This document shows positions 1 to 64,000 of a stretch of DNA of 64,000 bases, in pieces (positions within the stretch are counted from its first letter, which is position 1; each line of letters starts with the position of its first letter). Position numbers and translations under genes: made by a program. The stretch comes from a bacterium (GTDB lineage Bacteria; Patescibacteriota; Minisyncoccia; Phycocordibacterales; JBBTRF01). The notes beneath the pieces are model-generated. The model worked only from the letters and a program-made list of their open reading frames with translations, made no database searches and had not been told where the DNA came from. The stretch covers positions 171,086 through 235,085 of the forward strand of contig JBAXTI010000001.1 of the NCBI GenBank assembly GCA_037130265.1, read 5' to 3'.

Positions 1-401
1 AGAAGAAGAAGCTTGCGGAGGGCCATTACGGCGCCTCGATGCGTCTTGGTGCGTATCCGGCACACTTGGTGAAGGGAACGATTGCCAATGAAGCGTATGG
101 TGCGGAAGTAATCTCAGAACGACATCGACATCGATACGAGGTGAATCCAGCCTACATTGCCGATATCACTTCGAGTGCGAGCGTCGCTGTTTCTGATTCG
201 GGAGCAAAGGGTCCCGTGCCGCTTGTGTTCTCCGGCACTTCTCCCGATGGCCGGCTGATGGAGATTGCTGAACTGCCTCGTGCCGCGCACCCGTTTTTCC
301 TCGGCACACAATTCCACCCAGAATTTCTCGCCCGACCACTCGCACCGCATCCGTTGTTTAGCGAATTTTTGAAGGCTGCGGGGAAGAGGAGGGGGAAGTA
401 G
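1..401 (+). CDS. pyrG: CTP synthase, C-terminal glutamine amidotransferase part (5'-truncated by window edge)
   Basis: Translation contains HRHRYEVN and GTQFHPEF, characteristic of the CTP synthase C-terminal GATase domain. The ORF is open to the window start. Confidence 0.8.
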
Positions 402-413
402 AGGATAGGGGGA

Positions 414-497
414 GAAATGAAATTTCCTTTATCGGAAATTAGTGATTTCTTTACTGTTTCTTAGCAGTTTCTTGATCGGTGCTTTGGTATGGTTGAT
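414..497 (+). promoter_or_regulatory. Conserved upstream module, copy 1
   Basis: Palindrome AAATTTCC-6-GGAAATT. Three phased repeats TTTCTTTA, TTTCTTAG, TTTCTTGA at 446, 457 and 468 (period 11). TGgTATGGT extended -10-like at 485-493, ending 6 nt before ATG 500. Paralogous copies at 27447 and 63668. Confidence 0.5.
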
Positions 498-499
498 GT

Positions 500-1024
500 A
501 TGACCCCGTCAGATCATAGTAATCTCGATTATTCAACGATTTCGTTCGAAAAATTAACCGACTCAGAGATTAAAAGATTAGTTGTCTCTGGGGCGGTAAC
601 TCTGTTTGAAGTAGTCGGGCGCTACCTTATGGCTGAAACTGTCGAGGAGGGTGCGCGCATCGTTTCGGAGCTAGAAGGTAGGATATTCTATAGTAAATCA
701 ATTAAGAGTTATTTCGTTGTTGACGAAATAACTCTTGCCCATCTTTTCGGGAAGGTCAGGATAGATAAGGACTATCTTAGGCGCGCTCGTCTATTGGCGA
801 GTGGAATCGAAATCGCAGAAGACTCCACGAATCTTGTTGTGATAGATGCGAAAACTGATGCTGACAAGGCTATTGTGTATTACGAAATCTTGGGAAGTGA
901 CTTGGTGCGGTTTCCGGAAAAAATAATTCGAGTAAAGATTTCTGAAATGAAGCCATTTGGCAAAAAACTCTGGACAGTTGTTGATATTTCTATCTTAAAA
1001 AACAAAATCCCACCACAGGGGTGA
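500..1024 (+). CDS. hypothetical protein (174 aa), lower GC than neighbours
   Basis: Long ORF immediately downstream of the conserved regulatory module. No recognisable motifs. Confidence 0.5.
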   Translation: MTPSDHSNLDYSTISFEKLTDSEIKRLVVSGAVTLFEVVGRYLMAETVEEGARIVSELEGRIFYSKSIKSYFVVDEITLAHLFGKVRIDKDYLRRARLLASGIEIAEDSTNLVVIDAKTDADKAIVYYEILGSDLVRFPEKIIRVKISEMKPFGKKLWTVVDISILKNKIPPQG

Positions 1025-1240
1025 GATGTTGTTTAAGGTTGGAGGGGCGCCAATCCCTCATCGCTCTAAGGCAGCAGTGGGGCGTCTTTCTGACTTTCAA
1101 CCTTACATCTAAGGAGGGCGGCGGGTCCTCATCCATCACCTCGTGAGAGGGTGTGCCAGCGAGCCTTTCTGGCGTCAAAGATTACCTAAAAAGTATAGCA
1201 AAGCGTGTCACGACGGTCAACTTCATGTTAAGCTTTCTAC

Positions 1241-1849
1241 GTGTCATATGCACCGAACAAAAAGCCAGAAAACATCGAAATCGAGGCGAAGTTTTTGGAT
1301 ATTGACCCAAAGCAGATTGAGGCGAGGCTCGTGGCGGCTGGCGCCCAGAAGCTGGGCGATTTCTTGTATCGATCGAAGGCTTTTGATTTTCCTGGATTTC
1401 CGCTCGATGCCCAGGCGGCTTGGGTGCGTCTCCGCGATGAAGGCGACCAGGTGATGCTCGCGTTCAAAAAACGTCTTGGTGCCGCCACGCACGATGGCTC
1501 GACTTCCGACACTGGGATGCAGGAGATTGAGGTGAAGGTGAGCGACTACGACAAGACCGCACTCTTGCTCGAAAGTATCGGCATGGTGTTGAAATTTGCC
1601 CAGGAAAAGAAGCGTACCCGCTGGGTGCTCGGCGACATCCAATTTGACCTCGATGAGTGGCCACGCCTGAAGCCATATTTGGAGATTGAGTCGACGAGTT
1701 GGGAGAAGGTGGACGAAGGCGCTCGGCTCGTCGGGCTTGATCCTGCGAGCAAGAAGCTTTTTTCCACGACGCAGGTGTATGCCTTGAATGGTATCCGCGA
1801 CAAGGACTATGTCAGCATGACGTTTGGGGAGTGGGTGAGGCGGGATTAG
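1241..1849 (+). CDS. CYTH-domain protein (class IV adenylyl cyclase / triphosphate tunnel metalloenzyme-like)
   Basis: N-terminal IEIEAKF (ExExK CYTH signature). GTG start inferred from the ORF track. Confidence 0.65.
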   Translation: MSYAPNKKPENIEIEAKFLDIDPKQIEARLVAAGAQKLGDFLYRSKAFDFPGFPLDAQAAWVRLRDEGDQVMLAFKKRLGAATHDGSTSDTGMQEIEVKVSDYDKTALLLESIGMVLKFAQEKKRTRWVLGDIQFDLDEWPRLKPYLEIESTSWEKVDEGARLVGLDPASKKLFSTTQVYALNGIRDKDYVSMTFGEWVRRD

Positions 1850-1941
1850 GGTTATTCACGAGGGCTTGAAAAAAAGGCTGTTTTAGGGTATTTTAGGTGT
1901 TCGGCGTCTCAGAGCCTTAGGTCTTTATGTTCGCCAGATAT

Positions 1942-2015
1942 TGCCAGATCGTCTAAAGGTAGGACCGCAGCCTCTGGAGCTGTGTATCTTGGTTCGAATC
2001 CAAGTCTGGCAGCCA
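1942..2015 (+). tRNA. tRNA-Gln (anticodon CTG), CCA encoded
   Basis: Hand-folded cloverleaf: acceptor TGCCAGA/TCTGGCA 7/7, anticodon loop CTCTGGA, T-arm CTTGG-TTCGAAT-CCAAG. Confidence 0.6.
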
Positions 2016-2066
2016 GCCTGAACTCACCCCCTGAAATACTTCTCACCCTCACACGGCCTAGTAGGT

Positions 2067-2582
2067 ATGGACAAAAACACACTCATTGCGATCATTGGTA
2101 CGCTCGCTGTTGCTCTGGGCATTAGTCTGTACTTCATCTATTCCTCTCCCGACAAAACGGGGTCGGCGGTCGTCGCGCCAGACAATGCTTCAATTGTCTA
2201 CAAAAACACCGACTACGGCTTCACTTTTTCTTTGCCAGCGAATTGGGTGGGGTATTCGATTGTCGCTACGACCTGGAAAGGGTTTCCGCTGAAAGAAACA
2301 GCAGCGCCATCTGGTCCAAAACTCCTCATACGAAATCCGAAGTGGACAGCGGCTGCACCGTATGAAGATCTGCCGATACTTGTTTTCACTACTGCAGAAT
2401 GGAAGGCGTACCTAGCCGAGGATTTCTCGGTATCGGCAGCACCGATCCCTGCGAGCGAATTGGCACACAACAATACATACGTTTTTGCTCTCCCGCCGCG
2501 TTGGAATTTTGACGCGAGTATCGGGTACGAAGAGGCGGTGAATATTATTGCAAAAAATCCACTCCACGCTTTTGATTTGTAG
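2067..2582 (+). CDS. hypothetical membrane-anchored/secreted protein
   Basis: N-terminal hydrophobic helix (LIAIIGTLAVALGISLYFIY). No known motif. Confidence 0.45.
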   Translation: MDKNTLIAIIGTLAVALGISLYFIYSSPDKTGSAVVAPDNASIVYKNTDYGFTFSLPANWVGYSIVATTWKGFPLKETAAPSGPKLLIRNPKWTAAAPYEDLPILVFTTAEWKAYLAEDFSVSAAPIPASELAHNNTYVFALPPRWNFDASIGYEEAVNIIAKNPLHAFDL

Positions 2583-2655
2583 GAGCGGGGTAGGGGCACC
2601 TGCCTTGCTGAATAAAACATGGTAAAATTAATACCTACCTATATAAGTAGATATT

Positions 2656-3054
2656 ATGTTTATAAAACTATACACAATCGCGTTGCCTGTTTTCTTCGCC
2701 ATTGATTTGCTGTGGCTCGGGGTGGTCGCTAAAGGTTTTTATGCCAAGCAAATTGGCGCACTCCTCAAGCCGGATGTAAATTGGACTGCCGCCATCCTCT
2801 TCTACCTCCTCTTTATTGCGGGTTTGGTAGTGTTTGTTATTGCACCAGCAGTGGAGAAGCACTCTTGGAATCACGCACTGCTCTTTGGTGCGCTGTTTGG
2901 CTTGGTTTGCTACGCCACGTATGACCTCACCAATCTTGCCTTGGCAAAAGATTGGCCTCTGCTCGTCACTGTTGTCGATTTGATCTGGGGAATGGTGCTG
3001 GCGTCTTCGGTTTCCGTGATGACATACCTTGTTGCAAGTAAAATTGGCCTATGA
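2656..3054 (+). CDS. small polytopic membrane protein (DUF2177-like)
   Basis: 132 aa with about four hydrophobic helices. Family assignment is from memory and low certainty. Confidence 0.4.
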   Translation: MFIKLYTIALPVFFAIDLLWLGVVAKGFYAKQIGALLKPDVNWTAAILFYLLFIAGLVVFVIAPAVEKHSWNHALLFGALFGLVCYATYDLTNLALAKDWPLLVTVVDLIWGMVLASSVSVMTYLVASKIGL

Positions 3055-3839
3055 ATTACTACCTAACACTCGCTCTGCTCCTATTCGTATACATGAGCCT
3101 GTGGTTCGTGGTTTCATTGGTGAAAAAGAGAAACGACGTGGCCGATGTGGCGTGGGGTTTGGGCTTCGTACTCATGACGTGGACGTCTTTCTTCCTTGCC
3201 GGAAATAGCAGTGTGCGAGGAATGTTGGTGGGGATATTGGTGAGTATCTGGGGTGTGCGCCTGGCTTGGCATATTCACGCCAGAAACAAGGGCAAGACAG
3301 AGGACTATCGGTATCTCGCGTGGAGGAAGGAGTGGGGCAAATGGTTTTACCTCCGCTCGTATCTTCAGGTGTATCTGTTGCAGGGAGTGCTCTTGTTTCT
3401 CATTGTTTCGCCGGTATTGTTCATCAACAAGAATGTGGGCCCAGACCTCGGCTTGCTCGATGGTATTGGAGTGGCGGTGTGGCTTTTCGGATTTTATTTT
3501 GAGGCTGTTGGGGATGCGCAGCTCGCGCGATTTATCAAAGATCCTGCCAACAAAGGCAAGCTTATGCAGAGTGGTTTGTGGGCATACACTCGCCATCCAA
3601 ATTATTTTGGCGAAGTGGTGCAGTGGTGGGGGATTTGGATTGTCGCCATGTCTATTCCTGGCGGACTGATCGGTATTATTGGTCCGGTTACGATCACTAT
3701 TTTGATCTTGAAAGTTTCCGGTATCCCAATGCTTGAGAAGAGAATGGAAGAAAATCCGGATTTCGCGGAGTACAAACAGCGGGTGAGTGTGTTTTTCCCT
3801 TTGCCACCTCGGCGATCGGTGGGTCAGCTGCCGCAATAG
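3051..3839 (+). CDS. DUF1295 / steroid 5-alpha-reductase-like membrane methyltransferase-fold protein
   Basis: YTRHPNYFGE motif typical of the ICMT/DUF1295 family. Multiple TM helices. 4-nt overlap with the upstream gene. Confidence 0.55.
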   Translation: MNYYLTLALLLFVYMSLWFVVSLVKKRNDVADVAWGLGFVLMTWTSFFLAGNSSVRGMLVGILVSIWGVRLAWHIHARNKGKTEDYRYLAWRKEWGKWFYLRSYLQVYLLQGVLLFLIVSPVLFINKNVGPDLGLLDGIGVAVWLFGFYFEAVGDAQLARFIKDPANKGKLMQSGLWAYTRHPNYFGEVVQWWGIWIVAMSIPGGLIGIIGPVTITILILKVSGIPMLEKRMEENPDFAEYKQRVSVFFPLPPRRSVGQLPQ

Positions 3840-3927
3840 ACTACATTCGCCGAAGGAGGCGGAAAGATTTTTGGCTGGTCTGTGATTCTCAATAATTCTC
3901 CAAGTATCAATGTGGTAGAATGGCGAA

Positions 3928-4914
3928 ATGATTAACCCTCAGGAACAAGAGAAAGGGGCCCTGGAAGCAGCTCCGCTATCGGAACTCGAAGCGTTTCGAC
4001 GCAGTCGGCACGAACAGTGGAATACGCCCGCTGAGACTATCGAGTCTTTGGTGTTGAGGGCGACTGGCTCAGCATTGAACACGCAACGTAGGATTATTGG
4101 GGGTGAGACGAATGAGGTATATGAGGCGGTGACCGATTCTGGGCAGGAGGTTATTGTCCGTATTTCTCATGGCAAGAGAAATCGGTTTGAGAAAGAGCAG
4201 TGGGCGCTACAGCAGTGTGCGAAAGTGGGTGTGCCTGCGCCAGAAATGCTTTTGGTGGATAGTCTCAGTGTTGGTGGCAAGAATGTGTATGTTTGCGTTG
4301 AAACAAAGCTCCCTGGAGTGGGTTTGGATACAGTCCCCGTTAGTGAGAGGACTGGCATACTTCGTGAGCTCGGTGAACTGTTGGGTCGACTGCATTCGAT
4401 AAAGACTGAAGGGTTTGGTATTTTGGATAGTGAGGGACGAGGAAAATTTACGTCTGTACCGGAGTTGGTTATTGGTGACCATCAGGTTCATTTTCGAAAG
4501 ATCATCAACGCACTTGAGGGAAGAACGGAAGATATTTCGTGTCTTCAGGAAGCCTCAGCGATTTTAGAGAAAGAAGCGCAATCCCACGTGAAGGACGCGC
4601 CGTGCTTGGTGCACAATGACCTTTGTCCGCAACACGTTTTGGTCCATAATGGAAAGATTTCGGGAATCATCGACTTTGAGAGTGCACAAGGTGCCGATGC
4701 CTCAGTTGATTTTGGACGTTGGGAGATACGATATGGAAAGGACTACCCTTTGAACAGTATTGAAGAGGGATACGACCAAAGAAATGCGCACTTCTGGAAG
4801 ATGTATCGCACGTTTGGTAGTCTGCGATACTGCGTGGAACACAAAAAAGAGACAGGAATTACTGCGGCGATACAGGCAATACGAGAGTCGGCAGAGTTTT
4901 TGGCAAGGAAATAA
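3928..4914 (+). CDS. phosphotransferase (APH/choline-kinase-like) family protein
   Basis: LVHNDLCPQHVLV (HxDxxxxN catalytic loop) and IIDFESA (DFG-like DxE). Confidence 0.6.
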   Translation: MINPQEQEKGALEAAPLSELEAFRRSRHEQWNTPAETIESLVLRATGSALNTQRRIIGGETNEVYEAVTDSGQEVIVRISHGKRNRFEKEQWALQQCAKVGVPAPEMLLVDSLSVGGKNVYVCVETKLPGVGLDTVPVSERTGILRELGELLGRLHSIKTEGFGILDSEGRGKFTSVPELVIGDHQVHFRKIINALEGRTEDISCLQEASAILEKEAQSHVKDAPCLVHNDLCPQHVLVHNGKISGIIDFESAQGADASVDFGRWEIRYGKDYPLNSIEEGYDQRNAHFWKMYRTFGSLRYCVEHKKETGITAAIQAIRESAEFLARK

Positions 4915-4915
4915 C

Positions 4916-5413
4916 ATGGAACTTCGATCAACATTTGAATACGATGGTCAGACGTATCATGGTCACTATGTTGAGATCGATCCAGATGTTGATATCGGGA
5001 AGACGGTGAAGATGAGTGTTCGAGGCGTCTGTTTTTATGGAGATAAAATTGTCATCGTCTACGACTCAAAGAAAAAGAAATGGTCTCTTCCTGGTGGCGG
5101 GATGGAGTCGGGAGAAACATATCGTCAGGCGATTGTGCGGGAGATAAAGGAGGAAACGAACATGCGAGTTGTGCATGAGGAGTGGATTGGCTACCAGGAT
5201 GTCACCTGTCCAGATGGTAAAGTACTCCGTCAGCCGCGGTGTTTTTGCATCGTTGAGCCATTTGGAGATTTTGCTGCCGACCCGGACGGGGATATTACGG
5301 AAATTAAGCTTATCGAGCCCCTCGATTACAGCGCCTATTTCGATTGGGGAGAAATTGGTAATCGAACGATTCAGAAAGCGATGGAGATGAGGGCTGGCCA
5401 TACCAAAAAATAA
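4916..5413 (+). CDS. NUDIX hydrolase
   Basis: Nudix box GGGMESGETYRQAIVREIKEETN. Start chosen at the internal ATG to avoid overlap with the APH gene. Confidence 0.7.
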   Translation: MELRSTFEYDGQTYHGHYVEIDPDVDIGKTVKMSVRGVCFYGDKIVIVYDSKKKKWSLPGGGMESGETYRQAIVREIKEETNMRVVHEEWIGYQDVTCPDGKVLRQPRCFCIVEPFGDFAADPDGDITEIKLIEPLDYSAYFDWGEIGNRTIQKAMEMRAGHTKK

Positions 5414-5419
5414 CTCATC

Positions 5420-6709
5420 CTAATTTATCTGTGTAGAATTCCCCGCCACGAAACCAGTTGTCCAGCATAGCTGAAGGCTGTAGCCGCCGGAAGGGCGGTC
5501 GACGTTGAGAATGTCGCCGATGAGAAAAAGGTTGGGGAAGCGGCGGGAGCGCATGGTTTTGAAATCCACTTCGTCGAGCAAGACGCCGCCTGAGGTGACG
5601 ATGGCTTTGTCGACACCAAGCAGACCCTCTACCTCCGCCGGCAGGGCTTTGAGAAGTTGTACGAGGGCGAGGCGCTGTTCGCGCGAGACTTTGTTGCACC
5701 AAATGTCTGGATCGATGGAAGCGAGCTCTAGGACGATAGGCGAAAGAGCTGCGGGGACGAGTTCGTCGAGAGTGTTTTTCAATTTCTTTTTGCCATTCGC
5801 ATCGAGCATTTCTTGGAGCTTGGTGTTGAGTTGGCCGTAGTCGAATTGTGGGAGTGTGTCGATTGAGATAGTCACCTCACCGTACTTGAGGAGCTCGCTC
5901 ACGTCGCGACTCATGTTGAGGATAGTCGGGCCCGATAGACCAAAGTGGGTGAAAAGGAGGCGGCCGTTGTTTGTTTGCTGCTTGACGCCATTTTGAAAGA
6001 GAGAAATTTTTGCTTCTTGCAGTGTGATGCCTTGCAGGCGCTTCACCCAGGTAGACGAATTTTTGACTGCGATTGGTACGAGTGAAGCGCTGGGTTCGAT
6101 AATGGTGTGGCCGAGATCTTTGAGCCAATTGAAGCCGTCGCCGGTGGAGCCGGTCTCTGGGCGCGACTTTCCGCCGGTCGCGAGCACGAATTCTTTGGAC
6201 CGGACGATCTCTGGTCCGTTTTTACCAGCGATTTTCACGCCGGAAATCCGGCCGGCCTCGGTCTCAAAACCAAGTACAGGTGTATTCGAAAGCACGGTCA
6301 CCTTGCCTTGTTGCAAATATTCAACAAGCACGTCCCAGACCGATTGGGCGGTGTTGCTGGCAGGGAAGACGCGCTGAAGTGCCTCGATTTTTGTCGGCAT
6401 GTTGCGGCCGTGGAAGAAGTCGAGGGTTTCCTGCACGCTCCACTGTGAGAAAGCTGAGAAGAGGTATTTGTCGCTGTCTTTGAATTTGGCGAGGAGCTTG
6501 CGGGTGTCGAGCTCGGCGTTGGTGACATTACAGCGTCCGCCGCCGGTGATGAGGAGTTTTTTGCCCAAGGAGTCGTTTTTCTCGATGAGCAAGACTCGCG
6601 CGCCGCGTTCCGCGGCGCGCCCAGCTGCCATCATGCCTGCCGGCCCTCCGCCGATGACCACGAGGTCCCAGAGCGGTTTCTGGTCTTGTTTTGTTGCGTC
6701 GAGATGCAT
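5420..6709 (-). CDS. FAD-dependent oxidoreductase, HI0933/aminoacetone-oxidase-like family
   Basis: N-terminal VVIGGGPAGMMAAGRAA Rossmann dinucleotide motif. Overall HI0933-like architecture. Confidence 0.65.
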   Translation of the reverse strand: MHLDATKQDQKPLWDLVVIGGGPAGMMAAGRAAERGARVLLIEKNDSLGKKLLITGGGRCNVTNAELDTRKLLAKFKDSDKYLFSAFSQWSVQETLDFFHGRNMPTKIEALQRVFPASNTAQSVWDVLVEYLQQGKVTVLSNTPVLGFETEAGRISGVKIAGKNGPEIVRSKEFVLATGGKSRPETGSTGDGFNWLKDLGHTIIEPSASLVPIAVKNSSTWVKRLQGITLQEAKISLFQNGVKQQTNNGRLLFTHFGLSGPTILNMSRDVSELLKYGEVTISIDTLPQFDYGQLNTKLQEMLDANGKKKLKNTLDELVPAALSPIVLELASIDPDIWCNKVSREQRLALVQLLKALPAEVEGLLGVDKAIVTSGGVLLDEVDFKTMRSRRFPNLFLIGDILNVDRPSGGYSLQLCWTTGFVAGNSTQIN

Positions 6710-6784
6710 AAAAACTATCCTACCACATTGTTTCTGTTTCGAGTCAATTGTTCGCTTTTTCTGGTGGGTGGTAAAATAGAGGGC

Positions 6785-7642
6785 ATGGACTCTTCAGACA
6801 GAGAAAACAACACCCAAGAAGCTCCCAGCGTCGCGCTTTTTCGGGGTAATCGGATCCGTAGGCTACTCCATAATGGCGAGTGGTGGTTTTCTGTGGTGGA
6901 TGTGGTTGAGGCGCTTACTGGGAGCGTAAATCCTCGCGATTATTGGTTCAGGATGAAGGATCGGGTAAAAGAAGACGATGGTTTTCAACTGTCGACAATT
7001 TGTCGACAGTTGAAATTGGAGGCTCCAGACGGCAAAATGCGAGAGACGGATTGCGCTGATGTTGAAGGCATGTTTCGTGTCATTCAGTCGATTCCTTCGT
7101 CAAAGGCCGAGCCATTTAAGCGTTGGTTGGCCAGGGTGGGTTTTGAGCGACTAAAAGAGATCGAGAATCCAGAATTGGCCACAAAACGAACTCGCGTCCT
7201 ATACAAAGCAAAGGGATACAGCGAGGATTGGATCGAGAAGCGCATGAGAGGTATTGTCATTCGCGAAGAGCTCACCGAGGAATGGAAGATGCGCGGTGCA
7301 GATGGTCAGCAAGATTTTGAGATACTGACAGCTGAGATTTCCAAGGCGACTTTTGGTGTCACCCCGAGCGAATACAAGAAGCTCAAGGGGTTGGAGCGGG
7401 AAAATCTACGCGATCATATGGATGATTTTGAGCTGATTTTTAATATGCTCGGTGAACGTGCCACTACTGAGATTCACCGCAATGAGGACTCGAAGGGTGT
7501 TGAGAAACTCAAAAGTGATGCGAAAGTAGGTGGTGGTATTGCTGGCGGGGCGCGGAAGTCTCTGGAAAAACGCCTCGGCCGGCCAGTCGTATCGAGGAAG
7601 AATTTTTTGAAGGGCGGAGAGGATAGGAAAAAGTTGAAGTAA
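6785..7642 (+). CDS. Bro-N domain protein, DinD (DNA-damage-inducible protein D)-like
   Basis: FRGNRIRRLLHNGEWWFSVVDVVEALTGSVNPRDYW matches the Bro-N pattern (DGExWF..DVA..LG..NP). The C-terminal half resembles DinD. Start at ATG 6785 with an AGAGGG RBS. Confidence 0.55.
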   Translation: MDSSDRENNTQEAPSVALFRGNRIRRLLHNGEWWFSVVDVVEALTGSVNPRDYWFRMKDRVKEDDGFQLSTICRQLKLEAPDGKMRETDCADVEGMFRVIQSIPSSKAEPFKRWLARVGFERLKEIENPELATKRTRVLYKAKGYSEDWIEKRMRGIVIREELTEEWKMRGADGQQDFEILTAEISKATFGVTPSEYKKLKGLERENLRDHMDDFELIFNMLGERATTEIHRNEDSKGVEKLKSDAKVGGGIAGGARKSLEKRLGRPVVSRKNFLKGGEDRKKLK

Positions 7643-7686
7643 AAGCCCACCGTCGCTCACCATGGCCACATCGTCAAATAGATGCT

Positions 7687-9165
7687 ATGGTGAAGCCTAT
7701 GTCCCGCGAAGAGACCGTTGTCCGATTTGAGGAGGTGTCGTTTGAATACGGCCACAACAAGCCCATCCTGGATGAGGTGAGTTTTTCGCTGCGCAAGGGT
7801 ACCAAGACCACGATTATGGGCCAAAACGGGGCTGGAAAGAGCACCCTTTTTCAGCTCATCACCGGTGCGTTGCCTCCGGAAGAGGGAATCATCCACATTG
7901 GCCGGGGTACCAGCATCGCCCTCTCTCGCCAGGTGATCCCGCGCGACGAGCTCGACCTCACCGTCCGCGCATTCTTCGAGAAGCGTTTTGATACCAAAAT
8001 CTACGACATTGACCCACGCATCGACGAGGTGCTCGAAGTGGTGAACCTTAAGGGTCATGAAAAGCTCCATGACCGTATCGTGAAAAGCTTCTCCGGCGGT
8101 CAGCAAGCGCGTTTGTTGCTCGCTTCGGCATTGATTCAAAATCCCGATGTGCTTCTCCTCGATGAGCCAACCAACAATCTCGACAAAGCCGGCATTGCAC
8201 ACCTCACCGACTTTTTGAAGAAGTATGAAAAGACCTGTCTCGTGATCTCACACGACGCAGAGTTTTTGAATTCGTTCACCGATGGCGTGCTCTACCTCGA
8301 CGTGTTCACAAAAAAGATCGAGCAGTATGTCGGCAACTATCTCGACCTGCTTGAAGAAATCTCTGCGCGTATCGAAAAGGAGAATCGCAAAAATGCCCTC
8401 CTCTCGAAAGAGATCCAGGCCAACAAAGATCAGGCCAATGTGTTTGCCAACAAGGGAGGTAATATGCGCCTCGTCGCGAAGCGTATGCGCCAAAAGGCCG
8501 AAGCGCTCGAAGAAGAGAAGGTGGATGTGCGTCGTGAGGATAAGACGATTCGCAACTTTACTATTCCATCCCAGCCGGATTTGTTGGGTGAGATTATTTC
8601 GGTCACTTCTTTTTCAATCATCAATCCGAAGACCCACAAGCCAGTTTCGCGCAAAGTGAAGCTCGTGTTGAAGCGTAATCAGCATTTGTTGCTCAAGGGT
8701 CCAAACGGTATCGGCAAGAGTACCTTGCTCGAGTCTTTGGCGAGCGGCACCTCTGAAGGGGCAAAGATTCAGGATGGTGTGCGTGTCGGCTACTATCGCC
8801 AGGATTTTTCTACACTCAATTTTGAAGACACGGTGTATGACTCACTCGCGAGTGTGATGGACAAGCATATTGTGGAAACTTTGCGCGCGACCGCTGCAGG
8901 TTTTTTGATTACCGAAGAAATGATACACACCAAGATTGGTAGTCTTTCTGAGGGTCAGAAAGGGCTGGTGGCATTTGCACGACTTGTGCTTCAGCGACCG
9001 GGCTTGCTCATTCTCGACGAGCCGACCAACCACATCAACTTCCGTCATTTGCCGGTGATTGCCAAAGCCCTCCACGACTATCAGGGCGCCATGATCCTCG
9101 TGAGCCACGTGCCAGAATTTGTTGAGCAGGTGCGGATTGATGACACGTTGGATTTGGAGAAGTAG
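7687..9165 (+). CDS. ABC-F family ATPase (tandem ABC domains, no TMD)
   Basis: Two Walker A motifs (GQNGAGKST, GPNGIGKST). Two signature/Walker B sets (SGGQQARLLLA+LLLDEPTNNLD; SEGQKGLVAFA+LILDEPTNHIN). Confidence 0.8.
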   Translation: MVKPMSREETVVRFEEVSFEYGHNKPILDEVSFSLRKGTKTTIMGQNGAGKSTLFQLITGALPPEEGIIHIGRGTSIALSRQVIPRDELDLTVRAFFEKRFDTKIYDIDPRIDEVLEVVNLKGHEKLHDRIVKSFSGGQQARLLLASALIQNPDVLLLDEPTNNLDKAGIAHLTDFLKKYEKTCLVISHDAEFLNSFTDGVLYLDVFTKKIEQYVGNYLDLLEEISARIEKENRKNALLSKEIQANKDQANVFANKGGNMRLVAKRMRQKAEALEEEKVDVRREDKTIRNFTIPSQPDLLGEIISVTSFSIINPKTHKPVSRKVKLVLKRNQHLLLKGPNGIGKSTLLESLASGTSEGAKIQDGVRVGYYRQDFSTLNFEDTVYDSLASVMDKHIVETLRATAAGFLITEEMIHTKIGSLSEGQKGLVAFARLVLQRPGLLILDEPTNHINFRHLPVIAKALHDYQGAMILVSHVPEFVEQVRIDDTLDLEK

Positions 9166-9231
9166 GCGCGATTTTTTCGCGCAATCTTCTGTCTCTTCTC
9201 GAAAATCGCGGCCTAGGGCATAATAAAGGGT

Positions 9232-9786
9232 ATGTACGACTTCCTGCATTCTTTTGATCTTTCCGTGTTTGGTTTTCTGCATGGATTGGCAGGTCAGAGT
9301 GGTTGGGTCGATGGAGTGATTGTTTTTCTGGGTGAGTATTTGGCATATGTTGCGGTACTCGCCATGCTTGTGGCGGCATTTCGTGCATATAGAGCCGGAA
9401 AGCTCAGTGAAGTGCTGGTGTATGCGACGGCTGCGGTCTCCGGTTTGTTGGCACGAGTGGTGGTCGCGGGCGGGATTCGATATTTCTATCATCGCCCGCG
9501 ACCATTTGCCGCTCTCAATCTTCCACATCTTCTTACTGAGACTTCGTATGCATTTCCATCTGGTCATGCTATCTTTTTCTTTGCATTGGCGGCTGGCGTA
9601 TTTGCCACAAACAAGCGCCTCGGCACCTGGCTGTATGTTGCTGCAATACTGATTGGCATTGGCCGTATCGCCGCGGGCGTGCACTATCCTTCTGACATCT
9701 TGGGCGGTGCAGTCCTCGGCATCTTCATTGGCTATGTTGGCGTCTGGGTGTATCGAACCTATTTGTCCTCTAAATTTGTCTCGTAA
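9232..9786 (+). CDS. PAP2 family phosphatase (undecaprenyl-diphosphatase-like)
   Basis: PAP2 motifs PSGH and GVHYPSDILGG. Membrane helices. Confidence 0.7.
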   Translation: MYDFLHSFDLSVFGFLHGLAGQSGWVDGVIVFLGEYLAYVAVLAMLVAAFRAYRAGKLSEVLVYATAAVSGLLARVVVAGGIRYFYHRPRPFAALNLPHLLTETSYAFPSGHAIFFFALAAGVFATNKRLGTWLYVAAILIGIGRIAAGVHYPSDILGGAVLGIFIGYVGVWVYRTYLSSKFVS

Positions 9787-9796
9787 ATTCTAAAAC

Positions 9797-10309
9797 ATGA
9801 AACCAATCAATATCACCGTGCATGATTTGATGCAAAAGTCGTATTCATACGAGCGCGTCGTGCCGATTGGCGAGGAATTTCATCCAGAATTTAAACCTGA
9901 ATTGACTCCGAAGCAGATGCTCGAGCTCGGTGTGTTTGGTGGAAAGTACATGACTGACTGTGCGGAGGAATTTCCGGCAGATTGGTTTGCAAACGCGAAG
10001 CTCAGTCGCTACAAACACGATCCGTCTCTGAATTATTTCGGTGTGAATGCGAGCCAGCCACTTTCGGTGTGGTTGCTGAAGGGGTGGGTGGACCGAAAGC
10101 ACGATCCGAGAGGTTGGTTTCAGTGGTATTGCCGATATTATATGGGGCGGCGGCTACCTGAGGAAGATGAGCGTCAGATACGCCGTTGGAAGGCCATGAC
10201 GAGGCATTTGGCGCAAATACGGGCCCATTGTCGACCCGGAGATGCTTCTTGTCGACCACGCCAGCGTCAGGCCTTGCTCCATTGGGCGTACGACACGAGA
10301 AAGATGTAG
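9797..10309 (+). CDS. conserved hypothetical protein
   Basis: 170-aa ORF with W/Y/R-rich C-terminal region (GWFQWYCRYYMGRR). No family recognised. Confidence 0.4.
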   Translation: MKPINITVHDLMQKSYSYERVVPIGEEFHPEFKPELTPKQMLELGVFGGKYMTDCAEEFPADWFANAKLSRYKHDPSLNYFGVNASQPLSVWLLKGWVDRKHDPRGWFQWYCRYYMGRRLPEEDERQIRRWKAMTRHLAQIRAHCRPGDASCRPRQRQALLHWAYDTRKM

Positions 10310-10373
10310 TGGCGGTGGTATAATAACGCCGTTATCGGCAGGTGCGGATTTTAATCAATTTCATCAATTTTTC

Positions 10374-10811
10374 ATGGAAATCAATCACTGGATCGTGTTG
10401 GGCTGCGCGGTGTTGTCGATGGTGGTGGGAGGTCTCTGGTACGGTCCGCTTTTTGGAAAGCAGTGGATGGCGCTCATGGGTGCGACCGAAGATTGCAAGA
10501 CCGACAAAAAGGCGATGTTGAAGAAAATGGCGCCCTTGTACGCAATTCAGTTTGTCCTCGCCATCTTCCAGCTCTACGTACTTGTGTATGTGGTGACGGC
10601 CGCTGAATACACCTTTACGACTTCGAGTGTGGCAACATCGTTGTGGGTCTGGGCGGCGTTTATTATGCCAACCACGGCTGGTGCAGTGATGTGGAGCAGC
10701 AACACAAACTCTGAGAAGTGGTCGAAGTTTCTCATTCAGGCGGGGTATCAATTTGTCCTCGCGGCACTCTTTGGCGTCATCTTTGGAATGTATTATCCAG
10801 TGATTGGCTAA
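10374..10811 (+). CDS. DUF1761-like small membrane protein
   Basis: Starts MEINHWIVLGCAVLSMVVGGLWYGPLFG with hydrophobic helices. Internal ATG chosen to avoid overlap. Confidence 0.4.
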   Translation: MEINHWIVLGCAVLSMVVGGLWYGPLFGKQWMALMGATEDCKTDKKAMLKKMAPLYAIQFVLAIFQLYVLVYVVTAAEYTFTTSSVATSLWVWAAFIMPTTAGAVMWSSNTNSEKWSKFLIQAGYQFVLAALFGVIFGMYYPVIG

Positions 10812-11384
10812 TTGCGCAATCTTGTGGCAAAAAATTCAACAGTGATCTTTGGCGGGGGCTGCTTCTGGTGTACTGAGGCGGTTTTCAAGATGCTTAAAGG
10901 TGTCACTACGGTGCTTCCTGGCTACGCGGGCGGTACTGTGCAAAATCCGACATATTCGCAAATCTGCGACGGCAATACGGGCCATGCAGAGTGTGTGAAG
11001 ATCGAATATGATCCGGCGCAGGTCTCGTATCGTTCGTTGCTCACGGTCTTTTTCGGTAGTCACGATCCGACGACGCGCAATCGCCAGGGTGCCGATGTTG
11101 GAACCCAATATCGGTCGGTGATTTTCACGACGACGCCAGAACAGGCGGCTGAGGCAAAAGCATTCATTGCTGAAATCAATTCTTCGAGCAAAGAGGGGAA
11201 GGCCATTGTGACCGATGTCGAGCCACTCGCTGAGGCACCAAGCCCGTCGCAATTTTGGGTGGCGGAAAATTACCACCAGGATTACTTTGCACGCAATCCC
11301 GGCAATCCATATTGTGAACTCGTGATTAATCCAAAGCTCGAAAAAGTGACGGCACAATTCGCAGAGTTGCTGGCGGGGAAATAG
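10812..11384 (+). CDS. msrA: peptide-methionine (S)-S-oxide reductase
   Basis: GGGCFWCTEAVF MsrA active-site signature. TTG start. Confidence 0.85.
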   Translation: MRNLVAKNSTVIFGGGCFWCTEAVFKMLKGVTTVLPGYAGGTVQNPTYSQICDGNTGHAECVKIEYDPAQVSYRSLLTVFFGSHDPTTRNRQGADVGTQYRSVIFTTTPEQAAEAKAFIAEINSSSKEGKAIVTDVEPLAEAPSPSQFWVAENYHQDYFARNPGNPYCELVINPKLEKVTAQFAELLAGK

Positions 11385-11414
11385 CGGATAAAAGTTGGTA
11401 TACTTAATACATAT

Positions 11415-11831
11415 ATGAAAATAGACCCATTGAAGCCAAATATGCGAATGCCAAAAACCGAGTCTGAGTGGAAATCCAAGCTCACTCCTGAACAATACAA
11501 AGTGCTCCGCGAGAAGGGTACGGAAGCCCCCTTCAGTGGCAAGCTTTTACACGCCGACAAGGAGGGTGTGTATCGCTGCGCCGCTTGCGGCAACGCGCTG
11601 TATTCGTCGGAGGCAAAATTCGACTCTGGCACTGGCTGGCCAAGCTTCGATCAGGCGCTTCCAGGTGCGGTACGCGAAGTGTCCGACGACGCTCATGGTA
11701 TGCGTCGGGTGGAAACGGTGTGCGCCAATTGCGGTTCGCATCTCGGACATGTGTTCGATGACGGTCCGACTGCCACCGGCAAGCGCTACTGTATGAATTC
11801 GGTGTGTCTGGATTTGGAGGAGAAGAAGTAA
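11415..11831 (+). CDS. msrB: peptide-methionine (R)-S-oxide reductase
   Basis: Two CxxC pairs (CAACGNALY, CANCGSHLGHVFDDGP) typical of MsrB/SelR. Confidence 0.85.
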   Translation: MKIDPLKPNMRMPKTESEWKSKLTPEQYKVLREKGTEAPFSGKLLHADKEGVYRCAACGNALYSSEAKFDSGTGWPSFDQALPGAVREVSDDAHGMRRVETVCANCGSHLGHVFDDGPTATGKRYCMNSVCLDLEEKK

Positions 11832-11871
11832 TCGCAAACGTTTTTTATTTACATTTTTAACCCATTCAAAC

Positions 11872-12105
11872 ATGAAAAACATTATCGTATACGTAAAGAC
11901 TGGCTGTCCTTGGTGCATCGGTGTGACGAATCTGCTCAAGGAAAAAGGGGTGAAGTACGGGGAGCGAAATGTCACAGAGAACAAGGCCTTTATGGACGAA
12001 ATGGTGCAGAAGAGCGGACAGAGCAAAGCGCCAACGCTCGATATTGACGGACATATCTTAGCGGACTCGGATAAGGATCAGGTCGCTGCGTATTTGGGGT
12101 TGTAG
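11872..12105 (+). CDS. glutaredoxin-like protein (NrdH/Grx family)
   Basis: 77 aa, CPWC active site near the N-terminus. Thioredoxin-fold length. Confidence 0.6.
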   Translation: MKNIIVYVKTGCPWCIGVTNLLKEKGVKYGERNVTENKAFMDEMVQKSGQSKAPTLDIDGHILADSDKDQVAAYLGL

Positions 12106-12131
12106 TTTATTTTCTTATTAACAGTAAGGAC

Positions 12132-13007
12132 GTGTTTAGAAATGAAACTCCACAGTTAAATGATGAGGCGTCTCTCGTTGAGAGGGCTAAGGCAAGTATA
12201 CTTTCTGATGCTCAGTATTCGGAAACCGATTTCGCAAAGTCTGAAAAAGAGCGGGTCTATAAATATGAAGTAATTGGAGGAGGGAAAAGTGTGCTCTACT
12301 TTGGTACCGATCATATTAGTGATCCACAAGACCCGCTTTTCGAAGAGATAGAGAGTGAGATTCGTGATTATGCTCCTGAAATGTTGATGGTTGAGGGGAT
12401 GGGGGCAATTAATTCTCGCAAGGAATCAATCAAGCCGAGGATCGCCTCACTGTCATACGAGGAGGCGAAAAAACAAGGTGAATCCACCCTTGTTCTAAAA
12501 TTGGCCGTTGAATTGGATGTCGACTTCGAGTCGCCTGAACCGGACTTGTCTGAGGAGGTTGCGTATGTGGAAAAAAGTGGTTTTTCTCGCGCAGACATTT
12601 TTTCGTACTACATTTACCGTATTGTTGAACAGTACCAACGTGAGAATAAAGATAGAAACCTCGAAGATTTTAAGAAGTACGTGAACCCTTTTTTAAAGGA
12701 ACTGTTAAACGAAAGTGCTTGGAGTGCAGATGAGTTTGCTGGATATGAAAATGCCTTCTTCGCTGAATTACGACTAGAGGATCACGAATGGTATTTTAAT
12801 CGAGTCCATCCACTTCCAGATGAAGGGGGAGGTTGGAAGTATGGTACTAATGCGGTTTCCAGCTGTTCTGGTAATTTTCGCGACCAGTATGCTCTGGAAA
12901 GAATTGCAGAGTCATTACAAAAGTATAACAAGGTGTTTGTTGCCTTTGGCTCTGCTCACGCTGTGAGACTGGAGCCCGCGCTGCGAGTACTTCTTGAGAA
13001 TAAATAG
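12132..13007 (+). CDS. TraB/GumN family protein (putative)
   Basis: N-terminal GTDHISDP (GTxH) and C-terminal FGSAHAV (GxxH) motifs reminiscent of GumN/TraB. Confidence 0.4.
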   Translation: MFRNETPQLNDEASLVERAKASILSDAQYSETDFAKSEKERVYKYEVIGGGKSVLYFGTDHISDPQDPLFEEIESEIRDYAPEMLMVEGMGAINSRKESIKPRIASLSYEEAKKQGESTLVLKLAVELDVDFESPEPDLSEEVAYVEKSGFSRADIFSYYIYRIVEQYQRENKDRNLEDFKKYVNPFLKELLNESAWSADEFAGYENAFFAELRLEDHEWYFNRVHPLPDEGGGWKYGTNAVSSCSGNFRDQYALERIAESLQKYNKVFVAFGSAHAVRLEPALRVLLENK

Positions 13008-13009
13008 TG

Positions 13010-14215
13010 CTACTTCGTATCCTCCAGTGCCAAGCTCCATCGCAGGCCGTAGAACATGAGAATGCCGAGTACGAGGAAGATGTAGCCGAAATCGAATCCA
13101 AAATGGGTGAGTGCGGCAAGAGTTGCGGTCGCAAGTAAAGGGCCGATAACATACGACCACGGACGCATGGTGCGGTAGAGGCTCATGAAATTGACACTTG
13201 ATCCATCGATTTTTTTGAAGAAATACGTTTCGCTGCCGATCTCCACCATCGCCGCCCCGATACGAGTGACGAACAAAATGCCAGTCCAGATCCAAAACTC
13301 TTTTTTCTCGATGAACGCAATCAGGCTTGTTGAGATCGCCATGATGATGAAGCCGATGCTGATGATCTCTTTCTCGCCCCAACGGGTATCGGCGAGTTTG
13401 CCGAGCGGTTCTTCGATGAGAACAAAGGGTATGAGCATGAGACTGAACATCACGCCGATTTCGGACCACGAAAAGCCAATGTGTTGGTGTAAGTAGAGGG
13501 GGGTGTAAATGACCATCCACGAGAAGAAAAGTTGCATGATGAAATTCACCATAAAACTGCCAAAGATGTTCTCGTCCTGCCAGACCTCGCGCACGGCCTC
13601 CTTCAAAGAGATTTCTTTGTACTGTGGGTCGCGGAAATGCCTCAAGTTGGTATTCAAAATGACCATCACTGGCAGGATCAAAAATGCCGCTGCGACGAAT
13701 ATCTGCCAATACTGACTATCGCTCAAAATGAAACCAGTCACGAGTGGCGCCACGATCCAGGCCGTATTGGCACTGGTGAGAAAAATGCCGCGCACTTTGC
13801 CGATGATGTTCTCAGACGAGTAATTCTCTAGGAAAGCGTCAATGGTGAAGTTGGTGATGGCGTTGGCGGTGAAGCTGGCGACGAAGGCGAGCAGGATCAA
13901 CCAAGTCGATTGAGCGTAAGCCATAGTCAAAAAACCGCCGAGTTGCAAGGTGAGCATGATTACCGTGGTGTGATAGTTGCCGAGCTTCTCGATGACTCGC
14001 GGGATGATAGCGAATACTGCAATGGTGGCAATCGCCGCCAGTGCGTATAGGAGTCCGACTTTTTGTTCACCAACGAACTTGCTCAGGAAGGTTGAGAAAA
14101 TGTATGCTGGCAGCACCGCTTGAAAGGTGAAAAGAAAACCAAGAATATACAATACGAATCGATGATGTGATCTGTCTTTCGCCGCATTTTCCATCGACCC
14201 ATTATATAACAACAA
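13010..14215 (-). CDS. MFS transporter
   Basis: About 12 predicted TM helices with MFS-like periodicity. Confidence 0.6.
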   Translation of the reverse strand: MLLYNGSMENAAKDRSHHRFVLYILGFLFTFQAVLPAYIFSTFLSKFVGEQKVGLLYALAAIATIAVFAIIPRVIEKLGNYHTTVIMLTLQLGGFLTMAYAQSTWLILLAFVASFTANAITNFTIDAFLENYSSENIIGKVRGIFLTSANTAWIVAPLVTGFILSDSQYWQIFVAAAFLILPVMVILNTNLRHFRDPQYKEISLKEAVREVWQDENIFGSFMVNFIMQLFFSWMVIYTPLYLHQHIGFSWSEIGVMFSLMLIPFVLIEEPLGKLADTRWGEKEIISIGFIIMAISTSLIAFIEKKEFWIWTGILFVTRIGAAMVEIGSETYFFKKIDGSSVNFMSLYRTMRPWSYVIGPLLATATLAALTHFGFDFGYIFLVLGILMFYGLRWSLALEDTK

Positions 14216-14250
14216 CGGATTTCATCCTTGTTGTTTTGCTGTGCCCTTAC

Positions 14251-16263
14251 TTAAATTCCCAAAATAACAGGAATAACAATCGGCTTCTTGGCAGTCTCCT
14301 GGAACAAGTGTCGATTCACTGCATCGGTGACATTCGCCTTCACCACATCGAAGTTGATAGGGTTCTGGCCTCGGCATGAATCTTCGATGGTGTCCTTCAC
14401 GATAAATCGCGCATCGCGGAGCAGGTCTTGAGACTCACGCAAATACACGAATCCTCGAGAGATAATGTCTGGAGACTTCTTGAGCTTTCCGGTATTCGCA
14501 TCGACAATCGCGACGATCACGAACATACCGTCGTCTGCAAGCATCTGTCGATCACGAATGACTACTTCCTGCACATCACCCACAGCGAAACCATCCACCA
14601 TTACCATGCCTGAAGGCGCCTTCTCTTTGAGTCGGACAAAGGTCTGTCCCTTCTCCTGGATTTCGAGAATACTACCGTTGTCTGGAATGATGACGTGGTT
14701 TGAAGGCATTCCAAGCTGCATTGCCAATTCAGCGTGCAGTCGAAGCATGTAGTGGTGTCCGTGTTGCGGCATGAAGAAGCGAGGCTTGACCTTCTTGTGG
14801 AGCCACTCGATCTCGCCACGATTGCCGTGTCCAGTAGAGTGAATGTAAACATCTGAGGTTCGGTAGTGGATGATTTTTGCTCCCTGGCGTGCGAGATTGT
14901 CTTTCAGCTTCTGCACCGTCTTTTCGTTTCCAGGAATAATTGAAGACGAAAGTAGTACGGTGTCTCGCGGGGTGAGCTTGAGGTTCTTGTGTGCCTTGGT
15001 TGCCATTCGCATCAATGCCGCGAATTCTTCGCCCTGTGCACCGGTAGAGAGAATAATTACTCGGTCTGGTGGATATTGGTCGACATACTGAGAGTCGATG
15101 ATAGTGTCCTTCTTCACGGTCAACAAACCGGCCAGAACGGCGATCTCCACATTGGATTTCATGCTTCGTCCTTCGACGATGATCTTCTTGTTGTATTTCT
15201 CCGCGATCTGGATGATCTTAATCATGCGCTCGAGCTGAGAAGAGAAGGTGCCGATGATGAGGCGGCCGCGAATCTCCTTGATGATCTTGTCGAGGTTCTC
15301 GTGCACGACGCGCTCCGGGGTAGAAAAGCCGGGGTTTTCGATGTTTGTAGAGTCGGCCATTAGGAAGAGCGTCTTCTCTTTGTCGAACAACGCATATTCC
15401 TTCTCTTCCGCTTCGGTCGGCATGCCGTCGGTGTGGTCGAGCTTGTAGTCGCCTGGGGTGACGAGGTTGCCGTACGGTGTCTCGATGATGATACCCATCG
15501 AGTCTGGAATAGTGTGGGTCACGGCAAAGAAGCGAACCGCGAGGTCGTTGAATTTAATACGATCAGCTTTCTCGATGATCTTGATATCAAGCGGCGGCAT
15601 GTGAGGGAACTCACTGTGGCGCTTCTTGAGCATAATCGCTGTGAGGTTTCGAGTGTAGATTGGTGGGTTGCCAATTCGATCCATGATGAACGGAACACCT
15701 CCGATGTGGTCGAGGTGGCCGTGGGTGATGATGACTGCGCGGATCTTGTCTTTTCGATCCTCAAGATACTTGGTGTTCGGGAGAATATAGTCGATACCTG
15801 GAGTACTTTCTTCTTTGAATTGGAAACCGATATCAATCACGACAATGTCGCGGCCGAATTCGATCATCGTACAGTTCTTGCCAATTTCCTCCACACCACC
15901 CAATGGGATGATGCGAATGTTGTCGCCAATCGGTGGAATAATGTCATCTGGTCGCTTTGGTGCAATGCGAGGCTCGCCGCGGAACTTTCGGTCGCGGAGC
16001 GATGCCTTCGGCTTGCGCTTCACTGGTGGGTGGATGGGAAGCGGGGCACTTTGCGCGCCTGCACCACCATGTCCGCCTGATGAGCTGTGTCCACCACCTC
16101 GTGGGCCTGAAAGGCCGCCATGACCCCCCGAGCGAGGTCCGCGAGCGTGCTGGCTTCGTACGACAGGTACGTGGCTGCTGGTGTGGTATGAGCGCTTTTC
16201 GGTGGCTGCCGATGTTGGCACTGGTGCCGCGGCGTCTGCTGGTTTCGGTGTTTGGTCGTTCAT
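14251..16263 (-). CDS. rnj: ribonuclease J with long Gly/His/Ser-rich N-terminal extension
   Basis: ITHGHLDHIGG metallo-beta-lactamase motif, beta-CASP/RNase J architecture. Start placed at internal ATG (MNDQTPKP) to avoid overlap with the upstream SBP gene. Confidence 0.75.
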   Translation of the reverse strand: MNDQTPKPADAAAPVPTSAATEKRSYHTSSHVPVVRSQHARGPRSGGHGGLSGPRGGGHSSSGGHGGAGAQSAPLPIHPPVKRKPKASLRDRKFRGEPRIAPKRPDDIIPPIGDNIRIIPLGGVEEIGKNCTMIEFGRDIVVIDIGFQFKEESTPGIDYILPNTKYLEDRKDKIRAVIITHGHLDHIGGVPFIMDRIGNPPIYTRNLTAIMLKKRHSEFPHMPPLDIKIIEKADRIKFNDLAVRFFAVTHTIPDSMGIIIETPYGNLVTPGDYKLDHTDGMPTEAEEKEYALFDKEKTLFLMADSTNIENPGFSTPERVVHENLDKIIKEIRGRLIIGTFSSQLERMIKIIQIAEKYNKKIIVEGRSMKSNVEIAVLAGLLTVKKDTIIDSQYVDQYPPDRVIILSTGAQGEEFAALMRMATKAHKNLKLTPRDTVLLSSSIIPGNEKTVQKLKDNLARQGAKIIHYRTSDVYIHSTGHGNRGEIEWLHKKVKPRFFMPQHGHHYMLRLHAELAMQLGMPSNHVIIPDNGSILEIQEKGQTFVRLKEKAPSGMVMVDGFAVGDVQEVVIRDRQMLADDGMFVIVAIVDANTGKLKKSPDIISRGFVYLRESQDLLRDARFIVKDTIEDSCRGQNPINFDVVKANVTDAVNRHLFQETAKKPIVIPVILGI

Positions 16264-16315
16264 GGTGGTGTGGATTAGTTGTGGATAAGGTGGGTATTGC
16301 TTGTGGTTAAACTGT

Positions 16316-18070
16316 TCATTGCTTGTTGATAATCGAAGCTTTCTTTGTGAAAATACTGATCTTCCAGACTCGTTCGGTATTGATGAACCATCGTTCGATC
16401 TCCGAGAATCGCTCCGAAGGATCACTGGTCTTCGTGAGATTCACATTTTTCACCTTGTCGGGAAGGAGATAGAGGAACGAGGGGGAGTAGAGAAAGATGG
16501 CAGGCTGGTCTTTGGCGAGCTCCTGGGTAAATTGGACAATGAGCTTCGAACGCTTTGCAATGTCACTTTCGCTACGGGCCTGTTCGAGAAGTTTGTCGGC
16601 CTTGGTATTCGTATAAAGTGCGATGTTGACTCCTGGATCGTTGCGCTGCGATGAGTGCCAGAAGGCGTATAGGTCTAGGTTGCGTCCGACGGCTTCTCCA
16701 AACAAGACGCTTTCGTATCTGCGCGGACGGAGGACAGATTGTTTAAATTCGCCTTCCTCGATGGACTTGATCTCTACTTTTGCGCCAATCATCCCCCATT
16801 GCTTCTTGAGTAGCTGAGCGGTTTTGATAAGGTCTTCGGAGTTGGCGGTGGAAAGTGAAAAGGCGAGTGTCGATGTGGTTTTCTTCACAGTCTTCTGCAT
16901 CACGCCGTCGGAGCCCGGCTTCCAGCCGTTTTTTGCGAGGAGCTGCTTCGCTGCTTCGATGCGAGGAGAGGTCGAAGCTGTGGCTGTCGTCGAGGAGCCG
17001 ATCATGAAGTCTGAAGGGACGGGGCCGGTGAGAGAAGAGCCGTAGCCGTTGAGGACGACACGGATAATCTCATCTCGATCCACTGCCATCTCGAGAGCCG
17101 CTCGGACCTCTGTCTGGGTGAGGAGCGCGTTCTGATTTTGATTAAAAAAGACACCGAAAATGCGAGGAAGTGCGGACTGAAGGATAAAAGATCCCGTTTT
17201 TTTCACACTACCCGCTTTCTGTGGTGTGAGAGTGTTGAGTGCCTCGATCTCACCAATACCGTACCCCTCAATGGCGGCTTCTTCGGATGGATAGAATATG
17301 AAAGTAAGTTTTGAGATGAGCGGTCCGCCGAGAGCATATCCTTTGAATGGCACGAAAGAATAGCTTGTCGGCACGCCGAGATTGTTTTTGATCGCCGTGT
17401 CTATTTTGTACGGACCGGCGCCGATCGGCTGCGCATTGTACTGGCTGAAAGCAAATTGCTCAGGGTCGAGTACTTTCCAAAGATGTTTCGGTAGGACACC
17501 GAGAGTGGTGCTCTCGAGAAACGCCGCATACGGCTGCCTCAAGGTGAAGACAATCTGTTGTGGATTGAGTACGACGACGGTGACACCTTCCCAGTTTGCA
17601 CGCTTCGGACTCTTTACTGCAGGGTCAATCGCTTTTCGGATGGTGAATTCAATATCGTCAGCGGTCACTGGCTCGCCGTCGTGGAAGGTGACGTCGTCTC
17701 TCAGGGTAAAGGTATAGGTTTTTCCGTCATCAGAGACAGTGTAGCTTTTGGCCAATTCGGGAATCAGAGTACCGTCGGATTCGACTTTCATGAGGCCCGC
17801 GTAGACGAGAGAGACGATGTCTTTGTCCGCTTCTGAAATCGCAAAAAGAGGGTTGGCGAGGTGAGGAGTGCCGATCACACCCTCGGTGAGCTCGCCGCCA
17901 GCGGCCGGAACATCCACCATGAAAAGGTCGTTGGCTCTATAGAGGAGTACCAACGAGCTCACGGCAAAACATGTTGCAAACAGCCAAAACAGCACGTTCT
18001 CTAATGGAGAGAACGCCGAAACTGCCTCGTTCATTTGCTTGCTGAATGGAACCCGAAATGGTGTTTTCAA
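16316..18070 (-). CDS. ABC transporter substrate-binding protein, family 5 (oligopeptide/dipeptide type)
   Basis: N-terminal membrane anchor. Size and sequence character of SBP family 5. Exact start uncertain. Confidence 0.6.
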   Translation of the reverse strand: MKTPFRVPFSKQMNEAVSAFSPLENVLFWLFATCFAVSSLVLLYRANDLFMVDVPAAGGELTEGVIGTPHLANPLFAISEADKDIVSLVYAGLMKVESDGTLIPELAKSYTVSDDGKTYTFTLRDDVTFHDGEPVTADDIEFTIRKAIDPAVKSPKRANWEGVTVVVLNPQQIVFTLRQPYAAFLESTTLGVLPKHLWKVLDPEQFAFSQYNAQPIGAGPYKIDTAIKNNLGVPTSYSFVPFKGYALGGPLISKLTFIFYPSEEAAIEGYGIGEIEALNTLTPQKAGSVKKTGSFILQSALPRIFGVFFNQNQNALLTQTEVRAALEMAVDRDEIIRVVLNGYGSSLTGPVPSDFMIGSSTTATASTSPRIEAAKQLLAKNGWKPGSDGVMQKTVKKTTSTLAFSLSTANSEDLIKTAQLLKKQWGMIGAKVEIKSIEEGEFKQSVLRPRRYESVLFGEAVGRNLDLYAFWHSSQRNDPGVNIALYTNTKADKLLEQARSESDIAKRSKLIVQFTQELAKDQPAIFLYSPSFLYLLPDKVKNVNLTKTSDPSERFSEIERWFINTERVWKISIFTKKASIINKQ

Positions 18071-18124
18071 AAGGGTAAAGAGAAAGCTTACGCGACTCTT
18101 TGTACCGACTGCGAAGAGTGGGTA

Positions 18125-18355
18125 CTACTTGAGTGCGATAAGTGCTGATAAACCAAAGAGAATAGCTATGACAATCGTGCCATTAAACAAAAACTTCTCG
18201 AGACCACGTCGAGTGTGGAAAGAGGTGCCGAAGTTGTTGCTTTCACCGAAAGCGCCGCCAATGCCTGAACCGGTCTGCTGGAGCAGAATCGCCGCGATCA
18301 AAAGCACTGACAATACGATCTGAATGTATGGCAGGAGGGCCTTTAGCGTATCCAT
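18125..18355 (-). CDS. secG: preprotein translocase subunit SecG
   Basis: 76 aa, two TM helices, LLQQ..GSGIGGAFG motif typical of SecG. Confidence 0.7.
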   Translation of the reverse strand: MDTLKALLPYIQIVLSVLLIAAILLQQTGSGIGGAFGESNNFGTSFHTRRGLEKFLFNGTIVIAILFGLSALIALK

Positions 18356-18389
18356 TGAGGACTAGTATAGCAGATGAGTGGATTGGAGT

Positions 18390-18422
18390 CAAAAAAAGCG
18401 CCCAAACATTCGTTTGGGCGCT
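18390..18422 (-). terminator. intrinsic terminator hairpin (AGCGCCCAAAC-attc-GTTTGGGCGCT) with U-run on minus strand
   Basis: 11-bp perfect stem. A-run on plus strand gives a U-run on the minus transcript. Downstream of minus gene 18452-19021. Confidence 0.5.
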
Positions 18423-18451
18423 CACTACAAGGCTTTTCGACACCTGCTGTC

Positions 18452-19021
18452 TCAGGGCCAGTCTATCGGCAGAAGTGGTTCTTCGGGTCGAACCATGTTT
18501 CTTTTGTCGATTATCACGATCGGGTGTTTGGGGTATTGAGAAAAGACCCCAGTCAGTATTTTCCGAATCTCGTCGGTATTATCATCCCGAATTCCTTCTC
18601 CGACGGTGTAGACGAGGCTAAATGCTCCTCTGTCGATGGATGCTACCAGTAGAGGAATTCCTAAGCGTGCATCATAAATGCTTTCTTCTGAACGGTATGC
18701 ATCTTGCAAACCGATCCGTATTTGATGTCCTCGGACGCATACGATTATCCGTGGAAAGATGACGCAGTTCCAAGGATTGCGGAATCGATATCGGTGCTCC
18801 TTGGGCACCTTGCGCAGTGCACGCTCCCAAAGTTGCTCAGCTCTCCTGTCTTCTTTTCTTGCGGCTGCATCGGCAAGCTGTTGCTGTTGGCGATTTTGTG
18901 ATGCGCGGATCACAACCGACACCAAGTAGGTTGAAATGAGGATTACCGCAACTACCACCATAGGAGGGGTATCTGAGATGTTCATATTTTCAATCGGGTA
19001 ACACTGTTGCTGTGTGAGCAC
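18452..19021 (-). CDS. hypothetical membrane protein
   Basis: ORF with N-terminal TM helix and Q-rich segment. Confidence 0.35.
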   Translation of the reverse strand: MLTQQQCYPIENMNISDTPPMVVVAVILISTYLVSVVIRASQNRQQQQLADAAARKEDRRAEQLWERALRKVPKEHRYRFRNPWNCVIFPRIIVCVRGHQIRIGLQDAYRSEESIYDARLGIPLLVASIDRGAFSLVYTVGEGIRDDNTDEIRKILTGVFSQYPKHPIVIIDKRNMVRPEEPLLPIDWP

Positions 19022-19100
19022 ATACTGTATGTGCCTGCTTTTTTCACACTACCACTGACCGGATTTGATATCAAGCGTCTTTGGGGTATAATAGTCAGCT

Positions 19101-19787
19101 ATGGAAAACACACAAAGCATTTCACGACGTTCATTGGTCATTATTGGCGTATTTGTTCTGGTCATCCTCGCTCTCGGCTTTTATTACAAGAGCAACATCA
19201 TGCAGAAGTTCTCGATTGGCGAGACTGCGGTGGTGGCGGAAGTGAGTGACAATTCTCCGATCGCTTTCTACAAGAACCCAGCGTACGGCTATCAGTTTAG
19301 CTATGAGAAGGCAACCTTTGCTCTAGTTCAGGCTCAGCTAGTTCCTCCAGGTTCAAAAACAGCGGTTGCTGGAGTAAAATTGATCCCTGCTGACCGAACT
19401 TCTTCTCTTGGAAAGTCTGGTTGTACATACGGAGGATCTGGCAAGCAGACTACTTGTAATGCTGACATGGAAAACGGCCTCTTCTTCGGCATTGTAAAGG
19501 CTGATCTTGAGACTGCTCTTTCTACTGTTGATAATCCTAGCCTTTTGAGGGCGGTCGCGATCAATGATGTTGATGTGTACCAGTATTCTATCGGTGCTGA
19601 GGGTGACGGTATTGATTACTATTTCTGGCCAATAACAGACGACACGACTTTGGTTATTGGACGAAAGTACACAGGAGTTTCTGTGCCGACCAACTTTGAC
19701 ACCATGCTTCTCTTGAATGCCATGACCTTCCCTGGAATGGTGAAGAACAGTCAGGCTGACGAAAGCGCTCACGCTTCAAAGAAATAA
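19101..19787 (+). CDS. hypothetical secreted/membrane-anchored protein
   Basis: N-terminal TM (LVIIGVFVLVILALGFYY). No motif. Confidence 0.4.
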   Translation: MENTQSISRRSLVIIGVFVLVILALGFYYKSNIMQKFSIGETAVVAEVSDNSPIAFYKNPAYGYQFSYEKATFALVQAQLVPPGSKTAVAGVKLIPADRTSSLGKSGCTYGGSGKQTTCNADMENGLFFGIVKADLETALSTVDNPSLLRAVAINDVDVYQYSIGAEGDGIDYYFWPITDDTTLVIGRKYTGVSVPTNFDTMLLLNAMTFPGMVKNSQADESAHASKK

Positions 19788-19810
19788 TTCAAACATAATT
19801 TTCCAATCTT

Positions 19811-20365
19811 ATGAAAAAAATCCTCATTACCCTCGCAGTCCTTGTCGTCCTTGCGGCGCTCTATGGCGTGTCGGTGTACAACGGTGTTGTTACTCAGGGT
19901 CAGGCGGTGGACTCTCAGTTGGCAAAGGTAGAATCTTCACTTCAGCGACGCTTTGATCTTATTCCGAACCTCGTGAATTCTGTGAAGGGTACGTTGAAGC
20001 AGGAGCAGGCGATCTTTACCGCGCTCGCTGAGGCTCGCACCAAGTATGCCGGAGCGACCACCTTGGCAGACAAGGCAGCTGCTTCTGCGCAGATGGAGAG
20101 TGGACTTGGTCGGTTGATCGCTATTGTCGAAAACTACCCAGTCTTGAAGTCTTCTGAAGCAGTCCAAACCCTCATGACTCAGTTGGAGGGTACAGAAAAT
20201 CGAATCAACACTGAACGCGGCCGATACAATGAAATGGTGCAGGGATACAATGTGCTCGTGATGCGTTTCCCAGGTTCGATGTTTGCGAAGATGTACGGCT
20301 TCAGCGCGAAAGAGTATTTCCAAGCAGACAAGGCAGCCGCTGTAGTGCCGGCAGTTAATCTTTAG
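19811..20365 (+). CDS. LemA family protein
   Basis: N-terminal TM followed by the LemA pattern (QAVDSQLAKVESSLQRRFDLIPNLV ... ENYP). Confidence 0.75.
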   Translation: MKKILITLAVLVVLAALYGVSVYNGVVTQGQAVDSQLAKVESSLQRRFDLIPNLVNSVKGTLKQEQAIFTALAEARTKYAGATTLADKAAASAQMESGLGRLIAIVENYPVLKSSEAVQTLMTQLEGTENRINTERGRYNEMVQGYNVLVMRFPGSMFAKMYGFSAKEYFQADKAAAVVPAVNL

Positions 20366-20372
20366 TCAACAG

Positions 20373-21257
20373 ATGCAAAAGATGCGCGCTTTTCGAGGCG
20401 GCATTGTAGCGGCAATACTCTTCTTGCCGCTTTTTGCTTTGGCATACAAGAGCCCGGGTCAGCCGAATGGCTTTGTGAATGATTTTGCGAAGATACTCAC
20501 GGCCAATCAAGTGCTCGAATTGAACAAGGACTTGGCAGCATTTTCGTTGCAAGGTGAACAGAATGAAATCTCTGTGGTGACGGTGCCGACGCTCGGTGGC
20601 GATGATGTCGAAAGCTACTCTGCGAATCTGTTCAAAGAGTGGGGGATCGGCAAGGCTGAGAAGGATAACGGAGTTCTTCTTTTGATCGCGGTGGAGGATC
20701 GCAAGATGCGCATCGAAGTTGGATATGGTGCGGAGGCTTTACTTACCGATGCGCAAAGTGGAGCGATCGTTCGCAATATTTTGACACCCGCTTTTCGTTC
20801 TGGAGACTTCTATGGAGGTATTAACAAGGCCGTGCAGGAAATCGCCCGCGCGCTGAGTGGGGATGCGTCATCTGCTGTGCCGGAAGAGTCCCCGCGTTTT
20901 GCATTTTCACTGGAAAATATTCTTGGTTTCGGAGTATTTGTTGCTGTTTTTCTGGCAAGTATTCTCGGTGCCTCAAAATCTTGGTGGCTCGGCGGCGTGC
21001 TCGGTGCCATTGTCGGAGGAGTGATCACGTTTTTCGTCGGCTTCTTTTATTTCGGGTTGATCTCTATCGCAGTACTTGTGCCGCTCGGCCTCCTCTTTGA
21101 TTTCCTGGTTTCCCGCTCATATCAAAAGTCCATGTTGGCCACTGGCCTGCCTCCAGTGTGGCTCGGCGGTGGACGAGGTGGTTCTGGCGGGTCCGGCGGC
21201 TTCGGAGGATTTGGTGGTGGCGGATCGGGAGGTGGTGGGTCGAGTGGGAGTTGGTAG
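20373..21257 (+). CDS. TPM-domain protein (YgcG-like) with Gly-rich C-terminal tail
   Basis: GFVNDFAKILT ... LLLIAVEDRKMRIEVGYG TPM/YgcG pattern. C-terminal TM helices and GGSGG repeats. Classic partner of LemA. Confidence 0.7.
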   Translation: MQKMRAFRGGIVAAILFLPLFALAYKSPGQPNGFVNDFAKILTANQVLELNKDLAAFSLQGEQNEISVVTVPTLGGDDVESYSANLFKEWGIGKAEKDNGVLLLIAVEDRKMRIEVGYGAEALLTDAQSGAIVRNILTPAFRSGDFYGGINKAVQEIARALSGDASSAVPEESPRFAFSLENILGFGVFVAVFLASILGASKSWWLGGVLGAIVGGVITFFVGFFYFGLISIAVLVPLGLLFDFLVSRSYQKSMLATGLPPVWLGGGRGGSGGSGGFGGFGGGGSGGGGSSGSW

Positions 21258-21405
21258 CTGGGAATTCGAGGGAAAATGTTTGGATGCGGTAATTTCTCGC
21301 TAGAAATTTCCTAGTCCTCGACGACTACTCGTCTGCGGATATCCAAATATTTTTCCTCGAATTCCTTGTTCTGTGGTACTATCTTTTTGATAAGTAAATA
21401 AGATT

Positions 21406-21492
21406 GGAAAGATGCCAGAGCGGTCGAATGGGCAACCCTGGAAAGGTTGTATATCCGAAAGGGTATCGAGGGTTCGAATCCCTCTCTTTCCG
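21406..21492 (+). tRNA. tRNA-Ser (anticodon GGA), long variable arm, CCA not encoded
   Basis: Acceptor GGAAAGA/TCTTTCC, anticodon stem CAACC/GGTTG with loop CTGGAAA, variable arm ATATCC-GAAA-GGGTAT, T-arm GAGGG-TTCGAAT-CCCTC. Confidence 0.6.
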
Positions 21493-21557
21493 CAGTGAGC
21501 GGAGCGAACGTAGGAAAGAAGCAGGCATTTTAATGCCTGCGTGAGGGATTCGAAAAG
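21490..21557 (+). repeat. 68-nt direct repeat, copy 1 (starts in last 3 nt of tRNA-Ser; contains GCAGGCAT-TTTA-ATGCCTGC hairpin and tRNA-Ser 5' acceptor-like GGAAAGA)
   Basis: Matches 22665-22732 with one mismatch by direct reading. Confidence 0.7.
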
Positions 21558-21625
21558 TCTGAGCCTATCGCGCGGAGCGTAGCGAGCACGATGCGAAGAC
21601 TGTACCGAAGCTGTAAGCTTCGAAT

Positions 21626-21650
21626 CCCTCTCTTTCCGCCAGAAAACGAA
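21626..21650 (+). other. 3' fragment of tRNA-Ser (CTTCGAATCCCTCTCTTTCCGCCA, with CCA)
   Basis: 24-nt match to the T-loop/acceptor 3' end of tRNA-Ser(GGA) 135 nt downstream of the intact gene. The T-stem 5' partner is absent, so non-functional. Confidence 0.6.
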
Positions 21651-21844
21651 ATCGGATTTTTGAGCTGAAATTGGGTCGCGCCGAAGGCGCGACACTAATG
21701 CATTCCCCCCCCCGCCGAATTCAGAATCCAAAAGGGTTTTCCACGCTCCGCGTGGCTCAAAAAGTAGTGTTCGATCCAAAATTTTAAAGTTCGCGCAAAG
21801 TGTATAATTACAGCACAAGTTATATTAAATAATTAAATAAAAAT

Positions 21845-22168
21845 ATGGATCTATCAAATAAAAAATGCATACCTTGTGAAGTAGGTGGGGTTGCTTTTAA
21901 ACCAGAAGAAGTTGTAATATTTTCTCGTGATCTTTTAAATTGGGAAGTTTTAGAAAATAAGAAGCTTGTTAGAAAATTTAAATTTAAAGATTTTAAAGAG
22001 TCAATAACTTTTGTAAATAAAGTGGCAGAAATTGCGGAAAAAGAAGGACATCACCCAGATATTGGTATAAATTACAATGAAGTAAATATTGAATTAACTA
22101 CTCATGCGGTCAGAGGACTTACAGAGAATGATTTTATTTTGGCGAGTAAAATAGAAGAGATCATTTAA
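21845..22168 (+). CDS. pterin-4-alpha-carbinolamine dehydratase (PCD/DCoH)-like, AT-rich foreign gene
   Basis: EGHHPD signature ([EQ]xHHP). Coding GC visibly about 30% versus about 50% in flanks. Confidence 0.65.
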   Translation: MDLSNKKCIPCEVGGVAFKPEEVVIFSRDLLNWEVLENKKLVRKFKFKDFKESITFVNKVAEIAEKEGHHPDIGINYNEVNIELTTHAVRGLTENDFILASKIEEII

Positions 22169-22664
22169 TGTGTTTTGTCTTATTTAATAAAAACCTATAC
22201 TTTTTCTCAATTTAATCTCGCCCGAATTCCCCGCAACAAAAAGAGGAGCAAATGGAAAATTCCTCCCCCAACCCCTCCTTTTCCATTTGGGACTTCCGAA
22301 CTCAAAAACAAATGAGCCGAAGTTTTGGCGAATCCTCTTCTTACAGAAGCTGTACACCTTTCACATTTTTGAGTACAAAATGCTCAAGGTCTTGCGAAAG
22401 TGTCCCACACTTTCTCACCCCAAAAAATAGTTTTGCCAAAACTTCGTCCGCATTGTTCCGTCACTTGCCCGAATACTTGGAGGGCAGAACCCCGAAAGAA
22501 AAACACCCTTTCCTTTTTCAAAAGAAATTTCACCCCTGCCAAATCAGAAATGCAAGGAGTGTTTTTCTTTCGGGGTTGCCGAGGCTTTGCGAGGCAGTGG
22601 CGGGACGATTCATTCATCACTGTGATTTTGCTCGAAATACATTCGAACTTTGTCCAGAACACAC

Positions 22665-22732
22665 CGCAGTGAGCGGAGCGGACGTAGGAAAGAAGCAGGC
22701 ATTTTAATGCCTGCGTGAGGGATTCGAAAAGG
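22665..22732 (+). repeat. 68-nt direct repeat, copy 2
   Basis: See copy 1. Bounds a roughly 1.1-kb segment with copy 1. Confidence 0.7.
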
Positions 22733-22839
22733 TTCTCCCATATTTTCGAGAAGCGAGCTCGCGAGCTTCGAGAAAATGGGAAACCTGTACTGGTCCTGTA
22801 AGGACCGAATCTCTGTCGAAAATTTGGTACAATAACAGT

Positions 22840-23460
22840 ATGAAAATTTTCCTTATCATCGTTGCGATAATCGTGCTCTGGTCAATCTGGGGGTATTACT
22901 CCTCAAATGTTGAGCAGGCGGTGTATTCGGTGATGAAAAAAGCCGATGGATACGAAATACGTGAATACCCAGCGCATATCGCAGCGCAAACGACGGTTGA
23001 GGGTTCGTACGACGACGCTCTGAATGAGGGGTTCGGTATCATTGCGGGATACATTTTTGGTGGGAATAGTAAGAAGCAAGGTATCTCCATGACGGCACCC
23101 GTAACAGCACAAGAGTCTGTGTCTGAGAAAATCGCGATGACGGCTCCAGTGGTTGCGAGCACCGAAGGAGGCTCACGTGTCATTTCTTTTGTTATGCCAA
23201 AATCCTATACACTTGAGTCATTGCCTGTCCCGAATGATTCGAGGGTGAAGCTCGTGCAAGTGCCGGAAAAAAAGATGGCCGCGCTTCGTTTTTCTTGGAC
23301 ACGAAACAGTGGTCGAGTACAGAAGATGGAAGATCAACTACTCGCAATGCTTTCTCGCGATAAAGTCGAGGTGGTCGGTGCTCCGGCCTACGCTGGCTAC
23401 AATGCTCCCTGGACACCGCCATGGATGACTCGAAATGAGGTGTTGGTGGAAATAAAGTAA
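22840..23460 (+). CDS. SOUL heme-binding family protein
   Basis: About 200 aa with N-terminal anchor. Overall similarity to SOUL/HBP family (from memory). Confidence 0.5.
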   Translation: MKIFLIIVAIIVLWSIWGYYSSNVEQAVYSVMKKADGYEIREYPAHIAAQTTVEGSYDDALNEGFGIIAGYIFGGNSKKQGISMTAPVTAQESVSEKIAMTAPVVASTEGGSRVISFVMPKSYTLESLPVPNDSRVKLVQVPEKKMAALRFSWTRNSGRVQKMEDQLLAMLSRDKVEVVGAPAYAGYNAPWTPPWMTRNEVLVEIK

Positions 23461-23476
23461 CTGTCTATTTCTAGAC

Positions 23477-23857
23477 ATGAAACGAAACGTATTTGCAATC
23501 GTTGGCACACTCGCTTTGTTACTTTTCGGATATTACGTTATTGTGCCACGCTTCTTGCATCAAAGTACTTCCCAAACAGCGAGTTCGTCATTGGAGGAGA
23601 TTACTCTTTCTGGCACTTACACATGTTTACCACTCTTAGATAAGACCAAGGTGCGTGAAGGTGAGTGTGTCTTCGGCATGCGAACAGAGGATGGGGAGTA
23701 CTACATGGTAAATTTCGGCGCCTCCGCTTCCGCAATGGCAGAATTTCAGAATCGTGCACACATCACTGCTAAGGGCTTTGTGAATTTGAAGGAAACTCTG
23801 AATACTGATCAGTGGGCGCCCTATGATATGAAAGGGGTGTTTACGATCACGGAGTGA
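23477..23857 (+). CDS. hypothetical secreted protein
   Basis: N-terminal TM/signal. 126 aa. Confidence 0.4.
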   Translation: MKRNVFAIVGTLALLLFGYYVIVPRFLHQSTSQTASSSLEEITLSGTYTCLPLLDKTKVREGECVFGMRTEDGEYYMVNFGASASAMAEFQNRAHITAKGFVNLKETLNTDQWAPYDMKGVFTITE

Positions 23858-23926
23858 CCTGTTGTTTTGTGGGATGTGAATAGTCGTAAATTTTGATAAA
23901 ATAGATTCCCCTCCTCGAGGTATCCT

Positions 23927-25654
23927 ATGGATTCAAAAAAGCTGCAAAGCCCCACCCAACCCAGCCTCTTCGCCCTTTTGAAGCCCTACAAGCTGCTCAT
24001 TGGCTGGCTTGTGGTGCTCGCCCTCGGCAGTAACGGCCTTACGCTCTGGCTTCCGCGCCTTCTCTCGCACGGTATCGACGGCTACTTCGCCAAGGGTTCG
24101 CTCGACACTATTCTCTGGCAGTTTGGCATCGCCTCGGTAGCCATTTTCATCCTGACCTACCTCCAGAATATCGTCCAGACCTATGCCTCCGAGCGTGTTG
24201 CTCGTGATCTGCGCAATGAACTCTCCGACAAAATCTCCACCCACAGCTTTGCCGAAGTGCAGCTCGCGACCCCTGCTAAGCTCCTCACCAACCTCACTTC
24301 CGATATCGATTCCGTGAAGGGCTTTGTCGCGCAGGCCGTGTCCAACGTTATCTCCTCAGTCTTTCTCATTATTGGCGGTAGTATTTTGCTCATTTCGATC
24401 AACTGGAAGCTCGGCCTTTCGGTGCTCATCGTCCTGCCGATCATCGGGGAAACTTTTGCGGTGATCCTCGGCAAGGTGCGTAAACTATTTATTCAATCTC
24501 GCGAGGTCATCGACTGGCTCAACAAGGTCATCAACGAAAGCATCCTCGGCGCGGCACTCATTCGAGTGGTCAATTCGCAGAGTTCGGAGCACGACAAATT
24601 CGTCGAAGCCAACACCAAGGCCAAGAATGTCGGCGTCGGCATCCTCAAGCTCTTTTCGGCGATGATCCCCATCGTCACCTTCGCTTCCAATCTCGCGATC
24701 CTGATTATCCTCGTGCTCGGCGGAAAATTTATCATTGGTGGTGTCATGACCCTCGGAGAATTCGCGTCGTTCAACAGCTACCTCACTATTCTCATTTTCC
24801 CAATCTTCATTTTGGGCTTTGTGAGCAACATTATCGCTCAAGCGCAGGCTTCCTATGGCCGAATCCACACGGTACTCGCCATGCCGAAGCCGAGAGACGA
24901 CGGCACTGTGACCGCGCCGCTCAAGGGTGCGATCGAGGTCGAGAAGGTGAGCTTGTTGTTTGGCGAAAAGGCCGCTCTAAAGAATATTTCGCTGCGTATC
25001 CAGCCGGGGAGCAAGGTGGCAATCATTGGTCCGACGGCAGCGGGGAAAACGCAGCTCATGAGTCTGCTCATTGGTCTCATCCAGCCCACCTCCGGCGATA
25101 TCAAATACGACGGCATTGCTCTGCCGGCATACCGCCGTGAGCAGCTCTACAAACAGGTCGGGCTCGTCTTCCAGGACAGCATCATTTTCAATATTAGCTT
25201 GAGAGAAAACATTGCATTTAACACCGAGGTCACCAAGGAGGCGATGCAGAAGGCTATCGACACGGCGGAGCTAGCGGACTTCATTAAGACGCTGCCGAAC
25301 GGCCTCGAGCAATTGGTTTCCGAGCGCGGCACCAGCTTGTCCGGCGGACAGAAGCAACGCATCATGCTCGCTCGTGCTTTGGCGATCGATCCAAAGGTGC
25401 TCTTGCTGGATGATTTCACTGCGCGTGTCGACGCCAATACCGAGAAGAAGATCTTGGAGAATGTCTCGAAGAATTACCCAGGCCTCACTCTGGTGTCGGT
25501 GACGCAGAAAATCGCTTCGGTCGAAAGCTACGACCAGATCGTGGTGCTTATGGAAGGCGAAGTGGTCGCTTCTGGTACACATGCCGAACTCATGGCTACC
25601 TCACCTGAGTACGTGCAGATTTACCAATCACAGCAGAGCACCAACGCCCTATGA
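23927..25654 (+). CDS. ABC exporter, fused permease-ATPase (subunit 1 of heterodimer)
   Basis: Six TM helices followed by an NBD with Walker A GPTAAGKT, signature LSGGQKQR, Walker B LLLDD. Confidence 0.8.
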   Translation: MDSKKLQSPTQPSLFALLKPYKLLIGWLVVLALGSNGLTLWLPRLLSHGIDGYFAKGSLDTILWQFGIASVAIFILTYLQNIVQTYASERVARDLRNELSDKISTHSFAEVQLATPAKLLTNLTSDIDSVKGFVAQAVSNVISSVFLIIGGSILLISINWKLGLSVLIVLPIIGETFAVILGKVRKLFIQSREVIDWLNKVINESILGAALIRVVNSQSSEHDKFVEANTKAKNVGVGILKLFSAMIPIVTFASNLAILIILVLGGKFIIGGVMTLGEFASFNSYLTILIFPIFILGFVSNIIAQAQASYGRIHTVLAMPKPRDDGTVTAPLKGAIEVEKVSLLFGEKAALKNISLRIQPGSKVAIIGPTAAGKTQLMSLLIGLIQPTSGDIKYDGIALPAYRREQLYKQVGLVFQDSIIFNISLRENIAFNTEVTKEAMQKAIDTAELADFIKTLPNGLEQLVSERGTSLSGGQKQRIMLARALAIDPKVLLLDDFTARVDANTEKKILENVSKNYPGLTLVSVTQKIASVESYDQIVVLMEGEVVASGTHAELMATSPEYVQIYQSQQSTNAL

Positions 25655-27423
25655 AATACGACCTAAACAAAATCAGCGACGGCAAGAAAACATCCAATTG
25701 GCAGGCGGCCAAGAAGATGTTGCCGTTGCTTGCGGAGGAAAGGACTATCATTACTGTCGCGCTCATCGCGGTGGTCGTGAATTCTGGCCTCAGCCTCACG
25801 GCACCTCGCCTCATTGCTCATGCCGTAGACACATTCATCGTGAGCGGGGACTATCACGGCGTACTCGTGTATTCCGGCTACATTCTCATTATCTTTTTGT
25901 TCGGCCTCGTCACCAGCTATACGCAGATTCGCCTCATGGGTGGCGTGGGGCAGCGCGTGCTGTATCGTCTACGCAATCAGATCTTTGAGAAGCTCCAATC
26001 TTTGCCGATCGTCTTTTTCAATCAAAACAAAGCTGGCGACTTGATCTCCAGAATCAACAACGACACGGACAAGATTAATCAATTCTTCTCGCAATCGTTA
26101 GTACAATTTTTTGCCAACATCTTTTTGATGGCCGGTGCCGCAGTCTTTCTGGTGAGCCTCAATCTCAAGCTCGGAGCTGCAACCCTTGCACCTGCGGTCG
26201 TCTTGCTCGTGTTCACGCTCACACTGTCACCTTGGGTGAAGCGCAAGAATCTCGGCAGCGCTCAATCGCTCGGCGGCATGAGTTCGGAGATCCAGGAGAG
26301 TCTCAACAATTTCAAGGTTATTATCGCTTTCAATCGCCGCGACTATTTTAAGAAGCGTTTTCAGGAGGTGAATGACCGCAATTACGATTCGGCGGTGGGC
26401 GCCGGTGTGGCCAACAACACCTTCGTGCCTATCTACGGCCTCGCTTCCAACATTGGCCAACTTATCGTGCTCGCCTACGGTATCTCGCTCATCGCGTCGG
26501 GGCAGTTTACTGTCGGTCTACTCATCGGCTTTCTCTCATATGCCAACAACTTCTATAACCCGCTCCGCCAGCTTGCCGCTCTGTGGGCCAACTTCCAGAC
26601 CGCCATGGCCAGCTGGGATCGCGTGCATGAGATCTTGGTGATTAAGAACGATCTGCTTGTGTTGGAGGATATCGAAGCTAGCGCGAAAGGTACAAAGAAA
26701 ACAGAAACAATACTCGAATTCAAAGATGTGAGTTTTACCTATCCCGATGGCAAAGAAGTACTCCATCACATCAATCTCGATCTCAAGAAAGGGAAGACCT
26801 ACGCGCTCGTCGGCCCGACCGGCGGCGGCAAGACCACTACAGCGTCGCTGATGGCGCGATTGTATGATCCGACCACCGGCAGCGTCTTTTTGGACAGTAG
26901 AGATATTCGTGGTTACTCGGCCGAGGAGCGCGCCAAGAAGATCGGCTTCATTTTGCAGGAGCCGGTGCTGTTTACCGGCACAGTGAAGGAGAATATTTTG
27001 TACGGCAATCCCGTCTATGCTTCCCACACCAATGAACAGTTGAAGCAGGTCATCCACGAGGCCGGCCTGGAGCGATTGTTGCAGCGTTTTGATCAGGGCT
27101 TGGAAACCAAGCTCACGGCGAGCGGGGATGCTGTCAGTCTCGGCCAGAAGCAGCTTATTGCCTTTATTCGTGCGGTGCTCCGCAATCCGGAGTTGCTCAT
27201 CCTGGATGAGGCGACGGCGAACATCGACACCGTCACCGAGCAGCTGCTCGAGGATATTTTGCGTAATCTGCCGGCTCACACGACTCGAGTGATTATTGCG
27301 CATCGCCTGAATACGATCCAGAATGCAGATGAAATCTTCTTTGTAAATGCCGGCGAGGTCGTCCGAGCCGGCTCGATGGATCACGCACTGGAAATGTTGC
27401 TGCATCGCAACAGGAATAGTTAG
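25651..27423 (+). CDS. ABC exporter, fused permease-ATPase (subunit 2)
   Basis: TMD plus NBD (GPTGGGKTT, SLGQKQL, LILDEATANID). ATGA 4-nt overlap with subunit 1. Confidence 0.8.
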   Translation: MKYDLNKISDGKKTSNWQAAKKMLPLLAEERTIITVALIAVVVNSGLSLTAPRLIAHAVDTFIVSGDYHGVLVYSGYILIIFLFGLVTSYTQIRLMGGVGQRVLYRLRNQIFEKLQSLPIVFFNQNKAGDLISRINNDTDKINQFFSQSLVQFFANIFLMAGAAVFLVSLNLKLGAATLAPAVVLLVFTLTLSPWVKRKNLGSAQSLGGMSSEIQESLNNFKVIIAFNRRDYFKKRFQEVNDRNYDSAVGAGVANNTFVPIYGLASNIGQLIVLAYGISLIASGQFTVGLLIGFLSYANNFYNPLRQLAALWANFQTAMASWDRVHEILVIKNDLLVLEDIEASAKGTKKTETILEFKDVSFTYPDGKEVLHHINLDLKKGKTYALVGPTGGGKTTTASLMARLYDPTTGSVFLDSRDIRGYSAEERAKKIGFILQEPVLFTGTVKENILYGNPVYASHTNEQLKQVIHEAGLERLLQRFDQGLETKLTASGDAVSLGQKQLIAFIRAVLRNPELLILDEATANIDTVTEQLLEDILRNLPAHTTRVIIAHRLNTIQNADEIFFVNAGEVVRAGSMDHALEMLLHRNRNS

Positions 27424-27446
27424 GGTTCTTGGTGTAGCGGCGGAAA

Positions 27447-27522
27447 TAAAATTTTCTTTATCGGAAATTAGTGAAAAATTGAACCTTTCTTAGCAGTTTC
27501 TCTATCGGTGTTTTTGTATGCT
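27447..27522 (+). promoter_or_regulatory. Conserved upstream module, copy 2
   Basis: AATTTTC-6-GGAAATT palindrome. Phased TTTCTTAG (27486) and TTTCTCTA (27497). -10-like TATGCT. Confidence 0.5.
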
Positions 27523-27551
27523 GTGTGTATTACTCAATAAGTACACATTAT

Positions 27552-28766
27552 ATGAATACACACGCATCCACCACAGTATTTTTCCGCGGTTTTTCAGTCG
27601 CAGTTGTCACTCTCGGTCTCATCTTTGGTCTCGTTGGTCCGCAGACGGCGCAAACGGCCCAGGCGATGGGTGGTTTGGAGGATTTTGTCGCCAAGCCGGA
27701 TATTAAATCATACGGCTCAGTGAGCGCCGCTCCCAAGGGTCTCACTCCCGATCAGGTGAAGCGTATTTATCATCTCTTTGAACGAGTTCCGTTGGTTTCG
27801 GCCTCCAGCACGGCGGGCGCCCTCTTAGCGAATGCCGCGTCCACGACCAAAAAGACCCTCGCCATCATCACGGCATACGACAATCCCACCATTGAGCAGG
27901 ATCTCGCTGTTTTCAGTGGACAGTTCTCACTACCAGCTTGTACTACAAATAACGCATGTTTCGAGAAACATTTGATGGATCCAAAAGGAAAGCCGAATAC
28001 CTCCTGGGCTCTCGAGAGTGCACTCGATGTCGAGTGGTCTCACGCGATTGCGCCGAAAGCAAAAATCCTCCTCGTTGTTGCCAAGTCGGCGAAAGGGAAG
28101 GATTTGCTTGAGGCGGTAGACTACGCGCGCAACCGAAAAGATGTTCAGGCGGTCTCTATGAGCTGGGGTGGTAAAGAATTCCCCGATCAAATTCATTTGG
28201 AAGATCACTTCACCTCGAAGTACGGTGCAACGTTCTTTGCCTCCTCGGGCGATAGCGGTAACGGAGTGAGTTGGCCTGCTGCATCGCCGAATATTGTCTC
28301 AGTCGGCGGTACAACACTCAATCTAAAGAAGGACGGTAGCATGCTCTCAGAAAAAGCCTGGTCGGGGAGTGGGGGAGGTGTGAGCAAGTATTCCATTCAG
28401 CCGAATTTTCAAGCAGATTATGTGATCCCGAAAGCCAACGGCAAGCGTGCCGTGCCAGACGTAGCTTTCGCGGCCGATCCAAAGACGGGTTTCTCGGTAT
28501 TTTCCACTTCCGCCGGTCCGAAAAAGAGTGGTTGGCACGTGCTCGGCGGAACGAGTGCCGGTGCACCGGCTTGGGCGGCGATTAAATTGATTGGCAGCAA
28601 TGTCTCGCACGAGTTTTTCTACAAAGCAAAAGCCTCTGAAAAGAACGCGGACTACTTTAGAGACATTGTGAGTGGAAAAAATGGCGACTGTACCTTTTAT
28701 TGTTCCGCTCGCAAGCATTACGACTTTGTCACGGGGCTCGGCTCGCCGCTCGCAACGCACTTTTGA
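27552..28766 (+). CDS. S53 (sedolisin)-family serine peptidase, secreted
   Basis: SGDSG and GGTSAGAP (serine nucleophile GTSxxxP) motifs. Signal peptide ending AQA. Start at ATG 27552 (GTG 27525 also possible). Confidence 0.55.
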   Translation: MNTHASTTVFFRGFSVAVVTLGLIFGLVGPQTAQTAQAMGGLEDFVAKPDIKSYGSVSAAPKGLTPDQVKRIYHLFERVPLVSASSTAGALLANAASTTKKTLAIITAYDNPTIEQDLAVFSGQFSLPACTTNNACFEKHLMDPKGKPNTSWALESALDVEWSHAIAPKAKILLVVAKSAKGKDLLEAVDYARNRKDVQAVSMSWGGKEFPDQIHLEDHFTSKYGATFFASSGDSGNGVSWPAASPNIVSVGGTTLNLKKDGSMLSEKAWSGSGGGVSKYSIQPNFQADYVIPKANGKRAVPDVAFAADPKTGFSVFSTSAGPKKSGWHVLGGTSAGAPAWAAIKLIGSNVSHEFFYKAKASEKNADYFRDIVSGKNGDCTFYCSARKHYDFVTGLGSPLATHF

Positions 28767-29052
28767 GCGAAAGTCGCAGAACTTTTCCACAGAAGGCTCG
28801 AAAAAAGACTGAAAAAGGCAAAGGAGAAAAACACTCGGAAAAAAAACTCTGATTTCTGTCCCAAAAAAGCCCTCGTTTGCACGGCGTTTTCACTTCGCCA
28901 TTGCCACGGGAGCTTTTTTGTATTTTCTTGCGCAAACGGACTTGCAAGTGGCTATGCGGAGGGTGGGGATTGGAGTAAAATAGTCTCTACGCGATGGAGA
29001 TTTGATAAAATCTGTGTCGAGAAAAAATTAACCATAATCCCTTATCATCCAC

Positions 29053-31389
29053 ATGTCGAAAAAAGCGACTCGATCATCAGAAAAGAAAGACAAGGAAGTA
29101 AAACAAAGCTCCAAAATGGGAGGCTTGATCAAGACTGTGAAGAAGCGCAATGGTACGTTCGTGCCGTTTGACCTCTCACGAATCGCAAATGCGATTCACA
29201 AGTCGATGTTGGATGTGAGTGAGGGTTCGATGGAGGAGGCAGAACTCGTGGCGCATAAAGTGTATGCCGAGCTTGTTCGCGTCACCAAGAAGCACACTGA
29301 CTTCGTCCCTACTGTGGAAGGGATGCAGGATATGATCGAGCAGCAGCTCATGATGAGCGACTACGTGAAGGCTGCAAAGGCCTACATTCTCTATCGACAG
29401 GAGCGCACCAAGCTTCGAGAGAAGGGTGTGCAGGTGCCAGAACATGTTCGTAAGCTCGCAGCGGAGAGTAAGAGTCATTTCCGAAATGCGCTCGGTGAAT
29501 TTATCTACTACCGAACCTACTCACGATGGATTGACACCGAAGGCCGACGCGAGACTTGGGTGGAGACTGTCGACCGCTACATGTCTTTCATGCGAGAGAA
29601 TCTCGGCGGCAAACTCAAGGAGGCTGAATACAAGGAAGTTCGAGAGACTATTGCGAAGCAGGAGGCGATGCCATCGATGCGACTCCTCCAGTTTGCAGGT
29701 CCTGCTGCACGAAAGAGCAATGTCACCGCGTACAACTGTTCATTCATCGCTCCAGAGAGCTATCAGGATTTTGCTGAAATCATGGCACTCTCTATGTCTG
29801 GTGCGGGTGTGGGTTTCTCTGTAGAGACTCGAAACGTTCAGAAGCTCCCGATTATTAAAGAGCAGACAGGTGAAGTGGTGAAGTTTGTGATTCCTGACAG
29901 CCGAGAGGGTTGGGCGGATTCGTTTGCTGTCGGCATGAAGGCGTGGTTTGAGGGTAAGGACGCGCAGTTTGATTACTCAGAGCTTCGACCAGCGGGCGCA
30001 CGACTCAAGACCATGGGCGGCAAGAGCTCAGGCCCAGCGCCTTTGATGGAGATTCATCAGTTTACTCGAACAAAAATCCTCAGCCGACAAGGCCGACGTC
30101 TCAGCAACCTCGACGCGCATGACATCATTTGCAAGATTGGTGAAGGTGTAGTGTCCGGTGGTGTGCGACGAACTGCGCTCATCTCACTCTCTGACCTCGA
30201 TGATCTCGAGATTCGCGATTCAAAGAAAGGACAGTTCTATATGACCCAGCCACAGCGATCTTTGGCAAACAACTCTGCCGTATACATGCAGAAGCCTTCG
30301 AACGCTGAGTTCCTCGACGAGTGGACTGCGCTCATGAAGTCTGGGTCTGGTGAACGAGGTATCTTCAACCGAGGTGGTTTGAAGACTACTATGCCGGCTC
30401 GACGACTCGCGATTTCAAAGGGATACATCGACAGCTACGGCACCAATCCTTGCGGCGAGATCATTCTCAGATCAAAGCAGTTCTGTAACCTCACTGAAGT
30501 GGTGGCACGACATGAAGACACCCTCGAATCTTTGAAGCGAAAGATCCGCGTGGCGACCATTATCGGTACCTATCAGTCTTCGCTTACCAATTTCATGTAC
30601 CTCTCTCCGGAGTGGAAGCAGAATTGTGAAGCAGAACGACTCCTTGGTGTATCGATCACCGGTCAGTGGGATTCTCCAGTATCTCGAAAGCCAGAAGTGA
30701 TGCGCGCGTTGCGAGATGAGGCGATCAAGGTCAACAAGCTTTTTGCAAAACGCTTTGGTATCAACGCTTCCGCTTCGATCACTTGTACCAAACCATCAGG
30801 AAACCTTTCACAGACCGTGGACTGTTCATCTGGCGTGCATCCTCGATTTGCTCCATTCTATATTCGACGAGTACGAATTGCAGCTACCGATGCACTCTTC
30901 AAGATGCTCAAGGAACAGGGTGCACAGTATCATCCAGAAGTAGGACAGACCGTCGAGAATGCCACCACATATGTCGTGGACTTCCCAGTACGAGCACCAA
31001 AGGGTTCGATTTTCAAGAACGATCAGACAGCCATCGACCAGCTCGAATATTGGAAGTCGGTAAAGGTGAATTTCACCGAGCACAACCCTTCGACTACTGT
31101 ATCTGTTGGCGATGATGAGTGGCTTGAAGTAGGTAACTGGGTCTACAAGAATTGGGACATCGTCGGTGGACTTTCGTTCCTTCCTCGAAGCAACCACGTC
31201 TACCGACTCGCTCCATACGAGGAAGTCACCGAGGCACAGTACAACGAGCTCGCAAAGCGCTATGAGCACATCGACTTCTCGAAGATCGTCACCTACGAGC
31301 GCGTTGACGAGACCGAAGTGAAGAAGGAGCTCGCGTGTGCAGGTGGTGTGTGTGAGATTGAGTCAGTGCCGAGCGAGGCGAAGAAATAA
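29053..31389 (+). CDS. nrdJ: class II (adenosylcobalamin-dependent) ribonucleotide reductase with N-terminal ATP-cone
   Basis: ATP-cone VKKRNGTFVPFDLSRIANAI. NPCGEI catalytic cysteine motif. Single-chain 778 aa. Confidence 0.6.
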   Translation: MSKKATRSSEKKDKEVKQSSKMGGLIKTVKKRNGTFVPFDLSRIANAIHKSMLDVSEGSMEEAELVAHKVYAELVRVTKKHTDFVPTVEGMQDMIEQQLMMSDYVKAAKAYILYRQERTKLREKGVQVPEHVRKLAAESKSHFRNALGEFIYYRTYSRWIDTEGRRETWVETVDRYMSFMRENLGGKLKEAEYKEVRETIAKQEAMPSMRLLQFAGPAARKSNVTAYNCSFIAPESYQDFAEIMALSMSGAGVGFSVETRNVQKLPIIKEQTGEVVKFVIPDSREGWADSFAVGMKAWFEGKDAQFDYSELRPAGARLKTMGGKSSGPAPLMEIHQFTRTKILSRQGRRLSNLDAHDIICKIGEGVVSGGVRRTALISLSDLDDLEIRDSKKGQFYMTQPQRSLANNSAVYMQKPSNAEFLDEWTALMKSGSGERGIFNRGGLKTTMPARRLAISKGYIDSYGTNPCGEIILRSKQFCNLTEVVARHEDTLESLKRKIRVATIIGTYQSSLTNFMYLSPEWKQNCEAERLLGVSITGQWDSPVSRKPEVMRALRDEAIKVNKLFAKRFGINASASITCTKPSGNLSQTVDCSSGVHPRFAPFYIRRVRIAATDALFKMLKEQGAQYHPEVGQTVENATTYVVDFPVRAPKGSIFKNDQTAIDQLEYWKSVKVNFTEHNPSTTVSVGDDEWLEVGNWVYKNWDIVGGLSFLPRSNHVYRLAPYEEVTEAQYNELAKRYEHIDFSKIVTYERVDETEVKKELACAGGVCEIESVPSEAKK

Positions 31390-31443
31390 TCCTCCAGAAG
31401 TAGAAATAAAAAGACACAGAAAAAATGTTGGTACATTTTTTCC

Positions 31444-31482
31444 TCCTCTCCGCGCCGTCGCGCTCCGAGAGGTCTTTTTATT
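31444..31482 (+). terminator. intrinsic terminator after nrdJ
   Basis: CCTCTC-cgcgccgtcgcgct-CCGAGAGG hairpin followed by TCTTTTTATTT. Confidence 0.5.
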
Positions 31483-31604
31483 TCGTCTTCTTCCGGTAAC
31501 AGTCGCGCCCCGCAGTTCCTCCGAAATGCTGTTTTGTATTTCCTACATATTTCGTTTGTCGGCAACCTTCATTTTGAAGGCCACATTTATTGTGAGAAAT
31601 ATTT

Positions 31605-31719
31605 GGACCCCCATGACAAAGACTGAGAGGGGACTCTCGCAGGCCGACGGGCCGAGATCTGAGTCGAAATCCTAGCAAGGATTTACGACGTGCCCCGATC
31701 AGTCTTTTTTATGGGGGTC
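31605..31719 (+). other. candidate structured RNA/element A (21-bp closing stem + conserved 72-nt interior)
   Basis: GGACCCCCATGACAAAGACTGA pairs with TCAGTCTTTTTTATGGGGGTC. Interior shares GAGGnACT...GGCCGACGGGCCGAG...TTTACGnCGTG with element B. Confidence 0.45.
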
Positions 31720-31756
31720 TAGCATTTACTTCCCATGATAAATATGGTACTTTAAA

Positions 31757-32182
31757 CACGTCCTTGCATTGAATGACTGCGCTTTTCGCAAGAAAAGTGA
31801 GGAAAGTCCGAACACTCGCCGGCTCCGTAAGGCGCCGGCAGCAAGGTAGCAGGTAACGCCTGTCCGATCTGTCGACTTTCGCAAAGGGATTCGTTCTTTT
31901 GAGAAGGTACGACAGCGAGAGGTGCGAACAGAGACGCCGGGCTTCGAAAGGGGCTTGGGACGTGAGCCGCAAGGCTTTCGTCAGTCCTCGCTGAAAGGCG
32001 AGGGGTGCAACGGCAAAATCCTTACCCGAGTGCAAGGCCGTACCATTCGGAGGCAGCAATGTTTCCGAGTAGGGGTGCCGCTTGAGCCGGGGAGCGATCC
32101 TTGGCCTAGATAAATGGTCATTCAGTCGGCGAGGCGCAAGCCGAGCCGGCGGACAGAATTCGGCTTATAGGTGCAGGACATA
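31757..32182 (+). ncRNA. rnpB: RNase P RNA (bacterial type)
   Basis: GAGGAAAGTCCG (P4 5' strand) at about 31797 and ACAGAATTCGGCTTAT (P4 3' strand) at about 32153. P1 pairing GTCCTTGCA/TGCAGGAC. Ends are approximate. Confidence 0.7.
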
Positions 32183-32186
32183 TGGA

Positions 32187-32216
32187 AGACCGCCTGAAAT
32201 GGCGGTCTTTCTCTTT
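32187..32216 (+). terminator. intrinsic terminator after rnpB
   Basis: AGACCGCC-tgaaat-GGCGGTCT followed by a T-rich run. Confidence 0.55.
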
Positions 32217-32344
32217 GTGTTTTTTGCCATTTCTCCTCCGCCCTCTTCTCGGTCGCATTCTTCCACACCTCTCTGCCTGTTGTTTCTCTCGTATTTTGTT
32301 ATAATCTACCCATTACAATTTAGCACCATAATCGTTTTACCAAC

Positions 32345-34759
32345 ATGGATCCAGAAGTAACTGTAGAGGCGACGAGTACTGAGAGTAAGCAGGGGAAGTG
32401 GCAGGTTCGTTTTGAGAAGTGGTCATTCTTCCTTCTCCTCACTGCGACTTTTTTGTTGCCGATCTTCTTTTTCCCAAGCGTCTCCGTCGTCTTCTCGAAG
32501 ACGGTGCTTTTCTCGGCCGTGCTCGTGGTGCTAGTTGCGGTGCTAATCTTCGATGCATTGAAGCGCTCCCAGATGCGCTTGCCATACAATCTCTTCACTC
32601 TCTCCGCATTGCTAGTGCCTGTGTTGTTTGCACTCAGCGCCTTCTTTTCAGGCGATGTTGCACAGTCCTTCTTTGGTTCACGATTTGAAATTGGTACCGC
32701 GATGTCGGTCATTCTTGGTACGATTCTACTCTTCCTCACCTCACACTTCTTCCACACAAAGGATCGCGTGTTCGCCTTCTTCATTGCATTCTTTTCCTCG
32801 GCTTCGCTTATCGCTCTGCACCAGGTGATCCGTCTTGTTTTTGGTCCAGACATGCTAGCTTTCGGTATCTCAAACAGTACTGCTCTCACCCTGATCGGCA
32901 AGTGGAATGAGCTTGGCGTGTATTTTGGCCTCGTCGCAATCCTTTCGTTGATAAGCCTCGAGATCCTCACTCTCAACAAGACCTTCAAGACTATTTGGTC
33001 TGTGGTGCTTGCGATTGCATTGTTCTTCCTCGTGCTTACGAACTTCAACTACGTCTGGATCGTGGTCGGTCTTTCGTCCGCAATCGCTTTCTCGTACTTG
33101 TATGTGAGTCGAAAGAAGTCTGAGGTACCTGGACAAAAGCGGGTCTCAAAGTCGGCTATTATTGTCTTTGCACTCGCCCTCATTTTTGTATTTCCAAAGG
33201 GTCCAGTGTGGGTGATTAATCATTCGCCACAGTTTGTTCAGACAGCTGTAGGGAAGGTAGCAAACTTCTTCAATGCTGGAGATGTCGAGGTGCGTCCATC
33301 ACTCTCGTACACTATCGATATAGCCAAGGAGTCATTGAAGCACAATCCAATCTTCGGCGTCGGTCCAAACAAGTTTGTTGACCAATGGATCGCTCTCAAG
33401 CCAGCGGAGGTCAATCAGACCGTCTTCTGGGGCTCGGATTTTCTCTACGGCATTGGCCTTGTGCCGACCTATGCGGTCACGACCGGACTTATCGGAATCC
33501 TCGCAGTGCTGTTCTTCTTGGGTATGTTCGGGTACCTCGGTTTTACTCAGGTATTCAAGAGGGGGCGTGATCAATTCACTCAGTACTTGATTATTTCGTC
33601 CTATGTCGGTGCTCTCTATCTCTGGATTTTCCAAGTCGTGTATATTCCAAGTGAAGTGCTCTTCTACTCAGCATTCTTGTTCACTGGCATCTTCGTGGCT
33701 TGTTTGCATCGCGATGGTGCATTCCACTATCGAAGCTTCAATTACGGTTCGAACGCGCGACTTTCTTTTGTCGCAGTCTCTGGTTTAATCATCATATTGC
33801 TCGGCAGTGTGTCTTTCGCGTACTACATTGGCGAAAAGGCATACGCGGCATATGAATTTACCCAAGCAGCGATTGCCGTGAATGCAAAGGGTGATCTTGC
33901 GGCAGGAGAGAAGGCATTGAACAATGCAATTTCTGCTGATCCTCAAGATGTGTATTATCGCGGCTTGGTACAGCTCGGTGTTTTGAAGATCAACGCTGTG
34001 CTCAATAACCAGTCGCTCAAGCAGGAGCAGAAGACCGCGCAGATTTCTCCATTGCTCGCCACTACCTTGGATGCTGCACAAAAGGCGATCAAGCAGGATG
34101 AGACTGGATATCAGAATTGGATTACCCTCGGCCAGCTCTACGAAGGTCTCCTGCCGTTCGGTTACGAAAAGGCATATGAGAGTGCCAAGCAGGCATACGA
34201 GAAGGCGCAGACATTGAATACCAAGAACCCATCAATCATTCTTGCGCTTGCACGACTTGAAGCGGCCAACAAGAACCTGCCAAAGGCAAAGGAGATTGTC
34301 GGGCAAGCATTGGCAATGAAGCAGAATTATTCAGAGGCAATCTACCTCCTCTCCCAGATCCAGATCGCAGAAGGTAATCTGAAGGATGCGATTGAGTCTG
34401 TCTCTGCAATCGCTTTCCTCAACCAAAATGACCCAACCGTCTTCTTCCAGCTCGGCTTCCTCCAGTATTCAAACAAGCAGTATGCCGATGCGGTGAAGGC
34501 TCTTGAGCGAGCGGTGACATTGAACAATCAGTACTCAAACGCACGATACTTCCTTGGCGGTAGTTATGCAAAACTTGGTCGTCAGGCCGATGCGGCTGCA
34601 CAGTTCGAAGCAATCCAGAAGCTTAACCCGGACAATCAGGAGGTGAAAACCGCACTCGCTAATTTGAAGGCGGGGAAGGACCCATTGGCGACTACTGCAA
34701 GGGACACTTCTTCAACAAAGGAGCCTACCAAGAAGCTTCCCGTGAAGGAGGCAAACTAG
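32345..34759 (+). CDS. polytopic membrane protein with C-terminal TPR repeats (O-antigen ligase/Wzy-like candidate)
   Basis: About 12 or more TM helices in the N-terminal 450 aa. The C-terminal about 300 aa is helical repeat (TPR-like: ...AYESAKQAYEKA..., ...YFLGGSYAKLGRQADAAAQFEAIQKLNP). Confidence 0.45.
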   Translation: MDPEVTVEATSTESKQGKWQVRFEKWSFFLLLTATFLLPIFFFPSVSVVFSKTVLFSAVLVVLVAVLIFDALKRSQMRLPYNLFTLSALLVPVLFALSAFFSGDVAQSFFGSRFEIGTAMSVILGTILLFLTSHFFHTKDRVFAFFIAFFSSASLIALHQVIRLVFGPDMLAFGISNSTALTLIGKWNELGVYFGLVAILSLISLEILTLNKTFKTIWSVVLAIALFFLVLTNFNYVWIVVGLSSAIAFSYLYVSRKKSEVPGQKRVSKSAIIVFALALIFVFPKGPVWVINHSPQFVQTAVGKVANFFNAGDVEVRPSLSYTIDIAKESLKHNPIFGVGPNKFVDQWIALKPAEVNQTVFWGSDFLYGIGLVPTYAVTTGLIGILAVLFFLGMFGYLGFTQVFKRGRDQFTQYLIISSYVGALYLWIFQVVYIPSEVLFYSAFLFTGIFVACLHRDGAFHYRSFNYGSNARLSFVAVSGLIIILLGSVSFAYYIGEKAYAAYEFTQAAIAVNAKGDLAAGEKALNNAISADPQDVYYRGLVQLGVLKINAVLNNQSLKQEQKTAQISPLLATTLDAAQKAIKQDETGYQNWITLGQLYEGLLPFGYEKAYESAKQAYEKAQTLNTKNPSIILALARLEAANKNLPKAKEIVGQALAMKQNYSEAIYLLSQIQIAEGNLKDAIESVSAIAFLNQNDPTVFFQLGFLQYSNKQYADAVKALERAVTLNNQYSNARYFLGGSYAKLGRQADAAAQFEAIQKLNPDNQEVKTALANLKAGKDPLATTARDTSSTKEPTKKLPVKEAN

Positions 34760-34766
34760 TTTTGCC

Positions 34767-36446
34767 ATGGTAGAGCGCCTGATGAGTTTCTTTCATCGAG
34801 AGGTAAGCGGTCTCCACGAGGCCGCTTACCTTTTGGCATTCTTTGCCTTTTTGGCGCAGCTGCTTGCTTTGGTGCGTGACCGGCTCTTCGCATTCTACTT
34901 CGGCGCTGGTCATGTGGTGGACGTATACTATGCTGCTTTTCGCATCCCTGACTTTATCTTCGTAACAATTGCTACAACCGTCTCGATCTCCGTACTCGTG
35001 CCGTTCTTCATTGAAAAGATGGAGAAAAATAAAGAGGAAGGGAGGGCCTTTATCGATCACACTTTCTCGGTGTTCTTCTTCGCGATGATTGTAATGTCTA
35101 TCGTCGGCTTCTTTCTCATTCCGTGGCTTACGCCGATCGTGTTGCCGGGTTTTGCGAACGACCCTGCATTGCCGCAACTTATCACTCTTTCGCGCATACT
35201 GCTTTTGTCGCCGCTTCTGCTTGGTTTCTCAAACTTTCTGGCGAGTATCACGCAGATCCATAATCGGTTCTTCCTCTACGCATTGAGCCCAGTGCTATAT
35301 AACCTCGGCATCGTCTTTGGTATTATCGTGCTGTATCCAATGATGGGTATCTACGGTCTCGGCTGGGGGGTAATCGTTGGCGCCGCACTCCACCTCGGTG
35401 TCCAAGTGCCGTACATTGTGAGTCAAAAGTTGTTCCCGAAAGTACTCTTCCGCATCGACCTTAAAGCAATTCGCCAGGTCGTACTCACTTCGCTGCCGCG
35501 CACATTGACGCTGTCGTCAAATCAGATTGCCTTCTTTTTTCTCACCGCCATGGCCTCGTTGATGGCTACCGGATCGATCGCTGTGTTTAATTTTTCCAAC
35601 AACCTGCAGTCGGTGCCACTGAGTATTATTGGAGTGAGCTACGCTTCTGCGGCGTTTCCAACGTTGTCGCGCTTGTTCTCTAGCGGAGATATGAAACGTT
35701 TTGTCGAGCAGATGGTGGCGTCCACAAAGCACATCATCTTTTGGTCAATGCCAGTGATGGTGTTGTTTATTGTGCTGCGCGCGCAGATCGTACGAACCGT
35801 CCTCGGTGCAGGACATTTTGATTGGAGTGATACGCGACTTACGGCTGCGGCTCTTGCAGTGTTCACCTTGTCGATCATCCCGCAGAGCCTCATTACGCTG
35901 TTTGTACGAGCGTTCTATTCTGGCGGAAAGACATTGAAGCCTCTTTTGATCAATGTGTTTTCTTCGGTACTGATGGTGGCATTTGCGTACGGGCTTGTGT
36001 GGGCGTTCGGACATTGGTACGGGTTCCGCTCGTTTTTCGAGTCGCTCTTCAAGGTGGAGGGACTCGCGGGAACTTCTGTGCTCATGCTCGCCCTCGCGTA
36101 TTCGCTGGGTGTGTTTGTGAATACGATCGCGCATTGGCAAGCTTTTCATAAAGAATTTTCCGAGTTTTCTCGGCCGGTACTTCGGACGCTGTTCCAGACT
36201 TTCTCTGCTTCGGTGTTGATGGGATTTGTGACGTACAAATGTCTTGGTATTTTTGACAACGTATTTCATCTCGATACGGTGTTTGGCGTGTTTATGCAGG
36301 GCTTCTGTTCGGGTGTAATTGGCATTGCCTTTTGTCTGCTGGTTTTGAAGGCGCTAAAGAGTGAAGAGTTGGAACAGGTATGGAAGACTCTCCACATGAA
36401 AATCTGGAAGACGGAAGTTTTGGCGCCGGAGGTACAGCGGTTATAA
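34767..36446 (+). CDS. murJ: lipid II flippase MurJ (MviN)
   Basis: 14-TM protein. N-terminus matches the MviN pattern (LVRDRLFAFYFGAG...VDVYYAAFRIPDF). Confidence 0.75.
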   Translation: MVERLMSFFHREVSGLHEAAYLLAFFAFLAQLLALVRDRLFAFYFGAGHVVDVYYAAFRIPDFIFVTIATTVSISVLVPFFIEKMEKNKEEGRAFIDHTFSVFFFAMIVMSIVGFFLIPWLTPIVLPGFANDPALPQLITLSRILLLSPLLLGFSNFLASITQIHNRFFLYALSPVLYNLGIVFGIIVLYPMMGIYGLGWGVIVGAALHLGVQVPYIVSQKLFPKVLFRIDLKAIRQVVLTSLPRTLTLSSNQIAFFFLTAMASLMATGSIAVFNFSNNLQSVPLSIIGVSYASAAFPTLSRLFSSGDMKRFVEQMVASTKHIIFWSMPVMVLFIVLRAQIVRTVLGAGHFDWSDTRLTAAALAVFTLSIIPQSLITLFVRAFYSGGKTLKPLLINVFSSVLMVAFAYGLVWAFGHWYGFRSFFESLFKVEGLAGTSVLMLALAYSLGVFVNTIAHWQAFHKEFSEFSRPVLRTLFQTFSASVLMGFVTYKCLGIFDNVFHLDTVFGVFMQGFCSGVIGIAFCLLVLKALKSEELEQVWKTLHMKIWKTEVLAPEVQRL

Positions 36447-36453
36447 TAGAGGG

Positions 36454-37050
36454 ATGATCGTCGTCGATGTTGAGACAACTGGAGTGGACCCGAATAAGCA
36501 TTCGCTGGTGTCTATCGGTGCGGTGGATTTTTATAATCCTGCGAATCAGTTTTATGCTGAATGTCGTGCTTGGGATGGAGCGCATGTGGCCGATGAGGCG
36601 CTAGCGGTGAATGGGTATACTCGCGGGCAGGTGGCGGATCCAGAAAAGAAAAGTGAGAAGGAGATTGTGATTGAATTTTTGCAGTGGGCGATGCAGGTCC
36701 CAGAGCGGACGATTGCGGGGCAGAATCCGTCTTTTGATGAAGGGTTTTTGCGCGCCGCCGCGGCGCGCGGAGGGGTGAACTGGCCAATCGCAAAACGCAC
36801 TATCGACATGCATACGATTTGCTATTTTCACGCGTTGCGCCGCGGTATCAAACCACCTACTTTGAAGGGTCACTCCGCTTTGAATTCCGATGCGATCGCA
36901 GAATATTGTGGCATACCAGCAGAAGTGAAGCCACACGTAGCAATTGGCGGCGCTCGTATTGAGACCGAGATGTTTGCGCGATTTTTCTATGATGAGCCAA
37001 TGCTCGACGAGTGGAAGAAGTACCCCGTGCCGTGGGCGAAGAAAAGTTGA
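36454..37050 (+). CDS. DEDD-family 3'-5' exonuclease (DnaQ-like)
   Basis: Exo I motif VVDVETTG. About 200-aa RNase T/epsilon-like size. Confidence 0.6.
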   Translation: MIVVDVETTGVDPNKHSLVSIGAVDFYNPANQFYAECRAWDGAHVADEALAVNGYTRGQVADPEKKSEKEIVIEFLQWAMQVPERTIAGQNPSFDEGFLRAAAARGGVNWPIAKRTIDMHTICYFHALRRGIKPPTLKGHSALNSDAIAEYCGIPAEVKPHVAIGGARIETEMFARFFYDEPMLDEWKKYPVPWAKKS

Positions 37051-37126
37051 TTAAAAATTCATAATTATTTTATCTTTTCTTTATCTTTTTCACATTGCAA
37101 TGTCTTTTGGTGGTAGATAGAATTAT

Positions 37127-37657
37127 TTGGTGGAAAAAGCTGTCGTGCAAAATGTCGTTGAACATAAAATCTACATCATTCGTGGCCAGCGGGTGATGGT
37201 GGATTTTGATTTGGCGAAATTGTACGGCGTTGAAACGAAAGTATTGCTGCAATCGGTGAGAAGAAACCTAGGTCGCTTTCCTGAAGATTTTGCTTTCCAG
37301 CTCACGCGTGGGGAGTTCTCAAACTTGAGGTCACAAATTGTGACCTCAAAGATTGGTCGTGGAGGGAACCGCTATTTGCCTTACGTCTTCACAGAACATG
37401 GTGTGGCCATGCTCTCAGCTGTACTAAAAAGCGAACGAGCGGTGCAGATGAGTATTTTCATTGTCCGTGCCTTCATTAAAATGCGTGAGATGTTGGCGAC
37501 GCACGCGGACTTGGCTCAAAAGATCGAAGAAATTGAGAGAAAGCAGAAAGAGCATGGTGACCAGCTTTCGAGTGTGTATTCGGTCGTGAAGCAGCTTATT
37601 AATCCGCCGGAGGGGCCGAAAAAGAAGATTGGTTTTGATGGAGGTATCGAGGAATGA
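37127..37657 (+). CDS. ORF6N-domain protein (KilA-N-related, phage/ICE-associated domain)
   Basis: IRGQRVMVDFDLAKLYGVETKVLLQSVRRNLGRFPEDFAFQLT matches the ORF6N pattern. Confidence 0.5.
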   Translation: MVEKAVVQNVVEHKIYIIRGQRVMVDFDLAKLYGVETKVLLQSVRRNLGRFPEDFAFQLTRGEFSNLRSQIVTSKIGRGGNRYLPYVFTEHGVAMLSAVLKSERAVQMSIFIVRAFIKMREMLATHADLAQKIEEIERKQKEHGDQLSSVYSVVKQLINPPEGPKKKIGFDGGIEE

Positions 37658-37733
37658 AACTTGATATCGCAATTTGCGATATCAAAGATTGGATGAGGTG
37701 GTCGTCGTAAATTACCCTATGTTTTCACCGATG

Positions 37734-38258
37734 TTAAAACCAATCCTTCTTTAAAAATTTAGAAAGAGCCACAACTGTCGGCTGAAAATAGAGATCCATT
37801 TTATTGACCGCATCGTTCGTGAGCAAGCTGACGAAACCTCCGTTGTGTTTGATGTCATCTGTGGAATACGTGGTGTCCACGGCAGTGGCGAGAGGTGCCC
37901 CCTCTCTAACCTTGGCTGCGACGACTTCAGGTATCGGGAAGGTTACTCCCCAGCTCATTGATCGACGACCTCCCTTGTCCTCGATTATTACGCAGGATAT
38001 TTCCTCCATTCCATTCACAGTCTCGCGGACTCCGCCCTCCATGGCTACAAAATAATCAGCCGTCGAATCCTCGACCTTCATTTTATTTATCGAATTGATA
38101 ATTTGCTCGAGCAGCGCTTCTTCGCCGACAGGCTCAGCACCCTGATCTTCGAAATTGAAAGACTTGATTATTGGAGTAGAGCCTGGAAATAATTTTGAGA
38201 TTGAATTAACGACGACAGCCTCCTTCGTCTTGCTCTTTGACGCTAGGGCGATTTTCAT
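37734..38258 (-). CDS. inosine/xanthosine triphosphatase, YjjX family
   Basis: Alignable by eye to E. coli YjjX (FVAMEGG..., PIPEVVAAKVREG..L, ...VVALSKF). Confidence 0.6.
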   Translation of the reverse strand: MKIALASKSKTKEAVVVNSISKLFPGSTPIIKSFNFEDQGAEPVGEEALLEQIINSINKMKVEDSTADYFVAMEGGVRETVNGMEEISCVIIEDKGGRRSMSWGVTFPIPEVVAAKVREGAPLATAVDTTYSTDDIKHNGGFVSLLTNDAVNKMDLYFQPTVVALSKFLKKDWF

Positions 38259-38779
38259 TATTTTATGTGCTTATGAATAGCTGAAATAATCTCGTCGAGG
38301 ATACTGTCGACGGACTTACCCTCTGTGGTTACGATATGGTCCGCGTATCCTCGATAGAGAGGCTGTCTCTCATCCCAAATACTCTTAAGTCCGCGTTCGG
38401 ATAGGCCGAAGACCGCTTTCGGTGCGTTCTTTGATCTCGCATCGATAGTGTTGAAGGGGGTGTCCAGGAAAACGGTGAATGTCGATCGTGTTATCCACCC
38501 GATTGCGTCTTTGTGTAAGATAATGCTTCCCGCGGGAGAAATTACTGCTTTATTTGATGGAACTAGTTCTTTCAGAAAACCATATTCCATATCGCGGAAA
38601 TAATCTGGACCTTTTGAATTCATTACCTCGATAAGAGAGGCTCCTTCATGTTCTTCAACCATGAAATCAAGATCAAGGAAGTTATAGCTGAGTTTATCAG
38701 CGAGCGCTTTGCCAATAGTTGTTTTACCCGACCAAGGCATCCCAATGAGGGTGATTTTATTCAACTTAGAGTCATCCAT
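38258..38779 (-). CDS. aroK: shikimate kinase-like P-loop kinase
   Basis: P-loop GMPWSGKTT, LDLD, FRDMEYGFLKEL, VISPAGSII pattern of shikimate kinases. Confidence 0.55.
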   Translation of the reverse strand: MDDSKLNKITLIGMPWSGKTTIGKALADKLSYNFLDLDFMVEEHEGASLIEVMNSKGPDYFRDMEYGFLKELVPSNKAVISPAGSIILHKDAIGWITRSTFTVFLDTPFNTIDARSKNAPKAVFGLSERGLKSIWDERQPLYRGYADHIVTTEGKSVDSILDEIISAIHKHIK

Positions 38780-38877
38780 TCATAGAGTGTAGCTAAAGCA
38801 GGCCTAATTGACAACAAACACTGGTTTCGATTGAGTAACTAGCCTTTTCGCCTGTTTTTGCTAGTATGATTGAGCTT

Positions 38878-40797
38878 ATGGCCACCCCTCTCCAGCGGAT
38901 CCGCAATTTCAGTATTATCGCGCACATCGACCACGGTAAGTCGACGTTGGCTGATCGCATGCTCGAAATCACCCACACCATCGAGGCTCGCAAGATGCGC
39001 GACCAGGTACTCGATAGTATGGAGCTCGAAAAGGAGCGTGGCATCACGATCAAAATGCAGCCGGTCCGCATGGAGTACACCTACCAGGCACCAAAAGGAG
39101 CCGGCGGTACTCTGGATGCGCATATTATTGGGGAAGTGGAAACGCCGGCGGATACCAAGCCGGAAACCTACATTTTGAACCTTATCGATACCCCCGGCCA
39201 CGTGGACTTCTATTACGAGGTATCCCGCGCCCTAAAGGCCGTGGAAGGCTCAATTTTGCTCGTAGATGCCACTCAGGGGGTGCAGGCCCAGACATTGACC
39301 ACCCTCGGTATGGCGCGCGAATCTGGGCTCAAAATCATCCCTGTGGTGAGCAAGGTGGATTCACCATTGGCACGTGTTCCGGAGGTGAAAACTGAGCTCG
39401 CCAAGCTCCTAGGTTGCCACGAAAACGAAGTGCTCGAATGTTCCGGTCGCACTGGAGAGGGTGTCGAAAACCTGCTTCAGGAAGTGATCAGGCGCGTACC
39501 ACCACCGAAGGAAGAATTTCCAGCCGGCAAGATGGCGGATGGTAGCGGGCAGGTTGGGAAGGAGAGTTTTCGTGCGCTCATTTTTGATTTTCAATATTCA
39601 ACACACCGCGGTGTTATCGTGTACGTTCGTGTAACCGACGGTTCGATCTCGAAGAATAGCCAGCTGCTCTTCAATGCGGCCGACCAGAAATTCTTCGCGC
39701 TCGAGGTGGGCGTGTTTCAGCCGGGCGAGCTTGAGAAAGAGTCTATCGGTGCTGGAGAGATCGGCTACATCGTGACCGGCATCAAGCAGCCAGGTATCGC
39801 TTCGGTGGGAGATACAATCACACTCCAAAAGCACCCGTTGCCAGCACTCGCGGGATACATGTCGCCAAAGCCGGTGGTGTGGGCTTCGATCTATCCGGAA
39901 AGCCAGGACGAATTCGTCACTTTGCGCCAGGGCCTTGAGCGTCTCCGACTTTCCGACTCCTCATATACGTTCGAAGAAGAGGCGTCGGGCACGTTGGGGC
40001 GTGGTTTTCGTTGCGGTTTCCTTGGCATGTTGCACCTGGAGATCATCACCGAACGTCTGCGCCGAGAATTCCAGCTTCAGCTCGTGGTGACGACGCCAAG
40101 TATTACCTACGAAGTAACCGACAAGCAGGGCATGACCAAGATGTACTACTCGCCATCGCTTTTTCCCGACTACGGCTTCATCGAAAAAATCCGCGAGCCA
40201 TGGGTGACGATGAATCTCATCAGTCCGTCTGAATATGTTGGTCCAGTGATGCAGCTTTTGTATGATCATGAGGCGAATGTTTTGGCAACACACTCTTTTG
40301 GTGACAACCGAAACTCCGTGGATGTGGAAATGCCGCTGCGCGAGCTAATGCGCAACTTTTTTGATGAGGTGAAGAGTGTGTCTTCGGGCTTTGCATCGAT
40401 GTCGTACACGATTGGAGAATTGCGCGATGCTGATGTGGCACGTCTCGACCTTTTGGTGGCGGGGGAGATTGTTCCGGCGTTCACTCGCGTGGTGGCGAAG
40501 CGCCGCGTGGAGATCGAGGCGGAAAAAGCGGTGGAAAAGCTCCACGCGGCGCTTCCTCGACAGCAATTTGCGACCAAAATTCAGGGCCAGGCACTTGGCC
40601 GCATCATTTCTTCAAAAACTATCTCCGCTTTCCGAAAGGATGTGACAGGACATTTGTATGGTGGTGACGTGAGCCGAAAGAACAAGCTCCTCGACCAACA
40701 GAAAGAAGGCAAGAAACGCATGAAGGAACGTGGCGAGGGAAGCGGCGTGACTATTCCGCAGGATGTGTTTATTAAAATGATGAAGACGGGGGATTAG
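38878..40797 (+). CDS. lepA: translation elongation factor 4 (LepA)
   Basis: IRNFSIIAHIDHGKSTLADR G1 motif, DTPGHVDF. LepA length. Start at second ATG. Confidence 0.85.
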   Translation: MATPLQRIRNFSIIAHIDHGKSTLADRMLEITHTIEARKMRDQVLDSMELEKERGITIKMQPVRMEYTYQAPKGAGGTLDAHIIGEVETPADTKPETYILNLIDTPGHVDFYYEVSRALKAVEGSILLVDATQGVQAQTLTTLGMARESGLKIIPVVSKVDSPLARVPEVKTELAKLLGCHENEVLECSGRTGEGVENLLQEVIRRVPPPKEEFPAGKMADGSGQVGKESFRALIFDFQYSTHRGVIVYVRVTDGSISKNSQLLFNAADQKFFALEVGVFQPGELEKESIGAGEIGYIVTGIKQPGIASVGDTITLQKHPLPALAGYMSPKPVVWASIYPESQDEFVTLRQGLERLRLSDSSYTFEEEASGTLGRGFRCGFLGMLHLEIITERLRREFQLQLVVTTPSITYEVTDKQGMTKMYYSPSLFPDYGFIEKIREPWVTMNLISPSEYVGPVMQLLYDHEANVLATHSFGDNRNSVDVEMPLRELMRNFFDEVKSVSSGFASMSYTIGELRDADVARLDLLVAGEIVPAFTRVVAKRRVEIEAEKAVEKLHAALPRQQFATKIQGQALGRIISSKTISAFRKDVTGHLYGGDVSRKNKLLDQQKEGKKRMKERGEGSGVTIPQDVFIKMMKTGD

Positions 40798-40865
40798 TAG
40801 GAAGATGGCGCGGAATAGTGGCAAAAATTGCCGTTTTGTACTAGGATAAAGGAGTCCGCGGTTCT

Positions 40866-41057
40866 TTGTTTTCAATTCAACTCTCAACCCCCTTCTGTTA
40901 TATGCCTCGTGCCTCTGCTTCGCTCGGTGCGGTTGTCGAAAGGGAAAAGCGGGCCTCCATCTGGGCCTGGCCGATTCTCACAGTTGCCTTCATCGTCTTT
41001 GGTATCGCCAAACTGGTCATTGGTTTCATTGGCCTCTTCTACAGGACATCAAAGTGA
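40866..41057 (+). CDS. small hypothetical membrane protein (uncertain)
   Basis: Short ORF with one hydrophobic helix. No support beyond ORF. Confidence 0.2.
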   Translation: MFSIQLSTPFCYMPRASASLGAVVEREKRASIWAWPILTVAFIVFGIAKLVIGFIGLFYRTSK

Positions 41058-41298
41058 TGGTGGTATCAGGTCGTCCCTTCAATCCGTCGTCGGAAACAAA
41101 AAACAGGGACCTTCGAGGTACCTGTTTTCTTTTCCCCCGTTTTTATTTATACGAGTATTAGGCTCGGAGCGATGGGATGTACAGCAAGATCATGCTGATG
41201 ATGATGAGCGCGCAGAGCACGCCCCAGACGATTCCTACTTTTCTGCGGTGTTTTGGGTCGAATAGCATGGTATTTTTTGATATACTGCATCATATCAT

Positions 41299-41685
41299 AT
41301 GAGGGAATTTAGGCAAAAAAGACAGTTTCGAGAAATGGTGTATTCGAGGCCGGCCTTGCTCGTGTTGTTGGTGGTGCTGTTTCTCACCGCCCGCGCCGCC
41401 TACAATGTATATGGCAAAGAGACCGAGAGTCGTGATCGGGCGACGCGGGCGCGGACCGAGCTTCGCAATCTCCAGCAGCGCAAAATCGAGGTCGCTAAGG
41501 CGATTGAACAGCTCAATACAAAAGAAGGCATGGAGCGCGAGATTCGTAACAGTTTTCGAGTGGCCAAACCAGGCGAACATTTGGTAGTATTGGTGGACCC
41601 GCCAAAGAGCGAAGATGTGGTGGTACCGGATAGTCTTGTTTCTGGCTTGTGGAAGAAAGTGAAGGGTTTATTTGGGGCGGAATAG
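41299..41685 (+). CDS. septum formation initiator family protein (FtsB/DivIC-like)
   Basis: N-terminal TM followed by coiled-coil (LRNLQQRKIEVAKAIEQLNTKEGMEREIR). Size 128 aa. Confidence 0.45.
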   Translation: MREFRQKRQFREMVYSRPALLVLLVVLFLTARAAYNVYGKETESRDRATRARTELRNLQQRKIEVAKAIEQLNTKEGMEREIRNSFRVAKPGEHLVVLVDPPKSEDVVVPDSLVSGLWKKVKGLFGAE

Positions 41686-41692
41686 TGAATAT

Positions 41693-41763
41693 GCGGGTAT
41701 GGTTTAGTGGTAGAATGCGACCTTCCCAAGGTTGAGACCTGAGTTCGATTCTCAGTACCCGCA
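41693..41763 (+). tRNA. tRNA-Gly (anticodon CCC), CCA not encoded
   Basis: Acceptor GCGGGTA/TACCCGC 7/7, anticodon loop TTCCCAA, T-arm CTGAG-TTCGATT-CTCAG. Confidence 0.6.
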
Positions 41764-41771
41764 CAAACAAC

Positions 41772-41797
41772 AAACGCCCCGAAAGGGGCTTTGTTTG
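41772..41797 (+). terminator. intrinsic terminator after tRNA-Gly
   Basis: GCCCC-GAAA-GGGGC followed by TTTGTTTGT. Confidence 0.5.
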
Positions 41798-41973
41798 TGC
41801 GGGTAAGTAAGTGCCTTGAGGCACTTACGTCTGAGAATCGAAAGGCTTTTCCTTATCGAATGAGTGAAGCGAAATGAGATGGAAAAGCACCTGGCTACGT
41901 AGTAGCCGATTCTCAGTTGCCTTCACCGTTACAAAAGCGGTATACTTACCCTCACCAACTAACCACCACCAAA

Positions 41974-42207
41974 ATGAAAACCGTCACTATCTACTCAACA
42001 CCAACTTGTCACTACTGCACTCTCGCAAAAGACTTCATGAAGTCGAATGGTATCTCGTACACCGAGCACAACGTTGCTAGTGACCTCGCTAAGCGCAAGG
42101 AGATGGTAGATAAGAGTGGGCAGATGGGTGTGCCAGTGATCGATGTCGACGGCAGCATCATGGTGGGCTTCGATAAGTCAGCCCTCGCTAAGTCTCTTGG
42201 TATCTAA
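41974..42207 (+). CDS. glutaredoxin-like protein (NrdH-like)
   Basis: CHYC redox motif near the N-terminus of a roughly 78-aa thioredoxin-fold protein. ATG at 41974. Confidence 0.55.
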   Translation: MKTVTIYSTPTCHYCTLAKDFMKSNGISYTEHNVASDLAKRKEMVDKSGQMGVPVIDVDGSIMVGFDKSALAKSLGI

Positions 42208-43216
42208 ACACCGCAAACAGAATACGCAAACGTTTCGAGCTCTCTCGATCGCTACACTTTTGCTTGCCGGCACTGCTATTTTCCTTTTTGCAAGAACCTC
42301 TGTCGTGAAGGAGGTCTCTGTCGGTGTCGCCACGGGACGCTTTGTTCGTATTTCCGGAGTTGATTATGGCCAGGCTTCGGTGTTTTCTGTACCAAGCGTC
42401 GATTTGGTTGCCCTGCGGAAGCGATATCAGCTTGCCACCAGCCCTGGCGCAGAAAAGGTGAGAGTTCTGATTGTACCCGGCCACGAACCTGGTTTTGGCG
42501 GAGCAGAATACAAAGATCTCAAGGAGCGCGAGATGAATATCGAGCTTGCCAACAAACTCCAGGCACTTTTTCAAGCCGACACGCATTACGAAGTGTCCGT
42601 TGCACGCAGCGGCAGTGATTGGTTACCATCGTTGAAAGAATTTTTCGTCACCAAATGGGACGATATTGTCGTATTCCAGACGGCAAAGCGAAAGGAGATG
42701 AAGAGTCTGTTGGTGGCAGGCAGTGCGACTAAAGTGTCTAGTGCGCCACACTCAAACGCACTCGCCGCCGTGGCGACCCGACTCTATGGGATCAACAAAT
42801 GGGCCAATGACCACAAGATCGACATCGCAATCCACGTACACTTCAATGAATATCCGCGCACAAATGCCACCAAGCCAGGCATTTACAACGGCTTTGCCAT
42901 ATATGTTCCCGAAGCACAATTTTCCAACGCTCCAGCGGCCAAGGAGGTGGCGCAGCGAGTCTTCCGCAGACTATCAAGTGTGGCGCGCCAAAGCAATTAT
43001 CCTTATGAAGCTGATGGGGTAGTGGAAGATCAGGCACTGATTGCGGTCGGGGCAAATAATTCTGTCGACGCCGCCAGTATGCTTATCGAGTACGGCTATA
43101 TCTATGAGCCACAATTCGCCACGGAGGCGAAAAGGCAGCCGGTCTTCACCGACTATGCCGCTACCACCTACGCCGGCGTCAAAGATTTCTTCGAAGGGGT
43201 TTCCGTGGTACAGTGA
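42143..43216 (+). CDS. N-acetylmuramoyl-L-alanine amidase (Amidase_3 family); start uncertain
   Basis: LIVPGHEPGFGG ... EREMNIELANKL ... IHVHFN ... IEYGYI pattern of Amidase_3. No ATG near the N-terminus, so the true start is probably TTG/GTG after 42207. Confidence 0.55.
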   Translation: MSTAASWWASISQPSLSLLVSKHRKQNTQTFRALSIATLLLAGTAIFLFARTSVVKEVSVGVATGRFVRISGVDYGQASVFSVPSVDLVALRKRYQLATSPGAEKVRVLIVPGHEPGFGGAEYKDLKEREMNIELANKLQALFQADTHYEVSVARSGSDWLPSLKEFFVTKWDDIVVFQTAKRKEMKSLLVAGSATKVSSAPHSNALAAVATRLYGINKWANDHKIDIAIHVHFNEYPRTNATKPGIYNGFAIYVPEAQFSNAPAAKEVAQRVFRRLSSVARQSNYPYEADGVVEDQALIAVGANNSVDAASMLIEYGYIYEPQFATEAKRQPVFTDYAATTYAGVKDFFEGVSVVQ

Positions 43217-43260
43217 TTTTGCTCAATATCCTTGAGCTTCGCCCTGTCTCGCGCTGTATC

Positions 43261-43335
43261 GCCCCTGTAGTTCAATGGATAGAATGGCTCACTCCTAACG
43301 AGCTGATCCAGGTTCGATTCCTGGCAAGGGCACCA
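43261..43335 (+). tRNA. tRNA-Arg (anticodon CCT), CCA encoded
   Basis: Acceptor GCCCCTG/CAAGGGC (one mismatch), anticodon loop CTCCTAA, T-arm CCAGG-TTCGATT-CCTGG. Confidence 0.5.
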
Positions 43336-43414
43336 GAAACTCTTTGACTTTTCCTTTTCGTGCAGTAATACCATACTATTTGACATATATATCTAATAAA
43401 TATATGATATATAC

Positions 43415-43690
43415 ATGACTACGCAGGTAATATTCAATATTGACAAAAACCTGAAAGATCGGGCCATGAAGAAGGCCCGAAGCGAGGGTTTGCCTTTTGG
43501 AGTTGTGCTCAAGCTTGCCACCAAAGCCTTCGTTGACGGCACTCTTGGAGTTAATCTCGTTCCGAGCAAGTCTGTTAATGTTCGTGCGGAGAAATCTATC
43601 AACAAGGTGCTCAAGGATGTTAAGGAGGGTAAAAATCTTTCTCCCCGTTTCACCACGGCTAAAGAGGCTATCACCTATCTCAAAGACTAG
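43415..43690 (+). CDS. type II antitoxin, DinJ/RelB family
   Basis: 91 aa. N-terminal beta-strand/RHH-like VIFNIDKNLKDRAMKKARSEGLPFGVVLKLATKAF resembles DinJ. Confidence 0.5.
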   Translation: MTTQVIFNIDKNLKDRAMKKARSEGLPFGVVLKLATKAFVDGTLGVNLVPSKSVNVRAEKSINKVLKDVKEGKNLSPRFTTAKEAITYLKD

Positions 43691-43695
43691 ACTTC

Positions 43696-43951
43696 ATGGA
43701 GATTGTTTTTCACAGACAATTTAAGAAGAAGTTGAAGAAACTTCCATCAAAAGTGCGGCATCAGTTCTATAAACGTCTCGAGCTTTTTATAGAAGACCAG
43801 AACAACCCCGTGCTCAATAATCATTCAGTGGACAGTGTTTTTTGCTGATTGTGTAAGCATTAATGTGACAGGGGATTACCGCGCGATCTTTAAAAAGGCA
43901 GAAGGGTTTGTCACTTTCATAATGATCGGCACTCATTCCGATTTGTACTAA
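43696..43951 (+). pseudogene. RelE/YafQ-family toxin interrupted by a frameshift in a T6 run
   Basis: Frame 1 gives MEIVFHRQFKKKLKKLP ... NNHSVDSVFC* and stops. The +1 frame continues ADCVSINVTGDYRAIFKKAEGFVTFIMIGTHSDLY*, matching the RelE/YafQ C-terminus (IGTHSDLY). Confidence 0.5.
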
Positions 43952-43990
43952 GGTGACGGCCGTGTCCTCGAACGAATTTGCTCGGCCGTC

Positions 43991-44314
43991 TTGGTTTTGA
44001 CTTGGTTTTTGCCCGTTTTTCGCATTTCTGCTATACTCTTTTGCATGAGTCCGGAGGATCGAAAATTGCTTGAAAAGACGTATGATCTCGCCAAAGAGAA
44101 TCATGAAATGCTCACTTCGATGCGCCGGTCTCAGCTCATTGGCCGATTTGCCAAGATTGCATACTGGGTTCTGATCATCGCGCTCAGCTCCTTCGCTTTG
44201 CAGGCTATTCAGCCGTATTATGAGCAGCTGCAAGGCATTGCTGGTACTGCAAAAAACCTCACTGGCGGGGCAACATCGAATTACAGCTCGCTGATCAAGG
44301 ATCTCACGAATTAA
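43991..44314 (+). CDS. small hypothetical protein
   Basis: ORF only. Probable start at internal ATG (MSPEDRK). Confidence 0.3.
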   Translation: MVLTWFLPVFRISAILFCMSPEDRKLLEKTYDLAKENHEMLTSMRRSQLIGRFAKIAYWVLIIALSSFALQAIQPYYEQLQGIAGTAKNLTGGATSNYSSLIKDLTN

Positions 44315-44339
44315 CATTTCGCGCGCGGGCGCACACCAT

Positions 44340-44415
44340 GCTTGGGTAGCTCAGTTGGTAGAGCATTCCCCTGAAGAGGGAAGGGTCACCAGTTCAAATC
44401 TGGTCCCAAGCACCA
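44340..44415 (+). tRNA. tRNA-Phe (anticodon GAA), CCA encoded
   Basis: Canonical cloverleaf: GCTTGGG/CCCAAGC, D-arm GCTC-AGTTGGTA-GAGC, anticodon loop CTGAAGA, T-arm ACCAG-TTCAAAT-CTGGT. Confidence 0.75.
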
Positions 44416-44432
44416 CGAAGTGTCTAAAAAGC

Positions 44433-44464
44433 AAAAAGCGCGACCCTCAGGTCGCGCTTTTTGC
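44433..44464. terminator. bidirectional intrinsic terminator
   Basis: AAAAAGCGCGACC-ctca-GGTCGCGCTTTTT between tRNA-Phe (+) and hsp20 (-). Confidence 0.55.
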
Positions 44465-44472
44465 TTTTGTTT

Positions 44473-44961
44473 TTAATTCCCCGACTTCACCTTCAGCTTC
44501 GTCTGTCGAGACTTGTCGATCTTCGGGAGTCGGATGGTGAGTAATCCGAGCTTCTCGCCGGCTTCGGCACCCTCTACATCGATCTCCTGTGGGAGCAAAA
44601 TGGTTCGAGAGAAAGAACCCCAATATAATTCACGGAAAAAGTAGTCGTCTTCAGCAATCTCACGGCTCGCGTCGCGCTTGCCCTTGATTGTCACCATGTC
44701 GCGGGTGATAGAGATATCGAGATCGTCCACCTTGGTGCCCGGAATAAGGGTCTTGATGAAGATATCGGTAGGGGTCTGGTACACATCCACGGGAAGCTGA
44801 CCTTCAGCATTCTCTTCTGCCCATTCGTCGCTTTTGGTGGCACCTGAACGGCCCTCAGAGCCATGGGTAGTCACTTTGCGAGGGGTTGCTGGCTCGAGAT
44901 CGTCCTCAACGTGTACGGCGCCGGTGAGTTTCTCAAAAAATGATCGCTTTTCTTTTGCCAT
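44473..44961 (-). CDS. Hsp20/alpha-crystallin family small heat-shock protein
   Basis: Alpha-crystallin domain pattern (...ITRDMVTIKGKR ... GSFSRTILLPQEIDVEGAEAGEKLGLLTIRLPK). Confidence 0.75.
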   Translation of the reverse strand: MAKEKRSFFEKLTGAVHVEDDLEPATPRKVTTHGSEGRSGATKSDEWAEENAEGQLPVDVYQTPTDIFIKTLIPGTKVDDLDISITRDMVTIKGKRDASREIAEDDYFFRELYWGSFSRTILLPQEIDVEGAEAGEKLGLLTIRLPKIDKSRQTKLKVKSGN

Positions 44962-45017
44962 GGGATTAATATTTGAATTGATTATTGAAAATGTTTTTTC
45001 GATGTGTCCGGCAAGTG

Positions 45018-45707
45018 CTACTCTGTCGGCTCAACACGCTTCACTTTCTCAAAAAAGAGCGCCAAGACGATGACCGACATCCACACTCCGAAGAATACTC
45101 CGAACGCGCCCATTCCTGTAGTGTTCATTATAAGGAGATTGAAGGTTGAATGCAACGCAGTAGCGATGAGGATTCCTGCGACGAGATGAAGCATTTTGCT
45201 CGACCAACTTTTGTAGAAAGCCAAACCGAGGCTAATACCCACTGCAGACGAACAGACGAGGTGCACGAGCGTGGCACCGACGAAACGGAGGTTTGAGGTC
45301 ACGAAGCCTGTGTATAAGTCGCCGATCATGGCAGGTTTGATGATGAAAAGCACATTTTCTAGTGCAGCAAAGCCAAGAGCGGCAGTGAGCATAAACATCA
45401 CCGGGTCGATCGGTTCGTTGTTGGCCTTTTTGGTCATCGCTGTGTAGTAGCCGGCGAGGAATTTTAGCGTTTCCTCAATGAGGGCCCAGAGGATGATCAC
45501 TGTCGCGGCATCCGCCACCGTGCTTTTGACAAAACTTTGGAGGGGTATTACGAGTGGCACGGCAATCATGCCACCGATAAAGGCAGTGAGGATGAGTCGG
45601 CGAGGTTCAGGATGAGCGTCTTCTTTTAACCAAAGCTTCAGCCAAATGAGCGGGGGAAGGATGCCTGCAAGAAGGGTCAAAAAAAGATGGAGCGGCGGCA
45701 GATTCAT
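45018..45707 (-). CDS. PrsW-family intramembrane protease-like membrane protein
   Basis: Multi-TM with EETLKF, FAALENVLF, HLV ... H..FN motifs resembling PrsW. Confidence 0.5.
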   Translation of the reverse strand: MNLPPLHLFLTLLAGILPPLIWLKLWLKEDAHPEPRRLILTAFIGGMIAVPLVIPLQSFVKSTVADAATVIILWALIEETLKFLAGYYTAMTKKANNEPIDPVMFMLTAALGFAALENVLFIIKPAMIGDLYTGFVTSNLRFVGATLVHLVCSSAVGISLGLAFYKSWSSKMLHLVAGILIATALHSTFNLLIMNTTGMGAFGVFFGVWMSVIVLALFFEKVKRVEPTE

Positions 45708-45758
45708 GCCACAATTATATCACCCGTCGTCGCACTGCCTTTGTGGACGGAGCGGCAG

Positions 45759-47972
45759 CTATGCAGTCGGCCACTTTTCTACCATCAAGAGTGTTTGTTC
45801 GCCGGCAGTTTTTGGCAACAGCGACCAAATCTCTTCGGTGACAAACGGAATGAAGGGGTGCATTGCCTTTAGAATCGTGCGGTGGGTGTGAAGTAGAAAT
45901 TGCGCGCGTGAGGTTTTGTCGGCCGATGGGGCGACGGTCGGCACTGCATTGGGCGCAGCCGATCCAAGAATCGCCTTGCTGTCTTCTAGGATGATATCGG
46001 CGAAGCGATGCCAGATGTAGTGATACAGCTTTTCGGCGACGAGGTAGAACTTGTTTTCATCCATTTCCTTGGTAATCTCGGCAACAAGCGTGTCTCGTTC
46101 GGCGACCAGTGCCTTGTCGGCTTCAGACCAGGCGGTGAAAGTGGGGTCATAGGCAAAAGCCGTGGTACCACCAGCGCCAGAGGTGCTCTCGAGCACGAAT
46201 CGGCTGATATTCCAGAGCTTGTTTGCAAAGTTTTTGTACCCACGGATTTTGTCTTCGGAGAGGGCGAGATTGGTACCCGGCGTGTTGCCGACGATGAGTC
46301 CGATACGCAAAGCGTCGGTGCCGTACTTGACGATGAGGTCTGTTGGATTGACCACATTGCCCTTGCTCTTGCTCATCTTCTTGCCTTGAGCGTCGTTCAC
46401 GAGGCCGTGGAGGTATACGGTATGGAATGGAGCCTTGCCGGTGAGATAGAGGCCGAAGATCACCATGCGAGGGATCCATTTGAAGATGAGGTCGGAGCCG
46501 GTCTCCATGATGTCTGTTGGGTAGAAGGATTTACAATCGCCACGCGCGCTGCCGTCTTTAGAGCTATTGTAGCCGAGCGAAAGGAGTGGCCACTGGCCCG
46601 ATGAGAACCAGGTGTCGAAGGTGTCAGTGTCGGCGCGGAGAGCCGTTGCCGATTTGCATGTAGGGCAGGTGGTGAGTGTACCTTCGAGGTCAGGTGCAGC
46701 GAAACCGCAGGCGTCACAAATCTTGGCCGGGATTGGGATACCCCAGACGATCTGTCGGGAAATGTTCCAATCGAGCGTGTTGTTCATCCAGTAGAGGAAA
46801 ATCTTGCGGTAATTGTCGGGCTGGAAGACTACTTCTCCGGCCTCCACGGATTTGATTGCTTTCTCAGCGAGCGGCTGCATCTTCACAAACCATTGTGGAA
46901 GAATCTGCGGCTCGATCGCGGTCTCGCATTTGTAACAGACAGGGACATTGTGCACGTATTTCTCGTCGACTTTCACGAGCAGCCCCTTTGCCTTGAGTTT
47001 TTCGACAATTTTTGGACGTGCCTCAGCGATTTTCAATCCTGCAAATTCGCCAGCGATTGGGAGAAGCTTGCCGCGCATGTCGATGACTTGCTCGCGATCC
47101 AGTTTGTGACGCTCTGCAATACCAAAGTCCACCGCATCGTGCCATGGAGTGATGGTCATCACTCCAGTACCGAATTCCATGTCGATCGCTTCGTCTTTGA
47201 TGATGGTCGCAGTGATCGGACCATTGATCCATTCTGCCGTGAGCTGTTGACCATGCTTGTATTCCGCGTAACGTTTGTCGTCGGGGTGCATGACCACGTA
47301 TTTGTCGCCGAATTTTGTCTCGGGTCGAGCGGTGCTGATGGTGAAGGGGCCATATTTGAAATAGTAGAAAGGGTCAACCTTTTCCTTGCTCTCGGTCTCC
47401 ACGTCGGAAAGGGAGGTGGCATGCTTTGAACACCAATTTACAATACGTGAACCACGATATACGAGGCCATCGTCGTACATTTTTTTGAAGGTGCGATGTG
47501 TTTCTGCCACAACGTCAGGGTCGAGGGTGAACTTCTCACGAGACCAATCACATGAGGCGCCGAGCGCACGCACCTGGGCCTCCATGTTGCCTTTGTTTTC
47601 GAGGGTAAAGGCGAGGATCTCTTTGTAGAGGTCCTGAGGGTCCATTTTGAAACGGGATCGGCCTTCTTTCTCAAGCTTTTTTTCGTACACGATCTGTGTC
47701 TCAAATCCTGCGTGGTCGGCACCAGGTACCCAAAGGGTCTTGAAGCCTTGCATGCGCTTGTAGCGGATCATGATGTCCTCAAGGGCGATAGCGAGGGCGT
47801 GGCCGACGTGAAGATTGCCGTTGGCGTTTGGCGGCGGCATCACGATGGTGAAGGGCTTCTGGTGGCGGGTAGGGAGCTTGTCGGGATTAAAAAAACCGCT
47901 CTCTTGCCAGCGCGTGTAGATATTTGCCTCGGTATCCTGAGGAGAATACGGCTTCAGAAATTTGTCGTTCAT
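45759..47972 (-). CDS. valS: class I aminoacyl-tRNA synthetase, valyl-tRNA synthetase-like (short form)
   Basis: PPPNANGNLHVGHA (HIGH region, ValRS-like PPPN context) and KMSKSKGN. Confidence 0.55.
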   Translation of the reverse strand: MNDKFLKPYSPQDTEANIYTRWQESGFFNPDKLPTRHQKPFTIVMPPPNANGNLHVGHALAIALEDIMIRYKRMQGFKTLWVPGADHAGFETQIVYEKKLEKEGRSRFKMDPQDLYKEILAFTLENKGNMEAQVRALGASCDWSREKFTLDPDVVAETHRTFKKMYDDGLVYRGSRIVNWCSKHATSLSDVETESKEKVDPFYYFKYGPFTISTARPETKFGDKYVVMHPDDKRYAEYKHGQQLTAEWINGPITATIIKDEAIDMEFGTGVMTITPWHDAVDFGIAERHKLDREQVIDMRGKLLPIAGEFAGLKIAEARPKIVEKLKAKGLLVKVDEKYVHNVPVCYKCETAIEPQILPQWFVKMQPLAEKAIKSVEAGEVVFQPDNYRKIFLYWMNNTLDWNISRQIVWGIPIPAKICDACGFAAPDLEGTLTTCPTCKSATALRADTDTFDTWFSSGQWPLLSLGYNSSKDGSARGDCKSFYPTDIMETGSDLIFKWIPRMVIFGLYLTGKAPFHTVYLHGLVNDAQGKKMSKSKGNVVNPTDLIVKYGTDALRIGLIVGNTPGTNLALSEDKIRGYKNFANKLWNISRFVLESTSGAGGTTAFAYDPTFTAWSEADKALVAERDTLVAEITKEMDENKFYLVAEKLYHYIWHRFADIILEDSKAILGSAAPNAVPTVAPSADKTSRAQFLLHTHRTILKAMHPFIPFVTEEIWSLLPKTAGEQTLLMVEKWPTA

Positions 47973-48038
47973 GTTGATGTATCATAGCAAAAACGAGCGC
48001 TTTTTTCAAAAAATGGCCCGCTCACGAAGTTTTGCGAT

Positions 48039-49694
48039 TTAGAGAGACAAATTGCCCTTCACGATCGGCGCTCGCTGGCTACTCGCGCCTTTTAGTGTGG
48101 CCGCTACGGCAATCATAATGGCGTTGTCGGTTGAGAGGTCGCTGGTCGGTAGGAAAAGGGGAATGGAATACTGCTTTGTGAGGGTTTCAAAAGCACCCCG
48201 GAGCACCTTGTTGGCGATGACGCCGCCGCCGATGATGAGGGATTGAGTATTGTGTTGTTCAATGGCGAGTGTGGTCTTTTTCGTGAGCACCTCGGCGATA
48301 GCCTGCTCGGTTTCGTACGCGATTTCGGCTTTGTCGGCATCGGTGAGCGGTCGTGTCTTTTCGATCTCTTTGGTGAGATACAGCGCGGCAGTTTTGAGTC
48401 CAGAAAATGAGAAGTCGAGGTCTTTCGAATGAATCATTGGCCGAGGCAAGGTGTACTGGCTCGCGGTGACCGTCTTGGCGAGGGCACTGATCTGTGGGCC
48501 GCCAGGGTATGGCATACCTAGTATGCGCGCGACTTTATCGAAAGCTTCGCCCACCGCGTCGTCGCGCGTCTTTCCGATGATCTCGTATGAGCCAAGAGCC
48601 GATACCAAGACTAGCTCGGTGTGGCCGCCGCTGATGAGTAATGAGAGTGCTGGCAACGGCGGCTTCGCAAGCTCCGCAAGGCCACTGTGCGACTGTGTAG
48701 TGAGAAGAGAGGCGACAATGTGACCTTCCATGTGGTTGATCGGCATGATTGGAATATTCCAAAGTAATGCCAACGCTTTCGCAAAGCCAACACCGACCCA
48801 GAGTGCTGGTTCGAGGCCTGGTCCTTCGGTGACGGCGATCATGTCGACTGCGGGGCGAGTGAGTGGAGTTTTTGGGGTTGCAGACGAGCTGTGTCGCTCG
48901 ATGAATTTCTCAAAGAGGGCGAGTAGTTCGGCTTCACGGGCGAGAATGATGCGAATTTCCGCGAGTACCGCTTCACTTGCGCCGTTCCAGGCGACCGTTG
49001 GCAGTGTTGTCGCATCTTCTATCTTCGCCGCTTCGTCAAATAATATTTTCTCTAGCAATGGTACAAGGTTTCGGCCGTGCTCTCTCTTTGCCAACACAGG
49101 AAACACGCCGCCATATGGGCGATGGATGTCGATTTGCGAGATTAATTCATGTCCGAGTACCTGGACATTCCGACCTTGCGTGCGGACGAGACTGAGCGCT
49201 GTTTCGTCACAGCTGGTTTCGATGCCGAGGATGATTCGTGGTGATCTGATTGATATAAAAAAGTCGAGAATCATCTGCCTGTGCCCTTCGAGGAATTCGC
49301 CGCTGGCACGAATCTCCGATTCGGACATAAAAATACCATACTGACCTTCCCCGATCTTTACTTGCTTCTCGAAATCCGGCGTCACCAGCAGCGTATATTC
49401 GTGTGCTCGAACCTTGCCGAAAGAATCAGCGTAGTCGTAGGTGCCGAGCGTGGTCAAGGCTTCCTTGAAAGCGGGAAGCTCGAGGTCGATGTTGAGCTCC
49501 TCGAGAATTTCGCGGTGCAGGCCTTGCTCAGGCGTTTCACCCGCTTCGATGCCGCCACCAAAGAGGCCAAATACGTCGGGATTTCTTCGCGCATCTTTTG
49601 ATCGACGTTGCACGAAAGCGTAGCGCTCGTTATTTTGGTCAGACAAAAAATACGGGATCAAGCCTGCTGCATGCTTATGCATATCTACTGTCAT
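48039..49694 (-). CDS. tsaD: tRNA threonylcarbamoyladenosine synthesis protein TsaD (Kae1/Gcp) with N-terminal NUDIX domain fusion
   Basis: N-terminal Nudix box GGGIEAGETPEQGLHREILEELN. Then ILGIETSCDETALSL and HRPYGGVFPVLAKREH TsaD motifs. Confidence 0.65.
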   Translation of the reverse strand: MTVDMHKHAAGLIPYFLSDQNNERYAFVQRRSKDARRNPDVFGLFGGGIEAGETPEQGLHREILEELNIDLELPAFKEALTTLGTYDYADSFGKVRAHEYTLLVTPDFEKQVKIGEGQYGIFMSESEIRASGEFLEGHRQMILDFFISIRSPRIILGIETSCDETALSLVRTQGRNVQVLGHELISQIDIHRPYGGVFPVLAKREHGRNLVPLLEKILFDEAAKIEDATTLPTVAWNGASEAVLAEIRIILAREAELLALFEKFIERHSSSATPKTPLTRPAVDMIAVTEGPGLEPALWVGVGFAKALALLWNIPIMPINHMEGHIVASLLTTQSHSGLAELAKPPLPALSLLISGGHTELVLVSALGSYEIIGKTRDDAVGEAFDKVARILGMPYPGGPQISALAKTVTASQYTLPRPMIHSKDLDFSFSGLKTAALYLTKEIEKTRPLTDADKAEIAYETEQAIAEVLTKKTTLAIEQHNTQSLIIGGGVIANKVLRGAFETLTKQYSIPLFLPTSDLSTDNAIMIAVAATLKGASSQRAPIVKGNLSL

Positions 49695-49697
49695 GTG

Positions 49698-49770
49698 TGG
49701 GCGGTACAGGGCTCGAACCTGTTACCTCGTCGACGTCAACGACGCGCTCTACCAAGTGAGCTAACCGCCC
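49698..49770 (-). tRNA. tRNA-Val (anticodon GAC), CCA not encoded
   Basis: Reverse complement folds: GGGCGGT/ACCGCCC, GCTC-ACTTGGTA-GAGC, CGTCG-TTGACGT-CGACG, ACAGG-TTCGAGC-CCTGT. Confidence 0.7.
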
Positions 49771-49873
49771 AAAATATCAATCAAATACCAATGAATACAG
49801 CGTAGCAGATTTTCGAACATCGTGCTACTATTTTGCTATATTTAGTGTAATGCAGACTATTTAGATCACCTTT

Positions 49874-51256
49874 ATGTTGAAAAACCACTCTCCATGGATC
49901 CATCAGCTCAAACGTACCCGACCAGCGGTGCCGTTGAGTGGGGATGTCGAGACTGATGTGGTGGTCGTGGGTGGTGGAATTGCCGGAATCTCCACGGCGT
50001 ATTTTCTCCTCAAGGAAACGAACAAGCGTGTGCTCCTCCTCGAAGCCGACAAGATTGCTCATGGTGCCAGCGGTCACAATGCCGGACAAATCACTTCATA
50101 TTTCGAGCGGCCAATCCACGATATCGCAAAAGAGTTCGGCCTCTCGATGGCGATCGCGGGACAGCGGGCCGTGGAGTCGGCTTGGGCGTTGATCGACCAA
50201 ATGATGGCGGATGCGGGCCTAAAAACACCCATCTATCGCTTCACTGGCTACGCTGGCTGCACCGGCCTAGATGACCTTCTGACCGTGTTTAAGAACAACG
50301 CATGTCGGCTAAAGGGCGGTCTGCCAATTGAATCAATTATGGTGGCTCAAGAATTCGACCGACTCAAGGAGATTCCGAAGGAGTATCGAGATCTGTATAT
50401 TGTCGCGCCTCAGTCGGACATTTTGGCTCTGCTCGAGACGAACAATCCCGACTATATCGCATCTTTCTCATACCAAAAGGGCTGTACGAACAGTGCGCTC
50501 TTGTGTGAGGAGTTGCTTGCATATCTCGCCAACACGTTCAAGGATCGCTTTTCGTTTTTCGAACAGAGTCCGGTGGAAACGGTGATTTTGCGTGATGCTG
50601 GCGGCGTGGTGAAGGTGGGGGATTACACGATCTTGTGCGAGCGGATCGTGCTCTGCACTAATGGCTTCACACATTTCACCATCCAAAACTTGGCCGGTGC
50701 CGAAGTAGACACTTCTTTTCATCACTCAGTGCACGGACGCATCGGCTACATGGCCGGCTATGTCGAACCGCTCGACAGTCCGCCCACGGCGATCAGCTAT
50801 TTCATGAAGGAGAACGATATTCCCGGCGATCCGACTGGCGACGCCTATTTCTATCTCACGCGCCGGCCGCATGAACATGAAGAAAAGAAAGATGTGCCAC
50901 ACAATTTGATCTGCACCGGTGGTCCGGAGAAAGTGTTGCCGAACATGGCGATCTATTCACGCGAGGACGAGCTATCGGAGGAATATCGCGAGAAGATCGA
51001 CATGTTTTTGCGACAGAATTATCGAAAGTATCCCGGCGAACAAACCGAATACGCTTTTTCATGGCACGGCCTAATGGGGTATACGCCAAATGGTATCCGT
51101 CGCGTCGGTACTGAGCCCTGCAACCCAGTCTTGCTCTACAATCTCGGCTGCAACGGCGTCGGTATTTTACCTTCTATCTTCGGCGGCAAGCGCATCGCGC
51201 AGATTGTTCGTGGTGACAAGTTGGAACCGTCGATTTTTGATCCGGGGAGGAAGTAG
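49874..51256 (+). CDS. FAD-dependent oxidoreductase (DAO family)
   Basis: VVVVGGGIAGISTAYFL dinucleotide-binding motif. 460 aa. Confidence 0.6.
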   Translation: MLKNHSPWIHQLKRTRPAVPLSGDVETDVVVVGGGIAGISTAYFLLKETNKRVLLLEADKIAHGASGHNAGQITSYFERPIHDIAKEFGLSMAIAGQRAVESAWALIDQMMADAGLKTPIYRFTGYAGCTGLDDLLTVFKNNACRLKGGLPIESIMVAQEFDRLKEIPKEYRDLYIVAPQSDILALLETNNPDYIASFSYQKGCTNSALLCEELLAYLANTFKDRFSFFEQSPVETVILRDAGGVVKVGDYTILCERIVLCTNGFTHFTIQNLAGAEVDTSFHHSVHGRIGYMAGYVEPLDSPPTAISYFMKENDIPGDPTGDAYFYLTRRPHEHEEKKDVPHNLICTGGPEKVLPNMAIYSREDELSEEYREKIDMFLRQNYRKYPGEQTEYAFSWHGLMGYTPNGIRRVGTEPCNPVLLYNLGCNGVGILPSIFGGKRIAQIVRGDKLEPSIFDPGRK

Positions 51257-51265
51257 CTTTTTGTT

Positions 51266-51356
51266 TGGCGGAAAGGGAGGGATTCGAACCCTCGTAGAGC
51301 TTTCGCCCTCAGCCGATTTCGAGTCGGAGCCGTTGTGACCGCTTCGGTACCTTTCC
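51266..51356 (-). tRNA. tRNA-Ser (anticodon CGA), long variable arm, CCA encoded
   Basis: Reverse complement: GGAAAGG/CCTTTCC, anticodon loop CTCGAAA, variable arm AGGGC-GAAA-GCTCT, T-arm GAGGG-TTCGAAT-CCCTC. Confidence 0.6.
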
Positions 51357-52349
51357 TTTGTTCTTGTCGGCGAAAAATCGATTGTACCGCTTCGCTATTT
51401 TCTCGTTCGATGACCCAATCTCTCGGAAATACTTTTTTATATCGGGCTCTCTTCTAAGAAACACTGCATATTTAGTTGTCTGCGTTGGATGCAAACCCAA
51501 CCTCTCGAGTGTCTTTTTGAAGAAGTAAACTAGTGGTAGCGATCGGTTCGTAAAATTGAGCGCACAATAAGAATATAGAGTATTTTTGCGCAAATGTCTA
51601 TCTACGTAAAAGCAGCCATCCGTGTCTAGTAAGCCGCGGACACACGCTTTGCTAAATCCAATATTTTGTTCGATCCACTTAGGGACCGCCACCTGCTCTT
51701 TGACCTTATTTCCTGGATACAAACCCATCTTCCCAAGTAGTTTTACAAAGGCGACGCGTGAGATGCGTATCAATATTACTCGCCTGTTATTTTGAGGAGT
51801 CGCCGTCGGCCTCTCGCCGAAAATCTCTTCAAAAAGATCGCATACATATACTGAATATGCCGCATCGTCCTCTTTGTGAAGGGTGATGCTCACCTGTCTC
51901 TCTGTGATACCTCCATCTCCTAGTATGATACCAATCAATTCAGCAAGCTTTTTTGTGTGTTTTGGCTTCTTTATCTTTCTCGCGATAAACGGACCAGTGA
52001 GGACTTTTTTCATGCTCTTTATTGCACGAAGCCCTCCAAGCCTCCTTCCTTCAACTGTTCCAGGGTTTCCGTGTAAACGTATTCGCGCCTTACCTCCAAG
52101 GAGAGCCGCTTTGATCTTTTGTTCTTTTTCGTCAATTTTCTCAGCGCGCCGAGGTGCTTCAACTCCGTATTTTCCGTACACATGATCCAGAAATTTCTCA
52201 GGAATGGACACTTTTCCTCGTCTCCAGTCAAAAAGGTTCCTTCTGGTTACGCCATACTCGTTACTAATTTCTGGCCAGGCCAATCCAGATCTTTCCTGGA
52301 TGTTCCTAAAGAATTCTTCCAAATTTTCTTTGTGAAACCTGAAGCGCAT
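51309..52349 (-). CDS. LAGLIDADG-family homing endonuclease (double-motif) with N-terminal HTH region
   Basis: Two LAGLIDADG-like motifs: LIGIILGDGGIT and VRGLLDTDGCFYV. Last 16 codons overlap the 5' half of tRNA-Ser(CGA). Confidence 0.6.
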   Translation of the reverse strand: MRFRFHKENLEEFFRNIQERSGLAWPEISNEYGVTRRNLFDWRRGKVSIPEKFLDHVYGKYGVEAPRRAEKIDEKEQKIKAALLGGKARIRLHGNPGTVEGRRLGGLRAIKSMKKVLTGPFIARKIKKPKHTKKLAELIGIILGDGGITERQVSITLHKEDDAAYSVYVCDLFEEIFGERPTATPQNNRRVILIRISRVAFVKLLGKMGLYPGNKVKEQVAVPKWIEQNIGFSKACVRGLLDTDGCFYVDRHLRKNTLYSYCALNFTNRSLPLVYFFKKTLERLGLHPTQTTKYAVFLRREPDIKKYFREIGSSNEKIAKRYNRFFADKNKGKVPKRSQRLRLEIG

Positions 52350-52476
52350 CTTTCTATTTTATCAGATATATTCAGATATTTACATTACACATGTCATCCA
52401 CAACACATTTTTTGCCATTTTTTCAAAAAATGCTATGATAAATCGCGTTATCGGGAAGGCCTGGTGACAAATAGGT

Positions 52477-52548
52477 GGCCCTATCGTCTAACGGTTAGGA
52501 CACGGCCTTTTCAAGGCTGGAATCAGAGTTCGATTCTCTGTAGGGTCA
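52477..52548 (+). tRNA. tRNA-Glu (anticodon TTC), CCA not encoded
   Basis: GGCCCTA/TAGGGTC (one G-U), anticodon stem CGGCC/GGCTG, loop TTTTCAA, T-arm CAGAG-TTCGATT-CTCTG. Confidence 0.6.
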
Positions 52549-52573
52549 TGCGTTTTTCGGGTATAATACGAAC

Positions 52574-53251
52574 ATGAGAGATATCGCACAAAAACACGTC
52601 GTATTTTGGAAAGATACGACGGTGTTGCGCCGAGTCGTTTTTGGCGTGCTTTTGCTGGCGATTGGTATGTTGTCTATCTATTATTCCCGCGAGTATACGA
52701 GCGACCATCTGGGAAGCGTGGTTCCGGATATTATTTTGGACAATGTGCCAGTGATGCGTGTGGGACTTATCTTCTTTCAGGGCGCTTTCGCTTTCTTTCT
52801 CGTGCTCGTTGGTGTACTTCTTTGGGAGCCGAAGTATATACCGTTTACTCTTGAGACGAGCTCGGTCTTTTTTCTTACACGGTCAGTATTCATGATCATG
52901 ACGCATCTCTCGGCGCCGGCGGTGGAATACTACACCTATACGAGTCGTGATCATCATGTATCGACGGTCCTTTTTACTCTGAGTTCTGGCAACGACCTCT
53001 TCTTTTCTGGACATGCCGGTTTTCCGTTCCTCGTCGCCCTTATTTTCTGGAAGCAGAAGCCGCTTAGATATTTTTTCCTCGTGTGTTCACTTATCGGGTC
53101 CGTCGCGGTACTACTCGGGCATTTGCACTATTCGATCGACGTGTTTTCGGCCTTCTTCATCGCATACGGTGTTTTCGAAATCAGCAAGAGAATTTTCAAG
53201 AGAGAGCATGTATTTGAGGAGTCGTTGGAAACGCTAAAATCATTAAAATAA
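52574..53251 (+). CDS. PAP2-superfamily-like membrane protein
   Basis: FFSGHAG and LGHLHYSIDVFSAF motifs (SGH / HxxxD) in a polytopic membrane protein. Confidence 0.4.
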   Translation: MRDIAQKHVVFWKDTTVLRRVVFGVLLLAIGMLSIYYSREYTSDHLGSVVPDIILDNVPVMRVGLIFFQGAFAFFLVLVGVLLWEPKYIPFTLETSSVFFLTRSVFMIMTHLSAPAVEYYTYTSRDHHVSTVLFTLSSGNDLFFSGHAGFPFLVALIFWKQKPLRYFFLVCSLIGSVAVLLGHLHYSIDVFSAFFIAYGVFEISKRIFKREHVFEESLETLKSLK

Positions 53252-53261
53252 ACATCTCAAT

Positions 53262-53834
53262 ATGGAACACGTTGTCTCGCTCATCTCTGCATATGGTTTC
53301 TGGATCTTGTTGCCGATCATGATCGTCGAGGGACCGATTATTACGATCATTGCCTCTTTTTTGGCTTCGCTCGGTACCTTGAACATTGTTGCCGTCTACT
53401 GCTTCGCACTCTTGGGAAATGTCATTGGTGACCTGTTGTACTATGTTGCTGGTCGCTATGGCGGTCTGCCGTTTGTCGAGAAATACGGAAAGTATATCGG
53501 ACTCAAAAAAGAGGCGATTGCGTATGTTGAAAATCACTACCAGAACCATCTGTTCCGAACCTTGCTTATTGCGAAAGTGACAGAAGCTTTTGTTGTGCCA
53601 ACACTCGCAACGGCGGGAATCATGAAGGCCGACATTCGAAAATTTACCTTGCTCGTGACGGCTATTGAGATACCGAAGGTGTTCCTTATTGTGTGTGTCG
53701 GATACTTCTTCGGAAAGCATTATGTTGAGATTGGGGACTATCTTCAGAAAAGTGAGCTCGCACTCGGTGGATTGATTATTCTCCTCGTGTGCGTATTTTT
53801 TGCATACAAAAAGTGGAAACCAAAAGGTATATGA
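53262..53834 (+). CDS. DedA family (VTT domain) membrane protein
   Basis: ILLPIMIVEGPIIT ... GNVIGDLLYYVAGRYGG pattern of DedA/SNARE-associated proteins. Confidence 0.65.
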   Translation: MEHVVSLISAYGFWILLPIMIVEGPIITIIASFLASLGTLNIVAVYCFALLGNVIGDLLYYVAGRYGGLPFVEKYGKYIGLKKEAIAYVENHYQNHLFRTLLIAKVTEAFVVPTLATAGIMKADIRKFTLLVTAIEIPKVFLIVCVGYFFGKHYVEIGDYLQKSELALGGLIILLVCVFFAYKKWKPKGI

Positions 53835-55273
53835 AGACATTTTCCTGCATTATTCCGGCATACAACGAGGCGGCAGGTATCGGGAGGACACTCGAGGTCG
53901 TTTCGCCGCTTATCGGTTCCGCACTTCTCGAGGTGATCGTGGTTGACGATGGGTCAAAAGATCGGACACGCGAGATTGTGAAAGGTTTTTCTAACGTTCG
54001 CCTGATCGAGAATGAGGTCAATAAAGGGAAGAGTGCGTCTGTGGCTGCTGGGATTGCGGCTGCGGCGGGCGAATATATCTTTCTGCTCGATGCCGACCTG
54101 CGCGGGCTGAATGCACAGAATATTCACGACATCATTGCGCCGGTGAAAAACGGCTCGGCTGATTTCTCGATCAGCTACCGAAAGAATGCTTGGCCACTTT
54201 TTCCTTTCAAAAAGATAGATTACCTCTCCGGAGAGCGGGTGCTGTCGAAGGCATCGCTTCTCCCTGTGCTTTCAGAGATGACGCAGTTGCCTGGGTATGG
54301 CTTGGAAGTATTTTTGAATGGTGTCATCCTGCGTAATGTTATGCGTATTGCTGTCGTGCCATGGCCGAATGTCGAGAATACGTTTAATCAAGACGGCCAG
54401 AGCTGGGTCGCGGTGACTCGCAAAACATTGAGGATTTGGCGCAATGTCCTCTCGACGATTTCGGTTTTCGAGATGTATTCGCAGAATTTGCGCCTGAGAA
54501 AACTGCTGGTTTCTGAAGCTGCACCGCGACCCCGACTGAAATTGAGCTTCGTGATCCCTGCGCACAATGAAGAGAAAGTGATTGCTCAGTGTATTGAGTC
54601 GGTACAAAAGGAGATTGCTCGCTATGATTTCGACACGGAGATCGTGGTGGTGAATAACAACAGTAAAGACCGTACCAAGGAGATCGTCGGCCGTATGCCA
54701 GGTGTCACGCTCGTCGATGAGACGCAAAAAGGCCTCGTATTCGCGCGAAAATGCGGTCTAGAGCACTCTACGGGTGAACTCATCGCCAATATCGATGCTG
54801 ACGTCGTGGTGCCTGAAGGCTGGCTTTCTACGGTGATGATGGCTTTTGCTCGGGATCCACATCTTGTTGCCCTGAGTGGTCCGTATATCTACCACGACCT
54901 AGGCTTGGTGCGCCGGATTTTGGTTCGATTGTTCTACTATCTCGGCTATGCTGGCTATATTTTGAACAGTAAAGTGTTTCGTATCAGCGGCATGCTTCAG
55001 GGTGGTAATTTCATCGTCCGTCGTGACGCCATGGCAAAGATCGGCGGCTACGATACTCGCATCGCCTTCTATGGCGAAGATACTGATGTAGCAAAGCGTA
55101 TTTTTAAGGTGGGAAAAGTGCTGTGGACGTTCCAGTTGCCAATGTACACTTCTGGTCGTCGATTTCGAGAGGAGGGACTCGCGACCATGGGCATCAAGTA
55201 CGCCATGAACCACGTGTGGCCGATCTTTTTCTCAAAGCCATTTACGACGGTATACAAAGATATCCGTGAATAA
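53831..55273 (+). CDS. tandem family-2 glycosyltransferase (two GT2 domains)
   Basis: CIIPAYNE ... VVDDGSKDRT and again VIPAHNEE ... VVVNNNSKDRT. ATGA overlap with dedA. Confidence 0.65.
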   Translation: MKTFSCIIPAYNEAAGIGRTLEVVSPLIGSALLEVIVVDDGSKDRTREIVKGFSNVRLIENEVNKGKSASVAAGIAAAAGEYIFLLDADLRGLNAQNIHDIIAPVKNGSADFSISYRKNAWPLFPFKKIDYLSGERVLSKASLLPVLSEMTQLPGYGLEVFLNGVILRNVMRIAVVPWPNVENTFNQDGQSWVAVTRKTLRIWRNVLSTISVFEMYSQNLRLRKLLVSEAAPRPRLKLSFVIPAHNEEKVIAQCIESVQKEIARYDFDTEIVVVNNNSKDRTKEIVGRMPGVTLVDETQKGLVFARKCGLEHSTGELIANIDADVVVPEGWLSTVMMAFARDPHLVALSGPYIYHDLGLVRRILVRLFYYLGYAGYILNSKVFRISGMLQGGNFIVRRDAMAKIGGYDTRIAFYGEDTDVAKRIFKVGKVLWTFQLPMYTSGRRFREEGLATMGIKYAMNHVWPIFFSKPFTTVYKDIRE

Positions 55274-55277
55274 AAAA

Positions 55278-55616
55278 ATGACCACTCCGCTTTCTTCACA
55301 TCCTTCGCCTTCTTCACTTCCACCAAAAGGCTACTACCGGCACTACAAACACGACCCAAAAGGGCCGGAGAACAACTATACCTACGAAGTGATCGGTATT
55401 GGCCGCAACACCGAAGAGGGGACTCTCACCGTGCTCTATAGGCCGCTGTACGACAGTGCCTGGATGCCACCGGCGGATTATCAGTCGCGTCCATTGGAGA
55501 TGTTTATCGGGATGGTTGTGAAGGATGGGAAAACAATGCCGCGCTTCGAACGTGTTACCAACCCAACGTTGATTGCGAAGCTAGAGGCGGTACGCAACGA
55601 AAAGTTTGGGAAATAA
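55278..55616 (+). CDS. DUF1653-like protein
   Basis: GYYRHYKHDPKG ... YTYEVIGIGRNTEEG ... VLYRPLY pattern recalled for DUF1653. Confidence 0.45.
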   Translation: MTTPLSSHPSPSSLPPKGYYRHYKHDPKGPENNYTYEVIGIGRNTEEGTLTVLYRPLYDSAWMPPADYQSRPLEMFIGMVVKDGKTMPRFERVTNPTLIAKLEAVRNEKFGK

Positions 55617-55619
55617 AAA

Positions 55620-55646
55620 AGCTCTCACACCGGAGGTGGGAGAGCT
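55620..55646. terminator. bidirectional terminator hairpin AGCTCTCAC-accggag-GTGGGAGAGCT
   Basis: 11-bp stem. A-run on plus gives a U-run on the minus transcript. Lies between DUF1653 (+) and trxB (-). Confidence 0.45.
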
Positions 55647-55830
55647 CATGAGCTGGGGCGGAATAGGTGGGGCGTTCGTGTTTCGCTCGTTGGAGGCAGG
55701 GGATGGGGTGATCCCTCTGGATGCGAGCATTCTGCAAGGCGCCTGACCTAGTCAATCTTCCGCGTCAGCTCAAAGAATATATGGGAATAGTGTGGATGTG
55801 TCAACACCCCATGCAATGAATTGCCTCTTA

Positions 55831-56802
55831 CTATTTCGCGTGCAGATATCCGTAGATATCCTCGAGTGCTTTCACGGCGTCGCCGGCCGCGATGTTGTTT
55901 TGGTGGTAGAGACCGTCGGTGCAGTCACCAGCTGCCCAAATACCGTCGGTCGATGAACGTTGTGTCCGTGGGTCGACAATGATGTTTCCGTATTCATTGA
56001 GCTTCGCTACATCCTTCACGAAAAAGGTCGTTGGCAAAGAGCCAATTTCCACGAAAATACCTGACACCGCGAGGGAATTAAACGCACTCGCATCTCCCGC
56101 CGCACCCAATTTTGCGTCTTTGTATGTGAGTCCTGAGACAAACTTCTCGCCCGTGACTTCGGTCGGTACGGCATTGGTGAGGATCTTCATTTTTGGATTG
56201 GCGCGGAGCTTGTCGACGGTCACTGGGTCGGCGCGGAAGGTTTCGCTGCGGTTGAGGAGGGTGACGCTTTTGCAGTATGCCAAAAGCTGTGCAGCTGATT
56301 CAAATGCCGCGTTGCCACCGCCGATCACCGCCACATCCTGATCAGCAAAAAGTGGTCCGTCGCAGGTGGCGCAATAGGTGAGGCCTTTGTGCTCGAATAC
56401 ATCCGCGCCCTTCACTCCCTCGAGCTTGCGTCGGTGGCTGCCGGTGGTCACGAGTACTGTCTTGGTGAAAAACTCACCGGCATCGGTGGTCACTTTAAAT
56501 CCAGAATCCTTTCCGAAATCTCCGCCGCTCATTTTCTCGACATTCTTCACGCCAACACCTTCTTTGATATCCACGATATTTCCAGCGTACGCTCGCAAAT
56601 GCACCTCAAGGCTCTTCGACAGATCAACGCCAGAGATCTTCACCGTGCCAATCCAATTTTCAATACCGTCGGAAACGGAACTTTGTCCAAGGAAGTCTTT
56701 GGTGATAAACACCGTCTTCAGACGCTTGCGCGACGCATACACTCCCGCGGCCACTCCCGCTGGCCCACCCCCCAAGATTGCCAAGTCGTATAGTTGGTTC
56801 AT
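55831..56802 (-). CDS. trxB: thioredoxin-disulfide reductase
   Basis: LAILGGGPAGVAAGVY FAD motif. CATCDG redox-active disulfide. VAVIGGGNAAFE NADPH motif. Confidence 0.75.
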   Translation of the reverse strand: MNQLYDLAILGGGPAGVAAGVYASRKRLKTVFITKDFLGQSSVSDGIENWIGTVKISGVDLSKSLEVHLRAYAGNIVDIKEGVGVKNVEKMSGGDFGKDSGFKVTTDAGEFFTKTVLVTTGSHRRKLEGVKGADVFEHKGLTYCATCDGPLFADQDVAVIGGGNAAFESAAQLLAYCKSVTLLNRSETFRADPVTVDKLRANPKMKILTNAVPTEVTGEKFVSGLTYKDAKLGAAGDASAFNSLAVSGIFVEIGSLPTTFFVKDVAKLNEYGNIIVDPRTQRSSTDGIWAAGDCTDGLYHQNNIAAGDAVKALEDIYGYLHAK

Positions 56803-56886
56803 GGCCCATATCATAGCAAATTTTTGCTTTTTTGTGCGCGTCTGTTAGTATCTCTGTAGGTTAACAATCAAAGAGAAAGGTATCGG

Positions 56887-57519
56887 ATGAAGACGATTAC
56901 TTTCGGTGATGATCTGCTTGGTGTTGAGGATCTTGCTATGTCTCTCTACGGGCGCATTCCAAAACTGTGGAGGGAGATTTTCCCGTCCTGGTTTACCGTT
57001 GTGGTTAATCCATCGACGACATTCCGATCATTTGAGTCATTGCAGCCAACTCTCCGTGGGGTTAATTTTGACGCTCGCGAGATTTCAGAATGGGCTGAGA
57101 GAAGCGAAGACTGGCACTCTGTCCATGTCCTACTACAGCAGCCTGATGAAAAACGGGTCTGTTGGAACCTCTGGCTCAGACATTCGGATGATCGAGAGTA
57201 TCTCGCTCACGCCTTCCTTTCTACGGCCGCAGCGATCCTGTGGTGTGTGAACAGTCACTTGCGTGCCCAGTGGCGTATGGGGCTGGTCGGGAAGCGGATT
57301 CAACAGGTGGAGATCACTGACAAGAATGCCGATACCTTCTTTTGCGAGGCATTTGCGGATCGGGTGATCGAACCGAGGCGGTTTTTTTACCGCACATCAC
57401 CCGCATCTCAAGCCTTTGCTCTCATCGAGAAAAAGCTCGAGATGGGAGGTCTATTGCTCGATATTGACCCTGAATGGCTCGATGTCGATGGATTTCGAAA
57501 GGCACTTGCTACAGCTTGA
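56887..57519 (+). CDS. hypothetical protein
   Basis: 210-aa ORF. No motif. Confidence 0.4.
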   Translation: MKTITFGDDLLGVEDLAMSLYGRIPKLWREIFPSWFTVVVNPSTTFRSFESLQPTLRGVNFDAREISEWAERSEDWHSVHVLLQQPDEKRVCWNLWLRHSDDREYLAHAFLSTAAAILWCVNSHLRAQWRMGLVGKRIQQVEITDKNADTFFCEAFADRVIEPRRFFYRTSPASQAFALIEKKLEMGGLLLDIDPEWLDVDGFRKALATA

Positions 57520-57653
57520 TGTCCATGGGTATGCACGAACGGCGCGAGGCCAACAGCCTCCGCCGTTTTTAATTACACAAAATGTCTTTCTAAGTCGTTC
57601 GAAATATGTAAGAGACAGCAGAAAACACATTCAGAAGGAACTGCGGAGCGATA

Positions 57654-57759
57654 AAAAATCAAAAGACGTTTTCGAGGAACTGCGGAGGCCGACGGGCCGA
57701 GCCGGAGCAAAATTTCAGTAGAAATTTACGCGTGTCCGAGAAAACGTCTTTTGATTTTT
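57654..57759 (+). other. candidate structured RNA/element B (20-bp perfect closing stem + conserved 62-nt interior)
   Basis: AAAAATCAAAAGACGTTTTC pairs perfectly with GAAAACGTCTTTTGATTTTT. Interior homologous to element A and includes GGCCGACGGGCCGAG. Confidence 0.45.
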
Positions 57760-58975
57760 ACTTCTTCGATCGTCTCAAAAACGCCGGTACCGCACCCCAA
57801 TCATCATCCCCATCATCCGCAATGCTGGTCGCCCCTACCATTGGCTTCTTCTCCTCCGGAGCTTTGCTGTTGTTGATCGCCTCCTTCACAACACTTGCAA
57901 CATCGCGCTGTTCAACCTCCTTCTCTTTTGGCTTGCTGACAGCTGGAGTGCTGCTCATGGTGTTGAAAATCTTGCCCTTTGACTCATCGCCAAACAAGCT
58001 CTTCTTTGGAGTGCCGCCTGGCTCTGGGAAACCGGATGCGATAACAGTGATCTTAATCTCGTTCTTCTTGAGCTTCTCGTCTCGGACAGTACCGAAAATA
58101 ACCTTCGCATTTGGATCAATAGACTCGGTGATGACCTTTGCAGCATCCTGGATCTCGAACATGGTGAGATCGTCGCCGCCAGCGATAGAGAAGAGTACGC
58201 CCTTAGCGCCGTGAATAGAAATATCCAAAAGAGGGGAGTTGATCGCCATCTTTGCCGCTTCCTCTGCGCGCTTCTCGCCACTCGCTGTACCGATACCCAT
58301 GAGGGCTGAGCCGGCGTTATCGAGAATGGCTCGTACATCGGCGAAGTCGACGTTGATGATACCTGGTGTGGTGATCAAATCAGAAATACCTTCTACAGCC
58401 TGCTTGAGAATCTCATCAGACATCGCAAAAGCTTGTCGCGCGGTAGTGTCCTTGCTTGCAATGCTCAAAATACGGTCGTTTGGAATGACGATGAGTGCGT
58501 CGACAGACTTCTTGAGCTCATCGAGACCCTGCTCTGCGTGCTTCATACGCTGCTGACCTTCGAAGAAGAACGGCTTGGTGACCACGCCGATAGTGAGGAC
58601 GCCCATTTCCTTCGCGATCTTTGCTACGACAGGCGCAGCACCAGTACCGGTACCACCACCTTTACCACACGCAATGAAGACCATGTCTGAACCCTTGAGA
58701 GCTTCCTGGATTTCTTCCTTGGTTTCCTCTGCTGCACGCTTGCCGAGCTCTGGGTTCATGCCAGTGCCGAGGCCACGAGTGAGGTTTTTGCCAATGTGAA
58801 TCTTTTTCTTTGCGAGAGAGTTCTGGAGATCCTGGGCGTCAGTGTTTATCGCGATAAATTCAACCCCGCGCACCTTGGAGTTGACCATGTGGTTCACTGC
58901 GTTCTTGCCGGAACCGCCCACACCAATGACTTTGATGCGTGCGAATGCCTCTACTTCTGGGTTAATTTGGGCCAT
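57758..58975 (-). CDS. ftsZ: cell division GTPase FtsZ
   Basis: [17 protein letters not shown] and [13 protein letters not shown] tubulin/FtsZ signatures. Confidence 0.9.
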
Positions 58976-59111
58976 AAATAAGCGTTAGCTAAAGGGAATA
59001 TGCGCTTATGATAGCAGAAAGGCTTAGAAAAAGAAAAGGCTTGACGCAAAGAGGGAAACAGTCTGTGCTTTTGGCACGATTTTGCACCAATTTGGCTTTT
59101 TCGCGCCTAAA

Positions 59112-60284
59112 TTAAGGCCAAAATTGCTTGAGCCAGCTTTTGAAGAGATTTTTTGTCTGGCTATGTGGCTCGGTGATGTCTTCGCCGTTGGTGAAGCCTA
59201 AAATACAGAGGCCGTATGCGACAGCCCAAGTAGCGTCTTTGATTGGCACACGCAAATGTGAGGTGAAATTGAAAGATGCGATTTTCGAAGGGAGTCGCAG
59301 TGTGGCACGAGCAAAATCTTGCAATCGATCGAGGCCGGAACCACCGCCGCTGATAATAATGCCGGCAGGCAAGAGTCCGTTGCGGCCGATCTTTTTCAAG
59401 TGCGCCTCGATGAGCTCGAAAATGTCGGAAAGACGCGCTTCGATGATCTCGTCGAGTTTCTTTTTTGAATGCGGCAGGTTCTGTGTGTTGCCAAGCTTGA
59501 TGTCTTCGGCTTCTTCGAGTGGAATTTTCAAACCAAGCGCGATGTCGTTGGTGATGTCGGTGGAGCCGATAGGAAATACCTCGATGGAAGTTGGAATGTT
59601 GTTCTCGTAGACGATCAAGGATACGGTCTCGGCACCAATGTTGGCGAGTACGCAGCCAGCGGTCTTCTGAACGCGGTTCAGTGTCACGAGACTGGCAGCG
59701 ATTGGCGCGGCTACAATGTCTTCGATCTGGATCTCGGCTTCGTTCACTGCGGCGATGGTGTCCTGAAAATGACGCTCGAGAGCGGTCACAAACATCGTAG
59801 TCACTTCGAGACGATTGCCCTTGAAGCCGACTGGACGACCAATCACCACTTCGCCATCCACTTTGTATTCAGTCGGGATGACGTGAATGATGTGTCGGTT
59901 CACCATGAAATTCTTCGGCAACGCACTCTCGCTGGTCTGGATGACCTTCTTCACATCGAGCTCGGTGATTTCAGAATCGGCACGGGAGATAATAGTAGTA
60001 CCTTTTGCATAGGTGCTGTTGAGGCCCATGCCACCAATGCTGACATACGCCTTGCGGATCTTGAAACCACCGGCGCTTTTTTCTGCTTGCTGTACTGCAA
60101 GGCGGATACTGCGAGTGACTTCTGTGGGGTTGATGATGTGTCCATGACGCATCCCTTTGGACTCAGCGAAACCAACGCCGAGGATACGCGGAACATGCTT
60201 GTCTTTTTCAAGGACAGATTCTGAGACAGCTACTTTGACTTGGTAGGTGCCGATATCGATGCCGACTTTGATGTTGCGAGCCAT
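59112..60284 (-). CDS. ftsA: cell division protein FtsA
   Basis: Actin-like ATPase. N-terminal IKVGIDIGTYQVKVAV. Located immediately upstream of ftsZ. Confidence 0.85.
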   Translation of the reverse strand: MARNIKVGIDIGTYQVKVAVSESVLEKDKHVPRILGVGFAESKGMRHGHIINPTEVTRSIRLAVQQAEKSAGGFKIRKAYVSIGGMGLNSTYAKGTTIISRADSEITELDVKKVIQTSESALPKNFMVNRHIIHVIPTEYKVDGEVVIGRPVGFKGNRLEVTTMFVTALERHFQDTIAAVNEAEIQIEDIVAAPIAASLVTLNRVQKTAGCVLANIGAETVSLIVYENNIPTSIEVFPIGSTDITNDIALGLKIPLEEAEDIKLGNTQNLPHSKKKLDEIIEARLSDIFELIEAHLKKIGRNGLLPAGIIISGGGSGLDRLQDFARATLRLPSKIASFNFTSHLRVPIKDATWAVAYGLCILGFTNGEDITEPHSQTKNLFKSWLKQFWP

Positions 60285-60607
60285 GGGTGGGAGATGCCAA
60301 ATGCTTTGCAGTGCTTGGCTTCTTCGCTCTCCATTGTACTCCCATGATCGAATCCGTTCAAATGGAGCAAACCGTGGATAAACAGGTAGCCCACATAATT
60401 TTCGTAGGTTTGACCAAACTCACGAGCTTTCTTTTTGGTGCAATCGAGGTTGAGGTAGATCTCACCGTTTTGTTCATCGAGTGGAAAAGACAAAATATCG
60501 GTCGGGCTGTCCTTCTCGCGGTGGACGAGATTGAGCTCGTGGATTTTTTTCTCACTAACAATCGCCACACTTAATTCATACTGCTTGCCGAGCACGGCGT
60601 TCTTCAT
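60230..60607 (-). CDS. ybeY: rRNA maturation endoribonuclease YbeY
   Basis: HGLLHLNGFDH (H..H.....H zinc motif). Start set at MKNAVL to avoid overlap with rpsU. 3' end overlaps the ftsA start by 55 nt. Confidence 0.6.
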   Translation of the reverse strand: MKNAVLGKQYELSVAIVSEKKIHELNLVHREKDSPTDILSFPLDEQNGEIYLNLDCTKKKAREFGQTYENYVGYLFIHGLLHLNGFDHGSTMESEEAKHCKAFGISHPWLATSKSASISAPTKSK

Positions 60608-60710
60608 TTGCACAAAAGGCCACTCGGGAAGAGTAGCCTTTGTGGAATTGATGAGAGAAAATGTATCGCTCACGTGTGAGTGGGTCCGCCGAGAGGCGAA
60701 CGAGGGTCGA

Positions 60711-60968
60711 TTATCGAGCTGCTGGCTTTGCGCCACGTCGCTCTGGCTGCTTGAACTTTCCGAGCTTCATTGCGAGCTCAACTTCTGCGCGCTTGGTGAG
60801 CTTGTCCATTGCATGCTTCTTTACGCTCAAAGGAGATTGGTTGCGGCCAGCGTATCGGATCGATCGCACTCGGCTCAATATGCCAGAACCCTGCACACGC
60901 TTTGTGAAGCGTCGCAAAATACTAAGGCTGTTTTCGTTCGCACCTTTCTCTACTTGTACGTTTATCAT
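60711..60968 (-). CDS. rpsU: 30S ribosomal protein S21
   Basis: 85 aa, basic, SILRRFTKRVQGSGILSRVR resembles the S21 LRRFK motif. Confidence 0.65.
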   Translation of the reverse strand: MINVQVEKGANENSLSILRRFTKRVQGSGILSRVRSIRYAGRNQSPLSVKKHAMDKLTKRAEVELAMKLGKFKQPERRGAKPAAR

Positions 60969-60988
60969 AGTTTCAATATCCTAACACA

Positions 60989-62233
60989 TTACCGAATTTT
61001 CTTCAAATATTCCGGCAGTTTGGCTAGGGATATGGTCTCTTGGTGGCGTGTGCTCATTTCTCGGACAATGACAGAGTTGTCCCGCGCTTCCTTCTGTCCC
61101 ATGATGATAGTGTGAGGGATTTTGCTGTTTTCAGCGCTCTGAATCTGGCCTGAAATCTTGTCTTTTCCAATAGATTGGGCGAGTGGAATGTTGGCTTTTC
61201 GGAGCATTTCGATGACCTCGAGACTCTTGAGCTTGGCTTCAAATCCGAGCTGCACAAAGTACACTTTCGGAGCTTTTCCAGGGCGGTTGCGATTGAAAAG
61301 TGCCTCTTCTTTTGGCTTTTTGTACGAGACTGTCACACCGACAGCCCCGATCTCTTTTCGATAGCCAAGTTTTTTAGAAATGCCGTTGTAGCGCATGCCA
61401 GTGGCGAGCAGGGTGTTGGTCTCCACTTCACGGATTTCGAAAGCGGTCTGGGTCCACATGTTGCGGTCGCATATCAGGCCGTTGTGAATTTTGTACGCGA
61501 TACCAAGACTCTCCAAATACTCGAGTACTTCACGGAAGTGTTGTCGAGAAAGCTCTGAAAGAAAGTTAATCGGGTTCGGGGCACTTTCGTGGACAGGTCG
61601 ACACTTCTCGTCGTCACATTCATACACTTTGAAAATGTCCGTCTTCATCACCTGGCGACAGTGGTTTGAAAGGACGCTGATGTGCTTGCGGTAGTGGTTC
61701 GCGAGCTCACGACAGAAGCGATTCATGGAGTCTTTGTCGCCAATACTGTTCACATGCACCATGAGTTCCCCGAAGCCTTCTTCGCGCAGTGTCTCCACAA
61801 CACCTTTGATGAGTGTTGCCTCCGCGATACTCTTGGTGGTGCCGAGTACGTCGAGGTGGAAAGTCTTCACGCCAGGCCACTTCGCTTTGCGAGAACCCTC
61901 GTGCTGAACGAGTCCTTCGTAATAGAGCATCACCGGCTGACTCCAAGTGAACATTTCCTGTTCATGGTACATGCGGAGGACGGCCACCTTGTCTTCTGGG
62001 TGGATGAGAAGAGGCTTTTTGATGAGGGGTTCGTCTTTTTTTGAATAAGTAATTCCGAGAAACTTCCGAGCATTGTCCATGTCCACTTTTTCGAGACGTG
62101 GTGGGTTGATGAGCTCGAAGCCGTAGTACGAAGCAATCTCTGCCGACTTGCCAGTCGCGAGCACCTTTGCCACCATGGGCGGCTTGTTGATGACTGGCTC
62201 AACCTTGGCGAATTTGTTGGATGTGTGGGACAT
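60989..62233 (-). CDS. hisS: class II aaRS, histidyl-tRNA synthetase-like (divergent)
   Basis: 414 aa. C-terminal anticodon-binding-domain-like region (KVYFVQLG ... IIMGQKEA) typical of HisRS/HGTP ABD. Catalytic motifs are divergent. Confidence 0.45.
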   Translation of the reverse strand: MSHTSNKFAKVEPVINKPPMVAKVLATGKSAEIASYYGFELINPPRLEKVDMDNARKFLGITYSKKDEPLIKKPLLIHPEDKVAVLRMYHEQEMFTWSQPVMLYYEGLVQHEGSRKAKWPGVKTFHLDVLGTTKSIAEATLIKGVVETLREEGFGELMVHVNSIGDKDSMNRFCRELANHYRKHISVLSNHCRQVMKTDIFKVYECDDEKCRPVHESAPNPINFLSELSRQHFREVLEYLESLGIAYKIHNGLICDRNMWTQTAFEIREVETNTLLATGMRYNGISKKLGYRKEIGAVGVTVSYKKPKEEALFNRNRPGKAPKVYFVQLGFEAKLKSLEVIEMLRKANIPLAQSIGKDKISGQIQSAENSKIPHTIIMGQKEARDNSVIVREMSTRHQETISLAKLPEYLKKIR

Positions 62234-62245
62234 GGTGTTCAGAGA

Positions 62246-62839
62246 TTAGTTGGCAAAATGGGCGACTCCTGGCAGGAAATTGATTTTAGTTGGCGGCAAC
62301 AGGCGCAGTAATGGGCGGCCGACGATGTATTTTTCCTCGAGTGTGCCCCACGAGCGCGAATCCGAGCTCGCAGGGCGATTGTCGCCGAGGACGAAGTATT
62401 CGTTTGGACCGAGCGTCTTCTTCATGCTGTCGAGTGAGTGATTGGCGACGTACGGCTCTTCCAATACGATCGGTTCAGCGCTCGTGCTGTTACGAATTGA
62501 AACTTTGCCGTATTGAATTTCGACCGTTTCGCCAGGAAGGCCAATGAGGCGCTTGATATAGTAACGCTTTGCTTCGGTTGGAGCAGTGTATGGATACTGA
62601 AAGACGAGCACTTCGCCTCGCTGCGGATCGCGGAAATGATACGAGAGCTCGTCGACGATGAGATATTGTCCGGTAGCGAACGTTGGATCCATTGATGGTC
62701 CGTTCACAACGAACGGTTTGGCAACGAAGACGCGAATCGGGAGGACGATGAGGAGGGTGATGAGAACGAATCTCCACAATTCAGAAAAAGATCGTTTTAA
62801 CGATGATGGTTCTGTAACTTGTGTATCGAGATTGGTCAT
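62246..62839 (-). CDS. lepB: signal peptidase I
   Basis: VVNGPSMDPT (Ser box) and GDNRPASSDSRSWG (box E). Start at internal ATG. Confidence 0.75.
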   Translation of the reverse strand: MTNLDTQVTEPSSLKRSFSELWRFVLITLLIVLPIRVFVAKPFVVNGPSMDPTFATGQYLIVDELSYHFRDPQRGEVLVFQYPYTAPTEAKRYYIKRLIGLPGETVEIQYGKVSIRNSTSAEPIVLEEPYVANHSLDSMKKTLGPNEYFVLGDNRPASSDSRSWGTLEEKYIVGRPLLRLLPPTKINFLPGVAHFAN

Positions 62840-63014
62840 TGCAAGCAATTTTACCGCGGGCGAGTGAGTTGACGCAAGAGCAAAATGCATGTCGCATCGT
62901 TTCTTTTGCAATTTACGAGCAAGAATTTTGCGATGAATGATTTTTTGCGCGCTCGCGCCGTCGCTCGCGCGCCTTTTTGCATCGCTTCTACTCGCGTGCT
63001 ACACTTTTTCCAAC

Positions 63015-63641
63015 ATGACATACATTATTGCAGGTCTCGGCAACCCCGGAATGGAGTACAAGGAGACGCGACACAATATTGGCCGCATGGTAGCTGATGC
63101 GTTTGTGAAAAAGCACGGTTTGCCTGAGCTTGAGGCCGACAAAATGCTCAAGGCGCTTGCTTGCGAAGGGAAGATCGAGGGTGCGCACGCACTCACTGGC
63201 AAGGTGAAGAAGGAAAAGGTGGTGGTACTCGAGCCTGAGACGTTTATGAACAAGTCGGGTGAGTCGGTGGCGAAGGTGGTGAAGAGCAAGAAGGCGGCCG
63301 AGCAGCTCGTGGTCATCCACGATGACCTCGACTTACCGCTCGGCCGTCTCAAGGTATCATTCAACAAGAGCTCTGGCGGACACCGTGGCGTGGAGTCGGT
63401 GATCAAGGCAGTGAAGACTCAGGAATTCATCCGACTGCGCATCGGGATCACTCCAGCGACTGCCGGCGGCAAGCTGAAGAAGCCCGAAGGCGAGGACCTC
63501 ATCAACGATTTTATCGTCGCCGACTTTAAAAAGCCCGAAGCGGAGACGTTGAAGAAAGTTATCAAGACCGCCGTCGATGCACTCGATTGTATTATTCTGT
63601 CTGGGCGGGACGCAGCGATGGGAAGCTTTAATTCGCTGTAA
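63015..63641 (+). CDS. pth: peptidyl-tRNA hydrolase
   Basis: IIAGLGNPGMEYKETRHNIG Pth signature. Start at internal ATG. Confidence 0.8.
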   Translation: MTYIIAGLGNPGMEYKETRHNIGRMVADAFVKKHGLPELEADKMLKALACEGKIEGAHALTGKVKKEKVVVLEPETFMNKSGESVAKVVKSKKAAEQLVVIHDDLDLPLGRLKVSFNKSSGGHRGVESVIKAVKTQEFIRLRIGITPATAGGKLKKPEGEDLINDFIVADFKKPEAETLKKVIKTAVDALDCIILSGRDAAMGSFNSL

Positions 63642-63667
63642 ACTTCGATGTCGGAGCCAGCAATCTA

Positions 63668-63748
63668 AAGTTTTCCTTATTCTTTCTTAGGTAAAACTTT
63701 AGCCTTTCTTGGCAGTTTCTCTATCGATGCTTTGCTACACTTTTTCCA
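63668..63748 (+). promoter_or_regulatory. Conserved upstream module, copy 3
   Basis: AAAGTTTT...AAAACTTT inverted repeat. TTTCTTAG (63683), TTTCTTGG (63705), TTTCTCTA (63716) on an 11-bp lattice. -10-like TACACT 9 nt before ATG 63751. Confidence 0.45.
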
Positions 63749-63750
63749 CT

Positions 63751-63834
63751 ATGGAAAAAGCCAAGAAAACACGGTTTGTATCCGGAAAGATCCGAGATGT
63801 CACTCCACGAGAAGAGAGAAGTTTACGAATAGTT
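63751..63834 (+). CDS. very small ORF (27 aa) downstream of module copy 3
   Basis: ATG ... TAG read by hand (MEKAKKTRFVSGKIRDVTPREERSLRIV). No other support. Confidence 0.15.
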
Positions 63835-64000
63835 AGTTTAGTCCTATCGATAAAGATCCAGGTGGGTGTTGTTGCTGCCGTTCCCGCTTTTCTCTCACCT
63901 GATAGACGGAAAAGAGATCTTGTTTTTAGTAAAATGATTGCGGATAAGATCAGGAGAGACCACGGAGAGTTTCTCCTGGAAAATTTTGTCATAAATGCAA

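Follow-up and report, generated by a model that had tools for sequence, protein, structure and literature searches.

Three genes in the window, by which we mean the whole stretch of 64,000 nucleotides analysed here, derived from an uncultivated groundwater member of the Patescibacteria, are each preceded by an ungapped copy, about 80 nt in length, of a single conserved module in which a phased array of 11-bp repeats is joined to an extended −10 promoter element. With slightly better than even confidence, we read this module as a series of operator sites on which a regulator would bind in tandem, the likeliest candidate being an activator of the PhoB kind that would take the place of the −35 element. 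Comparison of the copies with one another and with their counterparts in related genomes establishes the architecture of the module, its conservation and the position of its predicted transcription start, and it is from these features that we infer that a protein binds, in which direction it regulates and what kind of regulator it is. The module probably marks a small set of co-regulated genes. The three copies in the window are as follows.

416–496, + strand: module copy 1, between the pyrG stop codon (401) and the gene for a 174-aa protein; supported by nhmmer (416–494, E=1e-19), by the core match and by alignment
27445–27523, + strand: module copy 2, between the stop codon of an ABC-transporter gene (27423) and a peptidase gene; nhmmer E=1e-20
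63664–63742, + strand: module copy 3, between the pth stop codon (63641) and the gene for a 204-aa protein; nhmmer E=1.5e-18

A preliminary description of this DNA had reported three shared upstream regions of about 80 nt and a nearly exact match between the first two over 25 nt, and both observations are borne out. A pattern scan of the window locates the core 26-mer CTTTCTTRGCAGTTTCTYKATCGRTG at positions 456, 27485 and 63704, always on the + strand, with a single mismatch in copy 1 (G replacing the first C); no such matches are expected by chance, as judged from 100 shuffles. The distal 26-nt stretch AAATTTYCTTTATCGGAAATTAGTGA is present exactly at 420 and at 27449, again with a chance expectation of none. 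A gap-free alignment of the three copies spans approximately 88 columns, and pairwise comparison over 95 nt yields 74, 63 and 57 matches. The similarity is far above chance. Within each copy there is also a 12-nt direct repeat, TTTCTTTATCGG / TTTCTCTATCGG, whose members are 44 bp apart. In each copy, almost all of the six reading frames are interrupted by stop codons, and the module is therefore non-coding rather than internal to a mis-called gene, an objection that the preliminary description had itself raised.

27453–27508, + strand: internal direct repeat of copy 2, with TTTCTTTATCGG at 27453 and TTTCTCTATCGG at 27497

The genes located downstream of the three copies are not paralogous, and no common functional theme is evident among them.

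500–1024, + strand: gene for the 174-aa protein, its ATG lying at the predicted transcription start of copy 1
27552–28766, + strand: peptidase gene, whose product carries an N-terminal hydrophobic signal-like segment and matches Pfam Peptidase_S8, its close homologues being named S53
63751–64000, + strand: first 83 codons of the gene for the 204-aa protein, cut by the window end

The open reading frame at 63751 had been described as tiny, which is wrong, as it is the beginning of a 204-aa gene that runs off the end of the window. The public gene call after copy 3 begins 24 nt earlier, at 63727 (212 aa), using an ATG inside the conserved module; the start that is conserved among orthologues is 63751, not 63727. 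The 204-aa protein has 44 homologues and a confident structure model (pLDDT 85), with no match to a known family and no match of the model to a solved structure. For the 174-aa protein there was no family match and the structure model was poor. The window belongs to a metagenomic contig of 368 kb (ENA ERZ4222710 NODE_1), and close homologues of its proteins have been deposited as 'Patescibacteria group bacterium'. The domain represented by the 174-aa protein recurs inside giant proteins (1260, 1291, 1604, 1998 and 3318 aa), for which no informative Pfam match was obtained, the one hit being to DnaJ. On the minus strand at 1034–1183, convergent to the 174-aa gene, the Rfam model of the 'skipping-rope' sRNA (RF02924) matches twice in tandem below threshold, scoring 30.4 and 30.3 bits where the gathering score is 36.7 (E about 7e-5), and this pair has its own promoter, TTGACC-17-TG-TATACT (1220..1192), and a terminator-like hairpin (1027..1007).

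The preliminary description had proposed that related genomes be searched for the motif and that the downstream genes be catalogued. A metagenome scan revealed true copies in contigs from Hainich groundwater, and homologues of the downstream proteins led to syntenic loci. Together with the three copies in the window, these two approaches bring the number of distinct full copies to 11, each of them before a gene start. The copies in relatives are the following.

L024 and L035: orthologous to copy 1
L030a: orthologous to copy 2
L023 and L053: orthologous to copy 3
L025: before a ChlI/ComM-like gene
L021: before a PemK/MazF-like toxin gene
L030b: before an uncalled DUF4258 gene, which is followed by a DUF2283 gene

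These contexts show that a regulon composed of a secreted protease plus unknown proteins, as first envisaged, fits the window but is too narrow, since the relatives add ComM-like, PemK/MazF-like and DUF4258 toxin genes. Among species-representative genomes the core pattern gave 14 matches, all of them single chance ones without flanking similarity to the module, and no relative turned up in that set; an nhmmer profile detected no weaker copies in approximately 130 kb.

Inverted repeats were noted in the distal parts of copies 1 and 3.

421–440, + strand: distal palindrome of copy 1, AATTTCC-N6-GGAAATT, lost in the orthologous copies L024 and L035
63665–63702, + strand: distal inverted repeat of copy 3, CTAAAGTTTTCCTTA / TAGGTAAAACTTTAG, a variant common only to copy 3 and L023

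The palindrome had been taken as a sign of a second, dimeric regulator. It is weak evidence for one because it is not conserved: its left arm is gone in L024 and L035, and other sequence occupies the place in L030a and in copy 3 and L023.

The repeat array consists of up to six 11-bp units with the pooled consensus nTTTCTYnRnn, situated at about −90 to −19. The TTTCT elements start at 446, 457 and 468 in copy 1, at 27486 and 27497 in copy 2, and at 63683, 63705 and 63716 in copy 3, and all of them fall in one 11-bp register; the coordinates previously given for the TTTCTT repeats are correct throughout. Slot analysis resolves the proximal units of copy 1 as follows.

445–477, + strand: three proximal 11-bp units of copy 1, ATTTCTTTACT / GTTTCTTAGCA / GTTTCTTGATC

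When positions are expressed in anchor coordinates, in which the G of GCAGTTTCT is 0, TTTC(T/C) upstream of the −10 element lies at +4, −7, −18, −29, −40 or −51 in 37 of 38 cases across the 11 full copies from at least five genomes, although these copies are related by descent and the events counted are not independent. Every unit keeps one fixed register relative to the −10 element. The units come in two alternating flavours, TTTCTTAGCA and TTTCTCTATCG, with TTTCT(C/T)TATCG in slots −41, −19 and +3 and (TTTC)TTAGCA in slots −30 and −8; this alternation produces a 22-bp super-period and accounts for the 12-nt repeat with its 44-bp separation. As a control, we considered other sites in approximately 250 kb of the clade where TGnTAnnnT is followed by a start. 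None of the 25 TTTC(T/C) elements at these sites is on the module register, compared with 23 of 24 in the modules. In the slot-wise consensus, certain positions other than T are also near-invariant (AGCAG and TATCGnTG), which favours base-specific recognition over mere bending or an UP-like role.

Ten bp past the last unit is an extended −10 element of the form TGnTAnnnT. The TG is present in nine of ten aligned copies, and A2 and T6 of the hexamer are present in all.

485–493, + strand: extended −10 of copy 1, TGgTATGGT, with hexamer TATGGT at 488–493, 6 nt before the ATG at 500
27517–27522, + strand: −10 hexamer of copy 2, TATGCT, 29 nt before the ATG at 27552; predicted start A27529, giving a 23-nt leader that starts ATTAC
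63733–63741, + strand: extended −10 of copy 3, TGcTACACT, with hexamer TACACT at 63736–63741, 9 nt before the ATG at 63751; predicted start A63748

The predicted transcription start is an invariant A located 7 nt after the −10 hexamer (slot 36). In copy 1, L024, L035, L025 and L021 this residue is the A of the ATG itself, the −10 hexamer being exactly 6 nt upstream. The ATG lies 3 nt beyond the invariant A in copy 3, L023 and L053, and a short leader beginning with ATTAC is found in copy 2, L030a and L030b, that of copy 2 being conserved in L030a.

The −10-like hexamer without a canonical −35 that had been noted at the end of each copy was located in all three, and a sigma-70 scan detected no −35/−10 pair at any of them. 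A canonical sigma-70 promoter was rejected accordingly: the TG and the −10 are present, but there is no TTGACA-like −35 at 16–18 bp. What lies upstream of the −10, at 21 bp, is TTAGCA or TTGGCA, and in anchor coordinates the last base of the proximal unit is +13 and the first base of the −10 is +24, which places the repeats in the position of a −35. Sigma-54 was also rejected, as TGGCAG occurs only in copy 3 (TAGCAG in copies 1 and 2) and there is no TTGC 5 nt downstream. Likenesses to sigma-28 and ECF promoters, to the CodY box and to the DnaA box were assessed by eye and set aside, because spacing or key bases did not fit or because the match was not kept between copies.

Inspection of the regions upstream of all called genes indicates that the usual promoter of this genome is an extended −10 (TGnTAnnAT) 6–9 nt before the ATG, as exemplified by the gene starts at 3928, 22840, 36454, 45707(−), 38779(−) and 6709(−), and leaderless mRNAs appear to be the norm. 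Several ordinary promoters have TTGACn at 17 bp and −10 hexamers closer to TAnAAT, in comparison with which the module hexamers TATGGT, TATGCT and TACACT are sub-optimal. Near-leaderless transcripts, which had been put forward as a property of the module, are predicted for all three copies but are no hallmark of it, as they belong to the general promoter style of the genome. Since extended −10 leaderless promoters are the norm here, it is the array alone that is the special part of the module. Canonical sigma-70 extended −10 promoters share with the module the TGnTAnnnT element and a start 7 nt downstream, a core also found at other genes in this genome, whereas the module differs from them in its additional approximately 70 bp of conserved phased repeats and in having no −35 at 17 bp. 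This leaderless extended −10 style helps to correct the annotation of start codons in such genomes, the gene after copy 3 being one example.

The register relative to the −10 is preserved even where the module has diverged. A looser scan for TTTCT-N6-TTTCT identified two diverged, register-preserving modules in L057 (at 8390 and 7142), with one added unit, in which the distances of TTTCT and TATC elements from the −10 equal 20 or 14 with multiples of 11 added. In L056, TATC is kept at 14 and 25 nt from the −10. In these distant relatives, units have been gained or lost exclusively by steps of 11 bp counted from the −10, and such helical-turn-sized changes are what protein contact along one face of the helix would predict. 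The module is absent from more distant homologues of the S53 peptidase (58–59% identity), which indicates that it is restricted to one lineage.

Between copy 1 and L035, identity is 84% across the module and 90% in its proximal half, compared with 66% at the 3′ end of pyrG and 47% for the downstream gene, the encoded proteins likewise being 47% identical. Judged by these values, the module is under purifying selection and has diverged less than the genes on either side (84% versus 47–66% identity). Copy 2 and L030a have different upstream neighbours, as do copy 3 and L023, yet in both pairs the module remains attached to its downstream gene; in L021, the 5′ edge of the module directly adjoins a canonical GC-rich terminator. 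This linkage and the position of the terminator tie the module to the start of the transcription unit.

A further reading is that the module, transcribed from upstream, acts in the RNA, where it could terminate the upstream gene or, being U-rich, could serve as a leader or enhance the translation of genes that lack a Shine–Dalgarno sequence. At copies 1 and 2 no strong terminator separates the module from the gene before it, and local hairpins can be folded in copies 1 and 3. However, these hairpins vary from copy to copy and have disappeared in orthologues, the copies do not agree in their fold z-scores, RNAalifold finds 0 conserved pairs, and Rfam searches with either gathering or E-value thresholds gave no match. 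Furthermore, the module follows the downstream gene where the upstream gene changes, and strict 11-nt phasing together with a fixed distance to the −10 are properties of double-stranded DNA. Action at the RNA level is thus very unlikely, and we retain the original view of the module as an upstream cis-regulatory promoter element; it is non-coding and has no conserved RNA fold.

The two halves of the module have different histories. The proximal half tracks orthology (86–92%). The distal half (window positions 414–445 versus 27443–27474) is mosaic, in that copies 1 and 2 agree at 94% over 31 nt, whereas the identity of each with its own orthologues is only 52–74%, a pattern suggestive of gene conversion among the modules of one genome.

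Concerted evolution of this kind, and the unrelated nature of the downstream genes, would also be compatible with a self-sufficient promoter cassette that has no dedicated regulator, in which the phased T-rich units serve as an UP-like or curved upstream element that reinforces an extended −10 promoter, and which has been copied from gene to gene by recombination, a case of promoter reuse. Putative mobile promoters have been defined as sequences that are shared, at 80% identity or more over 50 nt or more, by the upstream regions of non-paralogous genes in the same genome and in its relatives (Matus-Garcia, Nijveen and van Passel 2012; PMC3575422). Both features are found here, copies 1 and 2 being 81% identical over 80 nt and the downstream genes being non-paralogous; in addition, the gene content near L030b and L030a is unlike that of the window. 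On the other hand, the near-invariant G/C positions in AGCAG and TATCGnTG are needless for bending or for UP function, TTTC is too short for a classical A-tract, and a proximal half that follows orthology implies copies that are old and maintained rather than recently spread. The module departs from putative mobile promoters in that its internal anatomy (repeat array, extended −10 and start site) is resolved, its old copies are under selection at orthologous loci, and a mobilisation mechanism is not evident. Terminal repeats and target duplications are absent, and collections of viral, phage and plasmid sequences gave only chance core matches or nothing, on which grounds a mobile-element origin was rejected. 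We consider a regulator-free cassette to be possible but rather unlikely.

By the same evidence, it is extremely unlikely that the module is a MITE- or REP-like miniature mobile repeat that merely happens to sit in intergenic DNA. Several similar copies per genome and mosaic distal halves are what such a repeat might display, but it would not be expected to lack both terminal inverted repeats and target-site duplications, to be oriented in every copy in the sense of the next gene at a fixed distance, or to occupy orthologous positions across genomes. The preliminary description had cautioned that the module might prove to be a mobile repeat present at non-promoter sites; no copies were found inside genes or at such sites in approximately 250 kb.

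Under the operator-array reading that we favour, each copy would constitute the complete promoter of the gene that follows. RNA polymerase would use the TGn-extended −10 (TAnnnT) and would start at the invariant A 7 nt downstream, and the array would serve as the operator, along one DNA face of which a sequence-specific protein would bind head-to-tail. The bound protein would contact polymerase at the −35 position and in this way aid the sub-optimal extended −10, a form of class-II activation as at pho boxes. A small and functionally mixed set of genes might thereby be placed under one signal, made up here of the genes for a likely secreted peptidase and two further proteins, to which the relatives add ComM-like and toxin genes.

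Because a −35 is not indispensable to an extended −10 promoter, there need not be an activator, and the array could just as well bind a repressor or a protein of dual function. The extended −10 would then be intrinsically active, and a protein polymerising on the repeats would silence the genes until a signal is received. The TGn found in nine of ten aligned copies renders a −35 dispensable, the targets include PemK and DUF4258 toxin genes, which are commonly kept repressed, and the presence of several adjacent sites favours cooperative occupancy. Nevertheless, the repeats are located upstream of the −10 and cover neither it nor the start, where repressors usually bind, and sub-optimal −10 hexamers are typical of activator-dependent promoters. 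We therefore think repression by such an array unlikely.

A precedent for such tandem repeats is the PHO box. The pho promoters of E. coli have a −10 and no −35. The PHO box is composed of two 11-nt direct-repeat units that are bound head-to-tail, and these units have a conserved core and less conserved bases, are arranged in 22-bp pairs and occur in variable numbers (PMC4415409). Like the PHO-box promoters activated by PhoB/PhoP, response regulators of the OmpR/PhoB family, the module has tandem 11-nt units in the place of the −35, the direct repeats TTTCTY-N5-TTTCTY being spaced, centre to centre, within the 10–11 bp expected of a pho-box-like promoter. It differs in its TTTCTY unit, which is unlike any described PHO box, in having up to six units of two alternating flavours, in its fusion to a leaderless start, and in targets that have no link to phosphate. 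The PhoB/OmpR-like logic suggested in the preliminary description is thus consistent with the geometry (hexamer-N5-hexamer, and 10 bp between the end of the last unit and the −10), but the regulator itself was not encountered: 84 kb of the genome (the window and its flanks) contain no gene for a Response_reg, Trans_reg_C, LytTR or winged-helix regulator, the only DNA-binding-type domains there being Bro-N and ORF6N/Rha. Accordingly, the repeats and their position agree with the OmpR/PhoB class, membership of which cannot be claimed.

Direct repeats of the LytTR type (ComE/AgrA/BlpR; 21–22 bp) and of the SARP type (11/22 bp) are likewise situated just upstream of promoters without a good −35, and they control small accessory regulons. 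To our knowledge, these systems have been described in Firmicutes and Actinobacteria and not in the Candidate Phyla Radiation (CPR). The repeat sequences of the module are unrelated to theirs, and a regulator gene of either kind was not seen in the 84 kb.

A more adventurous proposal, which we put forward tentatively and regard as rather improbable, is that the module serves a master regulator peculiar to this lineage of Patescibacteria as its operator. The regulator would not be a classical two-component response regulator; it could be a small orphan DNA-binding protein that polymerises head-to-tail on up to six 11-bp units, and it would switch on leaderless accessory genes for dealings with the host or environment (secreted protease, ComM-like DNA-processing protein and toxins). 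Were this true, no cis-regulon and no class of activator-dependent promoters would have been defined in the CPR before this one.

Full-text literature searches yielded no paper that deals with promoters or transcription start sites of Patescibacteria/CPR, and a sharply defined 80-bp module offers a concrete handle on regulation in these organisms. It is usable as such because it is conserved beyond the genes that it precedes and because its repeat grammar can be read directly. The module could be employed as bait for the regulator, as a model for regulon searches in MAGs and as a marker of leaderless starts in groundwater metatranscriptomes.

Several other elements were observed in or near the window. 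An array of TTTCT elements at 200–265 of L001, which lies on the same contig as the window, is out of register with the module and was not counted as a member. It precedes a tRNA-Met(CAU)-like gene (301–610, approximately 9.2 kb upstream of the window start) that carries a group I intron in its anticodon loop (Rfam RF00028, 60.1 bits versus 50), the in silico removal of which restores a 72-nt tRNA (ARAGORN). This gene is followed by an open reading frame with an HNH motif (700–1065, by eye) and by a second tRNA-Met (1104–1178). Within the window, a 346-aa open reading frame with LAGLIDADG endonuclease domains (51309–52349, − strand) terminates within the 5′ portion of a tRNA-Ser gene (51266–51356, − strand). 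Downstream of the window on its contig, at 14094–17846 of L003, is a gyrA-like gene (1250 aa) in which an intein-splicing domain lies between two DNA_topoisoIV hits, and the same arrangement is present in the relative L053.

What the first reader, a model, noticed from the sequence alone, without database searches (positions are those of the whole stretch)
21406..22732. Mini genomic islet at the 3' end of tRNA-Ser(GGA) bounded by 68-nt direct repeats
The last 3 nt of tRNA-Ser plus 65 nt downstream (21490-21557) recur 1175 bp later (22665-22732) with a single mismatch. Between the repeats lie:
- a 24-nt copy of the tRNA-Ser 3' end including CCA (21626-21650), attL/attR-like;
- a C9 homopolymer;
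- a strongly AT-rich (about 30% GC) gene for a pterin-4a-carbinolamine dehydratase-like protein;
- a non-coding segment with a 19-bp perfect inverted repeat.

The repeat unit itself contains the tRNA-Ser acceptor heptamer GGAAAGA fused to a perfect 8-bp hairpin. Together this looks like the scar of site-specific integration at a tRNA gene with foreign cargo. No recombinase is present, so it is a decayed or non-autonomous islet.
Basis: partly seen in the sequence, partly recalled or inferred. Interest (0 to 1): 0.6.

Follow-up and report, generated by a model that had tools for sequence, protein, structure and literature searches.

The report
Decayed integrase islet between tRNA-linked hairpin elements
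Next to a serine tRNA gene of a tiny uncultured (Patescibacteria) bacterium lies the wreck of a mobile element that brought in a foreign gene, and the "68-nt repeats" around it belong to a widespread hairpin-forming DNA element, absent from Rfam, that sits behind tRNA genes across this whole bacterial group.

Summary

**The islet.** Segment 21640-22667 is a decayed integrative element of a large-serine-recombinase (LSR) family.
- Its left end still encodes the last 57 codons of the recombinase on the minus strand, 84% identical to intact homologues.
- Its ends match the ends of intact elements in other Patescibacteria.
- The junctions share a 4-nt core, CCGC, at the tRNA 3' terminus.
- The PCD gene is a 343-bp block, 95% identical to low-GC Zambryskibacteria DNA (GC3 17% versus 52-71% in neighbouring genes).
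- Two relatives lack the islet.

**The repeats.** The 68-nt repeats are not the att duplication. They are the 5' halves of two tandem copies of a ~150-nt structured element, here called X.
- A motif scan found X in at least 119 species-representative genomes, nearly all Patescibacteria.
- X usually lies directly 3' of a tRNA gene, and of many isotypes.
- X carries an inverted copy and a direct copy of that tRNA's 3' end, around a three-way junction with strong covariation.
- Rfam has no match.
- Its helices lack the G·U excess seen in tRNA stems, which favours a DNA-level hairpin element.

What X does remains unproven.

The parts
21406..21493 (+). tRNA-Ser(GGA). No CCA is encoded: the sequence reads ...TCTTTCC-G-C|AGTG.
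   Evidence: ARAGORN. Rfam tRNA 55.5 bits. Identical over 91 nt in relatives L008, L010 and L011.
21473..21493 (+). Block A: from the tRNA T-loop to C74 (TTCGAATCCCTCTCTTTCCGC). This is the first copy of the 21-nt direct repeat.
   Evidence: the repeat finder family D2, 100% identity.
21494..21557 (+). 5' half of element X1. It holds the spacer AGTGAGCGG..., the complement of the acceptor 3' strand (GGAAAGA, 21513-21519), hairpin Pa (21521-21540) and the complement of T-stem plus T-loop (GAGGGATTCGAA, 21543-21554).
   Evidence: Folds against the tRNA 3' half and against 21619-21639.
21542..21632 (+). X1 core, a three-way junction: P2 (GGATTCG/CGAATCC), long hairpin P3, GTACCG, and small hairpin P4 (GAAGC-TGTAA-GCTTC).
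   Evidence: Covariance model R1, 74.1 bits, E 1.4e-18. The core sub-type is closest to L098 (84%) and is only 62% identical to X2.
21619..21642 (+). R1: the 3' arm of X1, and the second copy of the tRNA 3' end (21619-21639). It is completed to CCA by the first two bases of the inserted element. It forms the left half of attL.
   Evidence: The same junction...TTTCCGC|CA..., is seen at the intact element in L133.
21636..21639 (+). CCGC core of attL.
   Evidence: CCGC is shared by attL, attR and the internal attP-like junction in L041 and L133 and in the window.
21621..21794 (-). Remnant of a large-serine-recombinase gene, last 57-58 codons, running through the junction into the tRNA copy. On the + strand, 21640-21794 is the element's left end (LE). 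The C9 run at 21705-21713 supplies its Gly codons.
   Evidence: tblastn of P0241 residues 450-506, 84.5% identity, E 5.9e-25. BLASTP E 4e-31. 92% nucleotide identity to L041 6397-6512. P0241 carries the Resolvase, Recombinase and Zn_ribbon_recom domains.
21827..22169 (+). Horizontally acquired block holding the intact PCD (4a-hydroxytetrahydrobiopterin dehydratase) gene, ORF 21845-22168.
   Evidence: 95.0% nucleotide identity over 343 nt to Zambryskibacteria loci L004-L007, and nothing beyond that block. Pfam Pterin_4a 1e-31. GC 29%, GC3 17%. Protein P0122 is 93% identical.
22170..22623 (.). Non-coding mosaic of the element's right part. It includes the hairpin at 22488-22577.
   Evidence: Pieces are 74-95% identical to non-coding DNA next to X elements or LSR ends in L077, L033, L074, L013, L119 and L124. 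No Pfam hit for the 151-aa ORF.
22624..22663 (+). Right end (RE) of the LSR element (...CATTCGAACTTTGTCCAGAACACA).
   Evidence: 86-91% identical to the RE of elements in L082, L047, L133 and L041.
22664..22667 (+). CCGC core of attR.
   Evidence: The same ACACACCGC|host junction occurs in L041 and L133.
22668..22731 (+). 5' half of element X2. With CCGC 22664-22667 it makes 68-nt repeat copy 2.
   Evidence: L008 has one orthologous copy directly behind its tRNA-Ser.
22716..22817 (+). X2 core (P4 = GGTCC-TGTAA-GGACC) with a degenerate 3' arm, CGAATCTCTGTC.
   Evidence: Model R1, 73.0 bits, E 2.7e-18. 85% identical to the L008 core. BLAST 22664-22814 = L008 7253-7396, 90.7%.
41830..41918 (+). 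A third X element of the same genome, behind tRNA-Gly(CCC) at 41693-41764. It lies outside the finding and shows that the family is multi-copy here.
   Evidence: Model R1, 44.5 bits, E 4e-10. Its 5' arm GAGAATCGAA is complementary to that tRNA's T-loop variant TTCGATT.

Best explanation
The locus is an integration hotspot at the 3' end of tRNA-Ser(GGA). It holds two different things.

**1. A decayed recombinase element (21640-22667, 1028 bp).**
- It belongs to a very abundant Patescibacteria family of integrative elements driven by a large serine recombinase (LSR).
- Such elements recombine at a short core, CCGC (discriminator G73 plus C74 of a tRNA-Ser 3' end).
- They place the recombinase gene antisense against the tRNA, so that its ORF reads through the junction.
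- They donate the 'CA' that completes CCA.
- In the window only the last 57 codons of the recombinase survive. The rest was replaced by a 343-bp block carrying an intact PCD gene from a low-GC Zambryskibacteria-like donor. The right-hand non-coding part and the right end are retained.
- The element can no longer move by itself.

**2. Two tandem copies of element X, which give the 68-nt repeats.**
- Each X consists of a spacer; an inverted copy of the tRNA's acceptor and T-arm 3' strand, interrupted by a hairpin; a three-way-junction core (P2, P3, P4 with conserved GATTCGAA, GTACYG, CTGTAAG and CGAATC); and a direct copy of the tRNA 3' end.
- The direct copy of X1, followed by the spacer of X2, recreates the tRNA-end/spacer junction. 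That is where the LSR element integrated.

**Shown**
- The anatomy, the homologies, the empty sites and the covariation.
- The genomic distribution of X.
- The foreign origin of PCD.

**Inferred**
- The order of events.
- Recombination actually occurring at CCGC.
- X acting at the DNA level as a hairpin-forming, non-autonomous mobile or recombination module.
For: **Recombinase remnant**
- tblastn 84.5% over 58 aa, E 5.9e-25. BLASTP E 4e-31.
- The homologue P0241 has Resolvase + Recombinase + Zn_ribbon_recom domains.
- It is 25-28% identical to phage serine integrases.

**Element ends**
- Window 21640-21758 matches L041 6397-6512 at 92%.
- Window 22624-22663 matches the RE of L082, L047, L133 and L041 at 86-91%.

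**Junction logic, identical in the window and in L133**
- attL: tRNA...TTTCCGC|CA-LE.
- attR: ...ACACACCGC|AG-host.
- Internal junction...ACACACCGC|CA-LE.
- In L133 the LSR ORF overlaps tRNA-Ser(GCT) in antisense.

**Empty sites**
- L008 has tRNA-Ser followed by one X (99% and 91% identity to the two window halves), with no PCD. L010 has the identical tRNA without the islet.

**Foreign PCD**
- 95% nucleotide identity to 34%-GC loci over exactly 343 nt, and GC3 of 17%.

**X family**
My own estimate of the chance expectation is about 9.
- 87 of 112 X copies have a same-strand tRNA 66-319 nt upstream. A separate nhmmer census gave 98 of 125.
- 156 covariance-model hits, including arrays such as Cys-X-Leu-X.
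- Structure: 92% of cells paired. Covariation score 0.534 against 0.152 when shuffled and 0.07-0.13 when slid.
- No Rfam family.
- X1 and X2 have different core sub-types, 62% identical to each other. X1 is closest to L098 (84%) and X2 to L008 (85%).

**DNA-level signature of X**
- G·U:A·C is 22:17 in X helices against 78:8 in tRNA stems of the same loci (Fisher p = 2.4e-5).
Against: - There is no intact recombinase in the 64-kb window, so activity and the exact crossover point are inferred from sequence comparison only.
- RE homology is short, 40-44 nt.
- The near identity of the two 68-nt halves (67/68), next to unrelated 3' halves, is not explained by simple tandem duplication. It needs gene conversion, unequal or homologous recombination, or an unknown property of X insertion.
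- A single homologous-recombination insertion of a circle through the 68-nt stretch would give the same map.
- How the 343-bp PCD block replaced the recombinase gene is unknown.
- For X, no associated enzyme was found. Neighbour clustering gave mainly housekeeping genes.
- X could not be searched for across a whole genome.
Confidence: 0.75

Rival explanations
1. A 1174-bp circle integrated once, and the 68-nt repeats are the duplicated attachment or recombination site. This could be by a site-specific enzyme with a 68-nt identity block, or by homologous recombination between the host X and an X carried on the incoming DNA.
For: - L008 has exactly one copy of the 68-nt unit, joined to the X2-type 3' half. 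The window therefore equals L008 plus 1174 bp.
- The single mismatch (A in copy 1 and in L008, G in copy 2) fits a crossover to the right of position 18.
- X1's core is of a foreign sub-type.
Against: - Inside those 1174 bp lie a complete LSR-type attL and attR with the family's own ends and the CCGC core. These define different boundaries, 21640-22667.
- The 68-mer is the standard 5' half of a family that follows tRNAs with no cargo attached.
- Tandem X-X arrays without cargo exist elsewhere: L039, L049, L075, L093, L130.
- The two models are not mutually exclusive. An LSR element sitting between two X copies in a donor could have been moved by homologous recombination.
Confidence: 0.25
2. 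X is a functional non-coding RNA. It would be a tRNA-like molecule with an acceptor-stem mimic, a variable-arm-like hairpin and an extended T-arm, either co-transcribed with the tRNA or acting on its precursor. On this view the repeat reflects duplication of an RNA gene.
For: - The layout follows tRNA order: acceptor 5' mimic, hairpin, T-stem 5' mimic, core, T-stem 3', acceptor 3', discriminator, and sometimes CCA.
- There is strong covariation and there are invariant loop and junction nucleotides.
- X always lies on the tRNA strand.
Against: - There is no G·U excess in the helices: 22:17 against 78:8 in tRNAs.
- The 3' arm, needed for the acceptor mimic, often departs from the tRNA sequence. 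The 5' arm stays complementary to the tRNA: 17 versus 2 of 20 informative cases. Mismatches in that pairing are as often A·C as G·U, 16 versus 19.
- Canonical terminator-like hairpins often lie between the tRNA and the X core.
- X is present or absent at orthologous tRNAs of related genomes: L051 versus L076, and L008 versus L010.
- No Rfam or ARAGORN match.
Confidence: 0.25
3. The 68-nt unit is merely a generic transcription terminator or insulator behind tRNA genes, and the islet is native DNA.
For: - Hairpin Pa scores as a terminator-like site, but only on the minus strand.
- Many X spacers contain hairpin + T-run motifs.
Against: - On the tRNA strand, Pa is not followed by a T-run.
- A terminator does not explain the conserved three-way junction, the tRNA-specific arms or the direct repeat of the tRNA end.
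- The islet is absent from relatives and PCD is compositionally foreign.
Confidence: 0.03

Closest known systems
Tandem and degenerate integrative elements at tRNA genes, e.g. Prochlorococcus tycheposons and their remnants (bioRxiv 10.1101/2020.12.28.424599), and CIME-type integrase-less derivatives of integrative elements (from my own knowledge)
   Same: - Site-specific integration at the 3' end of a tRNA gene in a streamlined genome.
- Successive insertions that push older ones outward.
- Partial tRNA copies as boundaries, fragmented integrases, and small cargo. The tycheposon paper also reports a minority of elements with a large serine recombinase.
   Different: - Here the recombinase is a large serine recombinase with only a 4-nt shared core, rather than a tyrosine integrase with a 20-50-nt identity block.
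- The element is reduced to about 1 kb.
- The partial tRNA copy at its left border belongs to a separate structured element, X.
Large serine integrases of phages and ICEs (phiC31, Bxb1, A118, TP901-1 type; general properties from my own knowledge)
   Same: - Domain set Resolvase + Recombinase + zinc ribbon.
- 25-28% identity to Bacillus and Streptococcus phage integrases.
- Short crossover core.
- The TTCGAA motif lies 5 bp further from the core in the element's RE than in the tRNA arm. This resembles the known 5-bp offset between attP and attB half-sites. It is my own reading of the sequences and was not tested.
   Different: - The target is the extreme 3' end of tRNA-Ser genes.
- The ORF reads through attL into the tRNA antisense.
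- The gene is flanked by ~116-bp inverted repeats, and the element holds an internal inverted attP-like junction.
- The family is unusually uniform, at least 81% identity among the 120 best clusters.
Integron attC sites and other folded single-strand recombination sites such as CTX-phi attP(+) (from my own knowledge)
   Same: - X is an imperfect hairpin-forming unit conserved in structure rather than sequence.
- It has two inverted arms which, when folded, would reproduce the duplex of the target (the tRNA 3' end).
- In several loci, single genes or small gene sets lie between consecutive X units.
   Different: - No IntI or Xer-type enzyme has been linked to X.
- No GTTRRRY/RYYYAAC core is present.
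- X is usually found without any cargo, and its arms are specific to the neighbouring tRNA.
- Membership is not claimed.
MITEs, REPINs and IS200/IS605-derived palindromic elements (from my own knowledge)
   Same: - Small (~150 nt), non-coding, multi-copy and hairpin-rich, with inverted arms.
- Presence/absence polymorphism.
- Pairing is almost entirely Watson-Crick.
   Different: - Strict association with tRNA 3' ends and a fixed orientation.
- The flanking repeat is 19-21 nt of the target, starting in the T-loop and ending at C74, not a short fixed target-site duplication.
- No transposase has been identified.

Membership tests
tRNA-integrated genomic island/islet | Lies at the 3' end of a tRNA gene and is bounded by a displaced or duplicated tRNA 3' segment | tested here: met
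   tRNA-Ser at 21406-21493, with a second copy of its last 21 nt at 21619-21639 directly abutting the inserted DNA.
tRNA-integrated genomic island/islet | Absent from the same site in related genomes (empty site) | tested here: met
   L008 has tRNA-X followed by peptidase S8. L010 has the same tRNA with different cargo. Neither has PCD.
tRNA-integrated genomic island/islet | Composition or phylogeny of the cargo deviates from the host | tested here: met
   PCD GC3 is 17% against 52-71%. The block is 95% identical at the nucleotide level to 34%-GC Zambryskibacteria DNA.
Large-serine-recombinase integrative element | Encodes a protein with Resolvase, Recombinase and zinc-ribbon domains | tested here: not met
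   Only the C-terminal 57-58 codons remain in the window. Intact homologues in L041, L132 and L133 have all three domains. The window copy is therefore a remnant, not a functional member.
Large-serine-recombinase integrative element | Element ends (P and P' arms) homologous to those of intact family members, with a short common core at attL, attR and attP | tested here: met
   LE is 88-95% identical and RE 86-91% identical to L041, L132, L133, L047 and L082. CCGC is common to all junctions.
Large-serine-recombinase integrative element | Recombination activity at these sites | not testable with these tools
   Needs an in-vitro or in-vivo attP x attB assay.
PCD/DCoH (Pfam PF01329) | Full-length match above the gathering score, with the HHPD motif | tested here: met
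   109.3 bits against a cut-off of 26, covering profile positions 12-91 of 91. The motif GHHPD is visible in the translation.
Any described RNA family (Rfam 15), including tRNA-like RNAs, tmRNA and Y-like RNAs | Covariance-model match for the X element | tested here: not met
   Only the tRNAs and spurious sub-threshold hits at E <= 1 were found. ARAGORN finds no tmRNA.
Structured RNA (generic) | Excess of G·U over A·C in covarying helices on the transcribed strand | tested here: not met
   22 G·U against 17 A·C in X. The tRNA stems of the same loci have 78 against 8, p = 2.4e-5.
Integron gene cassette / attC | R''-L''...L'-R' site with RYYYAAC/GTTRRRY boxes and an IntI integrase | tested here: not met
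   No such boxes are visible in X. No tyrosine recombinase was found among recurrent neighbours. The resemblance is architectural only.
Intrinsic terminator (for the 68-nt unit) | GC-rich hairpin followed by a T-run on the transcribed strand | tested here: not met
   The terminator-like call for hairpin Pa is on the minus strand only.
MITE-like non-autonomous element (for X) | Multi-copy, inverted arms, flanking repeat of the target, presence/absence polymorphism | tested here: met
   Three copies in the window. 156 hits in 122 loci. Inverted (L) and direct (R) copies of the tRNA end. Polymorphism: L051 versus L076, and L008 versus L010.
MITE-like non-autonomous element (for X) | A cognate transposase or recombinase encoded by autonomous relatives | tested here: inconclusive
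   No recurrent enzyme lies next to X. Serine recombinases occur in 5 of 119 loci, but X does not share their ends. Whole genomes could not be profiled.

The most novel reading that the evidence does not exclude
X is a new class of hairpin-forming DNA element specific to tRNA 3' ends in Patescibacteria.
- It would be a miniature, enzyme-less integrative or recombination module.
- When folded, its two arms reproduce the duplex of the tRNA's T-loop-to-C74 segment.
- By leaving a fresh copy of that segment behind itself, it multiplies attachment sites.
- The result would be that tRNA genes become expandable arrays into which recombinase elements and small gene cassettes, such as the PCD islet, are stacked. 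This would be an attC-like or integron-like logic built on tRNA ends.
Probability: 0.35. Interest if true: 0.85.

Novelty: new variant of a known kind. Interest (0 to 1): 0.62.

Why it matters
**The islet.** On its own it is an ordinary, though neatly dissected, example of gene gain in a streamlined genome. A recombinase element decays and leaves one freshly imported metabolic gene.

**The tRNA-trailing element.** What matters more is what the repeats turned out to be.
- X is a conserved element present across Patescibacteria, often behind every tRNA of a cluster. It is absent from Rfam, and six full-text literature searches found nothing matching it.
- If it is a DNA recombination module, it could help explain how bacteria with about 1-Mb genomes and few classical mobile elements still exchange genes at tRNA hotspots.
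- It would also add a new kind of folded-DNA attachment site.
- If instead it is an RNA, it is a new tRNA-mimicking class.

**The recombinase family.** It is very uniform and very abundant: 7441 proteins at E <= 1e-30, capped at 8000 scored candidates, and at least 81% identity among the best 120 clusters. It targets the CCA end of tRNA-Ser. It is a candidate, well-defined site-specific integrase for organisms that still lack genetic tools.

Tried and rejected
- **Rfam.** Scans at E <= 1 of the locus and of an X-rich relative found nothing but tRNAs.
- **Viral contigs.** Scans for the 3' motif and for the 5' half gave 0 hits. Searching the phage collection with a high-scoring X gave no match.
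- **Metagenome scan** for the exact 42-nt core of the 68-mer gave 0 hits, so no conspecific empty site was obtained.
- **An enzyme next to X.** Clustering 1380 neighbouring ORFs gave mostly housekeeping genes in conserved synteny (PilM, ComF, HtpX, IF-2, RecG). Serine recombinases appeared in only 5 loci.
- **X as a duplicated tRNA gene.** Rejected. Where tRNA stems hold G·U pairs, the X 5' arm is the Watson-Crick complement of the 3' strand, not a copy of the 5' strand, in the informative cases L088, L115 and L130.
- **The acceptor/T-stem pairing within X as the selected feature.** Rejected. The 5' arm follows the tRNA rather than X's own 3' arm, 17 versus 2.
- **Hammerhead ribozyme.** Mapping the three-way junction onto the hammerhead core by eye does not fit the junction strands. 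This was my own reasoning, not a tool result.
- **Encoded CCA as a polarity marker.** Weak. 7 of 100 X-linked tRNAs encode CCA, against 13 of 67 others, p = 0.027. The 3' arm is followed by CCA in 8 of 35 full-length cases, while the tRNA-proximal copy carries CCA in only one of those.
- **PCD genes near X in Kaiserbacteria loci.** These are native genes upstream of tRNA-Ala, not cargo.
- **Literature.** Six full-text searches found no description of X or of this recombinase family in the Candidate Phyla Radiation (CPR).
Full report
**Checking the observation.**
- tRNA-Ser(GGA) lies at 21406-21493.
- The 68-nt direct repeat lies at 21490-21557 and 22664-22731, with one mismatch. Shuffles give no such repeat.
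- A 21-nt perfect second copy of the tRNA 3' end lies at 21619-21639 and runs on to CCA.
- There is a C9 run and an AT-rich PCD gene at 21845-22168 (Pfam Pterin_4a 1e-31; GC 29%).
- An inverted repeat lies at 22488-22577.
- Coordinates of the second repeat and of the tRNA copy are off by 1 and 7 nt respectively.

**The repeat is half of a larger structured unit.**
- Each repeat copy is followed by a long variable hairpin, then GTACYG, then a small hairpin with loop TGTAA, then CGAATC.
- The stems of the small hairpin differ between the two copies by compensatory changes: GAAGC/GCTTC versus GGTCC/GGACC.
- I call the whole unit X. X1 is about 21494-21642 and X2 about 22668-22817.

**Related genomes.**
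- The window comes from a Patescibacteria MAG (ERZ4222710, 368-kb contig).
- Synteny (RNase J, SBP, SecG, LemA, TPM ... peptidase S8, RNR) is kept in two relatives, L008 (TPM 70% identical) and L010 (64%).
- L008 has the identical tRNA followed by one X. Its 5' half equals the 68-mer (99%) and its 3' half equals X2 (91%). The peptidase gene follows directly. This is an empty site for the PCD insertion.
- L010 has the identical tRNA with an encoded CCA. It then has a two-gene, integrase-less cargo, and then a displaced 19-nt tRNA 3' end followed by AGTGA, the same trailer as in the window.
- The tRNA is therefore a hotspot with different contents in each genome.
- The block 22818-27478 (SOUL, ABC transporters) is also absent from both relatives.

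**The cargo.**
- The PCD block 21827-22169 is 95% identical at the DNA level to four Zambryskibacteria loci over exactly 343 nt. Nothing outside that block matches.
- Those loci are 34% GC, against 50% for the window. PCD has a GC3 of 17% against 52-71% for its neighbours.
- The closest proteins are all from Patescibacteria.
- This is a very recent single-gene import.

**The element that carried or preceded it.** The non-coding flanks of PCD are repeated in other genomes.
- Window 21640-21758 is 92% identical to L041 6397-6512, which lies just upstream of a serine recombinase gene.
- An inverted copy of the same sequence forms that gene's 3' end.
- Accordingly, the minus strand of 21621-21794 encodes ...NFKILDRTLLFEPRGAWKTLLDSEFGGGGNALVSRLRRDPISAQKSDFVFWRKERDS. 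This is 84% identical to residues 450-506 of the 516-aa recombinase P0241.
- The C9 run supplies its glycine codons.
- P0241 has the Resolvase, Recombinase and zinc-ribbon domains. It is 25-28% identical to phage serine integrases.
- Its family is large and uniform: 7441 proteins at E <= 1e-30, and the 120 best clusters are all at least 81% identical.
- Protein lengths vary from 494 to 647 aa. The sequenced members read through the junction into the antisense of a tRNA (...FWRRRRDSN...), which could account for this variation.
- In L133 the gene overlaps tRNA-Ser(GCT) in antisense.
- The junctions in L133 are:
  - attL: tRNA...TTTCCGC|CAAAATTGG
  - internal junction: ...ACACACCGC|CAAAATTGG
  - attR...ACACACCGC|AGAAGTGAAAG
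- The window has the same pattern: ...TCTTTCCGC|CAGAAAACG at 21639|21640 and ...AACACACCGC|AGTGAGCGG at 22667|22668.
- The last 40-44 nt before the right junction are 86-91% identical to the right ends in L082, L047, L133 and L041.
- Segment 21640-22667 is therefore a recombinase-less remnant of this element family, bounded by a 4-nt core.

**What the 68-mers are.** My own estimate of the chance expectation is about 9. Nearly all hits are Patescibacteria.
- In 87 of 112 cases with enough flank, a tRNA on the same strand ends 66-319 nt upstream. Isotypes include Ser (46), Tyr, Ala, Lys, Arg, Val, Asp and others.
- The 3' end of X repeats the tRNA from T-loop position C56 to C74, with a modal length of 19-21 nt, sometimes running on into the trailer.
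- The 5' part holds the complement of the T-loop and T-stem, and often of the acceptor strand and trailer.
- That 5' arm even follows T-loop variants: TTCGATT pairs with AATCGAA, and TTCAAGT with ACTTGAA.
- An 80-sequence alignment supports a three-way junction. 92% of cells are paired. The covariation score is 0.534, against 0.152 when shuffled and 0.07-0.13 when slid.
- The covariance model finds three copies in the window, the third behind tRNA-Gly(CCC).
- It finds 156 copies in 122 loci. These include clusters in which each tRNA has its own X, and tandem X-X arrays.
- A separate nhmmer census found a tRNA upstream of 98 of 125 X copies.
- Rfam has no matching family.

**RNA or DNA?**
- The layout imitates a tRNA, but three results argue against an RNA under selection.
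- First, G·U is no more frequent than A·C in the covarying helices: 22 versus 17. The tRNA stems of the same loci show 78 versus 8 (p = 2.4e-5).
- Second, the 3' arm frequently departs from the tRNA sequence while the 5' arm stays complementary to the tRNA itself: 17 versus 2 of 20 informative cases. Mismatches in that pairing are as often A·C as G·U.
- Third, X is present or absent at orthologous tRNAs.
- I therefore favour a DNA-level, hairpin-forming, non-autonomous element. This is inference.

**How the pieces fit.**
- X1's 3' arm followed by X2's spacer recreates the tRNA-end/spacer junction that the recombinase family uses. The element sits exactly there.
- The same arrangement (X, 3' arm, LE) recurs in L074.
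- In L047 a right end is joined in inverted orientation to the GCGG of an X 5' arm.
- X copies thus act as extra attachment sites.
- X1 and X2 have unrelated cores (62% identity; X1 is closest to L098, X2 to L008), yet their 5' halves are nearly identical.
- This mosaic needs gene conversion, unequal recombination, or a homologous-recombination insertion through the 68-mer. I could not decide between these.

**Comparison with known systems.**
- The islet works like degenerate elements at tRNA hotspots in other streamlined genomes, such as the tycheposon islands.
- It fails membership as a functional LSR element only because the gene is gone.
- X resembles attC or CTX-type folded sites and MITEs/REPINs in design, but it meets the defining features of none of them.

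**Verdict.**
- The islet is a new member of a known kind.
- The repeat family it exposed does not fit any described class I could test it against.

Noticed in passing
window 41830-41918 (with tRNA-Gly(CCC) at 41693-41764): A third, more divergent X element (44.5 bits). Its spacer forms a long fold-back with the tRNA 3' end and trailer. Its 5' arm matches the tRNA's unusual T-loop, TTCGATT.
   Followed up: partly
window 22818-27478: The SOUL haem-binding gene, a 126-aa ORF and two ABC-transporter genes have no counterpart in relatives L008 and L010. Synteny resumes at 27479. This looks like an older cargo block of normal GC at the same hotspot.
   Followed up: partly
L010 7062-8620; L029 2669-4432: Small integrase-less cargos of 1.5-1.8 kb and two genes each. 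They are inserted at tRNA-Ser 3' ends with 19-nt and 14-nt repeats of the tRNA end. The cargo supplies the CA of CCA. Their ends differ from the LSR family, so a second kind of element uses the same site.
   Followed up: partly
L041 4016-8000; L132 6787-10656; L133 6181-10605: Intact LSR elements share an odd architecture. The recombinase gene is flanked by ~116-bp inverted repeats, one of which encodes its own C-terminus. An internal inverted attP-like junction (LE'-GCGG-RE') follows. The cargo is flanked by inverted copies of the right end. This suggests invertible modules.
   Followed up: partly
proteins P0241-P0360: The LSR family is extremely abundant and uniform across many Patescibacteria MAGs. 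There are 7441 proteins at E <= 1e-30, and the top 120 clusters are at least 81% identical. This implies very recent spread between species.
   Followed up: no
L047 1410-7114: 5.7 kb lies between two X elements. It holds an XRE-type regulator, a LexA-like/C5-cytosine-methyltransferase fusion and several unknown ORFs (defence-island-like). An LSR-type right end is present in inverted orientation.
   Followed up: no
window 21261-21285 / 21341-21365: A 25-nt inverted repeat (92% complementary), centred on GAATTC motifs, lies just upstream of tRNA-Ser. GAATTC-containing motifs (GCCGAATTC at ~21717, GCCCGAATTC at ~22222) also flank the PCD block.
   Followed up: no
window 22466-22579: The hairpin with the 19-bp perfect stem is 90% identical to L077 16-128, which lies ~190 nt upstream of two X elements. 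It is a conserved non-coding module of unknown role.
   Followed up: no
L003 1-160 (Logan SRR12676966 contig): An independent assembly of the same organism breaks inside the 68-nt repeat, just upstream of the SOUL gene. This is consistent with the repeat also being present twice in that sample.
   Followed up: no
L015, L030: Two X-bearing contigs are labelled Thermodesulfobacteriota and Patiriisocius (Bacteroidota). They may be mis-binned Patescibacteria contigs or real occurrences outside the group.
   Followed up: no

What the first reader, a model, noticed from the sequence alone, without database searches (positions are those of the whole stretch)
31605..31719. Structured element A: 21-bp stem enclosing a conserved core (paralog at 57654)
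Two loci show the same build: a roughly 20-bp inverted repeat closing a 60-70-nt interior. The stem sequences are completely different (A: GACCCCCATGACAAAGACTGA; B: AAAAATCAAAAGACGTTTTC). The interiors are homologous: both start GAGG(G/A)ACT, contain the identical 15-mer GGCCGACGGGCCGAG, and end TTTACG(A/C)CGTG. Conserved loop plus divergent but still complementary stems is covariation-like evidence for a functional RNA (or DNA hairpin) family, not a MITE, which would conserve the terminal repeats. Element A sits between the nrdJ terminator and rnpB.
Basis: seen in the sequence. Interest (0 to 1): 0.7.

Follow-up and report, generated by a model that had tools for sequence, protein, structure and literature searches.

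The report
Mobile three-way-junction hairpin repeat in CPR bacteria
The two look-alike hairpins are real and belong to an undescribed family of about 95-base folded repeat elements, found so far only in the tiny-celled CPR/Patescibacteria bacteria, that behaves like selfish mobile DNA: it sits mostly just after stop codons and occasionally in frame inside a gene.

Summary
A (31606-31719, +) and B (57654-57759, +) share a conserved core closed by unrelated long stems. There are also two orphan core fragments.

The core is a three-way junction: inner P1; P2 with an invariant purine loop (G-N-A opposite G-A) and a GAC(G) loop; and P3 (AAA-stem, AGCA loop, bulged A). No Rfam family matches.

A pattern scan and covariance models recovered 45 distinct copies. 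All named hosts are CPR/Patescibacteria: Saccharibacteria, Nomurabacteria and Magasanikbacteria. No true copy turned up in the phage or plasmid collections.

The copies behave as mobile DNA:
- 34 of 45 lie within 40 nt of a stop codon, in either orientation.
- A and D are absent from a relative whose nrdJ is 97% identical.
- Copies are nested in one another.
- Some copies share whole arms.
- Three genomes carry the element in frame in mnmA as an 84-87 nt insertion, while orthologues have an empty site.

The best reading is a new palindromic mobile repeat, like MITEs and Rickettsia palindromic elements, with a structure-constrained core. A host RNA function is not excluded. The "covariation" is partly a DNA-palindrome effect.

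The parts
31606..31719 (+). Copy A, full hairpin. Outer arms 31606-31624 and 31700-31719; inner P1 about 31625-31634 with 31693-31699; P2 apical hairpin GGCC-GACG-GGCC 31642-31653; P3 31663-31689 (GTCG-AAATCCT-AGCA-AGGATTT-A-CGAC).
   Evidence: CM scores 85 bits and 81.3 bits; both models included A. A is absent at the syntenic place in L028.
57654..57759 (+). Copy B, full hairpin with 20 bp of perfect outer stem. P2 apical hairpin at 57687-57698. The 3' arm overlaps the stop codon of ftsZ (57758-58975, minus strand).
   Evidence: 78.1 bits; the model included B; ftsZ. Orthologous copies in L035 and L047.
31396..31491 (-). Copy C, read on the minus strand. It starts 7 nt after the nrdJ stop codon. 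P2 is GCGC-GACG-GCGC, a compensated variant; P3 is AAAAAATGT-ACCA-ACATTTTTT. It has no separate inner P1.
   Evidence: 54.7 bits, E = 1e-13, not in the model; 61.6 bits; that model included C. A diverged copy at the same place and in the same orientation in L028.
21261..21365 (-). Copy D, read on the minus strand, the most diverged. P2 is GACGA-GTAG-TCGTC; P3 is AAATTTCT-AGCG-AGAAATT. It lies 4 nt after the stop of the TPM_phosphatase gene (20373-21257) and 40 nt before tRNA-Ser(gga).
   Evidence: 32.1 bits, E = 8e-7, not in the model; 45.4 bits; that model included D. Absent in L028.
57608..57648 (+). Orphan remnant directly upstream of B: an old left arm (GTAAGAGACAG...) followed by the first 13 nt of a core (AGGAACTGCGGAG, 57636-57648). 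It has no partner arm.
   Evidence: the remnant is homologous to the left arm plus core start of the intact copy in L047. L035 keeps a longer remnant at the same place.
31502..31522 (-). Orphan 5' core fragment (GGAGGAACTGCGGGGCGCGAC on the minus strand), directly upstream of copy C in C's own orientation.
   Evidence: together with the sequence.

Best explanation
A and B are two of four intact copies in this window of an undescribed family of small, non-autonomous palindromic repeat elements of CPR/Patescibacteria.

The unit is about 92-96 nt. It consists of 13-20 nt inverted arms around a core of about 66 nt. As a single strand the core folds into a three-way junction: inner P1, P2 with a conserved purine internal loop, and an A/U-rich P3.

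The element spreads and turns over as DNA. It ends up at places where a long hairpin is tolerated.
- Mostly this is within a few nucleotides of a stop codon, in either orientation. There its long stem (A-rich 5' arm and T-rich 3' arm in many copies) can serve as the gene's terminator-like or RNase III-sensitive hairpin.
- It also lands at the apex of older copies, and rarely in frame in a surface loop of a protein (mnmA).

The arms outside the unit are copy-specific. They stay perfectly complementary because arms of a DNA palindrome are re-templated on each other by template switching. This also produces much of the apparent covariation.

Shown: the family, its fold, copy number, host range, gene context, presence/absence, nesting and coding insertion.

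Inferred: how it moves (no enzyme was identified), the terminator and processing role, and the template-switch maintenance of the arms.
For: 1. Family and fold.
- 45 distinct copies. On the model-fitted alignment, 91.3% of pair cells are standard pairs, against 62.5% in shuffles and 35-53% with slid partners. 31 of 35 pairs change on both sides.
- The reverse strand scores 12 bits or less.
- No Rfam match even at E up to 10.

2. Host range.
- Every true genome hit whose record names a taxon is a CPR MAG; several copies per genome.
- No true copy in IMG/VR, phage records or plasmids.

3. Context.
- 34 of 45 copies lie within 40 nt of an ORF stop.
- Orientation relative to that gene: 11 same, 20 opposite, 3 with stops on both sides.

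4. Turnover.
- In L028 (nrdJ 97% identical) A's place holds a plain short hairpin, while the rnpB promoter block next to it is conserved. D is absent. C's place holds a copy with a different core and P3.
- In L031 (79% identical) nrdJ is followed by a plain terminator.

5. Nesting. B, C and the L035 copy are each preceded by a 5' fragment of an older core, so the intact hairpin sits where the older copy's P3 would be.

6. The whole unit is copied. L010 and L015, and the two copies in L049, share about 26 nt of arm plus the core.

7. Coding insertion.
- The element lies in frame in mnmA in L020, L036 and L060 (71-78 bits).
- This is a roughly 26-residue insertion relative to E. coli MnmA (2DER) at exactly the element.
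- The empty orthologue L061 has 45 nt where the filled genes have 129-132 nt.

8. Constraint on the core. In the orthologous pair L014/L046 the flanks look about 88-90% identical by eye, the roughly 70-nt core is 100% identical, and the arms carry 3 compensated pairs with no mismatch.
Against: - No transposase, recombinase or reverse transcriptase was found near any copy, and no autonomous parent element was found.
- No target-site duplication could be defined.
- The unpaired nucleotides are kept in every copy, including diverged ones. These are the G-N-A / G-A loop flanked by the near-invariant C-G (44 of 45) and invariant G-C pairs, the GAC(G) and AGCA loops, and the bulged A. B's core is 88% identical to a copy in a Saccharibacteria MAG, yet only 69% identical to A in its own genome. 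That degree of conservation is unusual for junk DNA and points to a recognised folded form, possibly a host function.
- G-U pairs exceed A-C 50 to 23 (22 to 4 in P2), a strand asymmetry expected of a transcribed RNA.
- The simple terminator scan does not call these hairpins, because their loops are too long for it. Some arms lack any T-run.
- Copies were collected with a pattern that required the 16-mer, so the apparent conservation of P2 is inflated.
Confidence: 0.6

Rival explanations
1. A host-encoded family of structured RNAs. The three-way-junction core is the functional product or a protein-binding module. It would be transcribed either as a 3' UTR or from its own promoter tail-to-tail with the neighbouring gene, and released or marked by RNase III cleavage of the long perfect stem. 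It is multi-copy because the cell needs many of them.
For: - Invariant unpaired purine loop, bulged A and loop sequences across 45 copies and several CPR classes.
- G-U pairs exceed A-C 50 to 23.
- Clear strand specificity of the model.
- Cores more conserved than their flanks in orthologous pairs.
- In the "opposite" orientation the element's 5' side faces a longer intergenic spacer (40 nt up to a few hundred nt in the cases read), which leaves room for a promoter.
- Stems of 20-35 bp are the right size for RNase III (established knowledge).
Against: - Copies come and go between genomes 97% identical in nrdJ.
- Truncated and nested copies.
- An in-frame copy inside mnmA.
- No orientation rule relative to genes.
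- No promoter-like site in the spacers scanned.
- The four copies in one genome are only 58-69% identical to each other in the three pairs compared.
Confidence: 0.2
2. The core is a new small catalytic or RNA-level mobile module. For example, it could be a self-cleaving ribozyme riding on a repeat, as hammerheads do on retrozymes, or an RNA that inserts into hairpin loops and returns to DNA by reverse transcription.
For: - A three-way junction with about a dozen conserved junction and loop nucleotides and freely varying helices is the typical anatomy of small ribozymes (established knowledge).
- It is multi-copy, occurs in both orientations and is associated with a repeat.
- The tandem G-A extension of P2 resembles hammerhead domain 2 (read from the sequence).
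Against: - No match to any Rfam ribozyme family.
- The hammerhead core CUGANGA ... GAAA is not present.
- No reverse transcriptase was seen nearby.
- Nothing here tests catalysis.
Confidence: 0.07
3. A DNA-level recognition site read as duplex or cruciform, such as a DNA-uptake-type sequence or a binding site for a nucleoid or topology protein. It would be placed in terminators the way neisserial DUS pairs or REP/BIME elements are.
For: - Independence of orientation, placement at gene ends, many copies, and restriction to one bacterial group.
- CPR bacteria depend on DNA uptake (established knowledge, not tested here).
Against: - A duplex-binding site would not need P3 to keep pairing while its sequence changes.
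- It would not need an asymmetric unpaired loop and a bulged A to be preserved.
- The unit is far longer than known uptake sequences.
- The in-frame mnmA copies are hard to explain this way.
Confidence: 0.05

Closest known systems
Rickettsia palindromic elements (RPE)
   Same: Both are palindromic repeats of about 100-150 bp in a reduced-genome bacterial lineage. Both occur between genes and also in frame inside unrelated housekeeping genes, where they add a peptide without breaking the gene (review PMC10969869). Here the element is in frame in mnmA in three genomes.
   Different: The host group is different, and no sequence relationship was tested or is expected. Most copies here sit right after stop codons. 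The family is defined by a conserved three-way-junction core with arms that differ between copies, and copies nest in one another's hairpins.
Bacterial MITEs that form RNA hairpins: Correia/nemis, ERIC, BOX/RUP/SPRITE
   Same: All are small, non-autonomous, multi-copy and intergenic, in either orientation. They fold into long hairpins in transcripts. Correia hairpins are cut by RNase III; SPRITE looks like a terminator; pneumococcal repeats insert into one another (PMC10969869). Nesting and gene-end placement are seen here.
   Different: Classical MITEs keep their terminal inverted repeats and vary inside, and they have target-site duplications and a parent IS. Here the ends vary and the middle is conserved, no duplication was found and no parent is known.
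REP / BIME / REPIN elements mobilised by RAYT transposases
   Same: Extragenic palindromes at gene 3' ends in both orientations, proposed to stabilise mRNA and terminate transcription. Other mobile elements (IS1397, some IS110-family members) insert into REP sequences (my own knowledge).
   Different: REPs are 20-40 nt with a conserved GTAG or CGTC tag at one end (PMC3733652) and their stems have a conserved sequence. No RAYT association was examined here. The GACG/GTAG tetranucleotides here lie in the P2 loop, not at a foot.
TIGR-Tas stem-loop arrays (PMC12045711)
   Same: Variable but consistently palindromic stems enclosing loops with short conserved motifs, reported from phages and parasitic bacteria.
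   Different: Those are tandem arrays next to a Tas (Nop-domain) gene, and their loops carry variable spacers. Here the copies are dispersed singly, the interior is the conserved part, and no Tas gene was seen nearby.

Membership tests
Any Rfam 15 RNA family | Covariance-model match at or near the family's gathering score | tested here: not met
   No hit at gathering scores over the whole window. At E up to 10 around A and B the only hits are to miRNA or snoRNA models, driven by the long stem (13.9 and 27.6 bits, far below their cut-offs).
MITE | Small, non-coding, non-autonomous, multi-copy | tested here: met
   The unit is about 92-96 nt. There are 4 copies in 64 kb and up to 3 in 8 kb in L003.
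MITE | Terminal inverted repeats conserved across the family | tested here: not met
   Every copy has inverted arms, but their sequence is shared only by recent duplicates (L010/L015, L049-1/-2, L003-1/-2). It differs between subfamilies.
MITE | Target-site duplication flanking the insert | tested here: inconclusive
   No direct repeat was visible at the filled versus empty mnmA site or at A's site. However, the compared genomes are too diverged to place the boundaries to the base.
MITE | Insertion polymorphism (filled and empty sites) | tested here: met
   A and D are absent in L028. mnmA is filled in L020, L036 and L060 and empty in L061 and in seven other orthologues.
MITE | A related autonomous IS with matching ends, or a transposase acting in trans | not tested
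   No transposase-like gene appears among the genes called around the window copies. A genome-wide or co-occurrence search was not possible with these tools.
Rickettsia palindromic elements | Palindromic repeat inserted in frame in protein-coding genes as well as between genes | tested here: met
   mnmA ORF L020:512-1714 reads through the element. This is a roughly 26-residue insertion relative to 2DER at exactly the element. A third genome, L060, carries it at the same site.
Rickettsia palindromic elements | Sequence membership in one of the RPE families, in Rickettsia | not tested
   No RPE library is available here. The hosts are CPR bacteria, so this is an analogue, not a member.
REP/REPIN | 20-40 nt palindrome with a GTAG or CGTC tag at one end; RAYT gene in the genome | tested here: not met
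   The unit is about 95 nt and branched. The GACG/GTAG tetranucleotide lies in the P2 loop. RAYT presence was not examined.
Intrinsic (rho-independent) terminator | G+C-rich stem with a short loop, followed directly by a T-run, placed after a stop codon | tested here: inconclusive
   Placement is met: 34 of 45 copies lie within 40 nt of a stop. In many copies the arms are A-rich on the 5' side and T-rich on the 3' side. The consensus scan does not call A, B or C because the "loop" is a 60-nt branched core. Some copies (L004, L040) have no T-run.
Hammerhead ribozyme | Three-way junction with core CUGANGA ... GAAA ... cleavage-site H | tested here: not met
   J1/2 reads A-C-U-n-n-C-G-n-A and J2/3 reads G-A-(n). 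G5 and A6 are not conserved. There is no Rfam hammerhead hit.
TIGR array | Tandem array of units with two variable spacers flanked by box C/D-like motifs, next to a Tas gene | tested here: not met
   Copies are dispersed singly, their interiors are conserved rather than variable, and no Nop-domain gene is among the neighbours.

The most novel reading that the evidence does not exclude
The conserved three-way junction is the active part of a new kind of mobile element that homes to the apex of hairpins: terminator stems, its own P3, and palindromic spots in genes. It would be recognised, or even catalytic, in its folded single-stranded form. It would be shared, perhaps exchanged, across CPR classes, while its host-derived arms are continually re-templated.
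Probability: 0.2. Interest if true: 0.85.

Novelty: new variant of a known kind. Interest (0 to 1): 0.62.

Why it matters
CPR/Patescibacteria make up a large share of bacterial diversity. They have tiny genomes that are thought to carry little mobile or repetitive DNA, and their non-coding RNA and DNA elements are almost unstudied.

A multi-copy, structure-constrained repeat shared by Saccharibacteria, Nomurabacteria and Magasanikbacteria would matter in several ways:
- It would mark gene ends.
- It would inflate some proteins.
- It would confound gene and terminator prediction.
- It would give a handle on how reduced genomes tolerate selfish DNA.

The finding is also a caution for RNA discovery. 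In DNA palindromes, compensated double changes can arise through the mutation process itself, so covariation alone does not prove a selected RNA fold.

If the core proves to be a recognised or catalytic fold that targets hairpin tips, it would define a new transposition logic.

Tried and rejected
- **Rfam**, at gathering scores and at permissive E-values: nothing relevant.
- **tRNA/tmRNA scan**: only the 8 ordinary tRNAs.
- **A fifth copy in the window.** Full-model scans without filters found only plain hairpins below 20 bits. The 2-mismatch 15-mer match at 1722-1736 lies in ordinary sequence with no hairpin.
- **Phage or plasmid origin.** There are no true copies in IMG/VR (6 chance matches to the 18-mer), in phage records or in plasmids.
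- **Chance hits in the genome scan.** The matches in high-G+C Actinobacteria and Alphaproteobacteria (L007, L009, L013, L016) lack the fold. L006 matches only the P2 segment.
- **Promoter in the C-A spacer or upstream of B**: no sigma-70-like site.
- **T-run statistics on the arms.** My script was confounded by spurious pairing of the flanks and I discarded it.
- **K-turn reading of the P2 loop**: rejected, because the bulge is 1 nt and the G-A pair next to it is C-A in about a quarter of copies (read from the alignment).
- **TIGR-Tas stem-loop arrays**: rejected.
- **Literature searches.** Searches for CPR structured RNAs or repeats and for the sequence itself found no description of this element.
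- **Strain comparison with L058**: it is 100% identical to the window, so it was uninformative.

Full report
**The observation**

A (31606-31719) and B (57654-57759) are long hairpins. Their arms are 27 nt (85% complementary) and 25 nt (92% complementary), enclosing 60 and 56 nt. They share the exact 15-mer GGCCGACGGGCCGAG. They fold much better than shuffled controls, with z = -8.5 and -6.5.

A shared 15-mer alone is not remarkable in 64 kb. The case rests on the common architecture and on independent copies.

**More copies in the window**

The inverted-repeat list shows two more hairpins with interiors of 55-56 nt. Read on the minus strand they have the same build:
- C (31396-31491): CTCTCGGA-GCGC-GACG-GCGC-GGAGAG ... 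AAAAAATGT-ACCA-ACATTTTTT
- D (21261-21365)...GCA-GACGA-GTAG-TCGTC-GAG ... AAATTTCT-AGCG-AGAAATT

A covariance model that did not contain C or D finds them at 54.7 and 32.1 bits. It finds nothing else above 18 bits, and reverse strands score 12 bits or less. A larger model, whose training alignment included all four window copies, gives 61.6 and 45.4 bits and still finds only four copies.

It starts 7 nt after the nrdJ stop. rnpB begins 40 nt after A, at 31760-32183, with 86.4 bits, below Rfam's gathering score.

**Who has it**

One scan of GTDB species genomes for AGGCCGACGGGCCGAG-N15-35-TTTAC gave 20 loci. About 15 of them have the full fold. Every one whose record names a taxon is a CPR/Patescibacteria MAG (Saccharibacteria, Nomurabacteria, Magasanikbacteria), and the rest are labelled only "uncultured bacterium" or "bacterium". 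There are often several hits per genome.

The same scan of JGI metagenomes added 24 loci. In total there are 45 distinct copies. The window's own nrdJ has its closest named relatives in Nomurabacteria, Paceibacteria and Parcubacteria. There are no true copies in IMG/VR, phage records or plasmids. No Rfam family matches, and I found no description in the searchable literature.

**Anatomy**

The consensus is a three-way junction.
- **P1** has a copy-specific outer part and a semi-conserved inner part, typically UUUU-GAGGGAC pairing with GUGCCCUC-AAAA.
- **P2** has a variable 4-5 bp base. It then has a near-invariant C-G pair (44 of 45), an unpaired G-N-A opposite G-A, an invariant G-C pair, a 4-5 bp apical stem that covaries (GGCC, GCGC, GCUC/GAGC, GACGA/UCGUC) and a GAC(G) loop.
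- **P3** has a 3-4 bp base, a bulged A, AAA/UUU pairs, 3-4 freely varying pairs, and a C-AGCA-G cap.

On the 45-sequence model-fitted alignment, 91.3% of pair cells are standard pairs. Shuffles give 62.5% and slid partners give 35-53%. 31 of 35 pairs change on both sides. G-U pairs outnumber A-C 50 to 23, and 22 to 4 in P2.

**Where it sits**

34 of 45 copies lie within 40 nt of an ORF stop codon. B overlaps the ftsZ stop. C and D lie 7 and 4 nt after stops.

Orientation relative to the adjacent gene is 11 same, 20 opposite and 3 with stops on both sides. The count of 20 includes A, which is scored against a spurious ORF overlapping rnpB. In many copies the outer arms are A-rich on the 5' side and T-rich on the 3' side, like the plain 19-bp bidirectional terminator after tRNA-Phe (44427-44468). 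Some copies have no T-run, and one (L031) lies between divergent genes.

**Evidence that it turns over as DNA**

1. *Presence and absence between relatives.* L028 and L029 come from a relative whose nrdJ is 97% identical, with the same gene order.
   - At A's place they have only a short plain hairpin, while the adjacent rnpB promoter block (GCATTTACTTC ... ATGGTA) is conserved.
   - D is absent.
   - C's place holds a copy in the same orientation, but with a different inner P1 and P3 and only partly homologous arms.
   - In the 79% relative L031, nrdJ is followed by an ordinary terminator.
2. *B compared with its orthologue in L047.* The right flank is identical over about 60 nt and the core is the same. 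However, P3 differs by two fully compensated pairs (AAATTTC/GAAATTT against AAAAGTC/GACTTTT) and the arms are replaced. The window keeps an orphan old left arm plus a 13-nt duplicate of the core start at 57608-57648.
3. *Nesting.* L035 keeps a longer remnant at that place. C is likewise preceded by a 5' core fragment at 31502-31522. In each case the intact hairpin sits where the older copy's A/U-rich P3 would be, so the copies are nested.
4. *Shared arms.* L010 and L015, and the two copies in L049, share about 26 nt of arm plus the core. Their outermost few pairs are nevertheless new and complementary. The L049 pair differs by a wholesale swap of the six apical P3 pairs.
5. *Coding insertion.* In L020, L036 and L060 the element lies in frame inside mnmA.
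   - Against E. coli MnmA (2DER) the only extra segment in that part of the protein is about 26 residues long and lies exactly at the element.
   - Seven close orthologues lack it.
   - The empty gene L061 has 45 nt where the filled genes have 129-132 nt, a difference of 84-87 nt, which is a multiple of three.

**What this means for the covariation argument**

Blocks of compensated changes separate copies whose flanks or arms are nearly identical. In the orthologous pair L014/L046 the arms show three compensated pairs and no mismatch.

Independent point mutations followed by selection are an unlikely source. Templated correction between the arms of a DNA palindrome is a known mutational process (template switching in quasi-palindromes; my own knowledge). 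It would produce exactly this pattern. So pairing conservation here is not by itself evidence for a selected RNA.

**What still argues for a recognised folded form**

- The asymmetric purine loop in P2, the bulged A and the loop sequences are non-complementary features that arm-to-arm correction should erase. Yet every copy keeps them.
- Cores are more conserved than their flanks: 100% over about 70 nt against roughly 88-90% (my estimate by eye from the alignment) in L014/L046, and about 97% against about 85% for coding flanks in L020/L036 (also by eye).
- B's core is 88% identical to a copy in a Saccharibacteria MAG, and A's core is 84% identical to a copy in another. A and B are only 69% identical to each other. 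So subfamilies are either very old and constrained or exchanged between classes. The pattern used to collect copies biases this comparison.
- G-U pairs outnumber A-C.

**Verdict**

The best-supported reading is a new family of small palindromic mobile repeats, analogous to Rickettsia palindromic elements and to hairpin-forming MITEs (PMC10969869).
- The conserved part is a structured core rather than the termini.
- The family settles mainly at gene ends, where its long stem can stand in for a terminator or an RNase III site.
- How it moves is unknown.

A host RNA role for the core, or a catalytic or homing function, is not excluded and would be the interesting outcome.

Noticed in passing
L020:890-983 (also L036:1251-1342, and aa ~295 of P0123, P0125, P0128, P0129, P0150): A second, unrelated palindromic in-frame element in CPR mnmA genes. 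It has 20-bp perfect arms (AGATGGAAACCTGAAGAATT / AATTCTTCAGGTTTCCATCT) and encodes ..PAFALGDKRTGDRHGS.. It occurs at about aa 130 in most orthologues, and in some it occurs again at the same aa ~295 hotspot that the three-way-junction element uses. Other orthologues carry still other inserts there.
   Followed up: partly
window 31760-32183 (+): RNase P RNA (class A) scores only 86.4 bits, below Rfam's gathering score of 100, with several large insertions relative to the model. It is therefore missed by a standard Rfam annotation. A promoter-like block, GCATTTACTTC-N-ATGGTAYTYTAAA, is conserved with L028.
   Followed up: partly
window 22287-22577, 40497-40555, 41785-41967, 44427-44468: Intergenic DNA holds several other long hairpins without the core. 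Examples are 30-nt arms at 22488-22577, overlapping pairs at 22287-22457, 25-nt arms after tRNA-Gly, and a perfect 19-bp bidirectional terminator after tRNA-Phe. They may be empty targets or other repeat families.
   Followed up: no
window 51223-51238 and 51373-51388: A 16-nt inverted repeat (81% complementary) brackets tRNA-Ser(cga) at 51266-51356, like a processing stem around the tRNA.
   Followed up: no
window 31396-31719; L003:5986-6289: In both places two copies face away from each other (minus, then plus) with a spacer of about 115-118 nt, between gene ends. I do not know whether this paired arrangement means anything.
   Followed up: partly
L028:5065-5600 versus window 21258-21405: Between the TPM_phosphatase gene and tRNA-Ser, the 97% relative carries a small two-gene module (an unnamed ORF plus DUF2283) where the window has copy D. 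The first roughly 16 nt after the stop codon are homologous to D's left arm.
   Followed up: partly
L057 (window contig just beyond the right end of the window): GyrA carries an intein, and a free-standing LAGLIDADG-type ORF lies nearby. These are other selfish elements in the same small genome.
   Followed up: no
L031:7561-7680 (-): One copy, with a 27-bp perfect stem, lies between divergently transcribed secG and lemA rather than at a gene end. So the gene-end rule has exceptions.
   Followed up: no
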